In this document: piece by piece, positions 1 to 64,000 of the stretch
Position numbering within the stretch: position 1 is the first letter of the stretch
Layout: each line of letters begins with the position of its first letter
Source of the DNA: Mustelus asterias
Lineage: Eukaryota
Length of the DNA: 64,000 nt
Assembly (NCBI RefSeq): GCF_964213995.1
Contig: NC_135830.1
Coordinates: 5,394,001 to 5,458,000 of the forward strand
Direction of reading: 5' to 3'
Position numbers and translations under genes: made by a program
The notes under the pieces: model-generated
The model's database searches: none
What the model was told of the DNA's origin: nothing
What the model saw: only the letters and a program-made list of their open reading frames with translations

Positions 1-1060
1 GGTGTTTTTCCGGTTGGAGGAAGGTAACTAGTGGCGTGCCGCAGGGATCGGTACTCGGGCCGCAACTGTTTACCATTTATATAGATGATCTGGAGGAGGG
101 GACGGAGTGTAGGGTAACGAAGTTTGCAGACGACACAAAGATAAGTGGAAAAGTGAATCGTGTGGAGGACGGAGAAGATCTGCAGAGAGATTTGGACAGG
201 CTGAGTGAGTGGGCGAGGATATGGCAAATGGAGTATAACGTTGAGAAATGCGAGGTTATACACTTTGGAGGAAATAATAACAAATGGGATTACTATCTCA
301 ATGGAAACAAATTAAAACATGCTACCGTGCAAAGGGACCTGGGGGTCCTTGTGCATGAGACGCAAAAGCCCAGTCTGCAGGTACAACAGGTGATCAAGAA
401 GGCAAATGGGACGTTGGCCTATATTGCGAAGGGGATAGAATATAAAAGCAGGGATGTCTTGATGCACCTGTACAGGGCATTGGTGAGGCCGCAGCTGGAA
501 TACTGTGTGCAGTATTGGTCCCCTTATATGAGGAAGGATATATTGGCATTGGAGGGAGTGCAGAGAAGGTTCACCAGGTTGATACCGGAGATGAGGGGTT
601 TGGATTATGAGGAGAGGCTGAGGAGATTGGGTTTGTACTCGTTGGAGTTTAGAAGGATGAGGGGGGATCTTATGGAGACTTATAAGATAATGCGGGGGCT
701 GGATAGGGTGGAGGCGGAGAGATTCTTTCCACTTAGTAAGGAAGTTAAAACTAGAGGACACAGCCTCAAAATAAAGGGGGGTCGATTTAAGACAGAGTTG
801 AGGAGGAACTTCTTCTCCCAGAGGGTGGTGAATCTCTGGAATTCTCTGCCCACTGAGGTGGTGGAGGCTACCTCGCTGAATATGTTTAAAGCGCGGATGG
901 ATGGATTCCTGATCGGTAAGGGAATTAAGGGTTATGGGGATCAGGCGGGTAAGTGGTACTGATCCACGTCAGATCAGCCATGATCTTATTGAATGGCGGG
1001 GCAGGCTCGAGGGGCTAGATGGCCTACTCCTGCTCCTATTTCTGATGTTCTTATGTTCTT
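1..1060 (+). mobile_element. CR1-type LINE 3' portion (RT C-terminal half, 3' UTR, TTCTTATG-type tail)
   Basis: ORF 36..962 has [14 protein letters not shown] and LEYCVQYWSP motifs and ends in a ttcttatgttctt tail. Confidence 0.9.
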
Positions 1061-1250
1061 AGTAGTAGAGGTGGGTACAATTTTATCTTTTAAAAAGCAT
1101 TTAGATAGTTACATGGGTACGATGGGTAGAGAGGGATAGGTGCCAAATGCGGGCAATTGGGATTAGCTTTGAGGTTTAACAAAAAAGGGCGGCATGGACA
1201 AGTTGGGCCGAAGGGCCTGTTTCCATGCTGTAAACCTCTATGACTCTGAC
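1061..1250 (+). mobile_element. CR1-type LINE 3' end fragment (second subfamily)
   Basis: gggccgaagggcctgtttccatgctgta...ctatgactct tail; the same tail recurs at about 25595-25668. Confidence 0.7.
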
Positions 1251-3639
1251 TCAGCAGGTGGGACGAATGAATGACTCCCTTCCCATAGTCAGAGGGAGTG
1301 AACATTCTCTTCTCAGTTTCAATGCACTGGTGTATAATGAGATGAGATTCCCTAAACTCAGACCAAAATGGCAACACTTGAATCATCTCTAGTCAGTGTG
1401 GATTTGTTGATGGGACAGCAGTTCCCCAGAACTTTTGTTGCACTTCCCGCAGTTCAGTCTCGTCAGTGTGAACTTGCTGGTGCATCAGCAGATGGGATGA
1501 ATTAGTGAATCCCTTCCCACTCTCCGTGCAAGTGAATGGCCTCACCCCAGTGTGAACGTGTTGGTGCCTCAGCAAGTTGGATGAATTAATGAATCTCTTC
1601 CCACACTCAGGGCAGGTGAATGGTCTCTTCCCAGTGTAAATCAGCTGGTATGTCAGCAGAGTGGACATCTGAGCAAATCCCTTCCCACACTCTTTTCAGG
1701 TGAACGGCCTCTCCCCAGTGTGAATCCACTGGTGTACAGTGAGGTCAGATGATTGTGTGAACCCAGTCCCACAATGAGAGCACCTGAATGGTCTCATGTC
1801 ATTGTGAACATGTTGATGACGTATCAGTTCCCCAGAATTTTTGTAGCACTTCGCACAGTCCATGCATTTGAAAGGTCTCTCCGCAGTGTGAACTAGTTGG
1901 TGTCTCAATAGATGTGATGAATTAGTGAATCCCTTCCCACACTCGGTGCAGGTAAATGGTCTCTCCCCAGTGTGAACGCACTGATGAGTTTCCAGCATAA
2001 CTGAGTAACTGAATCCCTTCCCACAGTCCTTACATTTCCACAGCTTCTCCATGGTGTGGGTGTCTTTGTCTCTCTCCAGGTTCTACAGTCAGATGAAGCC
2101 TCGTCCACACACACAACACACGTACGGTTTCTCCCCACTGTGAATGGTACTTTCTCCTTCCATGTTTACAACACAATGATTTCAGGTTTTGATAAATTGG
2201 GCGACTCCATCAGATTCTGATGTGATGTTTACTAAGAACAAAGAACATTACAGCACAGGAACAGGCCCTTCGGCCCTCCAAGCCTGCACCAACCATGCTG
2301 CCTGACTTAACTAAAACCCCTACCCTTCCGGGGACCATATCCCTCTATTCCAATCCTATTCATGTACTTGTCAAGACGCCCCTTAAAAGTCACTGCCGTA
2401 TCCGCTTCCACTACCTCCCCCGGCAACGAGTTCCAGGCACCCATCACTCTCTGGAAAAAATCTGCCTCGTACATCTCCTTTAAACATTGCCCCTCACACC
2501 TTAAACCTATGCCCCCTAGTAATTGACTCTTCCACCCTGGGAAAAAGCTTCTGACTATCCACTCTGTCCATGCCTCTCATAATCTTGTAGACTTCTATCA
2601 GGTCTCCCCTCAACCTCCATCGCTCCATTGAGAACAAACCAAGTTTCTTCAACCTCTCCTTATAACTAATGCCCTCTATACCAGGCAACATCATGGTAAA
2701 TTTTTTCTGCACCCTCTCCAAAGCCTACACATCCTTCTGGTCGTGTGGAGACCAGAATTGAACACTATATTCCAAGTGCGGCCTAACTAAGGTTCCATAA
2801 AGCTGCAACCTGACTTGCCAATTTTTAAACTCACTACCCTGGCCGATGAAGGCAAACATGCCATATGCCTTCTTGACTACCTTCTCCACCTGCATTGCCA
2901 CTTTCAGTGACCTGTACACCCAGATCCCTTTGCCTATCAAAACTCTAAAGGGTTCTGCCATTTACTGTATATTTCCTATCTGTATTAGACCTTCCAAAAT
3001 GCATTACCTCACATTTGTCCGGATTAAACTCCATCTGCCATCTCTCTGCCTAAGCCTCCAAATGATCTATATCCTGCTGTATCCTCTGATTGTCCTCATC
3101 GCTATCTGCAAATCCACCAACCTTTGTGTTGTCCGCAAACTTACCAATCAATCCAGTTACATTTTCCTCCAAATCATTTATATACATTACAAATAGCAAA
3201 GGTCCCAGCACTGATCCCTGAGGAACACCACTTGTCACAGCCCTCCATCCAGAAATGCACCCTTCTATTGCTACCCTCTGTCTTCTTTGACCGAGCCAGT
3301 TTTGTATCCACCTTGCCAGCTCACCTCTGATCCCATGCGACTTCACCTTCTACACCAGTCTGCCATGAGGGTCCTTGTCCAAGGCCTTTCTGAAGTCCAT
3401 GTAGACAACATCCACTGCCCTATCCTCATCAATCATCTTCATCACTTCCTCGAAAAACTCAATCACGTTTGTGAGACACGACCTCCCCGTCACAAAACCA
3501 TGTTGCCTCTCACTAATACGTCCACTTATTTCCAAGTGGGAATAAAGCCTGTCCCGAAGAATCCTCTCCGATAATTTCCCTACCACTGATGTAACTTTAG
3601 GTTGAGTTTTCCAACTGCAAATCCTTCCTTCCAATTGCC
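1250..3639 (-). pseudogene. C2H2 zinc-finger unit A (KRAB-less), frameshifted and split by a LINE at 2233-3597
   Basis: ORFs 1696..2052 and 1393..1668 carry CxxC..HxxxH fingers and TGERP linkers in different frames. Acceptor tttcacag at 3640-3641. The exon 5' end is paralogous to unit C. Confidence 0.85.
2233..3597 (-). mobile_element. CR1-type LINE fragment, degraded
   Basis: Broken RT ORFs 3350..3634, 3050..3346, 2725..2961 and 2494..2721; tail near 2235. Confidence 0.9.
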
Positions 3640-3658
3640 CTGTGAAATTATTTCAAAA

Positions 3659-3842
3659 AGTAAGAAGTTTAACAAACACCAGGTTAAAGTCCAACAGGTT
3701 TATTTGGTAGCAAATGCCACGAGCTTTCGGAACAGGCTGTCCCTTCGTCAGGTGGAGTGGAGAAATGCTCACAAACAGGGCATACAGAGACACAAACTCA
3801 ATTTACAGAATAATGATTGGAATGCAGTCTTATTATTATTAT
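3659..3842 (-). mobile_element. Penelope-like terminal fragment with hammerhead motif and 14-bp TSD
   Basis: Direct repeat aaattatttcaaaa at 3645-3658 and 3843-3856. The body matches copies at 14083/15327, 19396, 19632, 28304 and 34840. Confidence 0.7.
3717..3755 (-). ncRNA. Minimal type-I hammerhead ribozyme motif
   Basis: CCAC-CUGACGA-A-GGGAC agccu GUUCC-GAAA-GC-UC-GUGG: conserved core, helix I, helix II and palindromic AGCU in place of helix III. Confidence 0.7.
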
Positions 3843-4244
3843 AAATTATTTCAAAACAGAGAAAAGGAAAGGAGACAAGCCGCAAAAGCAGAAATTGAGC
3901 TGAACAAATTTGCTCATTTGTGGGGCAGGCGCTAGAAAAATGTGACCATGAAAACTGACGTTGTTGTGAAAAATTCAACTGGTTCACTGGTAGGGGAACC
4001 TACCACCTTTTCTGGACTGACACCAGAAGGGAGGGAAGGGAGAGGGTGAGAACTGGAGCAGCATGGGGTGACGGGAGGGAATTTTATTTACTTACAAATC
4101 AATCAACCACCAACCTCCACCACCGAGGAGGACCAGGGTAGTAGGTGTCTGTGAACATCATCCCTCCAAAATTCCCTTCAAGTCACACATCACCCTGACT
4201 TATCTGACATCTTGTACTGGATGAACAAGAAATTCCCTCCATTT

Positions 4245-5270
4245 AGAGTCATAGAGTTCTACAGCGCAGAAAGAGGCCCTTTGGCCCATCATGTCTGTGC
4301 CGGCCAGCAAGCACCTATCTATTCTAATCCCATTTTCCAATAATTGGTTCATAACCTTGAATGCTATGGTGTTTCACCTGCTCATCTAAATGCTTCTTAT
4401 ATAATGTGAGGATTCTTGCCTCTTCCACCCTTTCAGGCAGTGAGTTCCAGATTCCCACCACTCTCTGAGTGAAAGGTTTTTCCTCCACTCCACTCTAAAC
4501 CTCCTGGCCCTTAACTTAAATCTATCTCCCTGGTTATTGACCCCTCTACTAAGGGGAAAAGTTCCTTCCAATTTACCTGATCTATGTTCCTCATAATCTT
4601 GTACACCTCAGTCAGGTCACCCCTCAGCCTTCTCTGCTCTAAGGAAAACAACCTCAGCTTAACCAGTCTCTCTTCATAGCTGAAATGGTCCAGCCCAGGC
4701 AACATCCTGGTGAATCTCCTCTGCTCCCTTTCTGATGCAATCACATCCTTCCTATAGTGTTCCAAACAGAACTGCGCACAGGACCCGAGTTGTGACTTAA
4801 CAAGTGTTTTATGCAGCTCCATCATAACCACCTGTCCTGCTGGCTTCAGGGATAATTGGGAATGCTCCGCAATGTCCCTCTGGTCCTCTGTATTCCCTGG
4901 CCTTGTCCTCCTCCCACAATTCATCACTTCATACTTTTCAGGGTTAAGTTCCATTTGCCACTGTTCTGCCCGTCTGACCAGCCTGTCTGTATCACCCTGT
5001 AATATAAGGTTGTCCTCCTCGCTATTTACCACACCAGCAATCACAATCTGTTCAATTCTATCACACACCCGTCCCTGCTTTCTGTACCTACATTGTCCTT
5101 CCACACAGTGAACACAGATGCAAAATACTAATTTAATACCTCACATACATCTTCCGGCTCCACACCCAGGTTGCTGAATGGACAATTGATTCCTAAACTA
5201 CTTCCTCTTTCCCTGATTACCCTCTTGCCCTTAAAATATTTAGAAAGCATCTTGTGATTTCCTTCCTTCT
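4245..5270 (-). mobile_element. Old CR1-type LINE fragment
   Basis: ORF 4511..5104 resembles the RT C-terminus with many lesions. Confidence 0.8.
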
Positions 5271-5369
5271 CTGCCACCGCTCTGCCTCATCAATAAGACA
5301 TTGAGACTCAGAGGGTTGATGCCGTTTGATGGACAAGTTGTCTCCATTCTGAACAATGGGGAACAAGCC

Positions 5370-5960
5370 CCGCCCACTCAATGACAATATTGCCCCTTAC
5401 AAAGATGGCGATCACCCATGCGCACTGCCGCACATTGCCCCCAATAAAGATGGAGGCCGTTAACGCTCCGGCCGATCTCGGGGATTTTTGACCCGCTCGA
5501 TGCAAATGCGGTAACCGGAAAATTTTGGGGGGACTTTACAGATCGCACAACCTGTTTATGAAGCCTTCCAGTCCACTCGCCGGTTCCATCGTACCCACCG
5601 ATCCGCGATTTTACGCTGAGAAATTACGGATCCTGGGTAATAAGCATTCCCCGTCGCCATTACCCGCAACGCGCATGCTTCAGTCGGAGCCCCTCTTTCA
5701 CGCTGATTGGTTGGAGGACCAGCTGCTTCCGGCGGCCCTCCAGGCCCGCCCCCCTCCTCCTATTGGTCCGGAGCTGCTGTCAATCACCCTCCCCAGGGCA
5801 TTGCGATCCGGCACATGCGCAGTCCGGTCCGGCTGATGGAGGTTGAACACGCGGTCTGAATGTGGAGCATGCGCAGTTGCTTTGTTCGCCTCGGGAGCGA
5901 GAGTCCTTTGTCCCGGAGAAGCGGAGTCAGCGTTAGGCGGTGGCTGCGAGGATTTGGAAA
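5370..5960. promoter_or_regulatory. CpG-rich promoter between divergent ZNF units A and B
   Basis: CpG-dense; NRF1-like CATGCGCA near 5417, 5814 and 5868; YY1-like AAGATGGCG at 5402; two ATTGG boxes near 5705 and 5762. Confidence 0.65.
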
Positions 5961-6804
5961 CACTTTGTGGATCCGCAAACCCTTCAGAATCATTGTCAGC
6001 TCCCTGGTTTGCAGCTGCGGGGCTTCTCCCTCCCTCCCTCCCGGGAACAGGCCCAGGTTAACGGCCCCATCCTGGCTCAGCCACTGGAGGATGGTTCACA
6101 TCAGAGGATGGGGGAGGGGGACAATAAATAAGAGGTTACACTTTGGCTTCAAATCAATGAGGACTCTGATCTCTGGGAAGGAAGGAAACCCTGGGAGGTG
6201 GGCGGGGAGGATTCACAAACACCCGCTGGAGGCCCCAACACCCCCCAATAAGAAGCTGCAGCTCCCTGCAGTGACCGGGAAAGAAAATAATTGATTGATT
6301 TTATTTTGACTCTGTACAAAAGAACTGAACCCAACCAGAATAGAGGGTGGGAGAAAAGATTTGTGAAGATATTTCACACTGGGTTTGCCAGGCTGACCAA
6401 CTCTCTCAGAGAAAATAAAAGGACATCCTTCATGAGTCTGTCGGAGCAGGTGAGCAGTATTGTGTGCGGTGCTGCTGGAACTGTGTGGGTGGGCACGGGC
6501 TGGTTGGCAGCCAGAACAGTTGGAAGAGGGTGCTGCACACATCCATCTTATGGGTGAAACAGCACCCATACGCCATGCAGCCTGGCACAGTGGACTCAAA
6601 TACAGGACAATCAGATAAAATATGAGTTGGTTGGTCTCCCTAGAGTTTGGATTCCAGCACAAGGCCGAGGGAGAGGATGTGGGATGAGAATTTATTGCTT
6701 CATAAGAACAAGTGAGGAAAACATGTTCCGTAGCAACTAGAAATGTCTGTTCTGAATTTCGATCCCGTACTGACAGTGATGATGTTTGTAAACTCCTTTC
6801 ACAG

Positions 6805-7315
6805 GATATTTGAAATATACAGACATTAAATCATCCAACCTGGAGAGACACGAGGACATCTACACCATAGAGAACCCATGGGAATGTGGGGACTGTGGGA
6901 AGGAATTCAGTTCTCCATCCAGCTGGAAGCACATCAGCGCAGTCACACTGGGAAGAGTCTGTTCATCTGCACCGTGTGTGGGAAGAGTTTTAGTCGAATG
7001 TTCAACCTTCGCACTCACCAGCGACTTCACACTGGGGAGCGACCATTCACCTGCTCTGTGTGTATGAAGGGATTCAGCAGTTCATCTCACCTGCTGAAAC
7101 ACAAGCGTGCTCACACTGGGGAAAGGCCTTTCACCTGCTCTGTGTGTGGGAAGAGATTCACTAACTCATCTGATCTCCTGATACACCAGCGAATTCACAC
7201 CGGGGAGAGGCCGTTCACCTGCTCCATATGTGGGAACAGATTCACTCAGTCACAAAACCTAATGAGACACCAGCGAGCTCACAAGTCTTCCGGAGGTAGA
7301 TTCCCCAGTTACTGA
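6805..7315 (+). pseudogene. C2H2 zinc-finger unit B, frameshift in first finger
   Basis: Acceptor ctttcacag ends 6804. Finger 1 begins in frame 6810 and ends in frame 6878, then four intact fingers follow. An assembly error cannot be excluded. Confidence 0.75.
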
Positions 7316-7446
7316 ACAGTTAATCACATCCAAGACTGACCTCTGATCGTTCTGATAGCTGTGGTGTGTTTTTGCTGCTGTTAATAACCCCTATAACCAG
7401 CTGGAGTTAATTATTCAGGTATTTGTTCTTCAAGTCCAGAGAGATT

Positions 7447-8540
7447 AGAAAAATAGAAACTAGAAGCAGAAGTAGGCTATTCAGCCCTTCAAGTCTGCTC
7501 CATCATTCATTTCGATCATGGGTGATCAAATTCAATATCTTGATCCACCTTCGCCTCCATATCCCTTGATTCCTTTAGCCCCAAGAACGATATCTAATTT
7601 CTTCTTGAAATCACACAACTTTTTGGCCTTAACTACTTTCTGTGGTAGTGAATTCCACACATTCACCACCCTCTGGGTGAAGAAATTTCCACTCACCTCA
7701 GTTCTAAAAGGTTACCACTTATCCTCAAACAATGACTCTTAGTTCTGGACTTCCCCACCATTGGGAACATTCTTTCTGAATCTACCCTGTCTAACCCTGT
7801 TTAAAATTTTATAAGTTTCTGAGGTCCCCTCTCACTCTTCTAAACTCCAGTGAATATAATCCTAACCGACTTGTTAGACCTGACATCCCAGGAATTAGCC
7901 TGGTAAACCTTCGGTGTATGACCCCTATAGCAAGGACATCCTTCCTCAGATAAGGATACCAAAACTGCACACAATATTCCAGTTGTGGCCTCACCAATGC
8001 CCTGTACAATTGCAGCAAAACATTCCTATCCCTATACTCAAATCCTCTCGCTATAAAGGCCAACATACTATTTGCCTTCTTTACTGCCTGCTGTACCTGC
8101 ACGCTTACTTTCAGTGACTGATGGACAAGGACATCAAGGTCTCGCTCAGTATCCACCTCTCTCAATTTATACCCATTCAAGTAATAATATGTCTTCCTAT
8201 TATTGCTACCAAAGTGGATAACTTCACAATTATCCACATTGTACTGCATCTGCCATGCATATGCCCACACACTCAGACTGTCCAAATCACACTGAAGCAT
8301 CTCTGCATCCTCCTCACAGCTCACCCTCCCACCCCAACCTTGTATCATCTGCAAATTTGGAGAAAATTCAGTTCCCTCTTCCAAATCATTAATTTATAAT
8401 GTGAGCAGTTGGGGTCCGAGCACAGATCCCTGTGGAACCCCATTAGTCACTGGCTGCCAATCAGAAAATAACACATTTGTGCCAGCTCTTTGCTTCCCAT
8501 ATGCTAACCAGCTTTCTATCCATCTCAAGACATTACCTGC
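7447..8540 (-). mobile_element. CR1-type LINE 3' fragment
   Basis: ORF 7809..8384 is RT C-terminal-like; tail near 7450. Confidence 0.88.
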
Positions 8541-8542
8541 AC

Positions 8543-8900
8543 TGGGGAGGTAATGGCCAAGTGGTATTATGCTAGACTATCAAAACATAAACTCAGCTAA
8601 TGTTGTGGGGATGCAGGTTCGAATCCCGCCACGGCAGTTGGTGGAATTTGAATTCAATAAAAAATATCAGGAATTAAGAATCTGATGATGACCATGAAAC
8701 CACTGTTGATTGCTGGAAAAACCCATCTGGTTCACTAATGTCCTTTAAGGAAGGAAATCTGCTGTCCTTATCTGGTCTGGCCTACATGTGACTCCAGAGT
8801 CAAAGCAATGTGGTTGACTCTCAACTGCCCTCCAAGGGCAACTAGGGATGGGCAATAAATGCTGGCCCGGCCAGCAATGCCCATGTGCTGCAAATGAATT
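8543..8900 (+). mobile_element. tRNA-headed SINE, family B
   Basis: A box tggccaagtgg and B box ggttcgaatcc. The 3' end gggcaactagggatgggcaataaatgctggcc resembles LINE ends at about 48660 and 63470. Confidence 0.8.
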
Positions 8901-9226
8901 TTTAAAAATCCCATGTGACCAATTGATGTCATGGCTGATCTGAAATCTGGTTCCTTCACCTCCTGCGTGTCCACCGTTATGTCTCTCCTGCTCCCACAGT
9001 GCCCAGAGTCTTGAGAGACCCAGACTGGGTGACAGGTTCCCTTCCCTGAAGGACATTAGTAAATCAATTGTTGTTTTTTTGACAATCCAGCGATTTTCAT
9101 GGTCACTTTTTCCGAGCGCCTGCCCCACAAATTACCAGATTCATTCAGCTCAATTTCACAACCTGCCTTTGTGTTTTTGTGGGTTCGCGCTCACTCCCTT
9201 TTTTCTGTTTTAAATTAATTTCACAG

Positions 9227-10101
9227 GGTTTTAGAAGAGGAGGATATGCAGTCAGGAAACTTGTACCAAACGTCACATCAGGATCTGATGGAGTCACCCA
9301 ATTTATCAGAACTGGAAAATATTTTGAACATGGAAGGAAAAAGCACCGTTCACAGTGAGGAGAAACCGTACGTGTGTTGTGTGTGTGGACAAGATTTCAG
9401 ACGATTCGCTGTCCTGTCCAGACACAAGCGCAGTCACACTGGAGAAAAACCATGGAAATGTGGGGAGTGTGGGAAAGGATTCAATTATCCATATGAGCTG
9501 GAAATTCACCAACGCAGTCACAATGGGCAGAGGCCGTTTACCTGCTCTGTGTGTGGGAAGGGATTCACTCAGTCATACACCCTACTGATACACCAGCGAC
9601 TTCACACTGAGAAAAAGCTGGTGTGGGAAGGGATTCATTCAATCATCCCATCTCATGACACATCAGCGAATTCACACTGGGGAGAGACCCTTTAAATGTC
9701 CAGACTGTGGGAAAAGCTATAAATGTTCTGGTGAGCTGATGCTCCATCAACGTGTTCACACTGACGAGAGACCATTCAAATGCTCCCAGTGTGGAGCAGG
9801 GTTCAGGCGATCATCTCAACTCATTTCACACCGGCAAGTTCACATGGAGGAGAGACCTTTCAAATGTTCAGACTGCGGGAACTGCTATAAACGTCCCAGG
9901 GACCTGATGCTCCATCAACGTATTCACACTGATGAGAGACCATTCCGGTGCTCTAACTGTGGGACTGGATTCAGGCGATCATCTCATCTCACTGTCCATC
10001 AGCGAATTCACACTGGGGAGAGACCGTTCACCTGCTCCGTGTGTGGGAAGAGCTTCACTCAGAAATCCAACCTGCTGACACATCGACAGATTCACAAGTG
10101 A
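9227..10101 (+). pseudogene. C2H2 zinc-finger unit C, internal deletion/frameshift near 9615
   Basis: Acceptor tttcacag ends 9226. ORFs 9246..9695 (3 fingers) and 9655..10101 (5 fingers) are out of frame with each other. Confidence 0.8.
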
Positions 10102-10374
10102 ATTGAATTTGGCTGTTAGTCACACCCAGAATGTAAACATGTTCATTGCGGTCTTTTCTATTGTTGTTGTTAATAAATTCCATCGCAGTTACAGTTGCTG
10201 GTTAGTATTCTGGGTAAAACTCAGATAAACTTAAGCACACACTGGCAAATCTTTTAACATCTCAAACGCAAGTTAGTTCCTTTTGAAGGTCTCTCTCTCT
10301 CTCTCCCCTGTCTCCTCCATCCTCACCTCGTAACAACAAATGTGAAGAGCTTCTATGTCACTAAGATTGAGATA

Positions 10375-11197
10375 AATGTTCCAGACAAATGTGAGGTATT
10401 GCATTTTGGAAGGTCTAATAGAGATAGGAAATATACAGTAAATGGCAGAACCCTTAAGAGTATTGATAGGCAAAGGGATCTGGGTGTACAGGTACCCAGG
10501 TCACTGAAAGTGGCAACGCAGGTGGAGAAGGTAGGCAAGAAGGCATACGGCATGCTTGCCTTCATCGGCCGGGGCATTGAGTTTAAAAATTGGCAAGTCA
10601 TGTTACAGCTTTATAGAACCTTAGTTAGGCCGCACTTGGAATCTAGTGTTCAATTCTGGTCGCCACACTACCAGAAGGATGTGGAGGCTTTGGAGAGGGT
10701 ACAGAAAATATTTACCAGGATGTTGCCTGGTATGGAGGCCATTAGCTATGAGGAGAGGTTGGAGAAACTTGGTTTGTTCTCACTGGAGCGACGGAGGTTG
10801 AGGGGAGACCTGATAGAAGTCTCCAAGATTATGAGAGGCATGGACAGAGTGGATAGTCAGAAGCTTTTTCTCAGGGTGGAATAGTCAATTACTCAGGGGC
10901 ATAGGTTTAAGGTGCGAGAGGCAATGTTTAAAGGAGATGTACGAGGCAGATTTTTTACACAGAGAGTAGTGGGTGCCTGGAACTCGCTGCTGGGGAGGTA
11001 GTGGAAGCGGATACGGTAGTGACTTTTAAGGGGCGTCTTGACAAGTACATGAATAGGATGGGAATAGAGAGATATGGTCCCCGGAAGGGTAGGGGGTTTT
11101 AGTTAAGTCGGGCAGCATGGTCGGTGCAAGCTTGGAGGCCGAAGGGCCTGTTCCTGTGCTGTAATTTTCTTTGTTCTTTGTTTGTTCTTTGTTCTTA
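10375..11197 (+). mobile_element. CR1-type LINE 3' fragment
   Basis: ORF 10342..10884; (ttctttg)n tail at about 11166-11197. Confidence 0.9.
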
Positions 11198-11329
11198 TAA
11201 CCTGAACAGCTGTTTCTGCTGCTTTCCCCCCTGCTGCTGGACCATTGGACCAGACTATCTCTCACATTTCCCCTTGTCTGAGCCCTGAACCCATATCTTT
11301 CTACAGTTCCTCTCCCATCTTCAACCTCC

Positions 11330-12440
11330 TCAGAGCACATCTTCTTCATGAGACCCACCTTCTGCCCCCTTGATCCTATTCTCGCCAAATTGCTGATCGT
11401 CCAATTTCTCCACCTTAGCTGAGAGTTTTGAGTTTTCTCTCTTGCTTGGTTCTATTCAGCTCATCATTAAATCCACTGACATCAACCATCCTAAAAATAA
11501 CCTTTGACCCCAAAGTGATTGCAAACCACTTCCCCATCTCCAACCTCCCTTTTCCTCTCCAAGTCCTTGAACTGGGTGTGCCCCAAGAATCTGTCCTTGG
11601 CCCCTCCTATTTCCCGTCTCCAAGCTGCCACTGGTAACATCATCCAAAAGCACCGTGTTAGTTTTCACATGTACACTGACAACACCCAGCTCGACCTCAC
11701 CCCCATCCCTCGCCATTCCTCCACTTTTACTAAACTATCAAACTGCTCATCCCACATCCAGTACTGGATGAGCAGAAATTCCCTCCAGTTAAAAATTCGG
11801 AAGACCAAAACTATTGTCTTCAGTCACCATGACAAATTCTATTCAGAAACTACTGAGTCCACCCCTCTCCCTGGGAACTGTCTGAAGCTGAGCCACACTC
11901 TTCACAATCTCCGTGTCAGATTTGATCCCAAGATGAGTTTCTGACCACATATCCACACCATCACTAATACCAGATATTTCAATCTCCATAATGTCACCTG
12001 TCCCCACTCCACCCCTCATCCCTGCCTGTGACACTTTAAACTGGATGATTCCAAACCATTCCTAACCAACCTCTCACATTCACCCCACCCCAACAGTCAC
12101 ATGTAATTATTCAAAACTCCACTGCCTGCCTGCTATTCGCCCACCACATCCTGTGCTCACTGAACTACATCGGGTCCAGGTCAGGTAATGCATTGATTTT
12201 AACATTCGCATCCTTGTTTTCAAATCCCTCCATGGCCTTGTCTCTCCCAACCTCTAATCTCCAATAACACAACCTCTGAGATATCATTCTGGCCTCTTGA
12301 TTTTAATTACTCCATCAGTAATGGCTGTGTCTTGGTGTGAAGTTCTTAAATTCCCTCCCGAAACCTCTCCAGCCTCTCCCTCCTGATTAAAGATTCTCGT
12401 TAAAATCTCCCATTCCTATCAAGCTTTTGACCATCTGTTC
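11330..12440 (+). mobile_element. L2-type LINE relic
   Basis: Degenerate GVPQESVLGP, FHMYTDNTQL (YADDTQL-like) and WMSRNSLQL motifs. Confidence 0.7.
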
Positions 12441-12727
12441 ACATATCATTTAAAGTGTCATCATTCATTGTACATTAGACCACATCTATAAACCTCTTTC
12501 TCACACTTCCAATGAAGAGGAACAAATGTGGATGGATGGATCACTTTGAGAAGCTCTTTGCTGTCTGATGTGATTTACCCTCTCAAATGCCTATTTATAA
12601 ACCAAATTTCTGTGGGTTTTTTGTCACTCATTCAATTGTCCATTATTCAGGGACAGATAATCAAGATAATCCCTTCTAATCCGATCGGATGGCACGGTAG
12701 CACAGTGCCGCCCTATTCCGATCGATA

Positions 12728-13070
12728 GGGCGGCACATTAGCACAGTGGTTAGCACTGCTACTTCACAGCTCCAGGGACCTGGGTTCGATTCCCGGCTTG
12801 GGTCACTGTCTGTGTGGAGTTTGCACATTCTCCTCGTGTCCGCGTGGGTTTCCTCCGGGTGCTCCCGTTTCCTCCCACAGTCCAAAGATGTGTGGGTTAG
12901 GTTGATTGGCAATGCTAAAAAAAAAATTGCCCCTTAGTGTCCTGAGATGTGTAGGTTGGAGGGATTAGTGGGTGGATATGGGGGTAGGGCCTGGGTGGGA
13001 TTGTGGTCGGTGCAGACTCGATGGGCCGAATGGCCTCTTTCTGTACTGTAGGATTTCTATGATTTTTATG
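12728..13070 (+). mobile_element. V-SINE / HE1-like tRNA SINE, family A
   Basis: A and B boxes, V-domain gtgtggagtttgcac...tcctcccacag and CR1-like tail gatgggccgaatggcct. Confidence 0.88.
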
Positions 13071-13851
13071 TCCTTGAAGTCATTTTGTGGCTCATCACTT
13101 GCTCGGACACCCTGTTTAATCTTTACTCAGACAATCTGTTTACATGTGGGTTTTGAGAATCACCCCCCACCCTATCAACTTTGTCTTGTTTCAGGTTCTG
13201 TGCTAGAGATGTGTCCTTAGCAGAGACAACAGGCCTACACTACTGTATTTATCAACCCAGGAAGCTTACCCAATAAGAAAATGAGAAAGAGAGATTCCTA
13301 TAAGAGTCAATACATTTTTCAAGATTTATATAAGATTATTAAAAGATGATTTCTTACAGATCTTCCCACCCAGAGAGGGAATATCTTTATTGGCTTCTCA
13401 ACTGATTTCAGACTAACCTCACAAAACTTTTTCTAAACTTGTTTTCCTCATTTCTTTATGACGATTCTGGATAACATATTAAAGATACTCAGATAATCAG
13501 AATCAGCAACACAAATGTTTCCACTTGTTGGTGTTTCCAATACTGGGAACCATGAACAGACAACACAGATGAATAAATCAACAGGAGGAGATATTTATTT
13601 CTTCAGACAGTTGTTAGAATATGGAACTCACTGCGACTGGAAGTGGTTGAGACAAATACTTTAGATGCTTTAAAAAGGAAACCAGACGAGAACATGAGAG
13701 AAAACGGATTAAAAAGTTGAGCTGAAAAGCTGAGTTGAGGTGAGCAGAATGAGAGGAGAATTGTGTGGATTAGAAATTCCAGTACAGATCAGGGCAGGGG
13801 TGGGGTGGCGGGTGGGGGGGGGGGGGGGGGCGGTGGTGGTGGTGGTGGCGG

Positions 13852-14082
13852 AGGCAGTGACACAGTGGAATTGTCAGTGGACTAGCAACCCAGAGACCCA
13901 GGATAATGTTCTGGGGACCTCGGTTCGAATCCCACCACAGCAGATGGTGAAATTTCAGTTCAATTAAAAGTCTGATGATGACCATGAAACCATTGTTGAT
14001 TGTCATAAAAACCCATCTGGTTCACTGATGTCCTTTAAGGATGGAAATCTGCCGTCCTTAACTGGTCTGGCCTACATGTGAC
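13852..14082 (+). mobile_element. SINE family B, 5' part
   Basis: Matches 8543-8790 and is cut by a Penelope-like tail. Confidence 0.75.
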
Positions 14083-14134
14083 CACAGTAAGAAGTTTGAC
14101 AACACCAGGTTAAAGTCCATCAGGTTTATTTGGT

Positions 14135-15326
14135 ATCTATCTTGACTTCCAAAAGGCCTTTGACAAGGTGCCTCACGGGAGACTGCTGAGTAAAATAAGG
14201 GCCCATGGTATTCGAGGCAAGGTACTAACATGGATTGACGATTGGCTGTCAGACAGAAGGCAGAGAGTTGGGATAAAAGGTTCTTTCTCAGAATGGCAAC
14301 CGGTGACAAGTGGTGTCCCGCAGGGTTCAGTGTTGGGGCCACAGCTGTTCTCTTTATATATTAACGATCTAGATGACGGGACTGGGAGCATTCTGGCCAA
14401 GTTTGCCGATGATACAAAGATAGGTGGAGGGGCAGGTAGTATTGAGGAGGTGGGGAGGCTGCAGAAAGATTTAGACAGTTTAGGAGAGTGGTCCAAGAAG
14501 TGGCTGATGAAATTCAACGTGGGCAAGTGCGAGGTTGTACACTTTGGAAAAAAAAATAGAGGCATGGACTATTTTCTAAACGGTGACAAAATTCATAATG
14601 CTAAAGTGCAAAGGGACTTGGGAGTCCTAGTCCAGGATTCTCTAAAGGTAAACTTGCAGGTTGAGTCCGTAATTAAGAAAGCAAATGTAATGTTGTCATT
14701 TATCTCAAGAGGCTTGGAATACAAAAGCAGGGATGTACTTCTGAGGCTTTATAAAGCACTGGTTAGGCCCCATTTGGAGTACTGTGAGCAATTTTGGGCC
14801 CCACACCTCAGGAAGGACATACTGGCACTGGAGCGGGTCCAGCGGAGATTCACACGGATGATCCCAGGAATGGTAGGCCTGACATACGATGAACGTCTGA
14901 GGATCGTGGGATTATATTCATTGGAGTTTAGGAGGTTGAGGGGAGATCTGATAGAAACTTACAAGATAATGAACGGCTTAGATAGGATGGACGTAGGGAA
15001 GTTGTTTCCATTAACAGGGGAGACTAGGACGCGGGGGCACAGCCTTAGAATAAAAGGGAGTCACTTTAGAACAGAGATGAGGAGAAATTTCTTCAGCCAG
15101 AGAGTGGTGGGTCTGTGGAATTCATTGCCACAGAGGGCTGTGGAGGCCGAGACGTTGAGCGTCTTCAAGACAGAAATTGATAAATTCTTGATTTCTCGAG
15201 GAATTAAGGGCTATGGGGAGAGAGCGGGTAAATGGAGTTGAAATCAACCATGATTGAATGGTGGAGTGGACTCGATGGGCCGAATGGCCTTACTTCCGCT
15301 CCTATGTCTTATGGTCTTATGGTCTT
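14135..15326 (+). mobile_element. Young CR1-type LINE 3' fragment inserted into a Penelope-like tail
   Basis: Uninterrupted ORF 14168..15241 and (tcttatgg)n tail. Flanks 14083-14134 and 15327-15440 join into one Penelope-like copy. Confidence 0.9.
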
Positions 15327-15332
15327 AAAAGC

Positions 15333-15369
15333 CACAAGCTTTCGGGGCCTTAAGCCCCTTCTTCAGGTG
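15333..15369 (-). ncRNA. Minimal hammerhead ribozyme motif
   Basis: CAC-CUGAAGA-A-GGGGC uuaag GCCCC-GAAA-GC-UU-GUG. Confidence 0.7.
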
Positions 15370-16592
15370 AGTGGGAATTCTGTTCACAAACAGGGCATAT
15401 AAAGACACAAACTCAATTTACAGAATAATGGTTGGAATGGGTCTTCTGTTTTTTTCCCCCTGTTTATAATGCATCATTTCTAAATTGTTGCTTCTTAATA
15501 TTCTGATTTAAAACCATGGATAAGCTCAAACCACTTTTGGATAACCTGTGACTCCCTGATCAAGAATCTTACCGACCACTGCATGCCATCCTGGTCACCG
15601 TATTATAAAAAAGATATCTCTGCACTGGAGAAGGGTACAGAGATGATTTTTAATGATGATATCAGAAATGTAGAAAACAGCTCACCATCACCTTCTCAAG
15701 GTCAATCAGGGGTTAGCAATAAATGCTGGCCAAGCTCGCGATGTCCACATCCCATAAATGATTTTTAAACTGTGTGTTTGGTTATCTATCAGGAAAGGAT
15801 TGACACGCTCACGCTTTCTTGAAAAATTAAGGCTGAGGAGTAACCTAATAGAGGGCTTCAAAATTATAAAAGGTTTTGAAATAATGTTTCTTCTTTTGGA
15901 GAAAGGCAAAACTGGAGACCATCAATACAAGACAGTCGCCAAGAAACCCAATCGGAAATCCAAGATAAATTTCTCCACCCAAAGAGTGGTGAGAATATGG
16001 AAATCATGACCACAGGGAGTGAAATGAACTGTATCGATGTCTTTCAGGGGAAGCTCAACAAATATTTGTGTGTGATTTTATAATTCATTCAGGATTTATT
16101 TCCAAAATCTAGGAACAATAAAGTAACAGGAGATATTTTGAGGCATCTGAGAGTCTGTGTGTGTGTGTGAGGGTGTCTGTGAGTGTGTGTGTTACTTCTC
16201 ATTGGTTTCACACCAACATTCCTTTTTCTGAGCAGACATTCTGGCCCCTGATAAACCCATTGAGTGATTTGAATGGTACAATTCAGAGATTCTTCATCCA
16301 GGGTGAAACGACAGGCTGACTGTGTGCTGTGTAAAACCTGACATCTACACAACCTAATCCCACTTCTCCTGGAACAACGCAAAGTGACTACAATTTTCCA
16401 GATTGATTTCTTTGCTCTCAATATTATTTCAGATCGTTCATAAGTTCCATGATTTTGTTTTCCTTTAATACATCTATGGCGTCCAGTTTAAATACTCCCC
16501 TTAGTCTGACCAACGTATAGCAATGGGATTGCTGCTATTACAGGAATCCATTCTGTAAATCTGATTCCTGGCTCTCTGGAGTAAACACAGTA

Positions 16593-19043
16593 AGAACATA
16601 AGAACATAAGAAATAGGAGCAGGAGTAGGCCATCTGGCCCTTCGAGTCTGCCCCGCCATTCAACAAGATCATGGCTGATCTGAAGCGAATCAGTTCCACT
16701 TACCCGCCTGCTCCCCCTATCCCCTAATTCCCTTATCGATCAGAAAACTATCTACCTGTGATTTAAACATATTCAACGAGGAAGCCTCCACCACTTCAAT
16801 GGGCAGAGAATTCCAGAGATTCACTACCCTCTGAGAGAAGAAGTTCCCCCTCAACTCTGTTCTGAACCGGCCCCCCCTTATTTTGAAGCTATGCCCTCTA
16901 GTTCTGGTTTCCCTTCTAAGTGGAAAGAATCTCTCCACCTCTACCCTATCCAGCCCCTTCATTATCTTATATGCCTCTATAAGATCACCCCTCATCCTTC
17001 TAAACTCCAACGAGTACAGTCCCAATCTGTTTAATCTCTCCTCATAAGCCACACCCCTCATCTCCGGTGAACCTTCTCTGCACTCCCTCCAAGGCCAATA
17101 TATCCTTTCGCAAATAAGGGGACCAAAACTGCACACAGTACTCCAGTTGCGGCCTCACCAGTGCCTTGTACAGTTGCAGCAAGACCTCCCTGCTTTTATA
17201 TTCTATCCCCCTCGCGATAAAGGCCAACATTCCATTCGCCTTCTTGATCACCTGCTGCACCTGCAGACTGAGTTTTTGCGATTCGTGCACAAGGACGCCC
17301 AGGTCCCTCTGTACAGTCGCACGATGTAATTTTTCTCCATTTAAATAATATTCCAATTTACTATTATTTCTTCCAAAGTGGATAACCTCACATTTGCTAA
17401 CGTTATATTCCATCTGCCAGATCCTCGCCCACTCGCTCAGCCTATCCAAATCTCTCTGCAGACCTTCCGCGTCCTCCACACAATTCGCTTTCCCTCTCAC
17501 CTTCGTGTCATCAGCAAACTTGAATACCCTAGATTCAGCCCTCCTCCAGATCATCTATGTAAATGGTAAACAATTGAGGCCCCAGCACCGATCCCTGCGG
17601 CACGCCACTGGTCACCAACTGCCAACCAGAAAAGCACCCATTTATCCCAACTCTCTGCTTCCTGTTAGATAGCCAATCCCCAATCCACGCCAACACCTTA
17701 CCCCGAACTCCGTGTACCCCAATCTTCTGCAGCAACCTTTTGTGAGGCACCTTATCGAACGCCTTCTGGAAATCTAAAAACACCACATCCACCGGTTCGC
17801 CTCTGTCAACCGCACTAGTGACATCTTCATAAAAGTCCAGTAGATTCGTCAAACACGACTTTCCCTTCATGAATCCATGCTGCGTCTGCTTGATCGAACC
17901 ATTCTTATTCAGGTGCTCTGTTATTTCCTCTTTAATAATGGACTCTAGCATCTTCCCAACTACGGACGTTAAGCTAACCGGCCTGTAGTTACCCGCCTTT
18001 TGTCTACTTCCTTTTTTAAACAGCGGCGTAACAGTAGCTATTTTCCAGTCAGCCGGCACTACCCCAGAGTCCAGCGAATTTTGATAAATTACTACTAACG
18101 CATCTGCTATTACCTCAGCCATTTCTTTCAGTACCCTGGGATGCATTCCATCCGGGCCCGGGGACTTGTCTACCTTCAGTCCTATTAGTCTACCAAGCAC
18201 CACCTCCTTAGTAACAGTAATTGTATTGAGGACCTCACCTCCCACCAACTCTCGATCTCTAATATTCGGCAAACTATTTGTGTCTTCCACCGTGAAGACC
18301 GACACAAAGAACTTATTTAAAGTCTCAGCCATTTCCTGATTTTCCACTATTAAATCCCCCCTCTCATCTTCCAAGGGTCCAACATTCACTCTAGCCACTC
18401 TATTCCTTTTTATATACTTGTAAAAACTTTTACTATCATTGTTTATATTTTGAGCTAGTTTAGTTTCATAATGTATCTTTCCTTTCTTAATCGCTTTCTT
18501 AGTCGTTCTTTGTTTTTCTTTAAAGCTTTCCCAATCCACTAATTCTCCACTATTTTTGGCCACTCTGTACACATCTGATTTTATTTTAATACTCTCCTTT
18601 ATTTCCTTCGTTATCCACGTCCGGTTATCCTTTTTCTTACAGTCCTTCCTTATCACCGGAATATATTTTTGCTGAGTACTTAAAAAAATCTCCTTAAAAA
18701 TCCTCCACTGTTCCTCAGCTGTCCTACCTACCAGTCTGCTCGCCCAGTCTACATTAGCCAATTCCACCCTCATCCTATCGTACTCCCCTCTGTTCAAGCA
18801 GAGGACACTGGTTTGGGACCCTCCTTTCTCACCCTCCATCTGTATCAGAAATTCCACCATATTATGATCACTCATCCCAAGAGGATCCTTCACAAGAAGA
18901 TCCTTAATCCTACAGAACCAGATCCAAGATAGCTCGCTCTCTCATAGGTTCTGTAACATACTGTTCAATGAAACAATCCCGACAGCATTCCAAGAACTCT
19001 TCCTCAAGCCCTCCACGTCCAATTTGAGTCGACCAATCAATAT
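16593..19043 (-). mobile_element. CR1-type LINE, 5'-truncated inside the APE domain, few lesions
   Basis: ORFs 17535..18893, 17042..17554 and 16717..17136 are consecutive pieces of ORF2; (ttcttatg)n tail at about 16593-16612. Confidence 0.92.
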
Positions 19044-19044
19044 T

Positions 19045-19383
19045 GGGGCGGCACGGTAGCACAGTGGTTAGCACTGCTGCTTCACAGCTCCAGGGTCCTG
19101 GGTTCGATTCCTGGCTCGGGTCACTGTCTGTGTGGAGTTTGCACGTTCTCCTCGTGTCTGCGTGGGTTTCCTCCGGGTGCTCCGGTTTCCTCCCACAGTC
19201 CAAAGATGTGCGGGTTAGGTTGATTGGCCAGGTTAAAAATTGCCCCTTAGAATCCTAAAATGCGTAGGTTAGAGGGATTTGCGGGTAAATATGTGGGGGT
19301 AGGGCCTGGGTGGGATTGTGGTCGGTGCAGACTCGATGGGCCGAATGGCCTCCTTCTGCACTGTAGGGTTTCTATGATTTCTA
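19045..19383 (+). mobile_element. V-SINE / HE1-like SINE, family A, full length
   Basis: tRNA head, V-domain and CR1-like tail. Confidence 0.9.
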
Positions 19384-19395
19384 ATATGTAGGTTA

Positions 19396-19733
19396 AAGAA
19401 GTTTAACAACACCAGGTTAAAGTCCAACAGGTTTATTTGGTAGCAAAAGCCACACAAGCTTTCGGAGCTACAGGAGAAGTGTTCCAGGAGAAGTGGGATT
19501 AGGTTGTGTAGATGTCAGGTTTTACACAGCACACAGTCAGTCTGTCGTTTCACCCTGGATGAAGAATCTCTGCATTGTACCATTCAATCACTCAATGGGT
19601 TTATCAGGGGCCAGAATGTCTGCTCAGAAAGAGCTTGTGTGGCTTTTGCTACAAAATAAACCTGTTGGCCTTTAACCTGGTGCTGTTAAACCTCTTACTG
19701 TGTTTACCCCAGTCCAATGCCGGCATCTCCACA
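19396..19733. mobile_element. Inverted pair of Penelope-like tails enclosing a captured 150-bp genomic segment
   Basis: Arms 19396-19469 and 19632-19733 are reverse complements. Filler 19480-19630 is the reverse complement of 16225-16376. Confidence 0.8.
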
Positions 19734-19827
19734 TCTCTGGAGTAATGCATTGATCCAGACCTTCCCACTTAACACCAATCCATATCCCCATCTGAGTTCC
19801 AGATTTTAATATGATTTCTCAAAACAC

Positions 19828-20795
19828 AGGCAGCACAGTGGCACAGTGATCAGCAGCGCCAATAAACTGAGTTCAATTCTGGCCTTAGGTGTTACAAGTA
19901 AGCTTACATTAACACTGCAATGAAGTTACTGTGAAAATCCCCTAGTCGTCACGCTTGGCACCTGTTTAGGTGTCCTGAAAGAGAATTTAGCATAGCCAAT
20001 GCACCTAACCAGCATGTCTTTCGGACTGTGGGAGGAAACCTGAGCACCCCTGTAGGGGTAGGGCCTGGGATTGTGTTCGTGCAGACTCGATGGGCCGAAT
20101 GGCCTCCTTCTGCACTGGAGGGTTTCTATGATTTCTATGTCACCCAAGACCGGAATTGAACCGGATCCCTGGCACTCTGAGGTAGCAGTGCTAACCACTG
20201 TGCCACAGCTCTCTGTGTGGAGTTTGCACGTTCTCCCTGTGTCTGCATGAGTTTGCTCAGAGTGCTCCAATTTCATCCCACATTCCAAAGATGTGCAGGT
20301 TAGGTGGATTGGCCATGGCAAATTGCCTCTTCGTGTATGGGTTGGGGGAATTAATGGGGTAAATACATGTCACAGAAAATCCTTCTTCATCTCAAACTAT
20401 AAATCTCTGTCCCCACAGACTCCCTCCTTCCTAAAGTAAAGTTTATTTATAAGTCACAAGTAAGGCTTACATTGACACTGCAATGTCCAAAGATGTGCAG
20501 GTTAGGTTGATTGGCCAGGTTAAAAAATTGCTCCTTAGAGTCCTGGGATGTGTAGATTAGTGGGTAAAATATGTGGGGGTAGGGCCTGGGTGGGATTGTG
20601 GTCGGTGCAGTCTCGATGGGCCGAATGGCCTCCTTCTGCACTGTAGGGTTTCTATGATTCTATGATTCTAATGAAGTTACTGTGAAATTCCCCTAATCGC
20701 CACATTCCGGCGCCTGTTCGGGTCAATGCACCTAACCAGCATGTCTTTCAGACTGTGGGAGGAAACTGGAGCACGTGGAGGAAACTCATGCAGGC
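19828..20795. mobile_element. Nest of SINEs: V-SINE family C copies (-) interrupted by family A 3' fragments (+)
   Basis: Family C tails at about 19895 and 20440; inserted family A pieces at about 20050-20140 and 20485-20670. Confidence 0.7.
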
Positions 20796-21079
20796 CTATT
20801 GATACGATTGATTGTAACACTATCCTCCACCTTCTTTTTCCACAGTTCTCCTCCCTGAAGGTGCTGACTCTCGAGATCAGTTTCACACTCACCTATTGCC
20901 TTCCCCAATGTCACCCAAGTGTCTAAATCTTTCCACCTGAAGTTAACAAACTGTTTTGTAAAGGGGACATCCCAATCCAATCCAGTGACTCCCCACATGT
21001 ACTTTGTGTCAGGGTGGGGTCACTGCGCCCCCCACTCCCACTTTCCATCACAGTCCCAGGAGTTTAGAGACTGGGATCC

Positions 21080-21370
21080 GGATGAGTAATGGCGGCCGCA
21101 GCTCCCACAATCGCCCACGATAGAGAAACCGCTCTATCCACCACGCGGGCAGGCCACATTGGACTGCGCATGTCCAGAGGAGAGGGGAAGCTGCGCATGT
21201 GCAAAGAGAGCTCACCCCCTGACCTTCATGCTGAAGTGTTGACCAATGGAAAGAGTTGGAGGACCGGAAGGACTCTGGTCCTCCAGTCAATCAGAGCGCG
21301 GGCTTTGTGTGAATGAACACGGAGATGCAGTCAGACAAAATCTTCCTGCTCTCTCTAATATCTGTGAGTA
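21080..21370 (+). promoter_or_regulatory. CpG-rich promoter and probable non-coding first exon of ZNF unit D
   Basis: TGCGCATG twice, CCAAT, donor-like gtgagt at 21364. Reverse-complement similarity to 5700-5830. Confidence 0.6.
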
Positions 21371-22136
21371 AAACACTTTCTTTTCTCCCTCTTTCAATTT
21401 ATTTTCTCATTCTGGGGAAAACTGGGGACTTGCAGCAACTGAAGGGAAAGGAAGTGAATCCAGTCTGTACATTCCACACATTTTTACTCCAGTAATGTAG
21501 ACATTTATCTATCTGGCCGCCTGCATGGAGATTTTCAGCTCTCTGTGTCCAGGACAGGAAGCAGTGAGCATGGATCTGTCAATCAGCCTCAATCAGCACC
21601 TTCAGGAGAATTGGGAGGGTGAATATTAGATACAGCGGAGTGAGAATGGAGGGAGAGTGTGTGGAATGGAGATTTACAGCTTTTGGGGAATGAGGGAGGA
21701 AAGAATGTTCCACAGACACTAGAATTGTCTGTTCTGAATTTCTATCTTGTATTGACAGTGATGACTTCAATAAATTCCTTTTACAGAATATCAGAAGGTG
21801 AGGATTTACAGACAGTAATCTCAAAGCAAATGTCACATCAATATCTGACAGTTATTCAATTCATCATGTCCTGAACATCATCAGCCTTTGTATCTGGAAG
21901 GAGAAATATTTCTCTGTTCTTTTTGCTTCTGGAGATTTTAAACATCAGCGTGACTGAGAATTTACCAAGTCTCACGCACACACCCGAGTGAGAGTGTTCC
22001 AGTGCACTGACTGTGGAAAGAGCTTTAATCAGTGAAAAAAACATTGCGGCATTCACAGCAGGGAGAGACTGTACCCGTGTTCTGTGTGAGATTTAACTGA
22101 TTGTTTAACCTGGAGAGTCACAAGGAAACCTGCACC

Positions 22137-22895
22137 ATGGAGAAACCGTGGAAATGTGGGGACTGTGGGAAGGGATTCAGGTTCCCATCTGAGCTGGAAA
22201 CTCATCGACGCATTCACACTGGGGAGCGGCTGTTCACCTGCTCTGTGTGTGGGAAGGGATTCTATGATTCATCCAACCTGCAAACACACCAACGAATTCA
22301 CACGGGGAAGAGACCATTCACCTGTTCTGATTGTGGTACCGGATTTACTCAGTTATGTCATCTGCAGACACACCAGCAAATTCACACTGCGGAGAGACCG
22401 TTTACCTGTCCTGTGTGTGGGAAGGGATTCACTGACTTATCCAGCCTGCGGATACACCAGCGAGTACATTCCGGGGAGAGGCCGTTCAACTGTCCTGTGT
22501 GTGGGAAAGGATTCACTTGGTTATCCAGCATGCGCAGACACAAAGTCAGTCACACCAATGAGAGACCCTATAAATGCTCTGAATGTGGGAGCGACTTCAA
22601 AAGCTCTCAGGTTCTGATGTCCCACCAGCGCATTCACACTGAGGAGAGACCGTTCAGTTGCTCTCACTGCTCAAAGAGATTTAGAATGTCATCCTATCTG
22701 CGGGTACACCAGCGAGTTCACACTGGGGAGAAACAATTCACTTGCTCTGCCTGTGGAAAAGGATTCACTCAGTTAACCAATCTGCAGAGACACCAGCGAG
22801 TTCATACTGGGGAGAGGCCATTCACCTGCACCTTGTGTGAGAACGGGTTCACTCAGTCATCCCACCTGCAGACACACCAACGAGTTCACAAGTGA
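22137..22895 (+). CDS. C2H2 zinc-finger protein, unit D, 9 fingers, 252 aa, no KRAB
   Basis: accATGg start, [14 protein letters not shown]..., nine intact fingers. Exon acceptor ttttacag ends 21786. Confidence 0.85.
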
Positions 22896-23469
22896 TCTCA
22901 GGGGTTGAATTCTGCTGTTATTGCTGCTGTTAATCACATCCGGGACTGGGCTCATTGGCAGGCTCTTTAACAGAAAGTGAGTCCCTCTAAGGTAATTGGC
23001 AAAAGAGCCAGAGGGGGAGATGAGATTTTATTTTTGACACAGCGATGTTAGAAAATGGGGTTCAGGGAGTCAATTAACCCTTTCTCCCCTTTTCCCAAAC
23101 TCTGAAATGATTCCCAGTGATAACCCTTATTGGTGACAGTGGTTAGATTTTATTCAGTATCAATAAGAGCTAACACAGGCTAATGTCTGAGCAGTCGTAT
23201 CAAAGTGCAGCAGCATTACCATTACACTCTGGGTAGAAGCAGCATCTCCACGGAAATGCTCCCTGCTCTGCCCCAGATGCCATGGCACCAGTCAATGCAA
23301 TATATAAAACCTCGACAAATCTCTGTGCTCGGTGAAGCCCTTCTTATACTTTGTTACGTCACAAAGTCTATGGAGACTGATTTAACCCAATCATTGCCGA
23401 GCCAACATTTGAACAGACCAATTACAAAACCAAATAGTGCAAAGGGACAAGAGGGACATGAGTCCCTGG

Positions 23470-23850
23470 AAGGTGTTGAAGATAATTTTCTGCAGCAGTG
23501 TGTTTCTGCTCCAATGAGAGGGCAGGCACTGCTGGACCTGGTTCTGGGGAGTGAGTTGGCCCAAGTGGATCAAATATCAGTGGGAGAGCATTGAGGGGAG
23601 AGTGACCATTGTATCATAATGTTCAGGTTGGCCATGGAAAAGGACAAGGAACGATCCAGAACGGGGATAATTAATCAAGGAAAAACCTCACCTTCAATAG
23701 GATGAGAATGGATCTGAGTCGAGTGAGTTGGAATCAAATGTTGGCAGAAAAGCCGCTGGCTGAACAATGGGCCACCTTTAAGGAAAATCTATTGCGGGCA
23801 ATATCAGGGTATATTCCCTTAAAGGTGAAGGTTGGAGAACTAAATCCAGG
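23470..23850 (+). mobile_element. CR1-type LINE internal relic (end of APE domain)
   Basis: FLQQCV...LLDLVLG motif followed by SDH-like sequence. Confidence 0.65.
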
Positions 23851-23859
23851 GAACCAAAT

Positions 23860-25213
23860 CGTCAAACCTGGAGAGTTACAAGGCCGTCCATACCCTGAAG
23901 ATATGATGGAAATGTGGGGATTGTAGGAAAGGATTCCATGCCCCCTGTGAACTGGAAACCAATCGACCCAGGCACAGCAGAAAGAAGCTGTTCATCTAAT
24001 CTGTGTGTGGGAAGGGATTCATTGATTCATCCACTCTGCAGCGACACCAGCGAGTTCACACTAGGGAGAGGCCATTCACCTGCTCTGTATGGGGGAAGAG
24101 ATTCAGTAATTCCTCCATTCTGCTGATATACCAGCAAGTTCACACTGGGGAGAAACCGTTCACTTGTTCTGAGTGTGGGAAGGGACTCAATGACTCATCA
24201 ACCCTGCTGATACACCAGCGCATTCACACTGGAGAGAGGCCATTCCCCTACTCTGAGTGTAGGAAGGGATTCACTCAGTTATCCAATCTGCTGAGACACC
24301 AGTGCACTCCCCACCAATGAGAAAACCTTTAAATGCTCTGATTGTGGGAGTTGTTTCAGAAACTCTGCCGACCTGAAGATCCACCAGTGCATTCATACTG
24401 GGGAGAGACCGTTCTGCTGCTCTCACTGCACAAGGAGGTTTCGAACATCATCCAAGCGACTGAGCCATTGGCGAGTTCACACTGGGGAGAGGCCTTTCAC
24501 CCACCCTGTGTGTGAACATATAGAACACTACAGCACAGAACAGGCCTTTCGGCCGACGATGTTGTGCCGAGCTTTATCCGAAACCAAGATCAAGCTATCC
24601 CACTCCCTATCATCCTGGTGTGCTCCATGTGCCTATCCAATAACCGCTTAAATGTTCCTAAAGTGTCTGACTCCACTATCACTGCAGGCAGTCCATTCCA
24701 CACCCCAACCACTCTCTGCGTAAAGAACCTACCTCTGATATCCTTCCTGTATCTCCCACCACGAACCCTATAGTTATGCCCCCTTGTAATAGCTCCATCC
24801 ACCCGAGGAAATAGTCTTTGAACGTTCACTCTATCTATCCCCTTCATCATTTTATAAACCTCTATTAAGTCTCCCCTCAGCCTCCTCCGCTCCAGAGAGA
24901 ACAGCCCTAGCTCCCTCAACCTTTCCTCATAAGACCTACCCTCCAAACCAGGCAGCATCCTGGTAAATTTCCTCTGCACTCTTTCCAGCGCTTCCACATC
25001 CTTCTTATAGTGAGGTGACCAGAACTGCACACAATATTCCAAATGTGGTCTCACCAAGGTCCTGTACAGTTGCAGCATAACCCCACGGCTCTTAAACTCC
25101 AACCCCTGTTAATAAAAGCTAATGTGTGGATGGGAGTCACTTGGTCATCGGAGCTGCTGGGACACTCGGGCAGTCACACTGATTGGAGCCTTTCTTGATG
25201 CTCTGACTGTGGG
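23860..25213 (+). pseudogene. C2H2 zinc-finger unit E, degraded and split by a LINE at 24516-25122
   Basis: ORF 24003..24320 has fingers with lost Cys/His, stops and frameshifts. Finger-like sequence resumes at about 25123. Confidence 0.8.
24516..25122 (-). mobile_element. Young CR1-type LINE 3' fragment, same subfamily as 51772-55590
   Basis: The translation of ORF 24590..25102 is nearly identical to the C-terminus of ORF 51856..54873. Confidence 0.92.
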
Positions 25214-25387
25214 TGTTAATTGTATCGATTAAGGTGAACTACATGGAGGTTATTGATTGGATCTATAAAGGGACAGTTAGTGACGGTGCCTGGAGTTAGG
25301 AGGTATACACCTGTAATGTTTCACTCTGTGAATAAATCTACACCAAATAAAGATTGACTCCATCCTAAGGCTGTCAGGATTATCACA
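25214..25387 (+). mobile_element. Possible solo LTR
   Basis: TGT...ACA ends with internal TATAAA then AATAAA; no TSD visible. Confidence 0.35.
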
Positions 25388-26693
25388 TTCATTGCAGCGC
25401 AGGTATCTTTCCTGAACTCCAGTAGATGTTCCGACAGTTTCAGGATCCACTTCCTGTTGGAAAGCAGCATCTCAGTAAGTTTCCCTTTGGATCATCGGTT
25501 ATCCTCACCTGCTCTGTTGTGGGGTAATTTGAGATGGCCAATTATGTTTTAATTTAATGTAAAACTCATGAGGCAGGTATCTCTGTATGTCGTTAAAAAG
25601 GGCGGCATGGACATGTTGGGCCGAAGGGCCTGTTTGCATGCTTATACCTCTGTGACTCTATGACTCTATCTCACCTTCCTGATTCTCCCAGATACTGATT
25701 ACAGATGAGTCAGCCTCCGATTTAAATGGATGAAGGAGATATCATTATGCTGTATTGTAAAATGCGATTGGCTGAGCAACTTGTCAGGAATTATTATTGA
25801 TGTATGTTTACTGAACGTAATTGATTCTTAAACTAATATGAGGTCGGAACGATCGGTACGAAAATCTATAATTGATCTGTTATTGATGGTACACGTTAGA
25901 TGCATCGGAAAGATCCTGCCGCTCGGTTCCAGAGCTATTTAGCCCTTTTGGTCATCTCCAAGCAGCTGATAGTTCTGTTTTTGTTTTAAATAAATGTTCC
26001 GTCCTTACACAGAGATATCTGCCACGTGAGTTTTATATCGTCTGTAGTTAAATACAGTATTGGTCATCTCAAATTATCCCATAGCACTCGCCTTAATTTG
26101 GAAATTTGTAATCTATTATGTGCTTATGTGAAATGCACCTCAGTCTCTTGGTTTCACCTCATGGTTTGCACCTCTGCTCTGTATGTGTTCTCTATCTAGC
26201 TTGTAGCATGTCTGCCTTGTAAGTATTTCATCGGACGAAATATAGAGAGATTCACACTGTTAACCCACGCTGCAGCGACACTGATAGTTTTTTTAAGGGG
26301 CAGTGTAAAGGAAACTATCTTCTGCCACACACTGTCCTGCATCGGCCTCTGATGAAACAGAGCCTTTGCTTTTTAGAATTACCTGAAACTCGGTCAGTGA
26401 CAGACCAGTTTATGAGTGAAATCACCGAGGTTCTTCTCATTCTTCACTCGCTCTGTCTCTGGATTTTATCATAAAAAGGCAGAGATGAAGGTGTCTTTAT
26501 ACGGATTGGCCACTGGGTGGCGCAGTGACTCTCACTGAACGGCCTTGAGTTCAAACACATCCCGCACAGGACTGGGGAACAGACATGTCTGGGAAAGAGG
26601 GGAAACCGTATAATATGGAATATGGGGCGGAGTTGATGGGCTTTGGAAAACGGAATTAAGCCAAGCCAGAGATGGTTAAATTTTCATTCAATA

Positions 26694-26699
26694 TTTATT
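26694..26699 (-). terminator. Candidate polyadenylation signal of membrane IgM mRNA
   Basis: First AATAAA I find downstream of the TM2 stop on the minus strand. Confidence 0.5.
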
Positions 26700-27151
26700 T
26701 TAAAAATTCAGAGAATATATTACAGCGACATTATTTTTTAAAGTTAGAAAAGTGAATTTAACGATCGAGCTTCACATTGAGAACACAACACATGCACAGG
26801 GAATCCGTCAATATTTGTACATCTGTTACATACACCAGAAAGAGAAAACAGGACCTGAATAGAAAGAGGAATTAACAAATATGGATAAGGAATGAGAAAA
26901 GTTTCTTATTTATACATGATATTTAAACTATGGGGAAACTATTAACCACAATTACATTATAACAAAAAATGCCTCGTACTTTTCACTCTGAAAACTGAAA
27001 TACCGTCTATGATTGTCTCAGTTACAGATTCAGAATGATAAACTGAGAGAATTTTACTGATAGAGTCACCAAGAGCAGATATTGTATTTGTGTCATACGG
27101 AGATCATAATAATCAGCTGAGGGAAATCTGCAGCATCCAAAATTCAACCCA

Positions 27152-27160
27152 TCACTTGAT
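27152..27160 (-). CDS. IGHM: IgM TM2 exon, coding part (Ile-Lys-stop)
   Basis: tctttcttttacag|ATC AAG TGA. Confidence 0.88.
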   Translation of the reverse strand: MK

Positions 27161-27300
27161 CTGTAAAAGAAAGATACAATAATGAAGCAGATGTTTATGA
27201 TGCAGGACATTAAAGTTAAAGTTTTTAATCAGTGGAACATTGAGAGATTTTTCAAATCCATTCTGTCAGTTTGATATGTGAGTGCATTCAATCATCTCAC

Positions 27301-27428
27301 CTTCACCAGAGTGACCGCAGTGCTGTAGAAAATGCTCAGGAAGAACAGGACAATGAATGTGGAAGCCGTTGTCCAGATGTTACTGTTATCATCATCATTG
27401 TCTTCAATCCAGATGCGGTCGGTGGAGT
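27301..27428 (-). CDS. IGHM: IgM TM1 exon
   Basis: ag|...DSTDRIWIEDNDDDNSNIWTTASTFIVLFFLSIFYSTAVTLVK|gtgag; CART motif; phase fits the Cmu4 internal donor at 30663. Confidence 0.95.
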
Positions 27429-28303
27429 CTAGGGGACGGAGACCAGGATATGAAATTAGATTACTTTATTTATCCAGGTAATCTTATTGTTATCTTTATT
27501 TTCCCCGTTCTCCTTTTCAAACTGTTCATTTATTCTTGAACTTAATTTTCAATGTATACCGACTCTTAAGCTCAGGACACTCAGTAACCTATTTCCGTAA
27601 CTATTTTCACACCTGATCTTTATTGACATTCCTTAGACAGTCCATGTCAGAAAGCACTGAAGATGTTTTCTTGAAAATCAGTTGATTTTTTAACAATTCG
27701 GAACTATCCCTTATTGAAGAATATTATGACTGATATCGAGGAACGTTCACTGATCAATGATTGTTTTCACAGATGGTTACTGATCTGTAAACTGTGAATG
27801 TTGTTGTTTAAGAGTTGGGATGTAATTTCCGATCTGTGCTTCTTTATGGTGGAAATGTTTAGTAGATCGTGAGCTTAATTCAGTTTCTCAGCGTGTTTAT
27901 CTGTTCATTGTACATTGGGATAATAAATCTGTGGATATCTCCATTAAAAAGTCACGTTTAAATTTTACTTTCATCATTTGCCTACCGTTTGTATTGAAGA
28001 TTTTGCATTTGTGTGCGTGTGCATGAGCATCTCGTGCTCTGCATTAATCTTTGGCTCTGAGTTAATATGTGTTTATGAGTGTTAATGTACGCGTTCATTT
28101 GCCAGTGATTGTTGATTTGTGTAGTTGTGTGTCTGCATCTGTGCGCATATTTTATTCTTTTGTCATTGTGTATATATGACTCTATTATTGTGTGAAGTCT
28201 ATGAATATATATTAATGCCACTCTTAATGCGTGCACATGTGTTTATGCCTATTGCTCTGTGTTAATTTCTGTCACTCTAATAATGTTTGTTTCCCTTTCT
28301 GTG

Positions 28304-28428
28304 GAGTTGTCGGCGTTGGACTGGGGTCGGCACAGTAAGTAGTCTCACAACACCAGGTTAAAGTCCAACAGGTTTATTTGGTTGCACGAGCTTTCGGAGC
28401 GTTGTCCCTTCATCAGGTGACTACTTAC
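28304..28428 (-). mobile_element. 125-bp Penelope-like insertion with hammerhead motif (28385-28419) and 16-bp TSD
   Basis: TSD tgtttccctttctgtg at 28288-28303 and 28429-28444. Motif CAC-CUGAUGA-AGGGACAACGCUCC-GAAA-GC-UC-GUG. Confidence 0.75.
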
Positions 28429-28439
28429 TGTTTCCCTTT

Positions 28440-29024
28440 CTGTGTGCGTCTGTGTGCACGCCTGTTAACATGTCAGTGTATGTATTACACGTGTTGACAT
28501 TCTTTATAACGGTGCGTTGATGTATATTTGTGTTTCGATGTGTAGTAATGTGTGCTATGGTGTTCTGTTCTATGAGCATGTTAATGTTTGCGTCTACATG
28601 TTTGTGTGTAAATGTTTTGCTGTCTGTTCTTCTATATGCAGTCTGGTGATTTGTTTACATGTATTTCCATATATGTTTGTGAATGTGTATAACATTGTGT
28701 GTCTTTATATCTATATTCCTATCAGCGTGAACGTGTGCTAATATATGTATTTATTTGAGTCTAAGGATGTGCTTGTGTATTTATGTGGGTCTGCATGCGT
28801 GTGTATCTGTCTGTATTGTGTCTATGCATGTATGTGTTTGTGTTTGGGTCTGTACCTACTCACGTATGTGTATGTGTATGTACTTGTGTGTTTCATGTGT
28901 ACATGTGTGCGTTTGTACATATTTGATTATGTGTGTGTATGTTGTTGTTTTAGTGTCTGTTTGTACAAGGGCGCGTGTCCATGTGTTCGTATGTGTGTGT
29001 GTGTGTATGTGTGCGTGTGTATGC

Positions 29025-29058
<34 letters not shown>

Positions 29059-29500
29059 ATGGGTGTGTCCCTATGTATATTTGTGTACGGATGTGTTTGT
29101 GTATGGGTGTATTTTTGTGTGGGTGTATTTGTGTAAGTGTGTATTTCTGTTTGTGCATGTTTTGCCCATGAGTGCATTTGTGTGTGCATTCTTGTTTCTC
29201 TGCACGTGTGTTCGTCTGTGCAAGTATTGAGTGTACCTATGGTGTGTGAAAGTGTATCTGTTGTGTATTTGTGTGTTTCTGTGTCTGTATTTGAATGTGC
29301 CTGTCCCTATTTCTGTATATGTATGTGTCTTTCTGTATTTGTGTGCATATGTGTGAGTATGTGTATTTGTGTGTGTAGTTGTGCATTTGTGTCGATGTGT
29401 GTGTGTGTGTGTATGTGTGTGAGTTTGAGTGTGTGTGTGTGTGTGCGCTTATGTGTGTATTTATAATTGTGACAGTTTTGTGGAGTATTGTCGGTGTGTG
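28440..29500. repeat. Degenerate (TG)n/(CA)n low-complexity tract
   Basis: TG-dominated sequence with purer runs near 28990-29058 and 29396-29445. Confidence 0.9.
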
Positions 29501-30559
29501 TATTTTTTAGCTGTTGCTCCAAGTTTCACCGCAATCATTAACTGAAAATGATCCAAACAATACGAATAATGGAGCATATTTTCAATGTTTTGCTGTATGA
29601 ATGTAGTTTATGTGAGTGGCACGGTGATATCAGGAGAACGAATGAAATCATTCATTGATGCATCTCAGAAACATCAGGGACAGAACAGTAAAAACCGGGG
29701 AGGATTCAATCATTTGTTTCAATTTGCATTGTGGGAAATCAATGCCAGGACATGACTAACAGGAACAAGAGTGCAGAAACATTTTAAAATTATGTTGCAT
29801 AAGTATATATGCATCACATTGATTAAGATAATGATACTTCAAACTCTGCAGCAAATAAACCAGAAGCTAATTTGTACTGTTGGCAACTGGGTTCTTCTAG
29901 TCGAGAGATGGTCCCGTCCAAACACGTTACTTGCGAAGAGGGAGGAGAGTGAGCTCATAATTTCCCTCTCTCTACCCGGTGAAGCAATGTGCCTGATGGT
30001 ACTAACCAGTGACGAGGTGGAGGTGAGTGGATTAAATAATGACATTCCTCCTCGTTTCATTGAGGAAGTGATGGTACATGGGTTAGCTACGGCTCTCCCC
30101 TCTCTTTGTTGGGTGAGTAGGAATCTGGTATGTTAACAATTTCACTCTCCCCTCTCTCTGATGGGATTGTTGCTCCATGTTTCTGTGTGACCCTCACTCC
30201 AGTTCCCAGTGGGTGTGGTGCAGCAGCTTAAATATGACATCAATGGTAAAGGCATGGACAATGAGAGAAGCAGGAACACCGAGATCTACATTGTGTTTGT
30301 TTGTCAGAAATGTTGAAATTGTCAGATTTCTCCTCAGTGGGAGGAAAGTCGGTGAAGATATGTTGCTGAATACTGTAATGAATGTGCTCTGTCTCTAACC
30401 CAGGGTGTATCTGAGCTGGGTGCACTGGTTCAACAAGGCTTGGGCCCGAGACGTGAAAATACCTGACTCAAACCAAACCAAAGATACATGGTGGAAGTAA
30501 CTTTGAAAACCAATCAATTAAGCAATTGGGTATTTCATTTATCGTTGGAGGAAAAAGAT

Positions 30560-30574
30560 TTTATTCTTTTTATT
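30560..30574 (-). terminator. Tandem AATAAA signals of secretory IgM mRNA
   Basis: tttatt at 30560-30565 and 30569-30574, 28-42 nt past the secretory stop. Confidence 0.75.
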
Positions 30575-30601
30575 GAAGTTTTTAATGTAACCGAGTGATT
30601 C

Positions 30602-30993
30602 TCATTGACATGAATTAACGGTGTCCATCAGTGCAAGGGAAATGTTCACAAAACTGGGTTTACCGCTGGATTTGTCAACTGTTCTGTTGATGATCTTCAA
30701 GGGGATGGCTTCATGTCCCACCACACAGGAGTAAGAAGCGCCGCTGGACCATTCCTCTGCTGCAATGGATAACAGGCTGTACATGAAGAAGGAACTATTC
30801 CCGCTCTCCGCCACCACCTCGGTGTTCCTGTAGTTCCCAGGATTCACCGGCTTGTCGTTGACGGTCCACTTGACGAAGATCTCTCGAGGGGAGAAACGTC
30901 TCACTAAGCAGCTGAGGGAGACGAATCTCTGAGCGGAGACTTCTTCTGCCGAGGGCAAGAGGACAGAGACGAACGGTTCCCGCGGATTTGGAT
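30602..30993 (-). CDS. IGHM: IgM Cmu4 plus secretory tailpiece
   Basis: [15 protein letters not shown]...LSCLV...W...YSCVVGHEA...[22 protein letters not shown]; penultimate Cys, NIS sequon, internal donor G|GTAAA at 30663. Confidence 0.97.
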
Positions 30994-31495
30994 CTGCAGA
31001 AAATGTACAATAAATGTCAATAAACTGGAGAATTCTGGAGACAATAAAACTGCTGGCTCGATATCAGAAAAATGTGCTTCGTTTCGATTTTCAATGTTTC
31101 CATTTTTGACTTCCAGTTTGGAGCAGAGGTGAACACAATTATTTTCTCAAATAACTCAGGTGGCTGGACTGGGAAGTTTCAGAAATTTTACAGCACAGAA
31201 TCAGGCTATTCAGGCCCAACTGATCGGCTTTATTTTTGGTTTTCTGGTTTTTATGCTCCACATCAGGCTCCTCCTTCGTTATTCGATCTAAACCCAATAA
31301 CATCGCCTTCAGTTCACTTTTCATTCATCAACACATCAAATTTCCCCGTAAAAATATCTACAACCCCCAGTTTTTAGTTAGTAGAGTTTCCACTCAGGGG
31401 ACACCATTAATGCACTGAATACTGAATATTGACCAGTACACTTACACTGGAAATAGATATAGTGACGCATTTATTGCTTCAATCTCTCAGCTCAC

Positions 31496-31804
31496 CTGTT
31501 TCCTTGTGGATGGATTTTCTTAAAGGAGTCGGCAGATCCTGATGGCTCACCACGCAGTCAAACACAGCCGCACTCAGCCAGGCTTGTGTCGAGATGTTTA
31601 AGTTGCTGACCACGCTGTCAGGATCCGCTCCTGGCTTTTCGGCAATCTCTGATTTCAAATACTTCCTGTCTCGGATCCAGGACACGTTGACTCCATAGGG
31701 AGCATTAGAAATGATGCAGGTTAAGGTCACTGTTGCCTCCAGTAAGACCTGTTCTATTGGTGGTGGCTGTATGGTCACTGTGGTATCAGGGCACTGGGGA
31801 GGAT
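31496..31804 (-). CDS. IGHM: IgM Cmu3 exon
   Basis: 309 nt, ag/gt bounded, phase 1; DPPQCPD...LTC...W...[13 protein letters not shown]. Confidence 0.96.
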
Positions 31805-32244
31805 CTGTGAATGACAAATGAAAATCAACCCTAGTTCCCTCTTCAGAAGCAAGACAGCAGTCTTCAGCCTGAAGGAGACGAAGTTGCCTTCGATATATCA
31901 ACCTCTAACTATCACCTTTCAACCTCTCTGGAGGATGGAAAACCAGCCTGCCAAGTGAAATTATTCTCTTTTTGTTCAAGTATTTTAGCAGCGGTATCAT
32001 TCTCATGAATCAACATTGCAGTATTCCCCAACAAATATACCATTCCTGAACTCAGGAACCAAGTACTGGCAGTTAGTTTATAAGTAGGGTGGATGCACTT
32101 CCCAATATTTTACCCCTATGCTGCGACCTGTGAAACAGTCCGACACCGACTGTCTCTCCAAATCTTACCAGCTGTCTCAGGAAAAACCTGACATCAAGAC
32201 CACCTCGCTTACTATGTTACTTCAAAATTGAAGGGAACACTACT

Positions 32245-32560
32245 TCAAGGGGAGACAGTGGCATGGTGGTGTTACCAATGGTCTTGTAACCCAGGGCACG
32301 ACTCTGGGGATACAGATTCGAATCTCACCACTGCAAATGGTGAAATTTGAATTTAGTAAAAATCTATCATTAAAAGTCAAATGATCATCATGAAGCCATT
32401 GTTGTAAAAACCCACCTGGTTCACGAATGCCCTTTAGAAAAGTAAATCTGCTGTCTTTATCTGGCCTGGCATGCATGTGACTCCAGATCCACAGCAATGT
32501 GGTTGACACTTAAGTGCCCTGAGGGATGGGAAATAAATGCACATCTCATGAAGGAATAAC
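32245..32560 (+). mobile_element. SINE family B in the Cmu2-Cmu3 intron
   Basis: Matches 8543-8900. Confidence 0.75.
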
Positions 32561-32724
32561 AAAAATTGCTGTTGTGATGAAATTCTGAATGGGGCACTGT
32601 CCTAATGCAGCAAACGACATGACAGCAAATTAGAAGTTGTTCTATCTTTGTACTAACTTTAATAGACCCCTAATTCCGATTAACAGCGGAATGGTATATT
32701 TTATCGTCGGTTTGAGTCTCTTAC

Positions 32725-33036
32725 CCAGAGATCCGCTGATGTTCTGACTCTGGGTGAATCCTTGATGAGTGACCTGGCAGGTATAGACTACTTTGCTGAA
32801 CCATTCCTGAGCGGAGACTGTCAGCCGACTGCTGGCCGAGAAGTTCCCGTTCACTTCACAGGCGGGAGAGGTGACAATTCCTGAATCCATGGGTTGTCCA
32901 TTCTTCAGCCACTTCACCGTCATTGACTTTGGCTGGAAATCGATGATTGAACAGACGATGGTTGCAAATTTTCTGCTGGTGATTTCTTCACTGGAACTCA
33001 CGGTGAGGATAACGGTTGGGGGCAGACGGAGTGGGC
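32725..33036 (-). CDS. IGHM: IgM Cmu2 exon
   Basis: 312 nt; [11 protein letters not shown]...IVCSI...WLKNG...YTCQVTH; ag/gt bounded. Confidence 0.96.
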
Positions 33037-33139
33037 CTTCAACAAACAAATGTTCAGACGTTACTTGAAGATTCAATTGACATCAATTAAATTTAGTTAT
33101 TTTATTTTAGCACCATAGCTGCCGATTTGAGAATTATAT

Positions 33140-33870
33140 CCATGGTTTGGTTGAATTGGCAGGGAAATGGCGAATGGAATTCAACCGTCAAAAGTGCCAC
33201 ACAATGCATTTGGGGAGGGAAAACAAAGCAAGGCAATAAACTGGAATGTTAAAAGGGATTGAGGAAATGCAAGACCTTAGAGAGCACGTCCACAGGTCCT
33301 GGTAGATGGTAGGGCAGCTGGAAAAGTTGATCAAGAAAGCATATCGGATTAGTTCCTCTATTATGTGAGATATTGAATGCAAAAACAGTGATACAATGAT
33401 GGAGCTGCTTAAAACCGAGTTAGGCCACGTTTGGAGTTTGCTGTACAGTTCTGGTCACCACGTTGCAGGAATAACGTAATGACTCTGGAGAGAGATGAGG
33501 TTTACAAGAATGTTGCCAGGGACTGAAAATTCCCGCCATGAGGCGAGATTGGATAGGCAGGGTTTGTTCTCTTTAGGAAAAGAGGAGGCTGAGGCGTGAC
33601 ATAATTGTGGTTCACAAAATAATAAGGGACGTAGGCAGAAATAATTCATTCCCCAAGTGGAGGGCTCAATTACCAGGGAGCATGGTCATTTAAAAGGCAT
33701 CTGGTTCTGCATCTCAAGTGCTTTAACCTGCACGGCTACGGCGCAAGGGCTGGAAAATAGGCTTACTTTGTCAGGCTAGTTTATTTGTTCTCCCTTTTGG
33801 CCAGCACAGACATGATGGGCTAAATGGCCTCATTCTGCACAGTAACATTTCTGTTGTTCTTTGGTTCTGA
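33140..33870 (+). mobile_element. Degraded CR1-type LINE 3' fragment in the Cmu1-Cmu2 intron
   Basis: Recognisable KWxMEFN and QFWSP remnants plus a CR1-like tail. Confidence 0.7.
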
Positions 33871-34007
33871 GCAACTTTTCAGTCAGTAGGCACTTACCTG
33901 GATTTTGCATAATTCAATTTTTCAGAGTGCTACATATCAGTTATAACTAAAGCCTTATACAGTTCAATCAGAGCGTTCCTGTCTTGCCCAGGTTCCACAA
34001 CACTTAC

Positions 34008-34307
34008 ATTGCATTCCAATGCTCTTGACTGAGTCGCTGTGTCGAACCTCACACTTGATTTTGCTGCACTCTCCCTCTGACTGGGTGATGGTTAACTGGC
34101 TGCTCAAGGTGTAGGTTCCCTTTGCGTTTCTCACTGATGGATAATTCTTAAATCCAGTGTCGATCAGCTGCCCATTTTTCTTCCAGGTCAGTTTGGAGAC
34201 ATCTGGAGAGTAGTCCATCGCCAAACAGCCGTAGGTGATGGAGCCAGCGGAGTTGTGTTGCTGACAGGAAGAGACGAGGCTGTAGAGAGTGGGCGGAGAC
34301 GGTGTCG
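34008..34307 (-). CDS. IGHM: IgM Cmu1 exon
   Basis: 300 nt; [17 protein letters not shown]...[10 protein letters not shown]...WKKNG...KCEVRH; ag/gt bounded. Confidence 0.96.
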
Positions 34308-34839
34308 CTGGGAAAGAATAGTCGATTAAACAAGTTAGACTATTACCTGCGTTTATTAATTAATCAAACATATTTATACAAGTATGTTTCTATATTAGGT
34401 ATAGCTCTTGGGGCTAAAGGGATCAGTGGATATGGGTAGTAGGCGGGGTCAGGATATTATTGAGCCATGATCAAAGTGAATGGTGGAGCAGGGTCAAAGG
34501 GCCGAATGGCCTCCTCCTGCTTCTATTTTCTATGTTTCAACGTCACGATTTGACTAGAATTATGAACTTAAGTTAATATTTCCCGATTAAAACCTACGCA
34601 CACCTTTGAGTTGCTGTTACTCCTATCAGTTGGGAATCGCCATTTTTGTAGAAACTCACATCACTGTCACCACCTCTATCAGATTGGAAAGACAAAAACA
34701 TTTTGAGGTCATCGTAATGACATACCATTCATTGGATTAACAGAGAAGAGTAAAGACTTTCTCCATTATTTCAGGCACTACCTATTTCTCAAACAACAGC
34801 ACGTTGTGATGAAGAAGTTGTCTCTTCATTCATATCAGC

Positions 34840-34959
34840 CACTCACCTGATGAAAGAGCTCCAAAAGTTCGCAATTCCAAATAATCCTGTTGTACTTTAA
34901 CCTGGTGTTGTGAGACTCCTTACTGTGCCCACCCCAACCTAACGCCGGCATCTCCACAT
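34840..34959 (+). mobile_element. Penelope-like tail with decayed hammerhead motif
   Basis: cacCTGATGAaagagctccaaaagttcg followed by the family body; GAAA is mutated. Confidence 0.65.
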
Positions 34960-35279
34960 TGTAATTTTTGGATATTGCCTGTGTTCAAACTGACTGAAGC
35001 CCCTTCCTCTCTCCAACTCTCACTCCACAAAACGAAGATTAGTGACTTTCGTTCAGAAATACCTTCGGAATGAATACTTACTGAATGACCAGGAAACTGG
35101 AAATGTGATTACAAATTCAAATAATTGCAACATTGACTAATTTAAGGGTCGTACATTAATAGCAAGAGTTGACCATTCGGACCCTGAAGTCTCCTCCATA
35201 GTTCACTGAGATTGCAGATGAACTGGTTGTGGTGCTAGCTCTATTTTGCACCTCCTCACTCCGCCCGTCGATCACCCAC

Positions 35280-36130
35280 TCTCTGCCCATTTTCCCTGGC
35301 TCTCTGCCCTTTCCCCTGGCTCTCTGCCATTCCCTGTGGCTCCTTTCCCCTGGCTCTCTACACTTCCACCTGGCTCTCGACACTTCCCTCCAGCTCTGTG
35401 CCCTCTCCCCCGGCTCTCTGCCCTTTCCCTCAGCACCCTACCCTTTCCCCCGGCTCTCTGCCCGGTGTCCCTGCTCACTATTCTCTTTCCCCTTTCCCCT
35501 GGCTCTCTGCCATTCCCTGTGGCTCCTTTCCCCTTTCACCCGGCTCTCTACACTTCCACCTGGCTCTCGACACTTCCCTCCAGCTCTGTGCCCTCTCCCC
35601 CGGCTCTCTGCCCTTTCCCTCAGCACCCTACCCTTTCCCCCGGCTCTCTGCCCTCTGTCCCTGCTCACTATTCTCTTTCCCCTTTCCCCTGGCTCTCTGT
35701 CCTTTCCCCCGGCTCTCTGCCCTTCCCCCCTGACTCTCTGTCTTTCCCCCTGACTCTCTGCCCTTTCCCCAGGGCTCTTTTGCACTTTTCGTCGGCTCTC
35801 TGTCCTTTCCCCGGCCTCCCTGCCCTTTATCCTGGCTCTCTCCTCTTTCCCTGATCTCCCTGCCATTTCCTCCATCTCGCTGCCTTTTCTCCTGTTTCTC
35901 TGCCCTTTCACCTGGCTCCCTGCCCTTTCCATTGGCGCTCTTTCCCATTTCTCCTGGCTCTCTGCCCTTTCTCCTGGCTCTCTGCCCTTTCCCCCGGCTC
36001 TCGGCCCTTTCCCCAGACTCTGTGCCCCCCCCCCCCCCCCCCCCGCCCGCCCCAGCTCTCTGCCCTTTACCACGCCTCCTGTTCTCCCCGGCTCTTTCCC
36101 ATTGTCCTTGGCCCTGAGCCCCCAGGGATT
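35280..36130. repeat. ~20-bp tandem array (ctctgccctttcccctggct) with a ~190-bp higher-order duplication
   Basis: The unit is visible throughout; cagctctgtg blocks recur at 35391 and 35581. Confidence 0.9.
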
Positions 36131-36229
36131 CCCCCCAGCTCTCCACATTCGCAGGGCAGCTCCCACATTTGAACACCAAACTGCCGCTTGAGATCTTTCT
36201 TCTCTCTCGTTACAGACCTCCACACACAG

Positions 36230-37430
36230 GTTTAGCGAGTGTGAGTGAGAGAATGTGAGTGCGTGAGGGTGAGCGATTGAAGGAGTGAAAGTGGATGAGT
36301 GATGGTGTGTGAGTGATGGAAGGTGGGTAAGTGAGGGTGAGTGATTGAGTGTGAGTGATTGAGTGTGAGTGAGTAAGTGTGGGTGAGGGTGAGAGAACGT
36401 GAGTAAATGAGGGTGTGTGAGAGAGGGTGGGTGAGTGAAGGTGGCTGAATGTGTGAGTGAAGGTGGGTGAGTGAGTATCGGTAAGAGAGAATGAATGAAT
36501 GAGGGTGAGCGAGTGAGGATGCGTGAAGGTTAGTGAAGGTGGGTGAGTGAGAGCGAGTGAATGAGGGTGAGGAGTGAATGTGACTTAGTAAGTGAGGGTG
36601 AGAGAGTGAGTGAGTCAGGGTGTGTTATTGAGGGTGGTGTGAGAGTGTGTGAGGGAGAATAAATGCGGATGGGTGGATGAGTGAAGGTGAGTGAGTGAAG
36701 GTGTTTGAGTGAGGATGAGTGATTGAGGATCTGTGAGTTAGGGTGGGTGACCTTGAGTGATGGTGAATATGTGAGGGTGTGTGAGTGAATGTAGGTGCGT
36801 GAGTCTCAGTGAGTTTGAATGGGTCAGGTGGCATACGTGAGAGAGAGAGGGTGATTGAGCTTGAGTGTGTGGGGGTGAGTCTGGGTAAGCGAGGGTGGGT
36901 AAGTGGGGAGAGTGAGTGAGGGCGAGTGAGAGGGAGTGAGACTGGATAAGTGAGGGAGGGTAAATGCGGTGAGTGAGTGAGAGTGATTGAGACAGGATGA
37001 GTGAAGGTGGGTAAGTGGGGTGAGTGAGGGTGAGTGAGAGTGAGTGAGACTGGATAAGTGAGGGTGGGTAAGTAGCGTGAGTGAGTGAGAGTGAGTGAGA
37101 CTGAGTAAGTGAGGGTGGGTAAGTAGGGTGAGTGAGTGAGAGTGAGTGAGACTGGGTGAGTGAGGGTGGGTTAGTGGGATGAGTGAATGAAGGTGACTAT
37201 GAGTGTTGGTGAGTGACTGAGGCTCTGAGTGAGTGACTGAGGGTTAGTGAGTGAGGTTGAGTGAGTGATGGCGCGTGAGTGTGGGTAACTGAGTGACAGT
37301 GAGTGAATGGGGATGAGTGAGTGAGGATGTGTGAGGGTGAGTGGGTGTGAGTGAGTGAGTGCTGGTGAGTGAATGAGGGTGTGAGCGTGAGTGAATGAGG
37401 GTGAGTGAGTGAATGCGAGTGAGTAAGTGG
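36230..37430. repeat. Degenerate (GAGT)n/(GGGT)n array
   Basis: Direct inspection. Confidence 0.9.
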
Positions 37431-37439
37431 GGGGGCGGG

Positions 37440-37752
37440 GGGATGGTGGCACGGTGGCACAGTGATTAGCGCTGCTGCCTCAGAGTTGGATTCCCGACTT
37501 GGGTCACTGTCTGTGTGGAGTTTGCAAGTTCCCCCCATGTCTATTTGGGTTTCATTCGGGTGCTCCTGTTTCCTCCCACAGTCCAAAGATGTGCGGGTTC
37601 GGTGGATTAGCCGTGCTAAATTGCCCCTTAGCGTCAGGGTGACTAGTTAGGGTCAATACATGTGGTTATGGGGATCGGGATTGCTGTTGGTGCAGACTCG
37701 ATGGGCTGAATGGCCTCCTTCTGTACTGTAGGATCCTATGATTCTATTCTAT
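37440..37752 (+). mobile_element. V-SINE family A
   Basis: tRNA head, V-domain and tail. Confidence 0.85.
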
Positions 37753-37759
37753 GATGTCA

Positions 37760-39075
37760 AGGACAGACACTCTGACGTATGTGAGATGGAAAGTGTGTGA
37801 GAGGGTGTTTGGGTGTGTGTGTGAGAGAGAGAGAGAGAGTGAATGTGTGGGAGGGTGCCTGTGTGTGATAGACTACGTTTGCACGTGTGTAAGACAGTGG
37901 GCTGTGCGTGCAAGAGGGGAGAGTGTGTGTGCGAGAAAGGGTGTGTGAGATAATGTGTGTGTGTGAGAGAGCATGTGTTTGAAGAGTTATTCTTTGTGTG
38001 TGATAGTGTGTCTCACCTTGAAAGTGTGTGTGTGGAGGAGCGGGGAGAATGTGTGTGGGGAGTCTGTATGAGAGAGTACTTCTGTGTGTGATTGAGTGTG
38101 TGTTTATGTGAAAAGAAGTGTGTCTATATGAGATACAGGGTGTCTGTGAAAGAGAGTGCGTGTGCTTGAGAAGGAGGGTCTGTGTGTGGGAGAGAGTGTT
38201 GTGTTCATGTGAAAGACAGTGTGTGCGAGAGGGAGTGCCTATTTGAAAGCAAAATAGTAGGTTCATGAGTGTGTGAAAGTGTGCATGGGATTGCGTGTGA
38301 GTGAGAAAGATGTGTACAATGTGTGTGGGCGATAGAAGCAATATTTTTGAGTGTGTGTGTGTGTGTGAGCGTGTGTGTCTGTGACAGAGAGAAAGAGTTT
38401 TTGTGTGTGAGAGAGAGACGTTGTGTGTGGTTTATGTGGGTGAGAGTGTGTCAGACACATGAGTGCTTTTGCACGTGTGTGAGACAGTGGTCTGTGTGTG
38501 CAAGAGGAGAGAGTGTGCGTAGAGAAAGGATATGTGATATCGCAAATGTGTGTGTGTGAGAGAGAGAGTGTGTGTTTGAAGAGATATTCTTTATGTGTGT
38601 GAGAGTGTCTCTGTTCTTCAAAGTGTGTGTGCGTGTGTGGAGGGGCGGGGAGGTGTGGAGGTGTGAGCGAGAAAAAGTGTGAAAATTAGACAGAGTGGAT
38701 GTGTGAGTGTGTGTGAGTGAAATAACGATTGAGAGAAAACGTGTCTGTGATAGGTGGAGTGTTTCAGAGAGATACATTGTGTATACATGTGTGTTCGTGT
38801 GTGAGAGACGGAAAGACTGTGGGCGTGTGAGAGAGAGAGTCTTTGTGAGAGACAGTGTTTGAGAGCAAGATTGTGCGTATGTGAGATAATGTGTAAGGGA
38901 GTAAGCGTGTGAAAGAGAGAGAAATATGTGCCTGCGTGAGAGAATGCGTGTGGAAGTGTTCGTATGAGAGAGGGAGCATGTGAATGAGTTGTGAGACGAA
39001 GTGAGAGTACGGGAATGTGGGAGGGATAGTGCATGTGTGCATGTGTGTGTGTGCGTGTGTGTGTGTGTGTGTGTT
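37760..39075. repeat. Degenerate (TG)/(GA) tract with an internal duplication (about 37878-38035 vs 38468-38640)
   Basis: tttgcacgtgtgt(a/g)agacagtgg...gcaagagg recurs. Confidence 0.85.
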
Positions 39076-39149
39076 TCCTGGCCCCAACACAGTGACCACG
39101 CGCACAGAAACAGAACAGACATAAACGGTGCAACAATCGAGTGCCCAGC

Positions 39150-42100
39150 AGATAGATCTGTTCAATCTGTCAATTTCATTCAAACTGTTGGATTCTAATT
39201 GATCAATGGCCAACTTACAACAACAGAAAATTAATAACCTATTTTAAATTAAACTGATATTCATTTCAAAACACCTTTCGACTGTTAATTATTCCTCTGT
39301 CTCACTTCTCGAAAACTATGTAAAAATGTAATTTCGCCGAAAATGAGCAATCAAAAATAACAGATTCAGGACAGTTCAATGTCCCTAACAGAGATGCGGT
39401 GACACAGCAAGAAGTAACCAAATCAAGAAACATTTAGATTGAAAATCATTACCTGATTAGATCTAATTTCTTAATTAAATGTACTCAACAAATTAATCAA
39501 AGCAAAGCACTTTATCGAGTGAGCACAGCTGAGTAAAGTAATGTTTTGTTTCTGAATACATTTCCGATACAATTGAATATTCTCTAAAACGGATTGTATT
39601 TTGCACGCCTGTACAATATTCAAGGTAGTTTGTTTTGAATTAATCAGCAGCATTATTATATTTTAAGTTATTGTTAATTACTAGTTAGTTCTCCTGTCAG
39701 CTCATTTGTACTCTGTAATAAAATGGGTTTTCAATCATTCAAAATGTGCTTCTGCCTCCAACATTGTTAAATAATTAGGTTACAATTAAATCTTAGACAA
39801 TGTTAAATATAATTTCAAATTACTGAACAGAAACATTCAGACATCTGTCATTCATTTACTTAAATCTAATCACATTGTAATATTTTACTTTTTCACTTTT
39901 ACTACAAGTGTCTTATTATAACCTGCAAAAGTGTTAAAATTGCATACTGCTGAATATGTATAGACTGTAACGGCCTGGCAGTTTGAAGTCAATAATACTG
40001 CTTCCAAGATTTAGTAATTTAGAACATCCATATAACTTAATTACTGAACACATTGTTTAATTAAAGAAGATCTGAATTAAACAGTGCAAACACAAAGAGG
40101 ACAATTGATTCAAATCCTCTGTAACACTAAAACATGATGCAGAATGTAAGTCCAGACTTTTTCTTCATTATAATATTTAATATGAATTAAACATAAGGTT
40201 CAGATAGAATCAATTCTTCTATTCTGTCATTTATTCTTCCCATAATTCTATCCTGTGTTCAGCAGTAATGGGAGACATGATGTTATTATCAAGTGCAGAG
40301 ATAAGATTATTTTTATAGTATTTATAATAGTATAATATTTTTATTTAAATTAATCTTTTTGAATTTCAAGCATTAACTTGTCCATCTCTAGCCAGTTTCT
40401 GTTGACACTTTACTACAATTCAAACACAATTATGTGAACAATGTGAACAATTGCATGAGTGTCAGCGAATTCCACCTGTCAGAAAACTCTGTTCGCTCTG
40501 TCAAATTTATTCAAACTGTTTGATTCTAATTGATCTAAGGTCAAATTACAACTGCAAAAAAGTCAATAAAAAATTTAAATTAACCTGATGTTCATTTCAA
40601 AACTCCCTTCGCCTTTTAACTATCTCTCCCTGTCTGTCTCAAATCATGAAAACTGGGCAAAAATGTATTTTTTCTGAAAATGAGCACCTCAAATATAACA
40701 GATTCAGGGTAGTGTAATCTCCCTAACAGAGATACAGTGTCTCTGTAAGAATTGTAATTCATGATTTATTTTAATATGTAAGCATCAGTTAACTTGAATA
40801 AAAGCCCAAACATCTAATTATTTTATTTTTCCGAAACCTTTTTCCTTTATCCCTGCAAGAATTTTCAAACGCAGTTTTATTTTCATTTAGCCAGAAAACC
40901 TGTAACCGCTCAGTTTCACAGAGTTGAAACAATACAGAAACAATTGAGAAACACCAAACCATTTCACAAATTTTGAGATGAGATTAGTAATTAATTATCT
41001 CGGTATCCAATTACAAATTACTTGGAAGGAATAATCTGATTGCGACTGCACAGAAAGAAAATGTAATAATCGGATACATAAATTGCCAAAAAGCAACGTC
41101 TTATTCTGCAAAACCCGTATTCCAGTGAATGCGAACTTAATCTGGGATATAACGACTAATGCAAAGTATCTTGTTGAATTGAGCGCTGCTATGGAAACAG
41201 CACGTTATCATTGAAATAGTTTCTGGAATTATCACAAAATATTTCCAGCCCAGAAACTTTTCTGGTCATTTTAATCGAACAGAACTATTAGAGGTGATTA
41301 ATGAATAATGATATTAACATAAAAAAATCTTTGGTGAATATGGAGTTATATTGCCGATCAATAATTGTTTGATTTATCTTAATTTCATGATCAAATTGGT
41401 TAATGAGAAGTTTGTGATTGCAGCAATGACTTAGTGTCCAAGTGAACTTTGTAAGTCATGATTTATTTTAATATTTAAACATTAGTTAAAATTTATAAAA
41501 ATGTTGTGATATCTTGATTTCATTTTTTTCCAAAACCTGCCTGTTTTCTACTACAAGGACTTTCAAACTCAGAGATTCTTTGCATTCAACCAGAAAACGT
41601 GTAACCGCTCAGTGCCGCCGAGTTTAAACAATGCAGAAACAATGCGGAAACACCAAATCACTTCGCAAATTTTAAACTATCATAGTGGCCGAACCACAGA
41701 ATCTCCTGAACATAAACACTCCAAAGCACATCACTGAGGGAATTATTCCGCTTCATGAAGAAGCAGCTCAATTATTCATTCAACATAATAAAATGTAACA
41801 TTGCAAGAAAATCTCAATATCGAATCCAGCAAAACAGCTCGTCACCAAATGTATGAATTATTAAACAAAACAGAAATCTGGAATAATAGCAATAGCATTG
41901 TGAAGAGATAGAATATATCCAACACATTAATATGGAAACTTTACCACATTTTATTCATATTGGATCATATTTCAAACATATTTAAACATTTGGATGGTAA
42001 AAGCTGCAGCAATCACTGAGATTTAACATTGCAGGTTAACCAAATAGTGAATGCAGTGGCAAACTATATTCTGAACAAACTGCGTAAACTGTGATTTAGT

Positions 42101-42900
42101 TTAACCTGCAATTATCAATTATGATTTTCAAAAATGCCAATGGAATAAAGCCTGCCTGATTTCAGCATATAATCATGCGTCAAGCAGTTTCAGACGCGAA
42201 GACTGTTTGTATTCAATCACAAAGTGTGTAACAGCTGTGTCACCGAGATTAAATAATGCAGAATCGCCAAACCATTTCAAAAATTTTACTTATTCAAAGT
42301 CACCCAGACCCACAATCTCCTCAACAGAAAAAAAAATATATCACTGAACCCCGCATAATGCAGAAGCAGCTCAATTCTCCAAACGCTTTCAATAGAATCA
42401 AATGTAACATTGACAGCAAATCTCAAATTTAAATCCAGCCAATCCGCTCATCACCAAACTAATCAATGATTAAATTAACAGAAATATGTCAGAACCACAC
42501 CGGCATTGCGAGTAAGCGGAATATGATCACTCAATTAATACAGAATCTTTAACACATTTTTAAAATATTGGGTTAGATTTCAAATGCGTGTGCAGCAGAT
42601 GGTACAACCCGCAGCCACTAGATGTCACCGAGTTTATACACTGCAGAAACGTCGAACTGTTTAACAGAAGTTAGACAGTAACTTTTAAAGTAACCCAGCC
42701 ACACAATGTCCTCAGCAGATAAAGACCAAAATACAACAACCAAGGATTGAATCCCTCAGCATCGCCTTGTCAATTAACAGTATAATTTTATAACCCCCAT
42801 TTTCAGCAGAATCACATGAAACATTGTTCAGATTTTTAGTACAGAATCCGCCAAACCACATTTCAGTGAACGAATGAATTAATAAAATCGATAAAAAATA
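39150..42900. repeat. Old block duplications in the JH-proximal intron
   Basis: 39155-39410 resembles 40487-40745; 40757-40975 resembles 41455-41670; 41560-41995 resembles 42190-42600, with a further relic to about 42900. Confidence 0.75.
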
Positions 42901-42951
42901 TAAAACAAAAGCTCAAGTAAAACAGTTACTAAATAATTGCATGGTTCTTAC

Positions 42952-42999
42952 CTGCAGTCACCGTCACCATGGTCCCTTGTCCCCAGTAGTCAAAGTAGT
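42952..42999 (-). CDS. IGHJ: JH segment (YFDYWGQGTMVTVTA)
   Basis: WGxG motif; donor G|gtaag at 42951. Confidence 0.98.
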
Positions 43000-43038
43000 C
43001 ACAGTGTCACATTCGCTTGGCTGGATCATACAATAACT
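43000..43038 (+). other. JH 23-RSS
   Basis: CACAGTG, 23-nt spacer, ACAATAACT. Confidence 0.95.
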
Positions 43039-43364
43039 GGCCCTGCAAAAAATAGACAGAAAAGCCGCCATTATTTTAAATATTCACAAACCTGAGGAAA
43101 AGCAAAGTCAATTAATATTCATGAAATTATTATTGTATTTGTGGATACCGTTCGCTCGACATAAATAACCCTTATGTTTTGTATTTCACCGGGTATAACA
43201 TGAACATGTTACTGAAAACACCAAATGATAATTGAATAGTTATCATAAATTTTCCATTTGATTCTCGCTGTTTGTACAGAGCTGGGCATAAATAATACAG
43301 CACTGCAAATAATTTTGGATTGCAAAACAGAGCACTGACCCACTCTCGGTCAATTAGTGCTGAG

Positions 43365-43433
43365 GGTTTTTGTATTGACAGTAACTGTTGTGCCACCCCA
43401 GTTATCACAGTGAGACACAGCATGACAAATACT
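43365..43433 (-). other. IGHD: DH2 segment (43393-43405, ATAACTGGGGTGG) with 12/12 RSS
   Basis: V-side CACAGTG-12-ACAAATACT; J-side CACAACA-12-ACAAAAACC. Confidence 0.92.
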
Positions 43434-43744
43434 GAGTCTGACTGCTAACTGTAAAATACAGAGATTTAATTTCACTACTCTCAAAAATCTGATTCTGCCT
43501 CTTCTATGAGCGAATGAGTGAGATATTGTAGCTTGTCCAAGTCATTATATTTACAAAGGGTATCGGAATGCTTTTAAACCCTCTATGTAGATTTAGCATA
43601 TCGTTCAACACAGATTTTACGGGAAGATTTTTATACCTTTTCACAAACTAATATTGCTTCTGCGCATTATTTCATTGAAGCCTCTTTTACTTTGAAAATC
43701 CTGCTGTGGTGCTGATCACCAATTTGAGCGATCTCTTTCCATGA

Positions 43745-43824
43745 GGTTTTTGTATGAGGATGTCGCTGTGCTCAGCACTGTGACCCACTGCTGTATCACA
43801 GTGACAGACACTCGCACAAAAACT
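43745..43824 (-). other. IGHD: DH1 segment (43783-43796, ATACAGCAGTGGGT) with 12/22 RSS
   Basis: V-side CACAGTG-12-ACAAAAACT; J-side CACAGTG-22-ACAAAAACC. Confidence 0.95.
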
Positions 43825-44196
43825 GCACTTACTCTCTGTTCAGTACTGCCGCTCAATATTCACTTCAAATAGACCATTATTCGTGATGTAATTTACACTT
43901 CATGCAACAGTTTACAAAACACAATCTAAAAACATCTCCTCCAAGTATCAGAAATATTAAAACGAGCATTATATCCAGGTGTGTAATTGCTGAAACTGTT
44001 AACAGTAAATATAAACAGAGTGAAAAGCTCAGCCCGTTATGTCTGTGTGTTTTCTTGGTTTAATGTTTAATTTTCACTAAGTTGGGTTTGTCAGAAGCAG
44101 TTTGTGTTTTGCTTCTGATCACTGTCGTTAGTGTTATATTTAAAACAGATACTGACCTTCAGGTTATGATGAAAGTTGCTGAATTCCCTCTCGAGC

Positions 44197-44235
44197 TGTT
44201 CTTGTTCGGGTCCATCCCTGGTTCCTCTCGCTGTG
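44197..44235 (-). other. VH 23-RSS
   Basis: CACAGCG, 23-nt spacer, ACAAGAACA. Confidence 0.93.
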
Positions 44236-44540
44236 GTCTCTTGCACAGTAATAGATGGCGGTGTCTTCGGTCTTCAGCCTTGTCATCTCCAAAGAGAAGA
44301 TGTTGGTTGAAGTGTCTTTAGACGCACTAAATCGATCCTTAATTGCTGGGGCGTAGTTGTTGCTGGATGAACTATAGTAGCGAACCAGCCACTCCAACCC
44401 CTGTCCTGGAACCTGTCGGATCCAGTACATGCTGTAGCTGCTAAGAGCGAAGCCGCTGGTTTTACAGGTCAGTGTCAGGGAGCCTCCGGGACGCCCGGTC
44501 TCTGCCTCTGGCTGAGTCAACACAACCTGCGTCTGGACAC
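44236..44540 (-). CDS. IGHV: VH exon (leader part 2 and V domain), intact
   Basis: [26 protein letters not shown]...[12 protein letters not shown]...[11 protein letters not shown]; acceptor at 44541-44542. Confidence 0.98.
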
Positions 44541-44672
44541 CTGCAAAAATAGATCAAAAAACCCGAGGATTAATCCTGGTGTAATGGTTTTTGACTCTGG
44601 AATATTACAGAGATGGACTAAAACTGAGACAGTAACTGTGGGAGACTTAGAAAATGAAAAATAACTACTCAC

Positions 44673-44718
44673 CGGATAAGAAAGTCAGCAACAAACTGAG
44701 ACAAATCGCCGACCTCAT
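44673..44718 (-). CDS. IGHV: VH leader exon (MRSAICLSLLLTFLS)
   Basis: 46-nt hydrophobic signal exon; donor G|gtgagt. Confidence 0.95.
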
Positions 44719-44806
44719 CCTTCTGGTGATTTGGGGGAAATGGTTGTGTCAGGAACTCAGTGAACAAACCAACTCCCGGACTGTTGGATTCCGGTCCGGT
44801 GAGCGG

Positions 44807-44880
44807 TATTTAAATACCCGGCAGAAGGGGGCGGCTTTCCAGGCGCCGCCTGTTGATTCCCTGCTGGAGGCGGCGACTGG
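44807..44880 (-). promoter_or_regulatory. VH core promoter: TATA-like TATTTAAATA and GC box
   Basis: TATTTAAATA at 44807-44816, about 90 nt before the ATG; GGGGCGG at about 44828. Confidence 0.7.
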
Positions 44881-47849
44881 ATCCAGGTCCCACCTTCCAC
44901 ACCCAACAGAATGGACTCCCAGATTTACAATAGGTTAATATTAAAATGGACATTTTGTCTGTGTCGGGATATTTGTTTGGCTGAATATGTTCATTGTATT
45001 GTCTCCATTATTTCTGATGGTGATATTGCAGTTCATCATTTCTTTATTTAAATAACTATTTCCATTGTAAATATGGTGATTTTATTACCACGCCCCCAAG
45101 AAGAACACAAATCTAAAAATGATGAAATAACAGTTTTGGAAAATAAAGAGACCGTCAGTCTGTGTTGCAACAATTCCGGGTCTCTGTCACATCACAATAA
45201 TAAAGCATCATTTATCAGAAGAATTTTTACCTATTTCTGTAACTAAATGAGGGGATGAACAAAGTGATTGCATTTACAGTGTGGATGGCTATCACTGTAC
45301 AATTTGGGTTTGGAGATGAGAAGAAACTCTCACACAATACAATGTTTCTCCTTATATTTGTCAAACTGCCCCAATCTCGAAGACAGCCCTTTGAAAATAA
45401 TAAGAATCCTGCCCTCCTGATAATTAAATAGTGAGTTGAGAGAGAAAAACATAAAATTAACATCGACTTTTGACAGAGAAGTTAATGAATCGGAACGGAC
45501 ACGGAGATCATTAAAGTTCTCCTTCAGCAGCCAAATCGTGGCAGCTCACTCTATTGGCCACCGGCTGTCTAATATTTATTGGTATTGGGAACACAAGATA
45601 TCAGGGCTTTGCTGCACATTGCACAATATCACAAGAATAAATATTTTACCTTCCATTGAATCAGGTTATGAACTGATCATTTCTCCACTCATTGGCAGCT
45701 ATGAGAGGAACTCTTCAATAACAGGAATCAGATTATACTGTACAATAGTACACGGTGTAAATCAGGTACAAGAGACGCTGCTGTTTAAATAGGATGCAAA
45801 ACTTTCAGAATATTCCAGGAATCCCTGTTGTTCATGTCAGTTTTATGATGTTCTTTTAATATTATTTCGATGCATTTGTGCCATTGCTCTGATCTCAATT
45901 AACTGGGGAATTGGGACCATCAACATCTCTCTCTCGCATTTCATGAAGTGGTTAATAAACAGACTTTAATTATTGGAATGACATTTATTTGGAAGTTATA
46001 CAAATGAAAAAGCATCTGGTCACTTTATTGTTTTGCGATGCTATTTACTCACATAATGAACAGGACATTGAATGAAAATCTTTGATTAGAATGATTCCGA
46101 TTTAAAATGTGTCATTCTTGTGGGAATGAAACGTTTATTGTTTAAATGGCTGAATCCCATTTTGTCCATTCAGGTTCACACTAATCTTTCCCACACAGTA
46201 TTTGGCAGCAATCCAGCCTGCTGCCAAATGCTCAAAGTTATTGACAGGAAGCATCTGGGGGTGTTTGTGCAGTAGATCTGTTTCCTCAGTACTGACCGCT
46301 TGGCTGCAAGCCAACTTCAAATCCTTCGCATTGTCAATGAGCCCTATTTATAAAGAAATCTACCCAGCAACAGTACTGGAGGCAATTTAATATTTTAAGT
46401 TGTAAGTCTATATGGATTTTACCCATCTCTCAAGAAAGACAATTTATGCAGCTTCTCTGACACCCTGTTAGCAACAATGATGATTTTTCCAACACATCAG
46501 GATATTGTCATGGATGGATCGAAAGAATTACAGGCAGACTGAGAGATGATTCAGGGAGACGATACATGTTGTAATACATGAACATGTATGCTTGTGTATT
46601 CTTTCCCTATCTCGTTCCATGAGATGTTTGAGTTGGTGGAACGACGAGCACATTATGCCTGTCCCAAATTCCCTTGAACTGAATGGTTTTCTATGCCACT
46701 TCTGAAGAGTCAGCCATTTTGTGTCCGTCTGGAGTCACATTCTTGTGAGACCAGGTAGCGATGGCAGATTTCCCTCATTGGGGGATCAGAGAGGGTTCTA
46801 TGGTCGCCATTAGAATGTATTCCATATTTATTAATTGAATTCAAATTCCACCAGCTGCAATGCTCCGATTTAAATCCCTGTCCCCACATCATTGTCCTGG
46901 GCCTCTGGATCACTGGGCCAATTAAATTAATATTACGTCACCATCTGCACAAACAATAAATGAATGACTGTCTTGATGCAGGAATGAATGACAGTTGAAT
47001 GAATGATAGTTGGATGAATGACAGTTGGATGCCTGAATATTTTGATTGAGGAATCAGTGAATGGATTGATGGATGCATTGCGAGATGGTATTGAAAAATG
47101 CTGTTCTACATTCCCATATTTGTGCTTGATTATTTCATAAATTGAATCAGCTCCTTTATTCCATTTGTGTCAGTCTAATACCTTCAACTCTTTCAGAGTC
47201 TCTGGGTGAAATCCATCCCGAGTTTATCGGGAGTTAGCAAGCTGATCCTCACGAAGAGAAGGACGAGATATTCCTGCCGCTCGGATGGTTCATTTCTCTG
47301 CTGATGCTGAATCTTCATATCCAAGATAAAAAGAGTGAACATGATTAGTTTGAGGAGGGAGGATTGTAATATTTGAAACATGTGGTTCTTTGACGTACAG
47401 CAAATCACTCAACATGCCCTCACCTAAATTAGTGAAGGTAACAGGGTGAAACGTAAATAAGATACCAACAGAAATATTGTGAGACTCACTGGACAATAAC
47501 AATTGTTACATTACTTCCCAAAACAGTGTAATACTGAATCGGGATTTAAAGATTCAGTAACTTCACATGAGGTACAGGTAGTTTCATTTATATCATCACT
47601 TTGAAAATCATCACACACTCTAGCTATGTATCAGGACATTCTGTGTGATGATGAGGTGATTACTTGTCAATGAAGAACAGAGGCTGCTGGGTCGCTGTTC
47701 ATTATGCTCGGTCTGAATTAATTTCATTCCCCACTGAATTCTGGGACAGGTTATATTCCTTGGTGACAAAAAGGCCAATATGATGCCAATAAATGTTAAT
47801 ACATCCTACGAAGCAAATTACAATTGTATGTTGTACAGAATGAAAGACT

Positions 47850-48380
47850 GAAAACAAACAGAAAATGCTGGAAAATCGCAGCAGGTCTGACAGCTTCTAT
47901 GGAGACAGAATAGAGCCAACTTTTCGTGTCTGGATGGCGCTTCGACAGAGTATTCCTGATGCGTTGGAGAGATCATCATTGTTTCTAACAAGGTGTCAGA
48001 GAAGCTGCATCACTTTCCTGTGAGATGGGAATAGTTTAAGTAGTTACTGTTTAATGATATACACTATTTCGAACCACACACAAGTTACATCAATTCAGAT
48101 ATCGATCCCAAATATCATATTCAACTTCTCCATCCTAACTAACCTAATCAACGCCTCAATCACTAACTATATTCTAAAAAAAACTTCCTAATCCCTTTCC
48201 AACCGTATCATTTCCCAATTTCATCATCCACTTCAATTTCCTCCAAATAAAAATTCGTCATCCTGACTCAAAATGTTGGCTCTATTCTCTCTCCCCAGAT
48301 GCTGTCAGACCTGTTGAGATTTTCCAGAATTTATTGTTTTTGTTTCAGTTTCCAGAATCCGTAGTATTTTGCTTTTATCA
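47850..48380. mobile_element. Inverted tails of a second Penelope-like family with filler
   Basis: 47850-47950 is the reverse complement of about 48256-48345. The block is absent from the paralogous flank (about 61885-61910). Confidence 0.6.
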
Positions 48381-48862
48381 AAATGCTGAATATAATTGGT
48401 GAAATAATTGTTTATCTGTATGAATTGATGATAATTGGTGAAGTGAAACAACCCCGCCTGGAAATTCCCCCCCCCCCCCACCTCCCCCGCCCCCCTCCCG
48501 AAGACACTCATCAACCCCACTTGAACATATATTACCATTCCTATACTGTCGCTGGGTCGGAATCCATGAGCACCCTCCCGAACAGCACTATGGGAGTACC
48601 TACTCTGCAGGTTTTGCAGCGGTTCAACAAGGCGGTTCACCACCACTTTACTGAATGCAATTAGCAATGGGGAACAAATGCTGGCCTAGAAAGTGTCGCC
48701 CACCTCCCATAAAGTAATGTTAAATATACTAATCTTTATGAATGAATGAGAACTGGTGAATGCATTTTTAAAAATTGTGAATGGATGGTCGTTGGTGAAA
48801 ATAATTACTATTTTTCTGAACATTTATGACATTCTCCATATCTGCTGGAAGATTTAATGTTT

Positions 48863-49161
48863 GAAGTTTATTTATTAATGTCACAAGTAGGCTTACATTA
48901 ACACTTCAATGAAGTTACTGTGAAAATCCCCGAGTCGCCACATTGCGGCGTCTGTTCGGGTACACCGAGGGAGAATTTAGCCTGGCCAGTGCACCCTACC
49001 TGCATGCCTTTTCGGACTGTGGGAGGAGCACCCAGAGGAAATCCACGCATACACGGGAAGAATGTGCAGATACCGCACAGACACTGACCCAAGCCAGGAA
49101 CCAAACCTGTGGCCCTAGCGATGTGAGGCAACAGAGCTATCCACTGTGCCATCCTGGCACC
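48863..49161 (-). mobile_element. V-SINE family C (alternative 3' tail)
   Basis: tRNA head and V-domain; tail ...gtaagcctacttgtgacattaataaataaact. Confidence 0.8.
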
Positions 49162-49219
49162 CACCATTCCACAAGAGATGCATGATTCAAATTCATCACA
49201 CCTTTTGCAAAGTAAGCCA

Positions 49220-49520
49220 ATGGAAGAGTCTGCTCCAGCTACAGACATATCTCAGTCATGGCATCACGGGAAAGATCTTTGCTAGGGTCACACTTGAAAT
49301 ACATCATCTACTTGCAGACCGGGTGTTCCTGATGTGCAGTGTAGTGATTGTGTTGGAAGATTTACTCCAGCCAACAACTTCTCCATGTTCCATATGTCCA
49401 TATCTTTAACGTACTTTGGTCAATCTCGCTAAGACATTCAACACCGTCAGCACGGCAAGGACCATAGGATTTTGGTGATAACTGGCTCTACACCAAAATA
49501 TCCATTCATGATCCAAAACG
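49220..49520 (+). mobile_element. RTE-like LINE relic
   Basis: Degenerate GKIFARV and L.K.F.TVS remnants; paralog at about 63730-63960. Confidence 0.45.
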
Positions 49521-49839
49521 ATAACACACAATGACAAATGGTAGCTTAATGGGCAGCACTTGTGGCAGAACTAACCTTTCAAAAATTGTCCTCTTCAATC
49601 ATCAGAAAAGGTGACATATGTAAAGGAAGCCAATCTGAATTGGATGTGTTTATTGTGTGTCCATCATGTAGTGTAAATGGAAGGATGCAAGTGATCATTT
49701 TGAAATTAATTTCTGTCAAACATGATATATTTCACAAAACACACGCAAACCAAGATGCTCAATTTTTGTTCCGCCAGGATCACTTGATTCCAGAAATGAT
49801 TTAAAACGAGTCCAAATATAGATACAAATTTTAAATTAA

Positions 49840-50460
49840 AAGGTGAAGAGAGGTTGCGTGCCCTTGACATCGACGCAACATTTGACCGTTTGTCGCATCA
49901 AGGAGCCCGAGCGAAACTGCAGTTAATAGGAATCAGGGGGAAACAGTCCACTGGCTGGAACACAAAGGAAGATGGTTGTGGTTCTTAATGGTCAATCATC
50001 TCAGTCACACGGCTTTGCAGGAATTCTTCAGGTTAGTGACAAAGCCCCAAGCTTCAGCCATCATCAAAGTTCATATGTGGGATGTTCACTGATGATTGAA
50101 CAAAGTTCAGCACCAGTTCCGACTCCTCAGGTACTGACACAGTCTGTGTCCATATGAAGCAAGACTTAGAAAATATTCAGACTTGGGCTATTGAGTGACA
50201 AGTAACATTAATGCCACACAAGTGGCAGGCAATGACCCTCTCCAGTAAGGGAGATCCCAACCATCTCCCCTTGACACTAAGTAGCATTACTAGCGCAGAA
50301 TCCCACACTATCAACATCCTGGGCATTATACTTCGTGAAAATCTGAACTGGAACAGGCATTTAAATCATGTGGCTACAAGAGCAGGTGAGATGCCCGGGG
50401 TTCTTCGGCGAACAGCTCACCTCCTGAATTTCCAAACCCTATCCATCATCTACCAGGCAA
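49840..50460 (+). mobile_element. Old LINE (CR1/L2 group) RT relic
   Basis: ALDI..FD..SH.G remnant and downstream RT-like sequence. Confidence 0.6.
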
Positions 50461-50529
50461 AAGATTGTACTTTTATTGTACTTTGCAATACCTCCTAATT
50501 GCTGCATTGTCCGAATCTCAGTGTGCATC

Positions 50530-51775
50530 AGTCTAGTTCCTTTATCAACAACAACTACGAATGAAGTTTATATCAGTCAAGGTACTATATCAGTAATTAT
50601 CATTAACACACTGGACTTTGTTTCAGTTTAAACCTGTCTCAGTCCTGTATCAGTAATTATTACTAATACACTTGGCTCCATCGCAGTTCATATAAATCTC
50701 GGTCCAGTATCATTAATTACTCGGCGCTGTCTCAGTTCATGTCGCATAAGCTCCTATATCAGTAAAACTGCGCTAGACACTGTCTCAGTTTTCTTTTCCT
50801 TGGCAATGTCATTTTTTAAAATGTTTCTTTCATGCGATGTGGCTGTCATTGGAATTTGGCATTTGACCATCCCCACATGGCACTCGGCACTAACTCATTT
50901 CTATTTTGTTGGATCTGGCCCCTGTTTATATTAAAACACAGTCTGGTTCTGTTAATACTCTGCTAGATCGAAATTCAGTTTATATTGCACGAGACATTCT
51001 CTCTGGATACGTAATATTTGATACCGACCCTGTATACATTTCACTAGACTGTGTCAGTGTTATTCCTGCACTTAACTATAGCTGTTTGAATTATGTCTGT
51101 ATTACTACATGGTTCTGCGAGAAGAAGAGATAATATGTTGGGATAAAAACATTGTTATCAGGCAGGATCCAGAAACGGGCAGTATTGGATCGACAGTATT
51201 TGGTTGGTGCAGTCTTGGAGGGCCGATAGGCCTTTCCCTGTGCGGTGATTTTCTTTGTTTTTTTGTTCTTTATTGACAACGCATGCTACACAGGGCTTGG
51301 TATCCATTTTCAATGCAGTCAGCAGAAGTACATTTCAGATATCGCTTCTTCTTTTCCCGTGCCCAAAACCTCATAAAGTTTGCAGAGAATTGTATTCCCC
51401 CAACCACTTCCCTCATTACTGGCATTGCCCAGTGCAGTTAAAAACTGAGACCATGTCCAATACAATATAAACGTGGACAGGGTCAATTGCAGAAATAAGA
51501 CTGCATCTCGTTTAATGCAAATAGAGATAGGTCTATATTAATATAAACAGAGACAACGTCTCGCTTAATATGAACAGAAACATGGTAACGTATAATATAA
51601 CGTCTCACAGCGTCTAATTTAGTATAAACAGATGCAACATCCAGTTTCATATGAGTAGAGACAGGCAATATAATGTTGTACGTGCAATATAAAAATAGTT
51701 AGGGTCCAGTGAAAAATCAACAAAGGCATGGCTTCATAATATAAGCTGACAGAGGGTAAATTTACTGTAATATAG
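50530..51775. repeat. Degenerate minisatellites: ~60-bp units (50530-50790) and two oppositely oriented 27-bp arrays (about 50905-51110 and 51430-51775)
   Basis: Consensus near ctagaccctgtctctgtttatattgca and its reverse complement; 9-aa periodicity in spurious ORFs 50906 (+) and 51483 (-). Confidence 0.7.
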
Positions 51776-51855
51776 AACATAGAACATAGAACAGTACAGC
51801 ACAGAACAGGCCCTTCGGCCCACGATGTTGTGCCGACCTTCATCTGAAACCAAGA

Positions 51856-54762
51856 TCAAGCTATCCCACTCCCTACCATCCTGGTGTGCTCCATGTGCCT
51901 ATCCAATAACCGCTTAAATGTTCCTAAAGTGTCTGACTCCACTATCACTGCAGGCAGTCCATTCCACACCCCAACCACTCTCTGCGTGAAGAACCTACCT
52001 CTGATATCCTTCCTATATCTCCCACCATGAACCCTATAGTTATGCCCCCTCGTAATAGCTCCATCCACCCGAGGAAATAGTCTTTGAACGTTCACTCGAT
52101 CTATCCCCTTCATCATTTTATAAACCTCTATTAAGTCTCCCCTCAATCTCCTCCGCTCCAGAGAGAACAGCCCCAGCTCCCTCAACCTTTCCTCATAAGA
52201 CCGACACTCCAAACCAGGCAGCATCCTGGTAAATCTCCTCTGCACTCTTTCCAGCGCTTCCACATCCTTCTTATAGTGAGGTGACCAGAACTGCACGCAA
52301 TATTCCAAATGCGGTCTCACCAAGGTCCTGTACAGTTGCAGCATAACCCCACGGCTCTTAAACTCCAACCCCCTGTTAATAAAAGCTAACACACTATATG
52401 CCTTCTTCACAGCTCTATCCACTTGAGTGGCAACCTTTAGAGATCTGTGGATATGGACCCCAAGATCTCTCTGTTCCTCCACAGTCTTCAGAACCCTACC
52501 TTTGACCCTGTAATCCACATTTAAATTAGTCCTACCAAAATGAATCACCTCACATTTATCAGGGTTAAACTCCATTTGCCATTTTTCAGCCCAGCTTTGC
52601 ATTCTATCTATGTCTCTTTGCTGCCTACAACACCCCTCCACCTCATCCACTACTCCACCAATCTTGGTGTCATCAGCAAATTTACTGATCCACCCTTCAG
52701 CCCCCTCCTCTAAGTCATTAATAAAAATCACAAAGAGCAGAGGACCAAGCACCGATCCCTGCGGCACTCCGCTAGCAACCTGCCTCCAGTCCGAAAATTT
52801 TCCATCCACCACCACCCTCTGTCTTCGATCAGATAGCCAGTTACCTATCCAATCGGCCAACTTTCCCTCTATCCCACACCTCCTTACTTTCATCATAAGC
52901 CGACCATGGGGGACCTTATCAAACGCCTTACTAAAATCCATGTATATGACATCAACCGCCCTACCTTCATCAACACACCTAGTTACCTCCTCAAAAAATT
53001 CTATCAAATTTGTGAGGCACGATTTGCCCTTCACAAATCCGTGCTGACTATCCCGGATTAATCCGCATCTTTCTAAATGGTCGTAAATCCCATCCCTAAG
53101 GACCTTTTCCATCAATTTACCAACCACCGAAGTCAGACTAACCGGTCTATAATTACCAGGGTCATTTCTATTCCCTTTCTTAAACAGAGGAACAACATTT
53201 GCCACTCTCCAGTCCTCTGGCACCATCCCCGTGGACAGCGAGGACCCAAAGATCAAAGCCAAAGGCTCTGCAATCTCATCCCTCGCCTCCCAAAGAATCC
53301 TAGGATACATTTCATCAGGCCCAGGGGACTTATCGACCTTCAGTTTATTCAAAACTGCCAATACATCCTCCCTCCGAACATCTATTTCCTCCAGCCTATT
53401 AGCCTGTAACACCTTCTCTTCCTGAAAAACATGGCCCCTCTCCTTGGTGAACACTGAAGAAAAGTATTCATTCATCACCTCGCCTATCTCTACTGATTCC
53501 ATACACAAGTTCCCACCACTGTCCTTGACCGGCCCTAACCTCACCCTGGTCATTCTTTTATTCCTCACATAAGAGTAAAAAGCCTTGGGGTTTTGCTTGA
53601 TCCGACCCGCCAAGGACTTCTCATGTCCCCTCCTAGCTCTCCTCAGCCCCTTTTTCAGCTCGTTCCTTGCTAACTTGTAACCCTCAGTCGAGCCATCTGA
53701 ACCTTGTTTCCTCATCCCTACATAAGCTTCCCTCTTCCTTTTCACAAGACATTCCACCTCTTTTGTGAACCACGGTTCCCTCACTCGGCCATTTCCTCCC
53801 TGCCTGACAGGGACATACCTATCAAGGACACCCAGTATTTGTTCCTTGAAAAAGTTCCACTTTTCATCAGTGCCTTTCCCTGACAGTTTCTGTTCCCATC
53901 TTATGCCCCCTAATTCTTGCCTAATCGCATCATAATTACCTCTCCCCCAATTGTAAGCCTTGCCCTGCCGTCCGGCCCTATCCCTCTCCATTGCAATAAC
54001 AAAAGACACCGAATTGTGGTCACTATCTCCAAAGTTCTCTCCCACAACCAAATCTAACACTTGGCCCGGTTCATTTCCCAGTACCAAATCCAATGTGGCC
54101 TCACCCCTTGTCGGCCTATCCACATATTGTGTCAGGAAACCCTCCTGCACACACTGCACAAAAAGTGCCCCATCCAAACTATTTGACCTACAAAGGTTCC
54201 AATCAATATTTGGAAAGTTAAAGTCCCCCATGACAACTACCCTGTGACCCCCACACGTATCCATAATCTGCTTAGCAATTTCTTCCTCCACATCTCTATT
54301 ACTATTTGGGGGCCTATAGTAAACTCCTAGCAACATGACCGCTCCTTTCCTGTTTCTAACTGCAGCCCATATTACCTCAGTGTGCATATCCCCCTCAAAG
54401 TGCTTTTCCGCAGCCGTTAAACTATCCTTGATTAACAATGCTACTCCTCCACCTCTTTTACCAGCTTCCCTACACTTACTGAAACATCTATACCCCGGAA
54501 CGTCCAACAACCATTCCTGTCCTTGTTCTACCCACGTCTCCGTAATGGCCACAACATCGTAGTCCCAAGTAGCAATCCACGCCCCAAGTTCATCCACCTT
54601 GTTCCGGATGCTCCTTGCATTGAAGTAGACACACTTCAACACATCTTCCTGTCTACCGGTACCCACCCTTGACCTTGATACCTTCCCCAATACCTCACCA
54701 CCCTCAACACTGACTTCTGGACTACAACTCCTTTTCCCACTCCCCTGACAAATTAGTTTAAA
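51856..54762 (-). CDS. LINE ORF2: APE endonuclease and reverse transcriptase, no stops
   Basis: YFNARS, ITETW, YRPP, GDFN and SDH (APE); DFSKAFD, GVPQGS and FADD (RT). No AUG before the APE domain. Confidence 0.93.
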   Translation of the reverse strand, partial: FKLICQGSGKRSCSPEVSVEGGEVLGKVSRSRVGTGRQEDVLKCVYFNARSIRNKVDELGAWIATWDYDVVAITETWVEQGQEWLLDVPGYRCFSKCREAGKRGGGVALLIKDSLTAAEKHFEGDMHTEVIWAAVRNRKGAVMLLGVYYRPPNSNRDVEEEIAKQIMDTCGGHRVVVMGDFNFPNIDWNLCRSNSLDGALFVQCVQEGFLTQYVDRPTRGEATLDLVLGNEPGQVLDLVVGENFGDSDHNSVSFVIAMERDRAGRQGKAYNWGRGNYDAIRQELGGIRWEQKLSGKGTDEKWNFFKEQILGVLDRYVPVRQGGNGRVREPWFTKEVECLVKRKREAYVGMRKQGSDGSTEGYKLARNELKKGLRRARRGHEKSLAGRIKQNPKAFYSYVRNKRMTRVRLGPVKDSGGNLCMESVEIGEVMNEYFSSVFTKERGHVFQEEKVLQANRLEEIDVRREDVLAVLNKLKVDKSPGPDEMYPRILWEARDEIAEPLALIFGSSLSTGMVPEDWRVANVVPLFKKGNRNDPGNYRPVSLTSVVGKLMEKVLRDGIYDHLERCGLIRDSQHGFVKGKSCLTNLIEFFEEVTRCVDEGRAVDVIYMDFSKAFDKVPHGRLMMKVRRCGIEGKLADWIGNWLSDRRQRVVVDGKFSDWRQVASGVPQGSVLGPLLFVIFINDLEEGAEGWISKFADDTKIGGVVDEVEGCCRQQRDIDRMQSWAEKWQMEFNPDKCEVIHFGRTNLNVDYRVKGRVLKTVEEQRDLGVHIHRSLKVATQVDRAVKKAYSVLAFINRGLEFKSRGVMLQLYRTLVRPHLEYCVQFWSPHYKKDVEALERVQRRFTRMLPGLECRSYEERLRELGLFSLERRRLRGDLIEVYKMMKGIDRVNVQRLFPRVDGAITRGHNYRVHGGRYRKDIRGRFFTQRVVGVWNGLPAVIVESDTLGTFKRLLDRHMEHTRMVGSGIA

Positions 54763-55590
54763 TCCCCCTGAAGAGCCGTAGCAAATTTCCCTCCCAGGAT
54801 ATTGGTGCCCCTCTGGTTCAGGTGCACCCCGTCCTGTTTGTAGAGGTCCCACCTTCCCCAGAACGTGTTCCAATTATCCACGTATCTGAAACCCTCCCTC
54901 CTGCACCATCCCTGCAACCACATGTTTAAGTGCACTCTCTCCCTGTTCCTCAACTCGCTATCACGTGGCACCGGTAGCGTACCAGAGATGACCACATGTT
55001 TTGTCTTTGCTCTCAGCTTCCAGCCGAGCTCCCGAAATTCCTGTTTTAAATCCCCGTCCCTCCTCTTACCTATGTCGTTGGTACCAATGTGTACCATGAC
55101 TTGTGACTGTTTCCCCTCCCCCTTAAGAATCCGGAAAACACGGTCCGAGACGTCACGGACCCTGGCATCCGGTAGGCAACAAACCATCCTCGAGTCTCTT
55201 TTGCTGCCACAGAACCTCCTATCTATCCCTCTAACTAACGAGTCCCCAATAACTATTGCCCTCCCGCTCTCCTCCTTACCCTCCTGAGCCACAGGGACGG
55301 ACTCAGTGCCGGAGATCCTCTCACTGCGGCTCACCACTGGTATGTCGTCCCCCTCAACCGTATCCAAAGCGGAATACTTATTGCTAAGGGGAACGACCAC
55401 AGGGGATCCCTGCACCGACTGCTTCTTCCCAGCCCCTCTCACCGTCACCCATCTATTTTCATTCCGCGGAGTAACTGTATCCCTGAAGCTTCTGTCTATG
55501 GCCATCTCTGCATCCCTAATGATCCTAAGTTCCTCCAACTCCAGCTCCAGTTCCCTTACACGGTTTTGGAGGAGCTGCAGATGGATGCAG
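54753..55590 (-). CDS. LINE ORF1, partial: coiled coil and SGNH/GDSL esterase domain
   Basis: IVIGDSL, HIGTND and DGVHLN blocks. Confidence 0.88.
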
Positions 55591-55654
55591 ATGGATATAA
55601 AGAGACTGGTTCAACCCCAGGAAATTTGTAGAGACGGCCGACTATCCCATCAAA

Positions 55655-56215
55655 AGCTTACAGGACAGGAGTAACGTGGTGTTAGCTGAAGAATGCAAAG
55701 TTCCCTCTGCATTGCCAAATTAAACCCTCCCAAGGCAGGAATAGCATGAGTTACATACAAAGTGAATCTCGCTCTATACTATCCAAATCAAACATTCCCA
55801 GAACAGTATACTGTCTAGAAAGAGAGTGAAACTCCCTCTACAAAGTCTGCTCAAACAAAATGAAGGCAGACAGAGCAGTAACTCTCTTCTACGTATAACC
55901 TCTTCTGCACTCTTCCTTCAGAGATTCGGGAGGCAGATTTAAATTAGTGTTAGGTACAGGGAAAAGAGCTGTCTACATAGTGCCATAAAACACACCCAGG
56001 TCAGGTACATCAGAGATGAGATACGGATTAAATCTTCCTTGACAAAGTCATATCAAACATTCAAAAGGAAGGTACAGTGAGTTTAGATGCAGAGTAAATA
56101 TTCCAAAGACAGGGACAGCAGCGGCTAAATATGGGGACAGATCCTTTGGTACTGCCACATTGAATCCTTATCACCAGGTTAGATACAGAGGAAAATGTAT
56201 CAAATATACCAAGAT
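55655..56215. repeat. Degenerate ~68-bp tandem repeat
   Basis: Recurrent ttagatacagagtaaa..ctccctctac...atcaaacactcccagg.caggtaca-like units. Confidence 0.65.
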
Positions 56216-56844
56216 CAAAGAATGCTCAAGAGATCTTTTAGAGTCAAGCTCTTTCACAGATTCCAATTCATTGAGTTAAATTCTTTTAGAAGTCTATAAC
56301 TCCGGCTGAGAGAACACATTGGGTAGACATTGACTTCATGTTGTGGAGTGAAGGTGACGAACCATTGTGGGGAGATCAGACACTGAAACAGACAGGAGAA
56401 AGACAGAGAGATGAAACAGGAAATTTCAATGAATACATTTGCCGTGTTATTATATTTCGGGATCAGAGGGATGTTTTCCTAATTCTGGACATAGATATCA
56501 TCATGAAGTTTTTCCTCATGCAATTTAAAATCATAGCTTTCAATAATATTGAAAAACAATCGTTACTGGAATCCGTTGATTGATTTGCATGTTTGTCTCT
56601 ATTTCTGTGCTGTGTTCGTGGGGAAATATTTGTTGTGTTTTTGTCAGTCAACAATCTAATCTGGGATTTCTATTTCTGTATTTATTTACATAAACACCTC
56701 ACTGTTTACAATGAAATGTTCATGGCAGCAAAACCATAAACCGTCACTTATTGATCTGTTTCAAATCAAAATAGCGTTTATTTTAAGAATATTAACAGTT
56801 GATTCAAAATTAATAGAAACTTTTTGAACATTCATTACACAAGA

Positions 56845-57856
56845 TACAAAGTAGCAAAGATTAGTGGGAAAATAGAGCATTTGGAAATCTTTAAAGGTCA
56901 ACAGAAAGCCACGAAGAAAGCTATAAGGAAAAGTAAGATGGATGATGAAAGTAAACTAGCTTAGAATATAAAAACAGATATCAAATGTTTCTACAAATAT
57001 ATAAAGCAAAAAGAAAGAGTGGCTAAAGTAAACATTGGTCCTTTAGATGATGACAAGGGGGATGTAATAACTGGAAATGAAGAAATTCAGAGATTTTGAA
57101 CATATAGTCATTGGAATTCAGAAGAGTGCCGGGAGAATCTTATAGAAGCATATAAGATTAGGAAGGGAATTAATAAGATAGAAGCGGGAAGTTCATAGAA
57201 TCATAGAAACCCTACAGTGCAGAAGGAGGCCATTCGGCCCATCGAGTCTGCACCGACCACAATCCCACCCAGGCCCTACCCCCACGCTAATCCCACTAAC
57301 CTACACATCCCAGGACTCTAAGGGGCAATTTTTTTAACCTGGCCAATCAACATAACCCGCACATCTTTGGACTGTGGGAGGAAACCGGAGCACCCGGAGG
57401 AAACCCACGCAGACACGAGGAGAATGTGCAAACTCCACACAGACAGTGACCCGAGCCGGGAATCGAACCCGGGACCCTGGAGCTGTGAAGCAGCAGTGCT
57501 AACCACTGTGCTACCGTGCCGCCCTAGTTTCCACTGGCAGGTGAAACCAGAACTAGGGGGCATAGCCTCAAAATAAGGAGGAGCAGATTTAGCACTCAGT
57601 TGAGGAGGAAATTCTTCACACAAAGGATTGTGAATCTGTGGAATTCCCTGCCCAGTGAAGCAGTGGAGGCTACCTCATTGAATGCTTTTAAGGCAAGGAA
57701 AAATACATTTCTGAACAGTAAAGTAACTATGGGTTATGGTGTGCAGGCTGATAAGTGGAGCCGAGTCCACAAAAAGGTAGGCCATGATCTTATTCAATGG
57801 CGGAGCAGGATCGAGGCGCCAGTTGGCCTACTTCAGCTCCTAGTTCTTACATTCCT
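56845..57856 (+). mobile_element. CR1-type LINE pieces truncating the pseudo-VH, with a nested SINE
   Basis: ORF 57600.. RRKFFTQRIVNLWNSLP; tail ends near 57856. Confidence 0.85.
57194..57524 (-). mobile_element. V-SINE family A, full length
   Basis: Near-identical to the reverse complement of 19045-19383. Confidence 0.9.
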
Positions 57857-58014
57857 AAGATACTACAAACACTGTCCAGGGACCTGTCTGACCCAGACAC
57901 CCAGTTGCTGCCATGGGTAAAGCCACGCGATGGCTTTCCAGGTCAGTCTCAGGGAGCCTCAGGGACGCCCGGTTTCTGCCTCTGGCTGAGCCAACACAAT
58001 ATCTGATTCGACAC
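57857..58014 (-). pseudogene. IGHV: Pseudo-VH fragment (FR1 to FR2)
   Basis: [25 protein letters not shown]...WVRQVPGQCL*YL; stops, Cys to Trp, indels, acceptor AG lost, no FR3 or RSS. Confidence 0.9.
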
Positions 58015-58034
58015 TTTTACAAATATGAAAGAAA

Positions 58035-58350
58035 AACATGTAAGAACAACGCCACGCACCCCGGACATACTCTCTCGCCTTTTTCCATCGCGATGATGCA
58101 AAAGCTTGAGGACATTTATAAACCGAGTCAAAAACAGTTTCTTTCCTGCTGCATTCAGACTTTTGAATGGACCTACCTCGCATGAAGTTGATCTTTTTCT
58201 ACACCCTAGCTATGACTGTAACATTACATTCTATACTCTCTCCCTTTCTTCCCTATGTACAGTATGCTCTGTCTATATAGTGAACACGAAACAATAACTT
58301 TCACTGTGTAGTAATATGTGTGATAATAATAAATCAAATGAAATCAAATA
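58035..58350 (+). mobile_element. Rex1/Babar-like LINE 3' end
   Basis: THPGH...NRVKNSFFPAAFRLLNG and (aaatc)n tail. Confidence 0.7.
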
Positions 58351-58767
58351 AAATTTATCAAAAATACCGAGGATTACTCCCGGTGAATTGATTGCTGACA
58401 CTGGAACATTCCAGAAACAGACTAATACTGAGGCAGTAAGATTGAGATCCATTGTAATGTCTCTGTAAGTCCAAGGGGTGAAATTGCATTTGATTATCTG
58501 TTATATAAAAGAAACAATTTCATTGTAAATTAAATACCTTCATTTCTGCACCCCTTCACAAGGGAATAGACATAAACAAGGTGACATTATCTTATCAGGG
58601 TAAAGACGTCAGTCAGATTTGCAATAATTCTGTGTCTCTAACACATTGCAGCAAAATAATAATTCATGAGAGGAATTATTATCGATTTATGTAACTACAT
58701 GCTGGGATGATTGTATTTCAGGTGTGGATAGCTATCCGTGTAATTTGGGACTGGATATAAGCAAAAA

Positions 58768-59398
58768 GGGAAGCAATGGCTTAGTGTTATTATCGCTACA
58801 CAATTAATCCACAAACTCAACTAATGTTCTCAGGATCCGGCTTCGAATCCCGCCACGACAGATGGTGGAATTTAAATTCAGTAAAAACGTCTGGACTTAG
58901 GAATCTACTTATGATCATGATATCATTGTCGAGTGTCTTCAGTAATGTCCTTTAGAGAAGGAAATCTGCAGTCCTTGCCTGGCTGGCCTACATGTGATTC
59001 CAGAGCCACAGCAATGTGGTTGGCTCTCATCTGCCCTCGGACAAGGAGTGGGCAATAAATCCTGATCGTCCAGCGGCATCCATGTCCATAGAATCCCTAC
59101 AGAGCAGAAGGAGGCCATTTGGCCCATTAGGCCTGCACCGACAACATTCCCACGCAGGCCCTATCCCCATCACCCCACGTATATTCGCTGCTCATTCCCC
59201 TGGCATCATGGAAGAATTTATCATCGCCAATCAACCTAAGCGGCACATCTTCGGACCGTGTGAGTAAATAGGCAGACAATTGGAGGACGTGCAGACTCCA
59301 CACAGACAGAGACTCTACGCAGATCCAAACCGGGAATTGAATCCGGGTCCCTTGCGTTGTGCGGCAGCAGTGCTAACAACTATGCCACCGTGCCGTCC
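58768..59398. mobile_element. SINE family B (+, to about 59085) abutting a V-SINE family A copy (-)
   Basis: Similarity to the other copies in this window. Confidence 0.75.
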
Positions 59399-62072
59399 AT
59401 GAATGAATTGAAAAAAGAAACTCCTCATATGATACAATGTTACACCTCATATTTCCCCAACAGCTCCTTAACCCTGTGAAAATTAACAGTGAAAGAAACC
59501 TGGTTGACTTATAATTAATTGAGTTGACAGAGATACATAAAATTGAAATCGATTTGGACAGAGAAATTAATGAATCAGAACCAACACGGCGATCAGGAAA
59601 GTTCTCCTTTAGCATCCCAATCATTACAGCTCATTTTATTGGCCACCGCTGTCTAACATTCATTCGTCGTGGGAACACAGGATATCAGGACTTTGCGGCA
59701 TTTTGCACAATATCACAAGAGTAAATGTTTTATCTTCCACTGAACCAGGTTATGAACTGGTCATTTCTTCACTCATTGGCAGCTATGAGAGGGACTGTTA
59801 AATAATCGAAATCAGGTTATGCTGCACAACAGAACATGGTGCCAATCACGTATAATTGACGTTGTCTTTTTAAAGAGGTGTAGAACACTGAGAATATTCC
59901 AGGAATCCGCGCTGTTCAAGGCAGTTATATGACTTTCTTTTACTTTTAATTATTTTAATTTTGGGCCATTACACTGATCTCGTTGGACTGAGGGATTGGG
60001 GACATCAAAATCTCTTTCGTGCACTTCATGAAGTTGCTCACAAAGTGGATTTAATTGTTGGAACGACATTTATTTGCAAGTTATACAAATGAAATAGCAA
60101 CTAGCCAATTTACTAGTTTCCGATACTGTTTAATCACATAATGAACAGTGCATTCATTTAAAATATTTGCTGAGAATACCATTTAAAACGTGTCTTTCTT
60201 GTGGGAATCAAACATTTATTATATAACTGGCTAAGTCCCATTTTATTCTTACAGATTCACGTTAATCTGTCCCACGCAGTATTTGGCAGCAGTCCAACCT
60301 GCTGCCAAATACCCGAAGATATTTACAGGAAGCATCTGAGGGTGTTTGTTCAGAAACTCAAAGATCTGTTTCCTCAGCACTGAGCGCTTGGCTGCAAGCC
60401 AACTTCAAACTCTCAACATTGTCAATGGGGCCTATTTATAAACAAATCTGCCCAGCAACAGTACTGGAGGCAAGTTAATTATTGTTTAAGTTGTAAACCT
60501 ATATAAATGCTTCCCATTTCTTTGGAAAAGAAAGTTTCCAGCTTCTCTGGCACCTTGTTAGCAACAATGATGATCTCTCCAACACAACAAAATACTGTGA
60601 ACGATGGATAAAAATAAACACAGGCAGATTGTGAGAGTTGATTCAGAGAGGTGATACATTTTATAATACATAAACATGTATGCTTGTGTTTTATTTCACT
60701 TTTTTCTTCCATGGGAGCCTCTGGAAAGACCAACATTTGTTTCCTGTGCTTAATTTATTTTGAACTGAGTGGTGTGTTAGGACATTTCAGAAGGCATTGC
60801 CCAGTTACGCATACTGCTGTCCGTCTGGAGTCACACCCTGGTGAGACTAAGTAGGGATGGCAGATTTCCTTGATTGGGGAATCAGAGTGGTTCATCTGGT
60901 CGCTGCAAATATGAATCCAGATTTATTGATTGAAATCAAATTCCACCAGCTGCCATGGTCGGATTTAATCTCGCGTTCACACATCACTGGCCTGGGCTTC
61001 TGGATTACTGCTCCACTGGCATTAATATTACGCCACCATCGACACAAGAAATAAATAAATGCCTGTGTTGATGCAGGGATGAACGATAGTTGGCTGCCTG
61101 AATGTTTTCATCGAGGAATCAGTGAATGGACTGATGGATGTGATGATAGCTGGTCCTGACATTTGTTGTTCCACATTCGCACACTTGTGTTTTACTACTT
61201 CAAAAATCGAGGCTGGTCCTTTATTACAATTGTGTCAGTCCACAACCTTTAATCCTTCCAGATTTTCTGGGTGAATTCCATCCCAGGGACATGCGGAACA
61301 AATGAATTGAACGTCACTAAGAGTAGTCTGATTCCCCCCCCCCCCCCCCCCCTGCTGATGGTGAATCTCCAAATGCAAGATGGAAAGAGGGAACATGATT
61401 AGGTTGATGAGGGAAGATTGTAATATTTGGAACATGTGGCCTTCCTAGTGCAACAAAATCACTCAACAGATCATCACCCAAATTAGTGAAGATAATACGC
61501 TAAAAAATAAACGATGTGGCAACTACAATATTGTGAAACTCACTGGACAGCTTGAAGTTTTAAATTACTTGCCAGAACTTTGTAAAAATGAATCGGGATT
61601 TTAAGCGTCTATAAATTCACATTAGATACAGATACTTTCAGTTGTACAGTCATTTTTAAAATGGTCACACACTCCAGTTATATATCAGGAGTTTCTGTGT
61701 GATGATGAGGTCATTACTTGTTAATAAAGCGCAGAGGCTGCTGGGTAGCTGCTACTATTTGGCTGATTTAATTCAATTTCCCGCTGAATTCTGGGGCAGA
61801 TTTGTTTCTTTCGTGACAGAAAGGCCAATGTTATCTCAATACATTTGAATCTGCAGTTTCATAAACTGCAATTATATTTGCATCAAATAAAATACTGACA
61901 ATAATTGGTGAAATATTAATTTATTTTTGTGAATTGAAGGTTGTTGGTAATATTGACGCCAGGCAATGATCATCTCCAAAAAGGGAGAACCGACCCATTG
62001 CCCCTTGTCACTCAATGATATTATGATACTGAATCACCCACTATAAACATCGGCGGGGTTACCATTGGCTAA

Positions 62073-62915
62073 TAAGAACATAAGAACATAAGAAATAGGA
62101 GCAGGAGTAGGCCATCAAGCCCCTCGAGCCTGCCCCGCCATTCAATAAGACCATGGCTGATCTGATAGTGGTTTAGTTCCACTTACCTGCCCGCTCCCCA
62201 TAACCCTTAATTCCCTTATTGATCAGAGATCTATCTACCTGTGACTTCAGCATATTTAACGAGGTAGCCTCCACTGCTTCAATGGGCAGAGAATTCCAGA
62301 GATTCACTACCCTCTGAGAGAAGAAGTTGCCCCTCAACTCTGTTCTAAACTGACTCCCCCTTATTTTGAGACTGTGTCCTCTAGTTCTTGTTTCCTTTCT
62401 AAGTGGAAAGGATCTCTCTGCCTCTACCCTGTCTAGCCACTTCATTATCTTATATGTCTCTATAAGATCTCCCCTCAGCCTTCTAAACTCCAACGAGTAC
62501 AGGCCCAATCTACACAATCTCTCCTCATAAGCTAACCCCCTCATCTCTGGTATCAACCTGGTGAACCTTCTCTGTACTCCCTCCAAAGCCAATATATCCT
62601 TCCGCAAATAAGGGAAATAAAATTGCACACAGTACTCTAGTTGCGGCCTCACCAGTACCTTGTACAACTTCAGCAAGACCTCCCTGCTTTTATACTCCAT
62701 CCCCTTCGCAATAAAGGCCAACATTCCATTTGCCTTCTTGATCACCTGCTGCACCTGCAAACTGAGTTTTTGCGATTCATGCACAAGGACCCCCAGGTCC
62801 CTCTGTACAGTAGCATGTTGTAATTTTTCACCGTATAAATAATAGTCCATTTTACTATTATTCCTTCCAAAGCGGATAACCTCACACTTGTCAACGTTAT
62901 ACTCCATCTGCTGCA
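62073..62915 (-). mobile_element. CR1-type LINE 3' fragment
   Basis: ORF 62173..62916; same subfamily as 16593-19043. Confidence 0.9.
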
Positions 62916-62959
62916 TTATAATCGCTGCATTAACTAGGTATATAAATGCTCCGGCTAGA

Positions 62960-63525
62960 ATATCAGGTCAGCCTGCTTTGAGTAACCCACCTCCTGACTC
63001 CCCAAACCTGTGCACCACCTACACGACACAAGTCAGGAGAGTAAAAGGGTTCTCTCCACTTGCTTGAGTAAGTGCAGCTCAAACAAAATTCAAGAATCTT
63101 CATACCATTCAGGACAAAGCCGCCGGCTGGACTGGCACAGCATTTGCAAATGCTCAGTCCCTCCACCACAGAGAGCAGCATTATGTACCATCTACAAGTT
63201 TCACTTCCGAAACTCACCGAAACTCCTTACGCAACACCTTCCAACCACACGACACCTACCATCTGGAAGGACAGGGGTAACAATTACCAGGGAATATCAC
63301 CTATAAATTCCCCTCCAAGTCAGTCATATACCTGACTTGGAAATATATCGTCCTTCCTTCACTATCGCTGGATCGAAATCCTAGAAGTCCCTCTGCAACA
63401 GCACAGTGTGGGTACCAGCACCACCGGTTCTGCAGCAATTCAAGAAGGTAGCTCACCACCAGCTCACTAAGGGCAATTAGGTATGGGCAACAAATGCTGA
63501 CTGAGCCAGCAACGCACGTATCCAT
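62960..63525 (+). mobile_element. Old LINE 3' end, probable partner of SINE family B
   Basis: The terminus aagggcaattaggtatgggcaacaaatgctg resembles SINE B tails. Confidence 0.6.
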
Positions 63526-64000
63526 TAAATTAAAACTTAAACGATTAATGTTTATGAATGGATGATAACTTATGAACAAAATTGTGTAACTTTGTGAATG
63601 GATGGCAATTGGTGAAAATAAATACCAACTTTCTGAACATTTATTACCTTCTCTTTCTCTGCCAGAATATAGGTTCCGTTCCACAGGAGACTCATCATTC
63701 AAAAGCATCACACTATCCGAAGACAAGGTCGACAGAAGAGGCGGCAACATCTGCAGCTGTATCTCAATCATAGCATCATGGGAAAGGCCTTTGATAGGAT
63801 GACAATTTTGTTACTCATCTGCTTGAAGACCGGGATTAACCTGAAGCACAGTGTTGTGTTTGTGTCGGAAGATATACGTATCATAACCATACCTTCCTGA
63901 ATCTAAATAAGACATTCGACACTAGCATCAGAGCAGAGACTACAAGATTTGGGGGAACTAGGCTCTCCAACAAAAATTCCTCGGTCTTATTCATGACACA

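What the first reader, a model, noticed from the sequence alone, without database searches (positions are those of the whole stretch)
3659..3842. Dispersed short retroelement carrying a minimal hammerhead ribozyme, with stem covariation between copies
Seen: minus-strand copies at 3717-3755, 15333-15369 and 28385-28419 all read CAC-CUGANGA-A-[stem II]-GAAA-GC-UH-GUG. Stem II changes sequence but keeps pairing (GGGAC/GUUCC and GGGGC/GCCCC; one mismatch in the third copy). The free core position N is C, A or U. Helix III is replaced by palindromic AGCU. Insertions have 12-, 14- and 16-bp TSDs. Known: Penelope-like elements carry minimal type-I hammerheads with palindromic helix III that are thought to cleave as dimers. 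Inferred: this is a shark Penelope-like or non-autonomous ribozyme-bearing family. No Penelope ORF is present in the window.
Basis: partly seen in the sequence, partly recalled or inferred. Interest (0 to 1): 0.7.

Follow-up and report, generated by a model that had tools for sequence, protein, structure and literature searches.

The report
Shark Penelope retroelement hammerhead stubs
The three motifs are real but are the broken-off ends of a very abundant Penelope-type jumping gene carrying an already described tiny hammerhead ribozyme, and in its youngest branch over a thousand genomic copies begin exactly at the predicted cut site, which likely records self-cleavage in living cells.

Summary
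The three minus-strand motifs are there as described. The 14- and 16-bp TSDs are confirmed; the 12-bp TSD is not. They are not a separate short element. They are 5'-truncated 3' ends (pLTRs) of an autonomous Neptune-type Penelope-like element. Intact copies elsewhere encode an 892-aa RT–CX4CxxC–GIY-YIG protein in a ~3,021-bp tandem unit with one hammerhead per pLTR. The genome holds 106,596 exact motif matches. The core is invariant across eight subfamilies (0/11 positions vary vs 28/60 in the flank), and helices I and II change compensatorily. Inserted copies decay roughly neutrally, so selection likely acts on the transposing RNA. This is the known minimal PLE hammerhead (PMC4209133). One extra: in the youngest subfamilies 1,396 copies start exactly at the predicted cut site, versus 135–360 at neighbouring positions. 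More copies start just upstream of the motif, a likely transcription start. Cleavage itself was not assayed. This scan already reported the family and both footprints on other DNA, including this genome.

The parts
3659..3830 (-). Copy 1: 5'-truncated, tail-less 3' end of the pLTR (subfamily 'E'); begins ~111 nt upstream of the predicted cut site, ~135 nt after the ORF stop of full copies
3717..3755 (-). Minimal type-I hammerhead: helix I CCAC/GUGG, core CUGACGA, bulged A, stem II GGGAC(A)/(U)GUUCC, GAAA, palindromic AGCU; predicted cut between 3721 and 3720
   Evidence: cut site inferred from hammerhead numbering
3645..3658 (.). 14-bp target-site duplication, left copy
3843..3856 (.). 14-bp target-site duplication, right copy; a ~12-nt (TTA)n filler lies between it and the element
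15327..15439 (-). Copy 2, 5' part (subfamily 'B0') with hammerhead at 15333-15369; predicted cut between 15336 and 15335; interrupted 9 nt downstream of the cut
14136..15326 (+). CR1-like LINE 3' fragment (367-aa open RT frame) inserted into copy 2
   Evidence: paralog L040 lacks it; family label from the translation and recall
14083..14135 (-). Copy 2, 3' part (conserved 3' box and tail-less end)
28304..28420 (-). Copy 3: begins 4 nt upstream of C3 (inside the putative transcription-start cluster), hammerhead at 28385-28419 with a broken stem II pair, ends with the ~30-nt PLE tail
28421..28428 (+). Short inverted, tail-less second arm of the same insertion (boundary with the main arm uncertain by 2-3 nt)
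28288..28303 (.). 16-bp TSD, left copy (right copy 28429-28444)
19396..19469 (-). Further fragment, truncated inside stem II (no complete ribozyme)
19632..19735 (+). Further tailed fragment starting 5 nt upstream of the cut site
34839..34958 (+). Further tailed fragment starting 8 nt upstream of C3; stem II partly deleted and GAAA changed (dead motif)

Best explanation
The three motifs are 5'-truncated 3' ends (pLTRs) of an autonomous Penelope-like retroelement, likely of the Neptune clade, that carries the known minimal type-I hammerhead; the motif is likely selected on the transposing RNA and likely cleaves only part of it, predicted to need a second hammerhead and/or the element's own protein. 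Shown: an 892-aa RT-linker-GIY-YIG ORF in a ~3,021-bp tandem unit; one motif per pLTR, with the cut ~100 nt before the ATG; an invariant core and compensatory helices across subfamilies; two 3' ends ~37 nt apart (tail-less and tailed); inverted pairs with 8-15-bp TSDs. Inferred: transcription starts about 6 nt upstream of the core, 29 nt after a TATA-like box. The protein nicks both target strands and primes reverse transcription at the two 3' sites. cDNAs that run off an uncut RNA give stubs starting just before helix I (window copy 3); cDNAs from cut RNA give stubs starting at the cut site; others stop at random (copies 1, 2). Once inserted, the stubs decay and have no evident host role.
For: Linkage to the ORF: loci extend 5' into RT/GIY-YIG frames; Pfam RVT_1 E=1e-9 above cut-off, GIY-YIG E=7e-4 just below cut-off. 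17 of 20 fetched regions show a 912/913-codon open frame (selected for this); in most of them a motif lies at each end, and tandem units occur. Copy number: 106,596 exact matches, reversed control 0; 46 descriptor hits per Mb vs 0-3 in shuffles. Selection between subfamilies: core 0/11 variable vs 28/60 in the upstream flank, p=0.002; 99.2% of cells paired, with two-sided changes C-G to U-A (helix I) and G-C to A-U (stem II) and an A-U/G-U/G-C series. Decay after insertion: private non-CpG changes in core 10/950, flank 92/4958 (p=0.10), 3' box 32/2790 (p=1.0). Insertion anatomy: 28 of 33 divergent pairs have one tailed and one tail-less end; 21 of 33 have TSD >=8 bp. Starts at the cut site in B2/B3: 1,396 vs 360, 333, 135 at -1, -2, -4 and 156 at +4 under a stricter filter. 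Starts at C3-6: 5,074 vs 1,284 at U4. An extra G precedes 32 of 52 listed starts not explained by fold-back. Literature: PMC4209133, PMC11167929, PMC8557442.
Against: No cleavage assay and no RNA-end data: only assembled contigs of guessed-RNA runs from other organisms were available. In the 1.4-Mb systematic sample, starts at the cut site were not enriched over all subfamilies (4 of 51, p=0.28); the peak was tested genome-wide only for B2/B3. The AAGCUU palindrome beside the cut could favour fold-back junctions without cleavage; 24 of the first 100 cut-site starts are preceded by AAA and sit in such junctions. The upstream cluster replicated only weakly in held-out data (3 of 9 independent events, p=0.08), and the extra G was not significant in the small sample (9/18 vs 17/49, p=0.20). 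The 3' box is as invariant as the core (0/28; it was the anchor used to collect copies), so conservation alone does not prove catalysis; the core could also be constrained as promoter or protein-binding sequence. The covariation rests on few independent events (2 two-sided changes; 86/500 shuffles reach that number). Neptune placement rests on the linker motif, not on a tree.
Confidence: 0.88

Rival explanations
1. Same element, but the motif never cleaves in vivo. It is kept as a structured protein-binding or promoter/initiator element, and the cut-site pile-up comes from fold-back at the AAGCUU palindrome or from RT pausing.
For: Min-HHRs are nearly inactive in vitro (PMC4209133, part 2). 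In Anolis, HHR mutants did not affect insertion and no RNA reads ended at the cut (PMC11167929, part 2). More copies start upstream of the motif than at the cut. Helix I is predicted unformed in monomers of 6 of 8 fragments, including the youngest subfamily (P<=0.02). No cut-site excess in the pooled small sample.
Against: Exactly the catalytic positions are invariant while N7 and H17, the tolerant positions, vary among C/U/A. The start peak is one nucleotide sharp and lies 3' of the palindrome rather than at its centre (-4: 135, -2: 333, -1: 360, 0: 1,396).
Confidence: 0.3
2. A separate non-autonomous SINE- or retrozyme-like family with its own short master copies, mobilised by the PLE protein.
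For: Most copies are short: 55 of 88 extend less than 120 nt upstream of the cut. Many start near one position. PLE-derived retrozymes are reported in one chondrichthyan (bioRxiv 10.64898/2026.07.22.740005, part 2 of 5).
Against: All eight subfamilies defined here have members that continue at least 450 nt upstream into the endonuclease coding region. 5' ends are variable. The tandem units seen are full ~3-kb ORF units, not short monomers. The window's copies 1 and 2 extend well past the common start.
Confidence: 0.07
3. These particular copies were co-opted by the host as self-cleaving elements in the zinc-finger gene cluster.
For: They lie among C2H2-ZNF frames. The copy-3 insertion occurs in at least 27 segmental paralogs.
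Against: Copy 3 has a broken stem II (predicted P(helix II)=0.00); 9 of its 27 paralogs lost the bulged A and 9 carry the stem mismatch. Copy 2 is disrupted by a LINE, and its paralog L040 lost G12. Inserted cores decay at about the neighbouring rate. Local density is ordinary (6 3' ends in 64 kb vs 88 per Mb).
Confidence: 0.02

Closest known systems
Minimal hammerheads (min-HHR) in pLTRs of metazoan Penelope-like elements (Cervera and De la Pena 2014, PMC4209133; parts 1-2 of 4 read, supplement file 2 searched, file 1 not available)
   Same: Type-I topology, short helix I, extra nucleotide between A9 and 10.1, G10.1-C11.1, palindromic 15.2-16.2 with no helix III, location in pLTRs, thousands of solo truncated copies, inverted pairs, subfamily covariation.
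   Different: Host (no shark terms in the searched supplement file) and scale: 106,596 exact matches versus about 4,000 and 9,000 reported for coelacanth and Xenopus (different descriptors). Stem II is 5-6 bp, shorter than the 7-8 bp of Schistosoma.
Neptune clade of EN+ PLEs (features as given in PMC8557442, passages read)
   Same: [quoted passage not shown]
   Different: No tree against reference Neptune/Nematis proteins was run. Clear 8-16-bp TSDs in non-microsatellite DNA rather than a microsatellite bias. Nearest named full-length relatives are turtle proteins at ~40% identity.
Poseidon of Anolis carolinensis (PAc; Frangieh et al. 2024, PMC11167929; parts 1-2 of 4 read)
   Same: Two 3' ends a tail-length apart, matching its two internal RT start sites; both-strand cleavage would explain the inverted pairs; min-HHR in the pLTR.
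   Different: In PAc the ORF starts inside the ribozyme and RT starts within the ORF; here the cut lies ~100 nt before the ATG and the tail ends at the ATG. No RNA reads were found ending at the PAc cut site, whereas here genomic copies pile up at it in B2/B3.
Animal non-LTR retrozymes (bioRxiv 10.64898/2026.07.22.740005; parts 1-2 of 5 and passages read, supplements closed)
   Same: Type-I HHR related to PLE pLTRs; reported in one chondrichthyan.
   Different: Retrozymes are short tandem monomers without an ORF; the window's copies are dispersed truncations of a 3-kb coding unit.

Membership tests
EN+ Penelope-like element | Single ORF with PLE-type RT and C-terminal GIY-YIG endonuclease | tested here: met
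   892-aa ORF; RVT_1 E=1e-9; GIY-YIG E=7e-4, below Pfam cut-off; homologues carry PF00078 and, in several, PF01541. Present in genomic copies, absent from the window.
EN+ Penelope-like element | Tandem or partial-tandem arrangement forming pLTRs | tested here: met
   Units of 2,991-3,097 bp between successive motifs in L216-L235.
EN+ Penelope-like element | Inverted 5'-truncated arm and 30-40-bp tail at one end only | tested here: met
   3' ends bimodal (0-6 nt: 66; 32-50 nt: 43; of 116); 28 of 33 divergent pairs have one tail; window copy 3 shows both.
EN+ Penelope-like element | Spliceosomal intron in the 5' UTR (some PLEs) | tested here: inconclusive
   A GT..AG candidate of ~72 nt (C3-85 to C3-13) in 5 of 8 subfamily majorities, but no matching deletion in 250 genomic copies and no such joint in RNA-run contigs.
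Neptune clade | CX2-5CxxC linker between RT and EN | tested here: met
   C-X4-C-X2-C before the GIY-YIG domain; shared with Nematis per PMC8557442.
Neptune clade | RT phylogeny groups with Neptune rather than Nematis or Poseidon | not tested
   No labelled reference set was available from the tools; bioRxiv 2026.07.22.740005 reports only Neptune and Poseidon in vertebrates.
Minimal type-I hammerhead | Core C3 U4 G5 A6 N7 G8 A9 / G12 A13 A14 A15.1 / U16.1 H17 conserved | tested here: met
   0 of 11 fixed positions vary across 8 subfamily majorities vs 28 of 60 flank columns.
Minimal type-I hammerhead | Helices I and II supported by compensatory change | tested here: met
   99.2% of cells paired, 2 pairs with two-sided change, slid controls 23-56% paired; few independent events.
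Minimal type-I hammerhead | Palindromic 15.1-16.1 allowing a dimeric helix III | tested here: met
   AGCU in 45 of 46 descriptor hits; the dimer model is not favoured over monomers by nearest-neighbour energy.
Minimal type-I hammerhead | Self-cleavage after H17 | not testable with these tools
   Indirect only: 1,396 copy starts at the site in B2/B3 vs 135-360 nearby.
Non-LTR retrozyme / non-autonomous SINE | Short fixed-length monomer without ORF, in tandem or with its own fixed 5' end | tested here: not met
   Variable 5' ends continuous with the ORF; tandem units seen are ~3 kb and coding.

The most novel reading that the evidence does not exclude
The genome is a fossil record of how the element's RNA was processed: thousands of copies start at a capped transcription start 6 nt before the ribozyme core, and over a thousand copies of the youngest subfamilies start exactly at the cut site. 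Minimal Penelope hammerheads, nearly inactive in the test tube, would then cleave in the germ line, and the cleaved RNA would still be a substrate for two-ended target-primed reverse transcription. Subfamily-by-subfamily start counts would give an in vivo activity series for natural ribozyme variants.
Probability: 0.55. Interest if true: 0.65.

Novelty: new member of a known kind. Interest (0 to 1): 0.38.

Why it matters
The motif and its association with Penelope-like elements have been in print since 2014, so the finding as posed is ordinary. Its value is as a test system. Whether PLE minimal hammerheads cleave in vivo, and what for, is open: activity is low in vitro, protein-assisted and dispensable for insertion in the one element reconstituted. 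This family offers more than 100,000 motif copies, young copies with open reading frames, natural helix variants, and a one-nucleotide peak of copy starts at the predicted cut site, which makes the question directly testable.

Tried and rejected
Rfam scan: no hammerhead family at E<=5; minimal motifs fall below those models. PDB sequence search of the RT-EN region: no match at E<=0.1. 12-bp TSD: not found. Search with copy 3 as query was uninformative about subfamily diversity: 27 of 30 loci were segmental duplicates of one insertion. First decay test was confounded by unrecognised sub-subfamily differences in the flank and was redone with private changes only. Tail lengths were wrong owing to script errors and were redone. 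My first reading that no copies pile up at the cut site held only for the small pooled sample; genome-wide counts for B2/B3, prompted by earlier scan notes, showed a peak. Intron hypothesis for the pLTR: no support. Sequencing runs: no RNA holder listed on record; contigs of guessed-RNA runs from other organisms cover the element at mostly 90-99% identity but cannot show ends, strand or cleavage. The systematic sample was 1.4 Mb (140 stretches of 10 kb at round positions on the 25 largest contigs); a larger one was not obtained. Paper searches for a shark-specific description listed none by title or abstract start; subscription journals, Repbase/Dfam and bioRxiv supplements were not searchable, so absence from print is not established.

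Full report
Observation. The three minus-strand motifs are present at the stated coordinates. A descriptor requiring core, stem II and helix I finds exactly these three in the window, against 0.1 on average in 30 shuffles; the loose pattern alone is not significant, and Rfam has no hit. The 14-bp TSD (3645/3843) and the 16-bp TSD (28288/28429) are real; a 12-bp TSD was not found. Copy 2 is split by a 1.19-kb CR1-like fragment, and its 3' end lies at 14083-14135; paralog L040 is continuous across the site. Copy 3's stem mismatch is likely secondary: 18 of 27 paralogs of that insertion are fully paired. Three further fragments lie in the window. The window is a C2H2 zinc-finger cluster of a 3.68-Gb genome. 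Partial homologues in Chiloscyllium and Mustelus proteins at 73-79% identity indicate a shark-like host.

What it is. Genomic relatives of copy 1 share their 3' end and extend by variable lengths upstream into a frame with RT motifs, a C-X4-C-X2-C linker and a GIY-YIG domain. A protein search gave 5,189 candidates, 150 scored, many in frames of 912-913 codons. Twenty regions chosen for long frames or tandem spacing show the unit: an 892-aa ORF from the ATG (RVT_1 E=1e-9), about 3,021 bp per repeat, one hammerhead per pLTR with the cut ~100 nt before the next ATG, tandem arrays and inverted truncated arms. The window's copies are therefore truncated 3' ends of an autonomous Penelope-like element; no coding part lies in the window. 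The linker motif points to Neptune (PMC8557442, passages); no tree with references was run.

Abundance. 88 3' ends per Mb (bootstrap 65-113) and 46 intact motifs per Mb (31-62; shuffles 0-3) in a 1-Mb systematic sample; 106,596 exact matches to a family pattern genome-wide, reversed control 0. Cervera and De la Pena called 4,000 and 9,000 remarkable (PMC4209133), with other descriptors.

Selection. A tree built on sequence upstream of the motif (60 of 62 long copies; 2 dropped for lacking a recognisable motif) resolves subfamilies. Across eight subfamily majorities, none of 11 fixed core positions varies, versus 28 of 60 upstream columns (p=0.002), while N7 and H17 vary. The 28-nt 3' box is also invariant, but it was the collecting anchor. 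On 16 hand-picked natural copies, 99.2% of cells pair; helix I shows C-G to U-A, stem II shows G-C to A-U and an A-U/G-U/G-C series; slid controls pair at 23-56%. Only two pairs change on both sides, a number reached by 86 of 500 shuffles. In inserted copies (120 used, one per locus and subfamily, segmental duplicates removed), private non-CpG changes hit the core at 10/950, the flank at 92/4958 (p=0.10) and the 3' box at 32/2790. Selection thus likely acts on transposing lineages, not on the stubs.

Mechanism. 3' ends are bimodal, tail-less or with a 32-50-nt tail ending near the ATG. 28 of 33 divergent pairs carry one of each, and 21 of 33 have TSDs of 8-15 bp. This fits both-strand nicking and the two internal RT start sites shown for Anolis Poseidon (PMC11167929); applying it here is inference. 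5' starts cluster 3-11 nt upstream of C3: 14 of 37 independent events (p=4.5e-5; held-out set 3 of 9, p=0.08). Genome-wide, 5,074 copies start at C3-6 versus 1,284 at U4, under patterns that are not strictly equivalent. A TATA-like hexamer lies at C3-35 to -38 in 7 of 8 subfamilies, and an extra G precedes 32 of 52 listed starts not explained by fold-back (not significant in the small sample). This suggests run-off at a capped transcription start; window copy 3 starts there. In subfamilies B2/B3, 1,396 copies start exactly at the predicted cut versus 360, 333 and 135 at -1, -2 and -4, and 156 at +4 under a stricter filter. The pooled small sample showed no such excess (4 of 51), and fold-back at the adjacent palindrome is a possible confounder. 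With AGCU and no loop, helix III can form only between two motifs. Nearest-neighbour energies put the double hammerhead slightly above two monomers and well above other dimers, so help from protein, as reported for PAc, is likely needed. Cleavage was not measured, and RNA data were uninformative.

Comparison and novelty. Every testable feature of the published min-HHR and of EN+ PLEs is met; the non-autonomous-family reading is not. Five paper searches listed no shark-specific description, but Repbase/Dfam, subscription journals, supplement file 1 of PMC4209133 and bioRxiv supplements were not seen. Papers seen: PMC4209133 parts 1-2 of 4 and a search of supplement file 2; PMC11167929 parts 1-2 of 4; bioRxiv 10.64898/2026.07.22.740005 parts 1-2 of 5 and passages; PMC8557442 and PMC6155905 passages. 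Earlier notes of this scan (501 findings with these words in at least 33 genomes, 146 in this genome) already describe the family, the transcription-start cluster and the cut-site peak. I had seen the upstream cluster independently; the TATA, extra-G and B2/B3 cut-site tests were prompted by those notes and held when tested here. Verdict: real feature, new member of a known kind, interest 0.38.

Noticed in passing
window 14136-15326: A 1.19-kb CR1-like LINE 3' fragment with an open 367-aa RT frame is inserted into copy 2 without a visible TSD; paralog L040 lacks it, which orders the two events.
   Followed up: yes
window 28288-28444 and L066-L092: The copy-3 insertion is present at 27 or more loci with the same flanks, mostly on C71 and small contigs: a marker of segmental amplification of this zinc-finger gene region.
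   Followed up: partly
L001, L036, L066 (G000:C91) and L002 (C71): Contig C91 carries a near-identical inverted copy of at least 25 kb of this window (99.7% at copy 1), and C71 has another 99.7% copy of the copy-1 region: recent duplication or uncollapsed haplotype.
   Followed up: no
window 1699-2082(-), 6830-7312, 9219-10098, 22101-22892, 24295-24648(+): Six frames with 2-9 C2H2 zinc fingers each (84-bp period); several look frameshifted.
   Followed up: no
L228, L223, L230 flanks: Several PLE copies of different subfamilies are nested in short tandem repeats at one locus, suggesting repeated use of the same target sequence.
   Followed up: no
L033:5065-5628(-): A 188-aa frame resembling the transmembrane part of a retroviral envelope (label from recall) lies near a PLE copy.
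   Followed up: no
P0008-P0010, P0060, P0062: Related PLE coding sequence appears fused into predicted host proteins (turtle KRAB-ZNF isoforms, shark PPP1R12A-like); may be annotation artefact or exonisation.
   Followed up: no
pLTR, C3-85 to C3-13 (L224 about 2221-2293): GT..AG intron-like candidate of ~72 nt ending just upstream of helix I in 5 of 8 subfamilies, reminiscent of the D. virilis Penelope intron; no spliced form seen.
   Followed up: partly

Follow-up and report, generated by a model that had tools for sequence, protein, structure and literature searches.

CR1 elements carry a 3' tandem-repeat tail without poly(A) and are frequently truncated at the 5' end. CR1-group elements are the dominant retrotransposons in most vertebrate species (PMC13343379), and the class to which the element described here belongs is that of the canonical vertebrate CR1 with an esterase ORF1 (subgroup 7, ORF1 type IVB in PMC4120745; Canonical-CR1 in PMC13343379). 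The element shares with canonical CR1 an ORF1 encoding a zinc finger/leucine zipper and an esterase, an ORF2 encoding an endonuclease and a reverse transcriptase, a short 3' UTR with a tandem-repeat tail, and the same ORF1/ORF2 junction as found in published consensi. The word 'frameshift' has no occurrence in the main texts of PMC4120745 and PMC13343379, and an ORF1-ORF2 fusion product lies outside their description. A term search of PMC3905857, PMC2734521, PMC3894237 and PMC2881922 was likewise negative. No report of frameshifting in CR1 was found in the literature searched, in which older papers are incompletely covered and an earlier remark is possible.

The translation of LINE ORF2 has been described as an open question (PMC3894237). 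L1 and SART1 resemble CR1 in having a bicistronic RNA in which ORF2 depends on translation of ORF1, and reviews attribute ORF2 translation in both to ORF1-dependent reinitiation (PMC2881922, PMC3894237, PMC10275272). Reinitiation yields a separate ORF2p, and the stop-start UAAUG of SART1 is absent from the CR1 copy studied here. Closer in description are the Dictyostelium elements TRE5-A and TRE3-A, for which a review legend states that a -1 frameshift is needed for ORF2 (PMC5911963); these are distant elements with another ORF1, and the likeness to CR1 is one of description. A review of frameshifting names HeT-A and TART among non-LTR elements, and the term 'CR1' does not occur in the part of it that was searched (PMC5009743).

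The window analyzed here is a stretch of 64,000 nucleotides from Mustelus asterias, and the element occupies positions 51772..55589 on its minus strand, as do all features given below. It is a young, 5'-truncated CR1 LINE whose truncation point is 55589 and which matches a longer copy (L161) at 99.66% identity across 3818 nt. The ORF1 start and the 5' UTR are missing owing to the truncation, and the combination of 5' truncation with such high identity to a longer copy indicates that the window copy was dead on arrival and that its family is very young. The ORF1 remnant, including its stop (54753..55589), has its zinc finger cut off and retains a coiled-coil region and an SGNH/GDSL esterase (Pfam PF13472, E 9.5e-12); the complete ORF1 in locus L002 encodes 308 aa with CxxC...CxxC at the N-terminus, a zinc finger. 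ORF2 contains an endonuclease domain (about 54627-54016; Pfam PF03372, E 2.6e-24) and a reverse transcriptase domain (about 53175-52456; Pfam PF00078, E 6.1e-32), both of which pass the cut-off. The short 3' UTR (51772..51855) lacks poly(A) and is terminated by three 7-nt units (51792-51772), and in its tail and its truncation the copy matches the features of CR1. The closest named homologues of the element come from sharks and rays.

ORF2, counted from the slip site, runs from 54762 down to 51856 (51856..54762). ORF1 closes with GAT TTA AAC TAA, which places the slippery heptamer U_UUA_AAC at 54756..54762 in the X_XXY_YYZ phase of ORF1, directly adjoined by the stop TAA at 54753..54755. The C of the heptamer and the first two letters of the stop form the first -1 codon (Leu). 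The original prediction had these positions and this phase exactly, and it was equally right that the -1 frame (TTT AAA CTA ATT TGT) is ORF2, which is open through the heptamer for 968 codons up to the ORF2 stop. No ORF2 Met precedes the APE domain in this copy, also as predicted: the first in-frame ATG is codon 125 (54385..54387), about 84 codons into the endonuclease homology, which begins at about codon 41 (54639). The 41-codon linker between the heptamer and this homology (54640..54755) is unconserved, open in the -1 frame and without an ATG in the window family, and the G-rich tract said to lie downstream of the heptamer is present at 54736..54745. The two strands of the window together contain 25 instances of TTTAAAC; a single copy consequently proves little, and the case rests on conservation.

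A first look with the junction DNA gave 1437 candidates in the genome (G000). Divergent ORF1 proteins were used as queries to pull other families from this genome, and junctions were placed using queries without the last 14 residues; the resulting loci are best matches rather than a random sample, with L032 (without junction) omitted and two locus pairs representing the same place. Own-genome searches with P0068 and P0079 were empty at E 1e-50, a cut-off so stringent that their outcome carries no weight. The junction is identical over 110 nt in all 30 of the closest loci, the window copy included. Among the 149 fetched loci, ORF1 ends with TTTAAAC in 142, TTTAAAT in three and neither in four. 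A stop follows the heptamer in 137 of 146 heptamer-bearing loci, and the -1 phase from heptamer to endonuclease is kept in 116 of the 144 loci where both were placed, an endonuclease start counting as placed if within 330 nt and both counts including the metagenome locus L091. The remaining 28 of 144, including the sole F5 copy, are out of phase through indels, often in G-runs, and look like decayed copies. The TTTAAAC-stop arrangement and its -1 phase, whose conservation had been put forward as a check on the original prediction, are kept both within the subfamily and far outside it. Linkers of different families have no sequence relationship, and most are open in the -1 frame, with 4-12 stops in the +1 frame, and the -1 phase is kept at linker lengths of 40-42, 48, 58, 63, 67 (L091) and, in one copy, 101 codons. 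Within the window family (F1), 47 of the 48 in-phase loci have an open linker.

Conservation of the heptamer was separated from conservation of the peptide by a codon test in which nine hand-assigned families, with esterase identities of 43-85%, were each represented by a single copy. These families share 38 invariant degenerate residues, and the codon is invariant in only five: two Asp, one Cys, the terminal Leu (TTA) and the terminal Asn (AAC). With the terminal Leu and Asn set aside, the codon varies in 33 of 36 invariant residues; all eight of the other invariant Leu columns vary, each using 2-5 codons, and TTA accounts for 19 of the 104 Leu codons of the element. TTA is preceded by T in 9/9 families even though the residue to which that T belongs varies. 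Because the codons, and not merely the residues, are invariant, the constraint acts on nucleotides, and sequence comparison thus indicates that the slip site is under nucleotide-level selection.

The same ending is seen in proteins from other animals. A collection of 200 homologous proteins, made with queries that contained the LN end and may slightly bias the ranking, included 136 with a complete esterase end; 82 of these end in LN, 9 in GN, 3 in KN, 6 in another residue followed by N, and 36 in a residue other than N. LN, GN and KN correspond to translation of the heptamers U_UUA_AAC, G_GGA_AAC and A_AAA_AAC, respectively, with KN known from protein only and the GN DNA from one locus. The residue before LN is one whose codons are unable to end in T in just 1/82 proteins, versus 35/82 and 23/82 at the two preceding positions, and the residue before GN is Gln in 9/10. 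Since K/E/Q/M/W are scarce at positions -7, -9 and -10 ahead of LN as well (5, 3 and 5 of 82), the test at the -3 residue is suggestive, providing support rather than proof. Named proteins ending in LN come from a lizard, turtles, a swallow and an eel. In a quick ORF1 esterase tree, built with the last 12 residues removed, LN is found in 29/33 rows of the vertebrate CR1 branch, where the window family groups with lizard, turtle and bird proteins. Two branches are wholly without the ending, a probably L2-type one of Astyanax proteins (12 rows) and a second of 7 rows, indicating that the signal is lineage-specific.

A metagenome scan for the GN/KN group gave two loci, of which L092 stops short of the junction. 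The other, L091, is a contig of the GN group with an esterase identity of 30-38%, and its ORF1 ends G_GGA_AAC_TAG, followed by a 67-codon linker and then ORF2 in the -1 frame; a different canonical heptamer thus stands in the same place and phase. One ATG lies just upstream of the heptamer in L091 and another in the linker. DNA of the amniote-type relatives had no match in viral contigs or plasmids, and a prokaryote genome match for them (L093) was a bacterial esterase and was dropped. Published consensi were also searched. The supplement of PMC13343379 is searchable for roughly the initial 400 letters per consensus and offers no denominator; with placement judged by eye, the heptamer plus TAG or TAA lies at the esterase end in 17/20 matches, from sharks, rays, a chimaera, bowfin, halosaur, coelacanth, frog and crocodilians. 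The heptamer plus TGA gave three matches there, and the one inspected is a bearded dragon (lizard) consensus. The supplements of PMC7140322 contain no match for the junction, and the two matches in the PMC4316615 supplement files searched are both inside ORF2. The ORF1/ORF2 junction site is a real, selected feature.

The explanation that very probably accounts for this feature is that ORF2 is made as an ORF1-ORF2 fusion via programmed -1 frameshifting at the conserved heptamer. This reading, which was also that of the original prediction, draws its support from the heptamer and its phase, the open linker, the lack of an ATG in the subfamily, the nucleotide-level conservation and the heptamer swap in a distant lineage, with the usual downstream structure absent. 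A small fraction of ribosomes would slip back one base at the heptamer, and tRNA-Leu and tRNA-Asn would re-pair from UUA/AAC to UUU/AAA. After the slip, a Leu codon would take in letters of the stop, and translation would yield a fusion of esterase, endonuclease and reverse transcriptase, about 1274 aa long. Most ribosomes would terminate to give ORF1p, and a high ORF1p:ORF2p ratio would result. The protein search found no in-frame fused ORF1-ORF2 proteins, which is weak evidence.

Coronaviruses shift frame at U_UUA_AAC. The same heptamer is the shift site of PRRSV ORF1ab (PMC9000960), and nidoviruses of this kind use it in the same phase as CR1 to join an upstream ORF to a polymerase ORF. As in canonical -1 PRF signals, the CR1 heptamer lies in the 0-frame phase, is conserved at the nucleotide level and precedes a functional ORF whose -1 frame is open across the heptamer. 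A stem-loop or pseudoknot 5-9 nt downstream, in contrast, was not found by folding, which gave no stable stem to seed a pseudoknot, and by this missing structure the site departs from the canonical signal. PRRSV has a pseudoknot 5 nt downstream, whereas none is predicted in CR1 and the stop adjoins the heptamer. Folding of the RNA 3' of the slip site, another check suggested with the original prediction, gave no structure better than shuffles in the window copy (z -0.39 to 0.06) and none that is stable in 10 other elements (z -1.45 to +2.35). The window copy alone has a predicted hairpin around the slip site (z 0.15).

The candidate stimulator is the conserved G-rich motif (54736..54745), which begins 10 nt past the heptamer. 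G occupies 8/10 of its positions in 8-9 of nine families, third codon positions included, for which the background is 481/1253. The motif is present in most published consensi (crocodilian, lizard, shark), is absent in the halosaur and one dogfish consensus, and also encodes Gly-x-Gly in ORF2. No common long-range pairing partner was found for it in 10 elements, among which neither L091 nor the window family is represented; in 4/10 of them the four best candidates include a weak ORF1 match of 6-8 bp, about 645 nt upstream, ranked without a shuffle control. A G-quadruplex stimulator would call for four conserved G-tracts starting 6-8 nt past the heptamer; a G-quadruplex is predicted in 5/10 other elements at some folding length, two-tier where the structure was printed, and only two G-tracts are conserved. 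LINEs need little ORF2p, and a low unstimulated shift rate might be sufficient for CR1. A U_UUA_AAC reporter without a stimulator shifts at 0.4%, and G-quadruplexes are able to stimulate -1 shifts at this heptamer (PMC3919603). A linear low-complexity motif 10 nt downstream without RNA structure is also seen in the arterivirus nsp2 shift, which involves PCBP and nsp1beta (PMC9000960); the arterivirus site combines a C-rich motif with the heptamer G_GUU_UUU, as opposed to the G-rich motif and U_UUA_AAC of CR1, and the likeness is an analogy only. We infer, more weakly than the shift itself, that the G-rich motif, perhaps with the adjacent stop, may stimulate the shift, a role otherwise filled by a hairpin or pseudoknot.

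The improbable alternative that fares best is termination-reinitiation, as in L1 and SART1, at a linker ATG or near-cognate codon, with the conserved ending as a cis signal. An in-frame linker ATG is present in 13/13 loci of family F3, 4/4 of F1b and L091, so reinitiation could operate in some families, and GTG and TTG codons precede the endonuclease in the window copy. An ATG is found in 2/28 loci of F2, and in the very young window family it is absent from 48/48 in-phase loci. The claim that no AUG precedes the APE domain holds for the window subfamily and fails in some other families, in which the ATGs stand in varying, unconserved places. The window family has no SART1-type AUG at or overlapping the ORF1 stop and no ORF2-frame ATG for 125 codons; L091, by comparison, has its ATG just upstream of the heptamer. 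Moreover, reinitiation fails to predict either the X_XXY_YYZ pattern and its switch to G_GGA_AAC or a -1 frame that is open back to the heptamer over 40-101 unconserved linker codons.

It is very unlikely that the heptamer is a by-product, either of a Leu-Asn C-terminus kept for protein function or of a DNA/RNA motif with a non-decoding role. Leu-Asn is indeed invariant at the protein level in the vertebrate clade, and the G-rich motif can be read as Gly-x-Gly in ORF2; however, the terminal codons are invariant against free synonymous change elsewhere, endings in other lineages are Gly-Asn or Lys-Asn with the preceding residue altered to fit the heptamer, and ORF2 would be left without a start. 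Least credible of all is a joining of the frames in RNA, whether through polymerase slippage on a G-run upstream of the heptamer or through use of a splice acceptor downstream of the stop. The upstream G-run is present in two families, and in L042, L058 and L151 one extra base there brings ORF1 into the ORF2 frame; F2, F3 and L091 lack the run, however, and the CAG that follows the stop in four families is missing from F2 and F3. Both signals were rejected as not conserved, and contigs of four runs (related organisms, RNA by guess, contigs dropping rare variants) have no shared joint. Among the contig rows listed (40, with 107 more) there is no change of heptamer or stop and one 3-nt linker deletion, and the base before the heptamer differs in the contigs of all four runs.

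A broader and more tentative proposal extends programmed frameshifting beyond the window family. It is possible, if rather doubtful, that in vertebrates at large and in distant animal lineages the reverse transcriptase of esterase-type CR1 is produced only as an esterase-endonuclease-RT fusion, by a structure-free -1 shift stimulated by a protein (host or ORF1p) on the G-rich motif, which would constitute an ancient trans-regulated recoding switch.

The conserved slip site offers a precise answer to how CR1 ORF2 is translated, one that is open to reporter testing, and it bears on the rebuilding of active CR1 elements for cell assays. If the frameshift is true, CR1 would provide a signal of this type that does without the customary RNA structure, and ORF2 annotations begun at the first ATG would cut into the endonuclease. 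CR1 ORF2p would carry an esterase and an overlooked N-terminal linker, and CR1 would follow a gag-pol-like strategy.

At three fetched loci carrying the CR1 junction (L042, L058, and L151), one additional base in the G-run directly 5' of the TTTAAAC heptamer places ORF1 and ORF2 in the same frame, and the L151 junction sits within an open frame of 1009 amino acids. The extra bases are probably homopolymer errors, arising from either reverse transcription or assembly.

The window itself contains a second copy of the young CR1 family to which the element at 51772..55589 (-) belongs, comprising only the 3' part (24520-25122, 96% identity). Approximately 12 older CR1-like fragments lie elsewhere in the window, and none of these contains ORF1. 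Five tandem arrays with an 84-nt period (1464-1976, 6931-7283, 9622-10030, 22164-22890, and 24000-24302) look like C2H2 zinc-finger repeats, and the setting of the window seems to be a zinc-finger gene cluster. Two neighboring degenerate tandem arrays (35279-36027 and 36309-37429) have opposite skews, one being C/T-rich and the other G/A-rich.

Four homologous proteins (P0008, P0033, P0173, and P0203) carry database names as a Pseudomonas hydrolase, a ribosomal protein isoform, a kinase, and a prefoldin; these look like mis-annotated LINE ORF1 proteins. The Pseudomonas-named hydrolase shares 71% identity with ORF1 of the window copy. Eight ORF1 proteins in or near the group ending in Gly-Asn (P0113, P0119, P0138, P0104, P0137, P0117, P0129, and P0180) have the endings WGFLGRV, FFR, EN, SN, and FN. 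These endings could reflect additional slip sites, such as G_GGU_UUU.

The esterase-type element on metagenome contig L091 (595-4433) shares 30-38% identity with the shark-type families. Within CR1/L2, PMC4120745 describes the esterase ORF1 as exclusive to vertebrates, and it is because of this restriction that identifying the host of the Gly-Asn/Lys-Asn group would be worthwhile.
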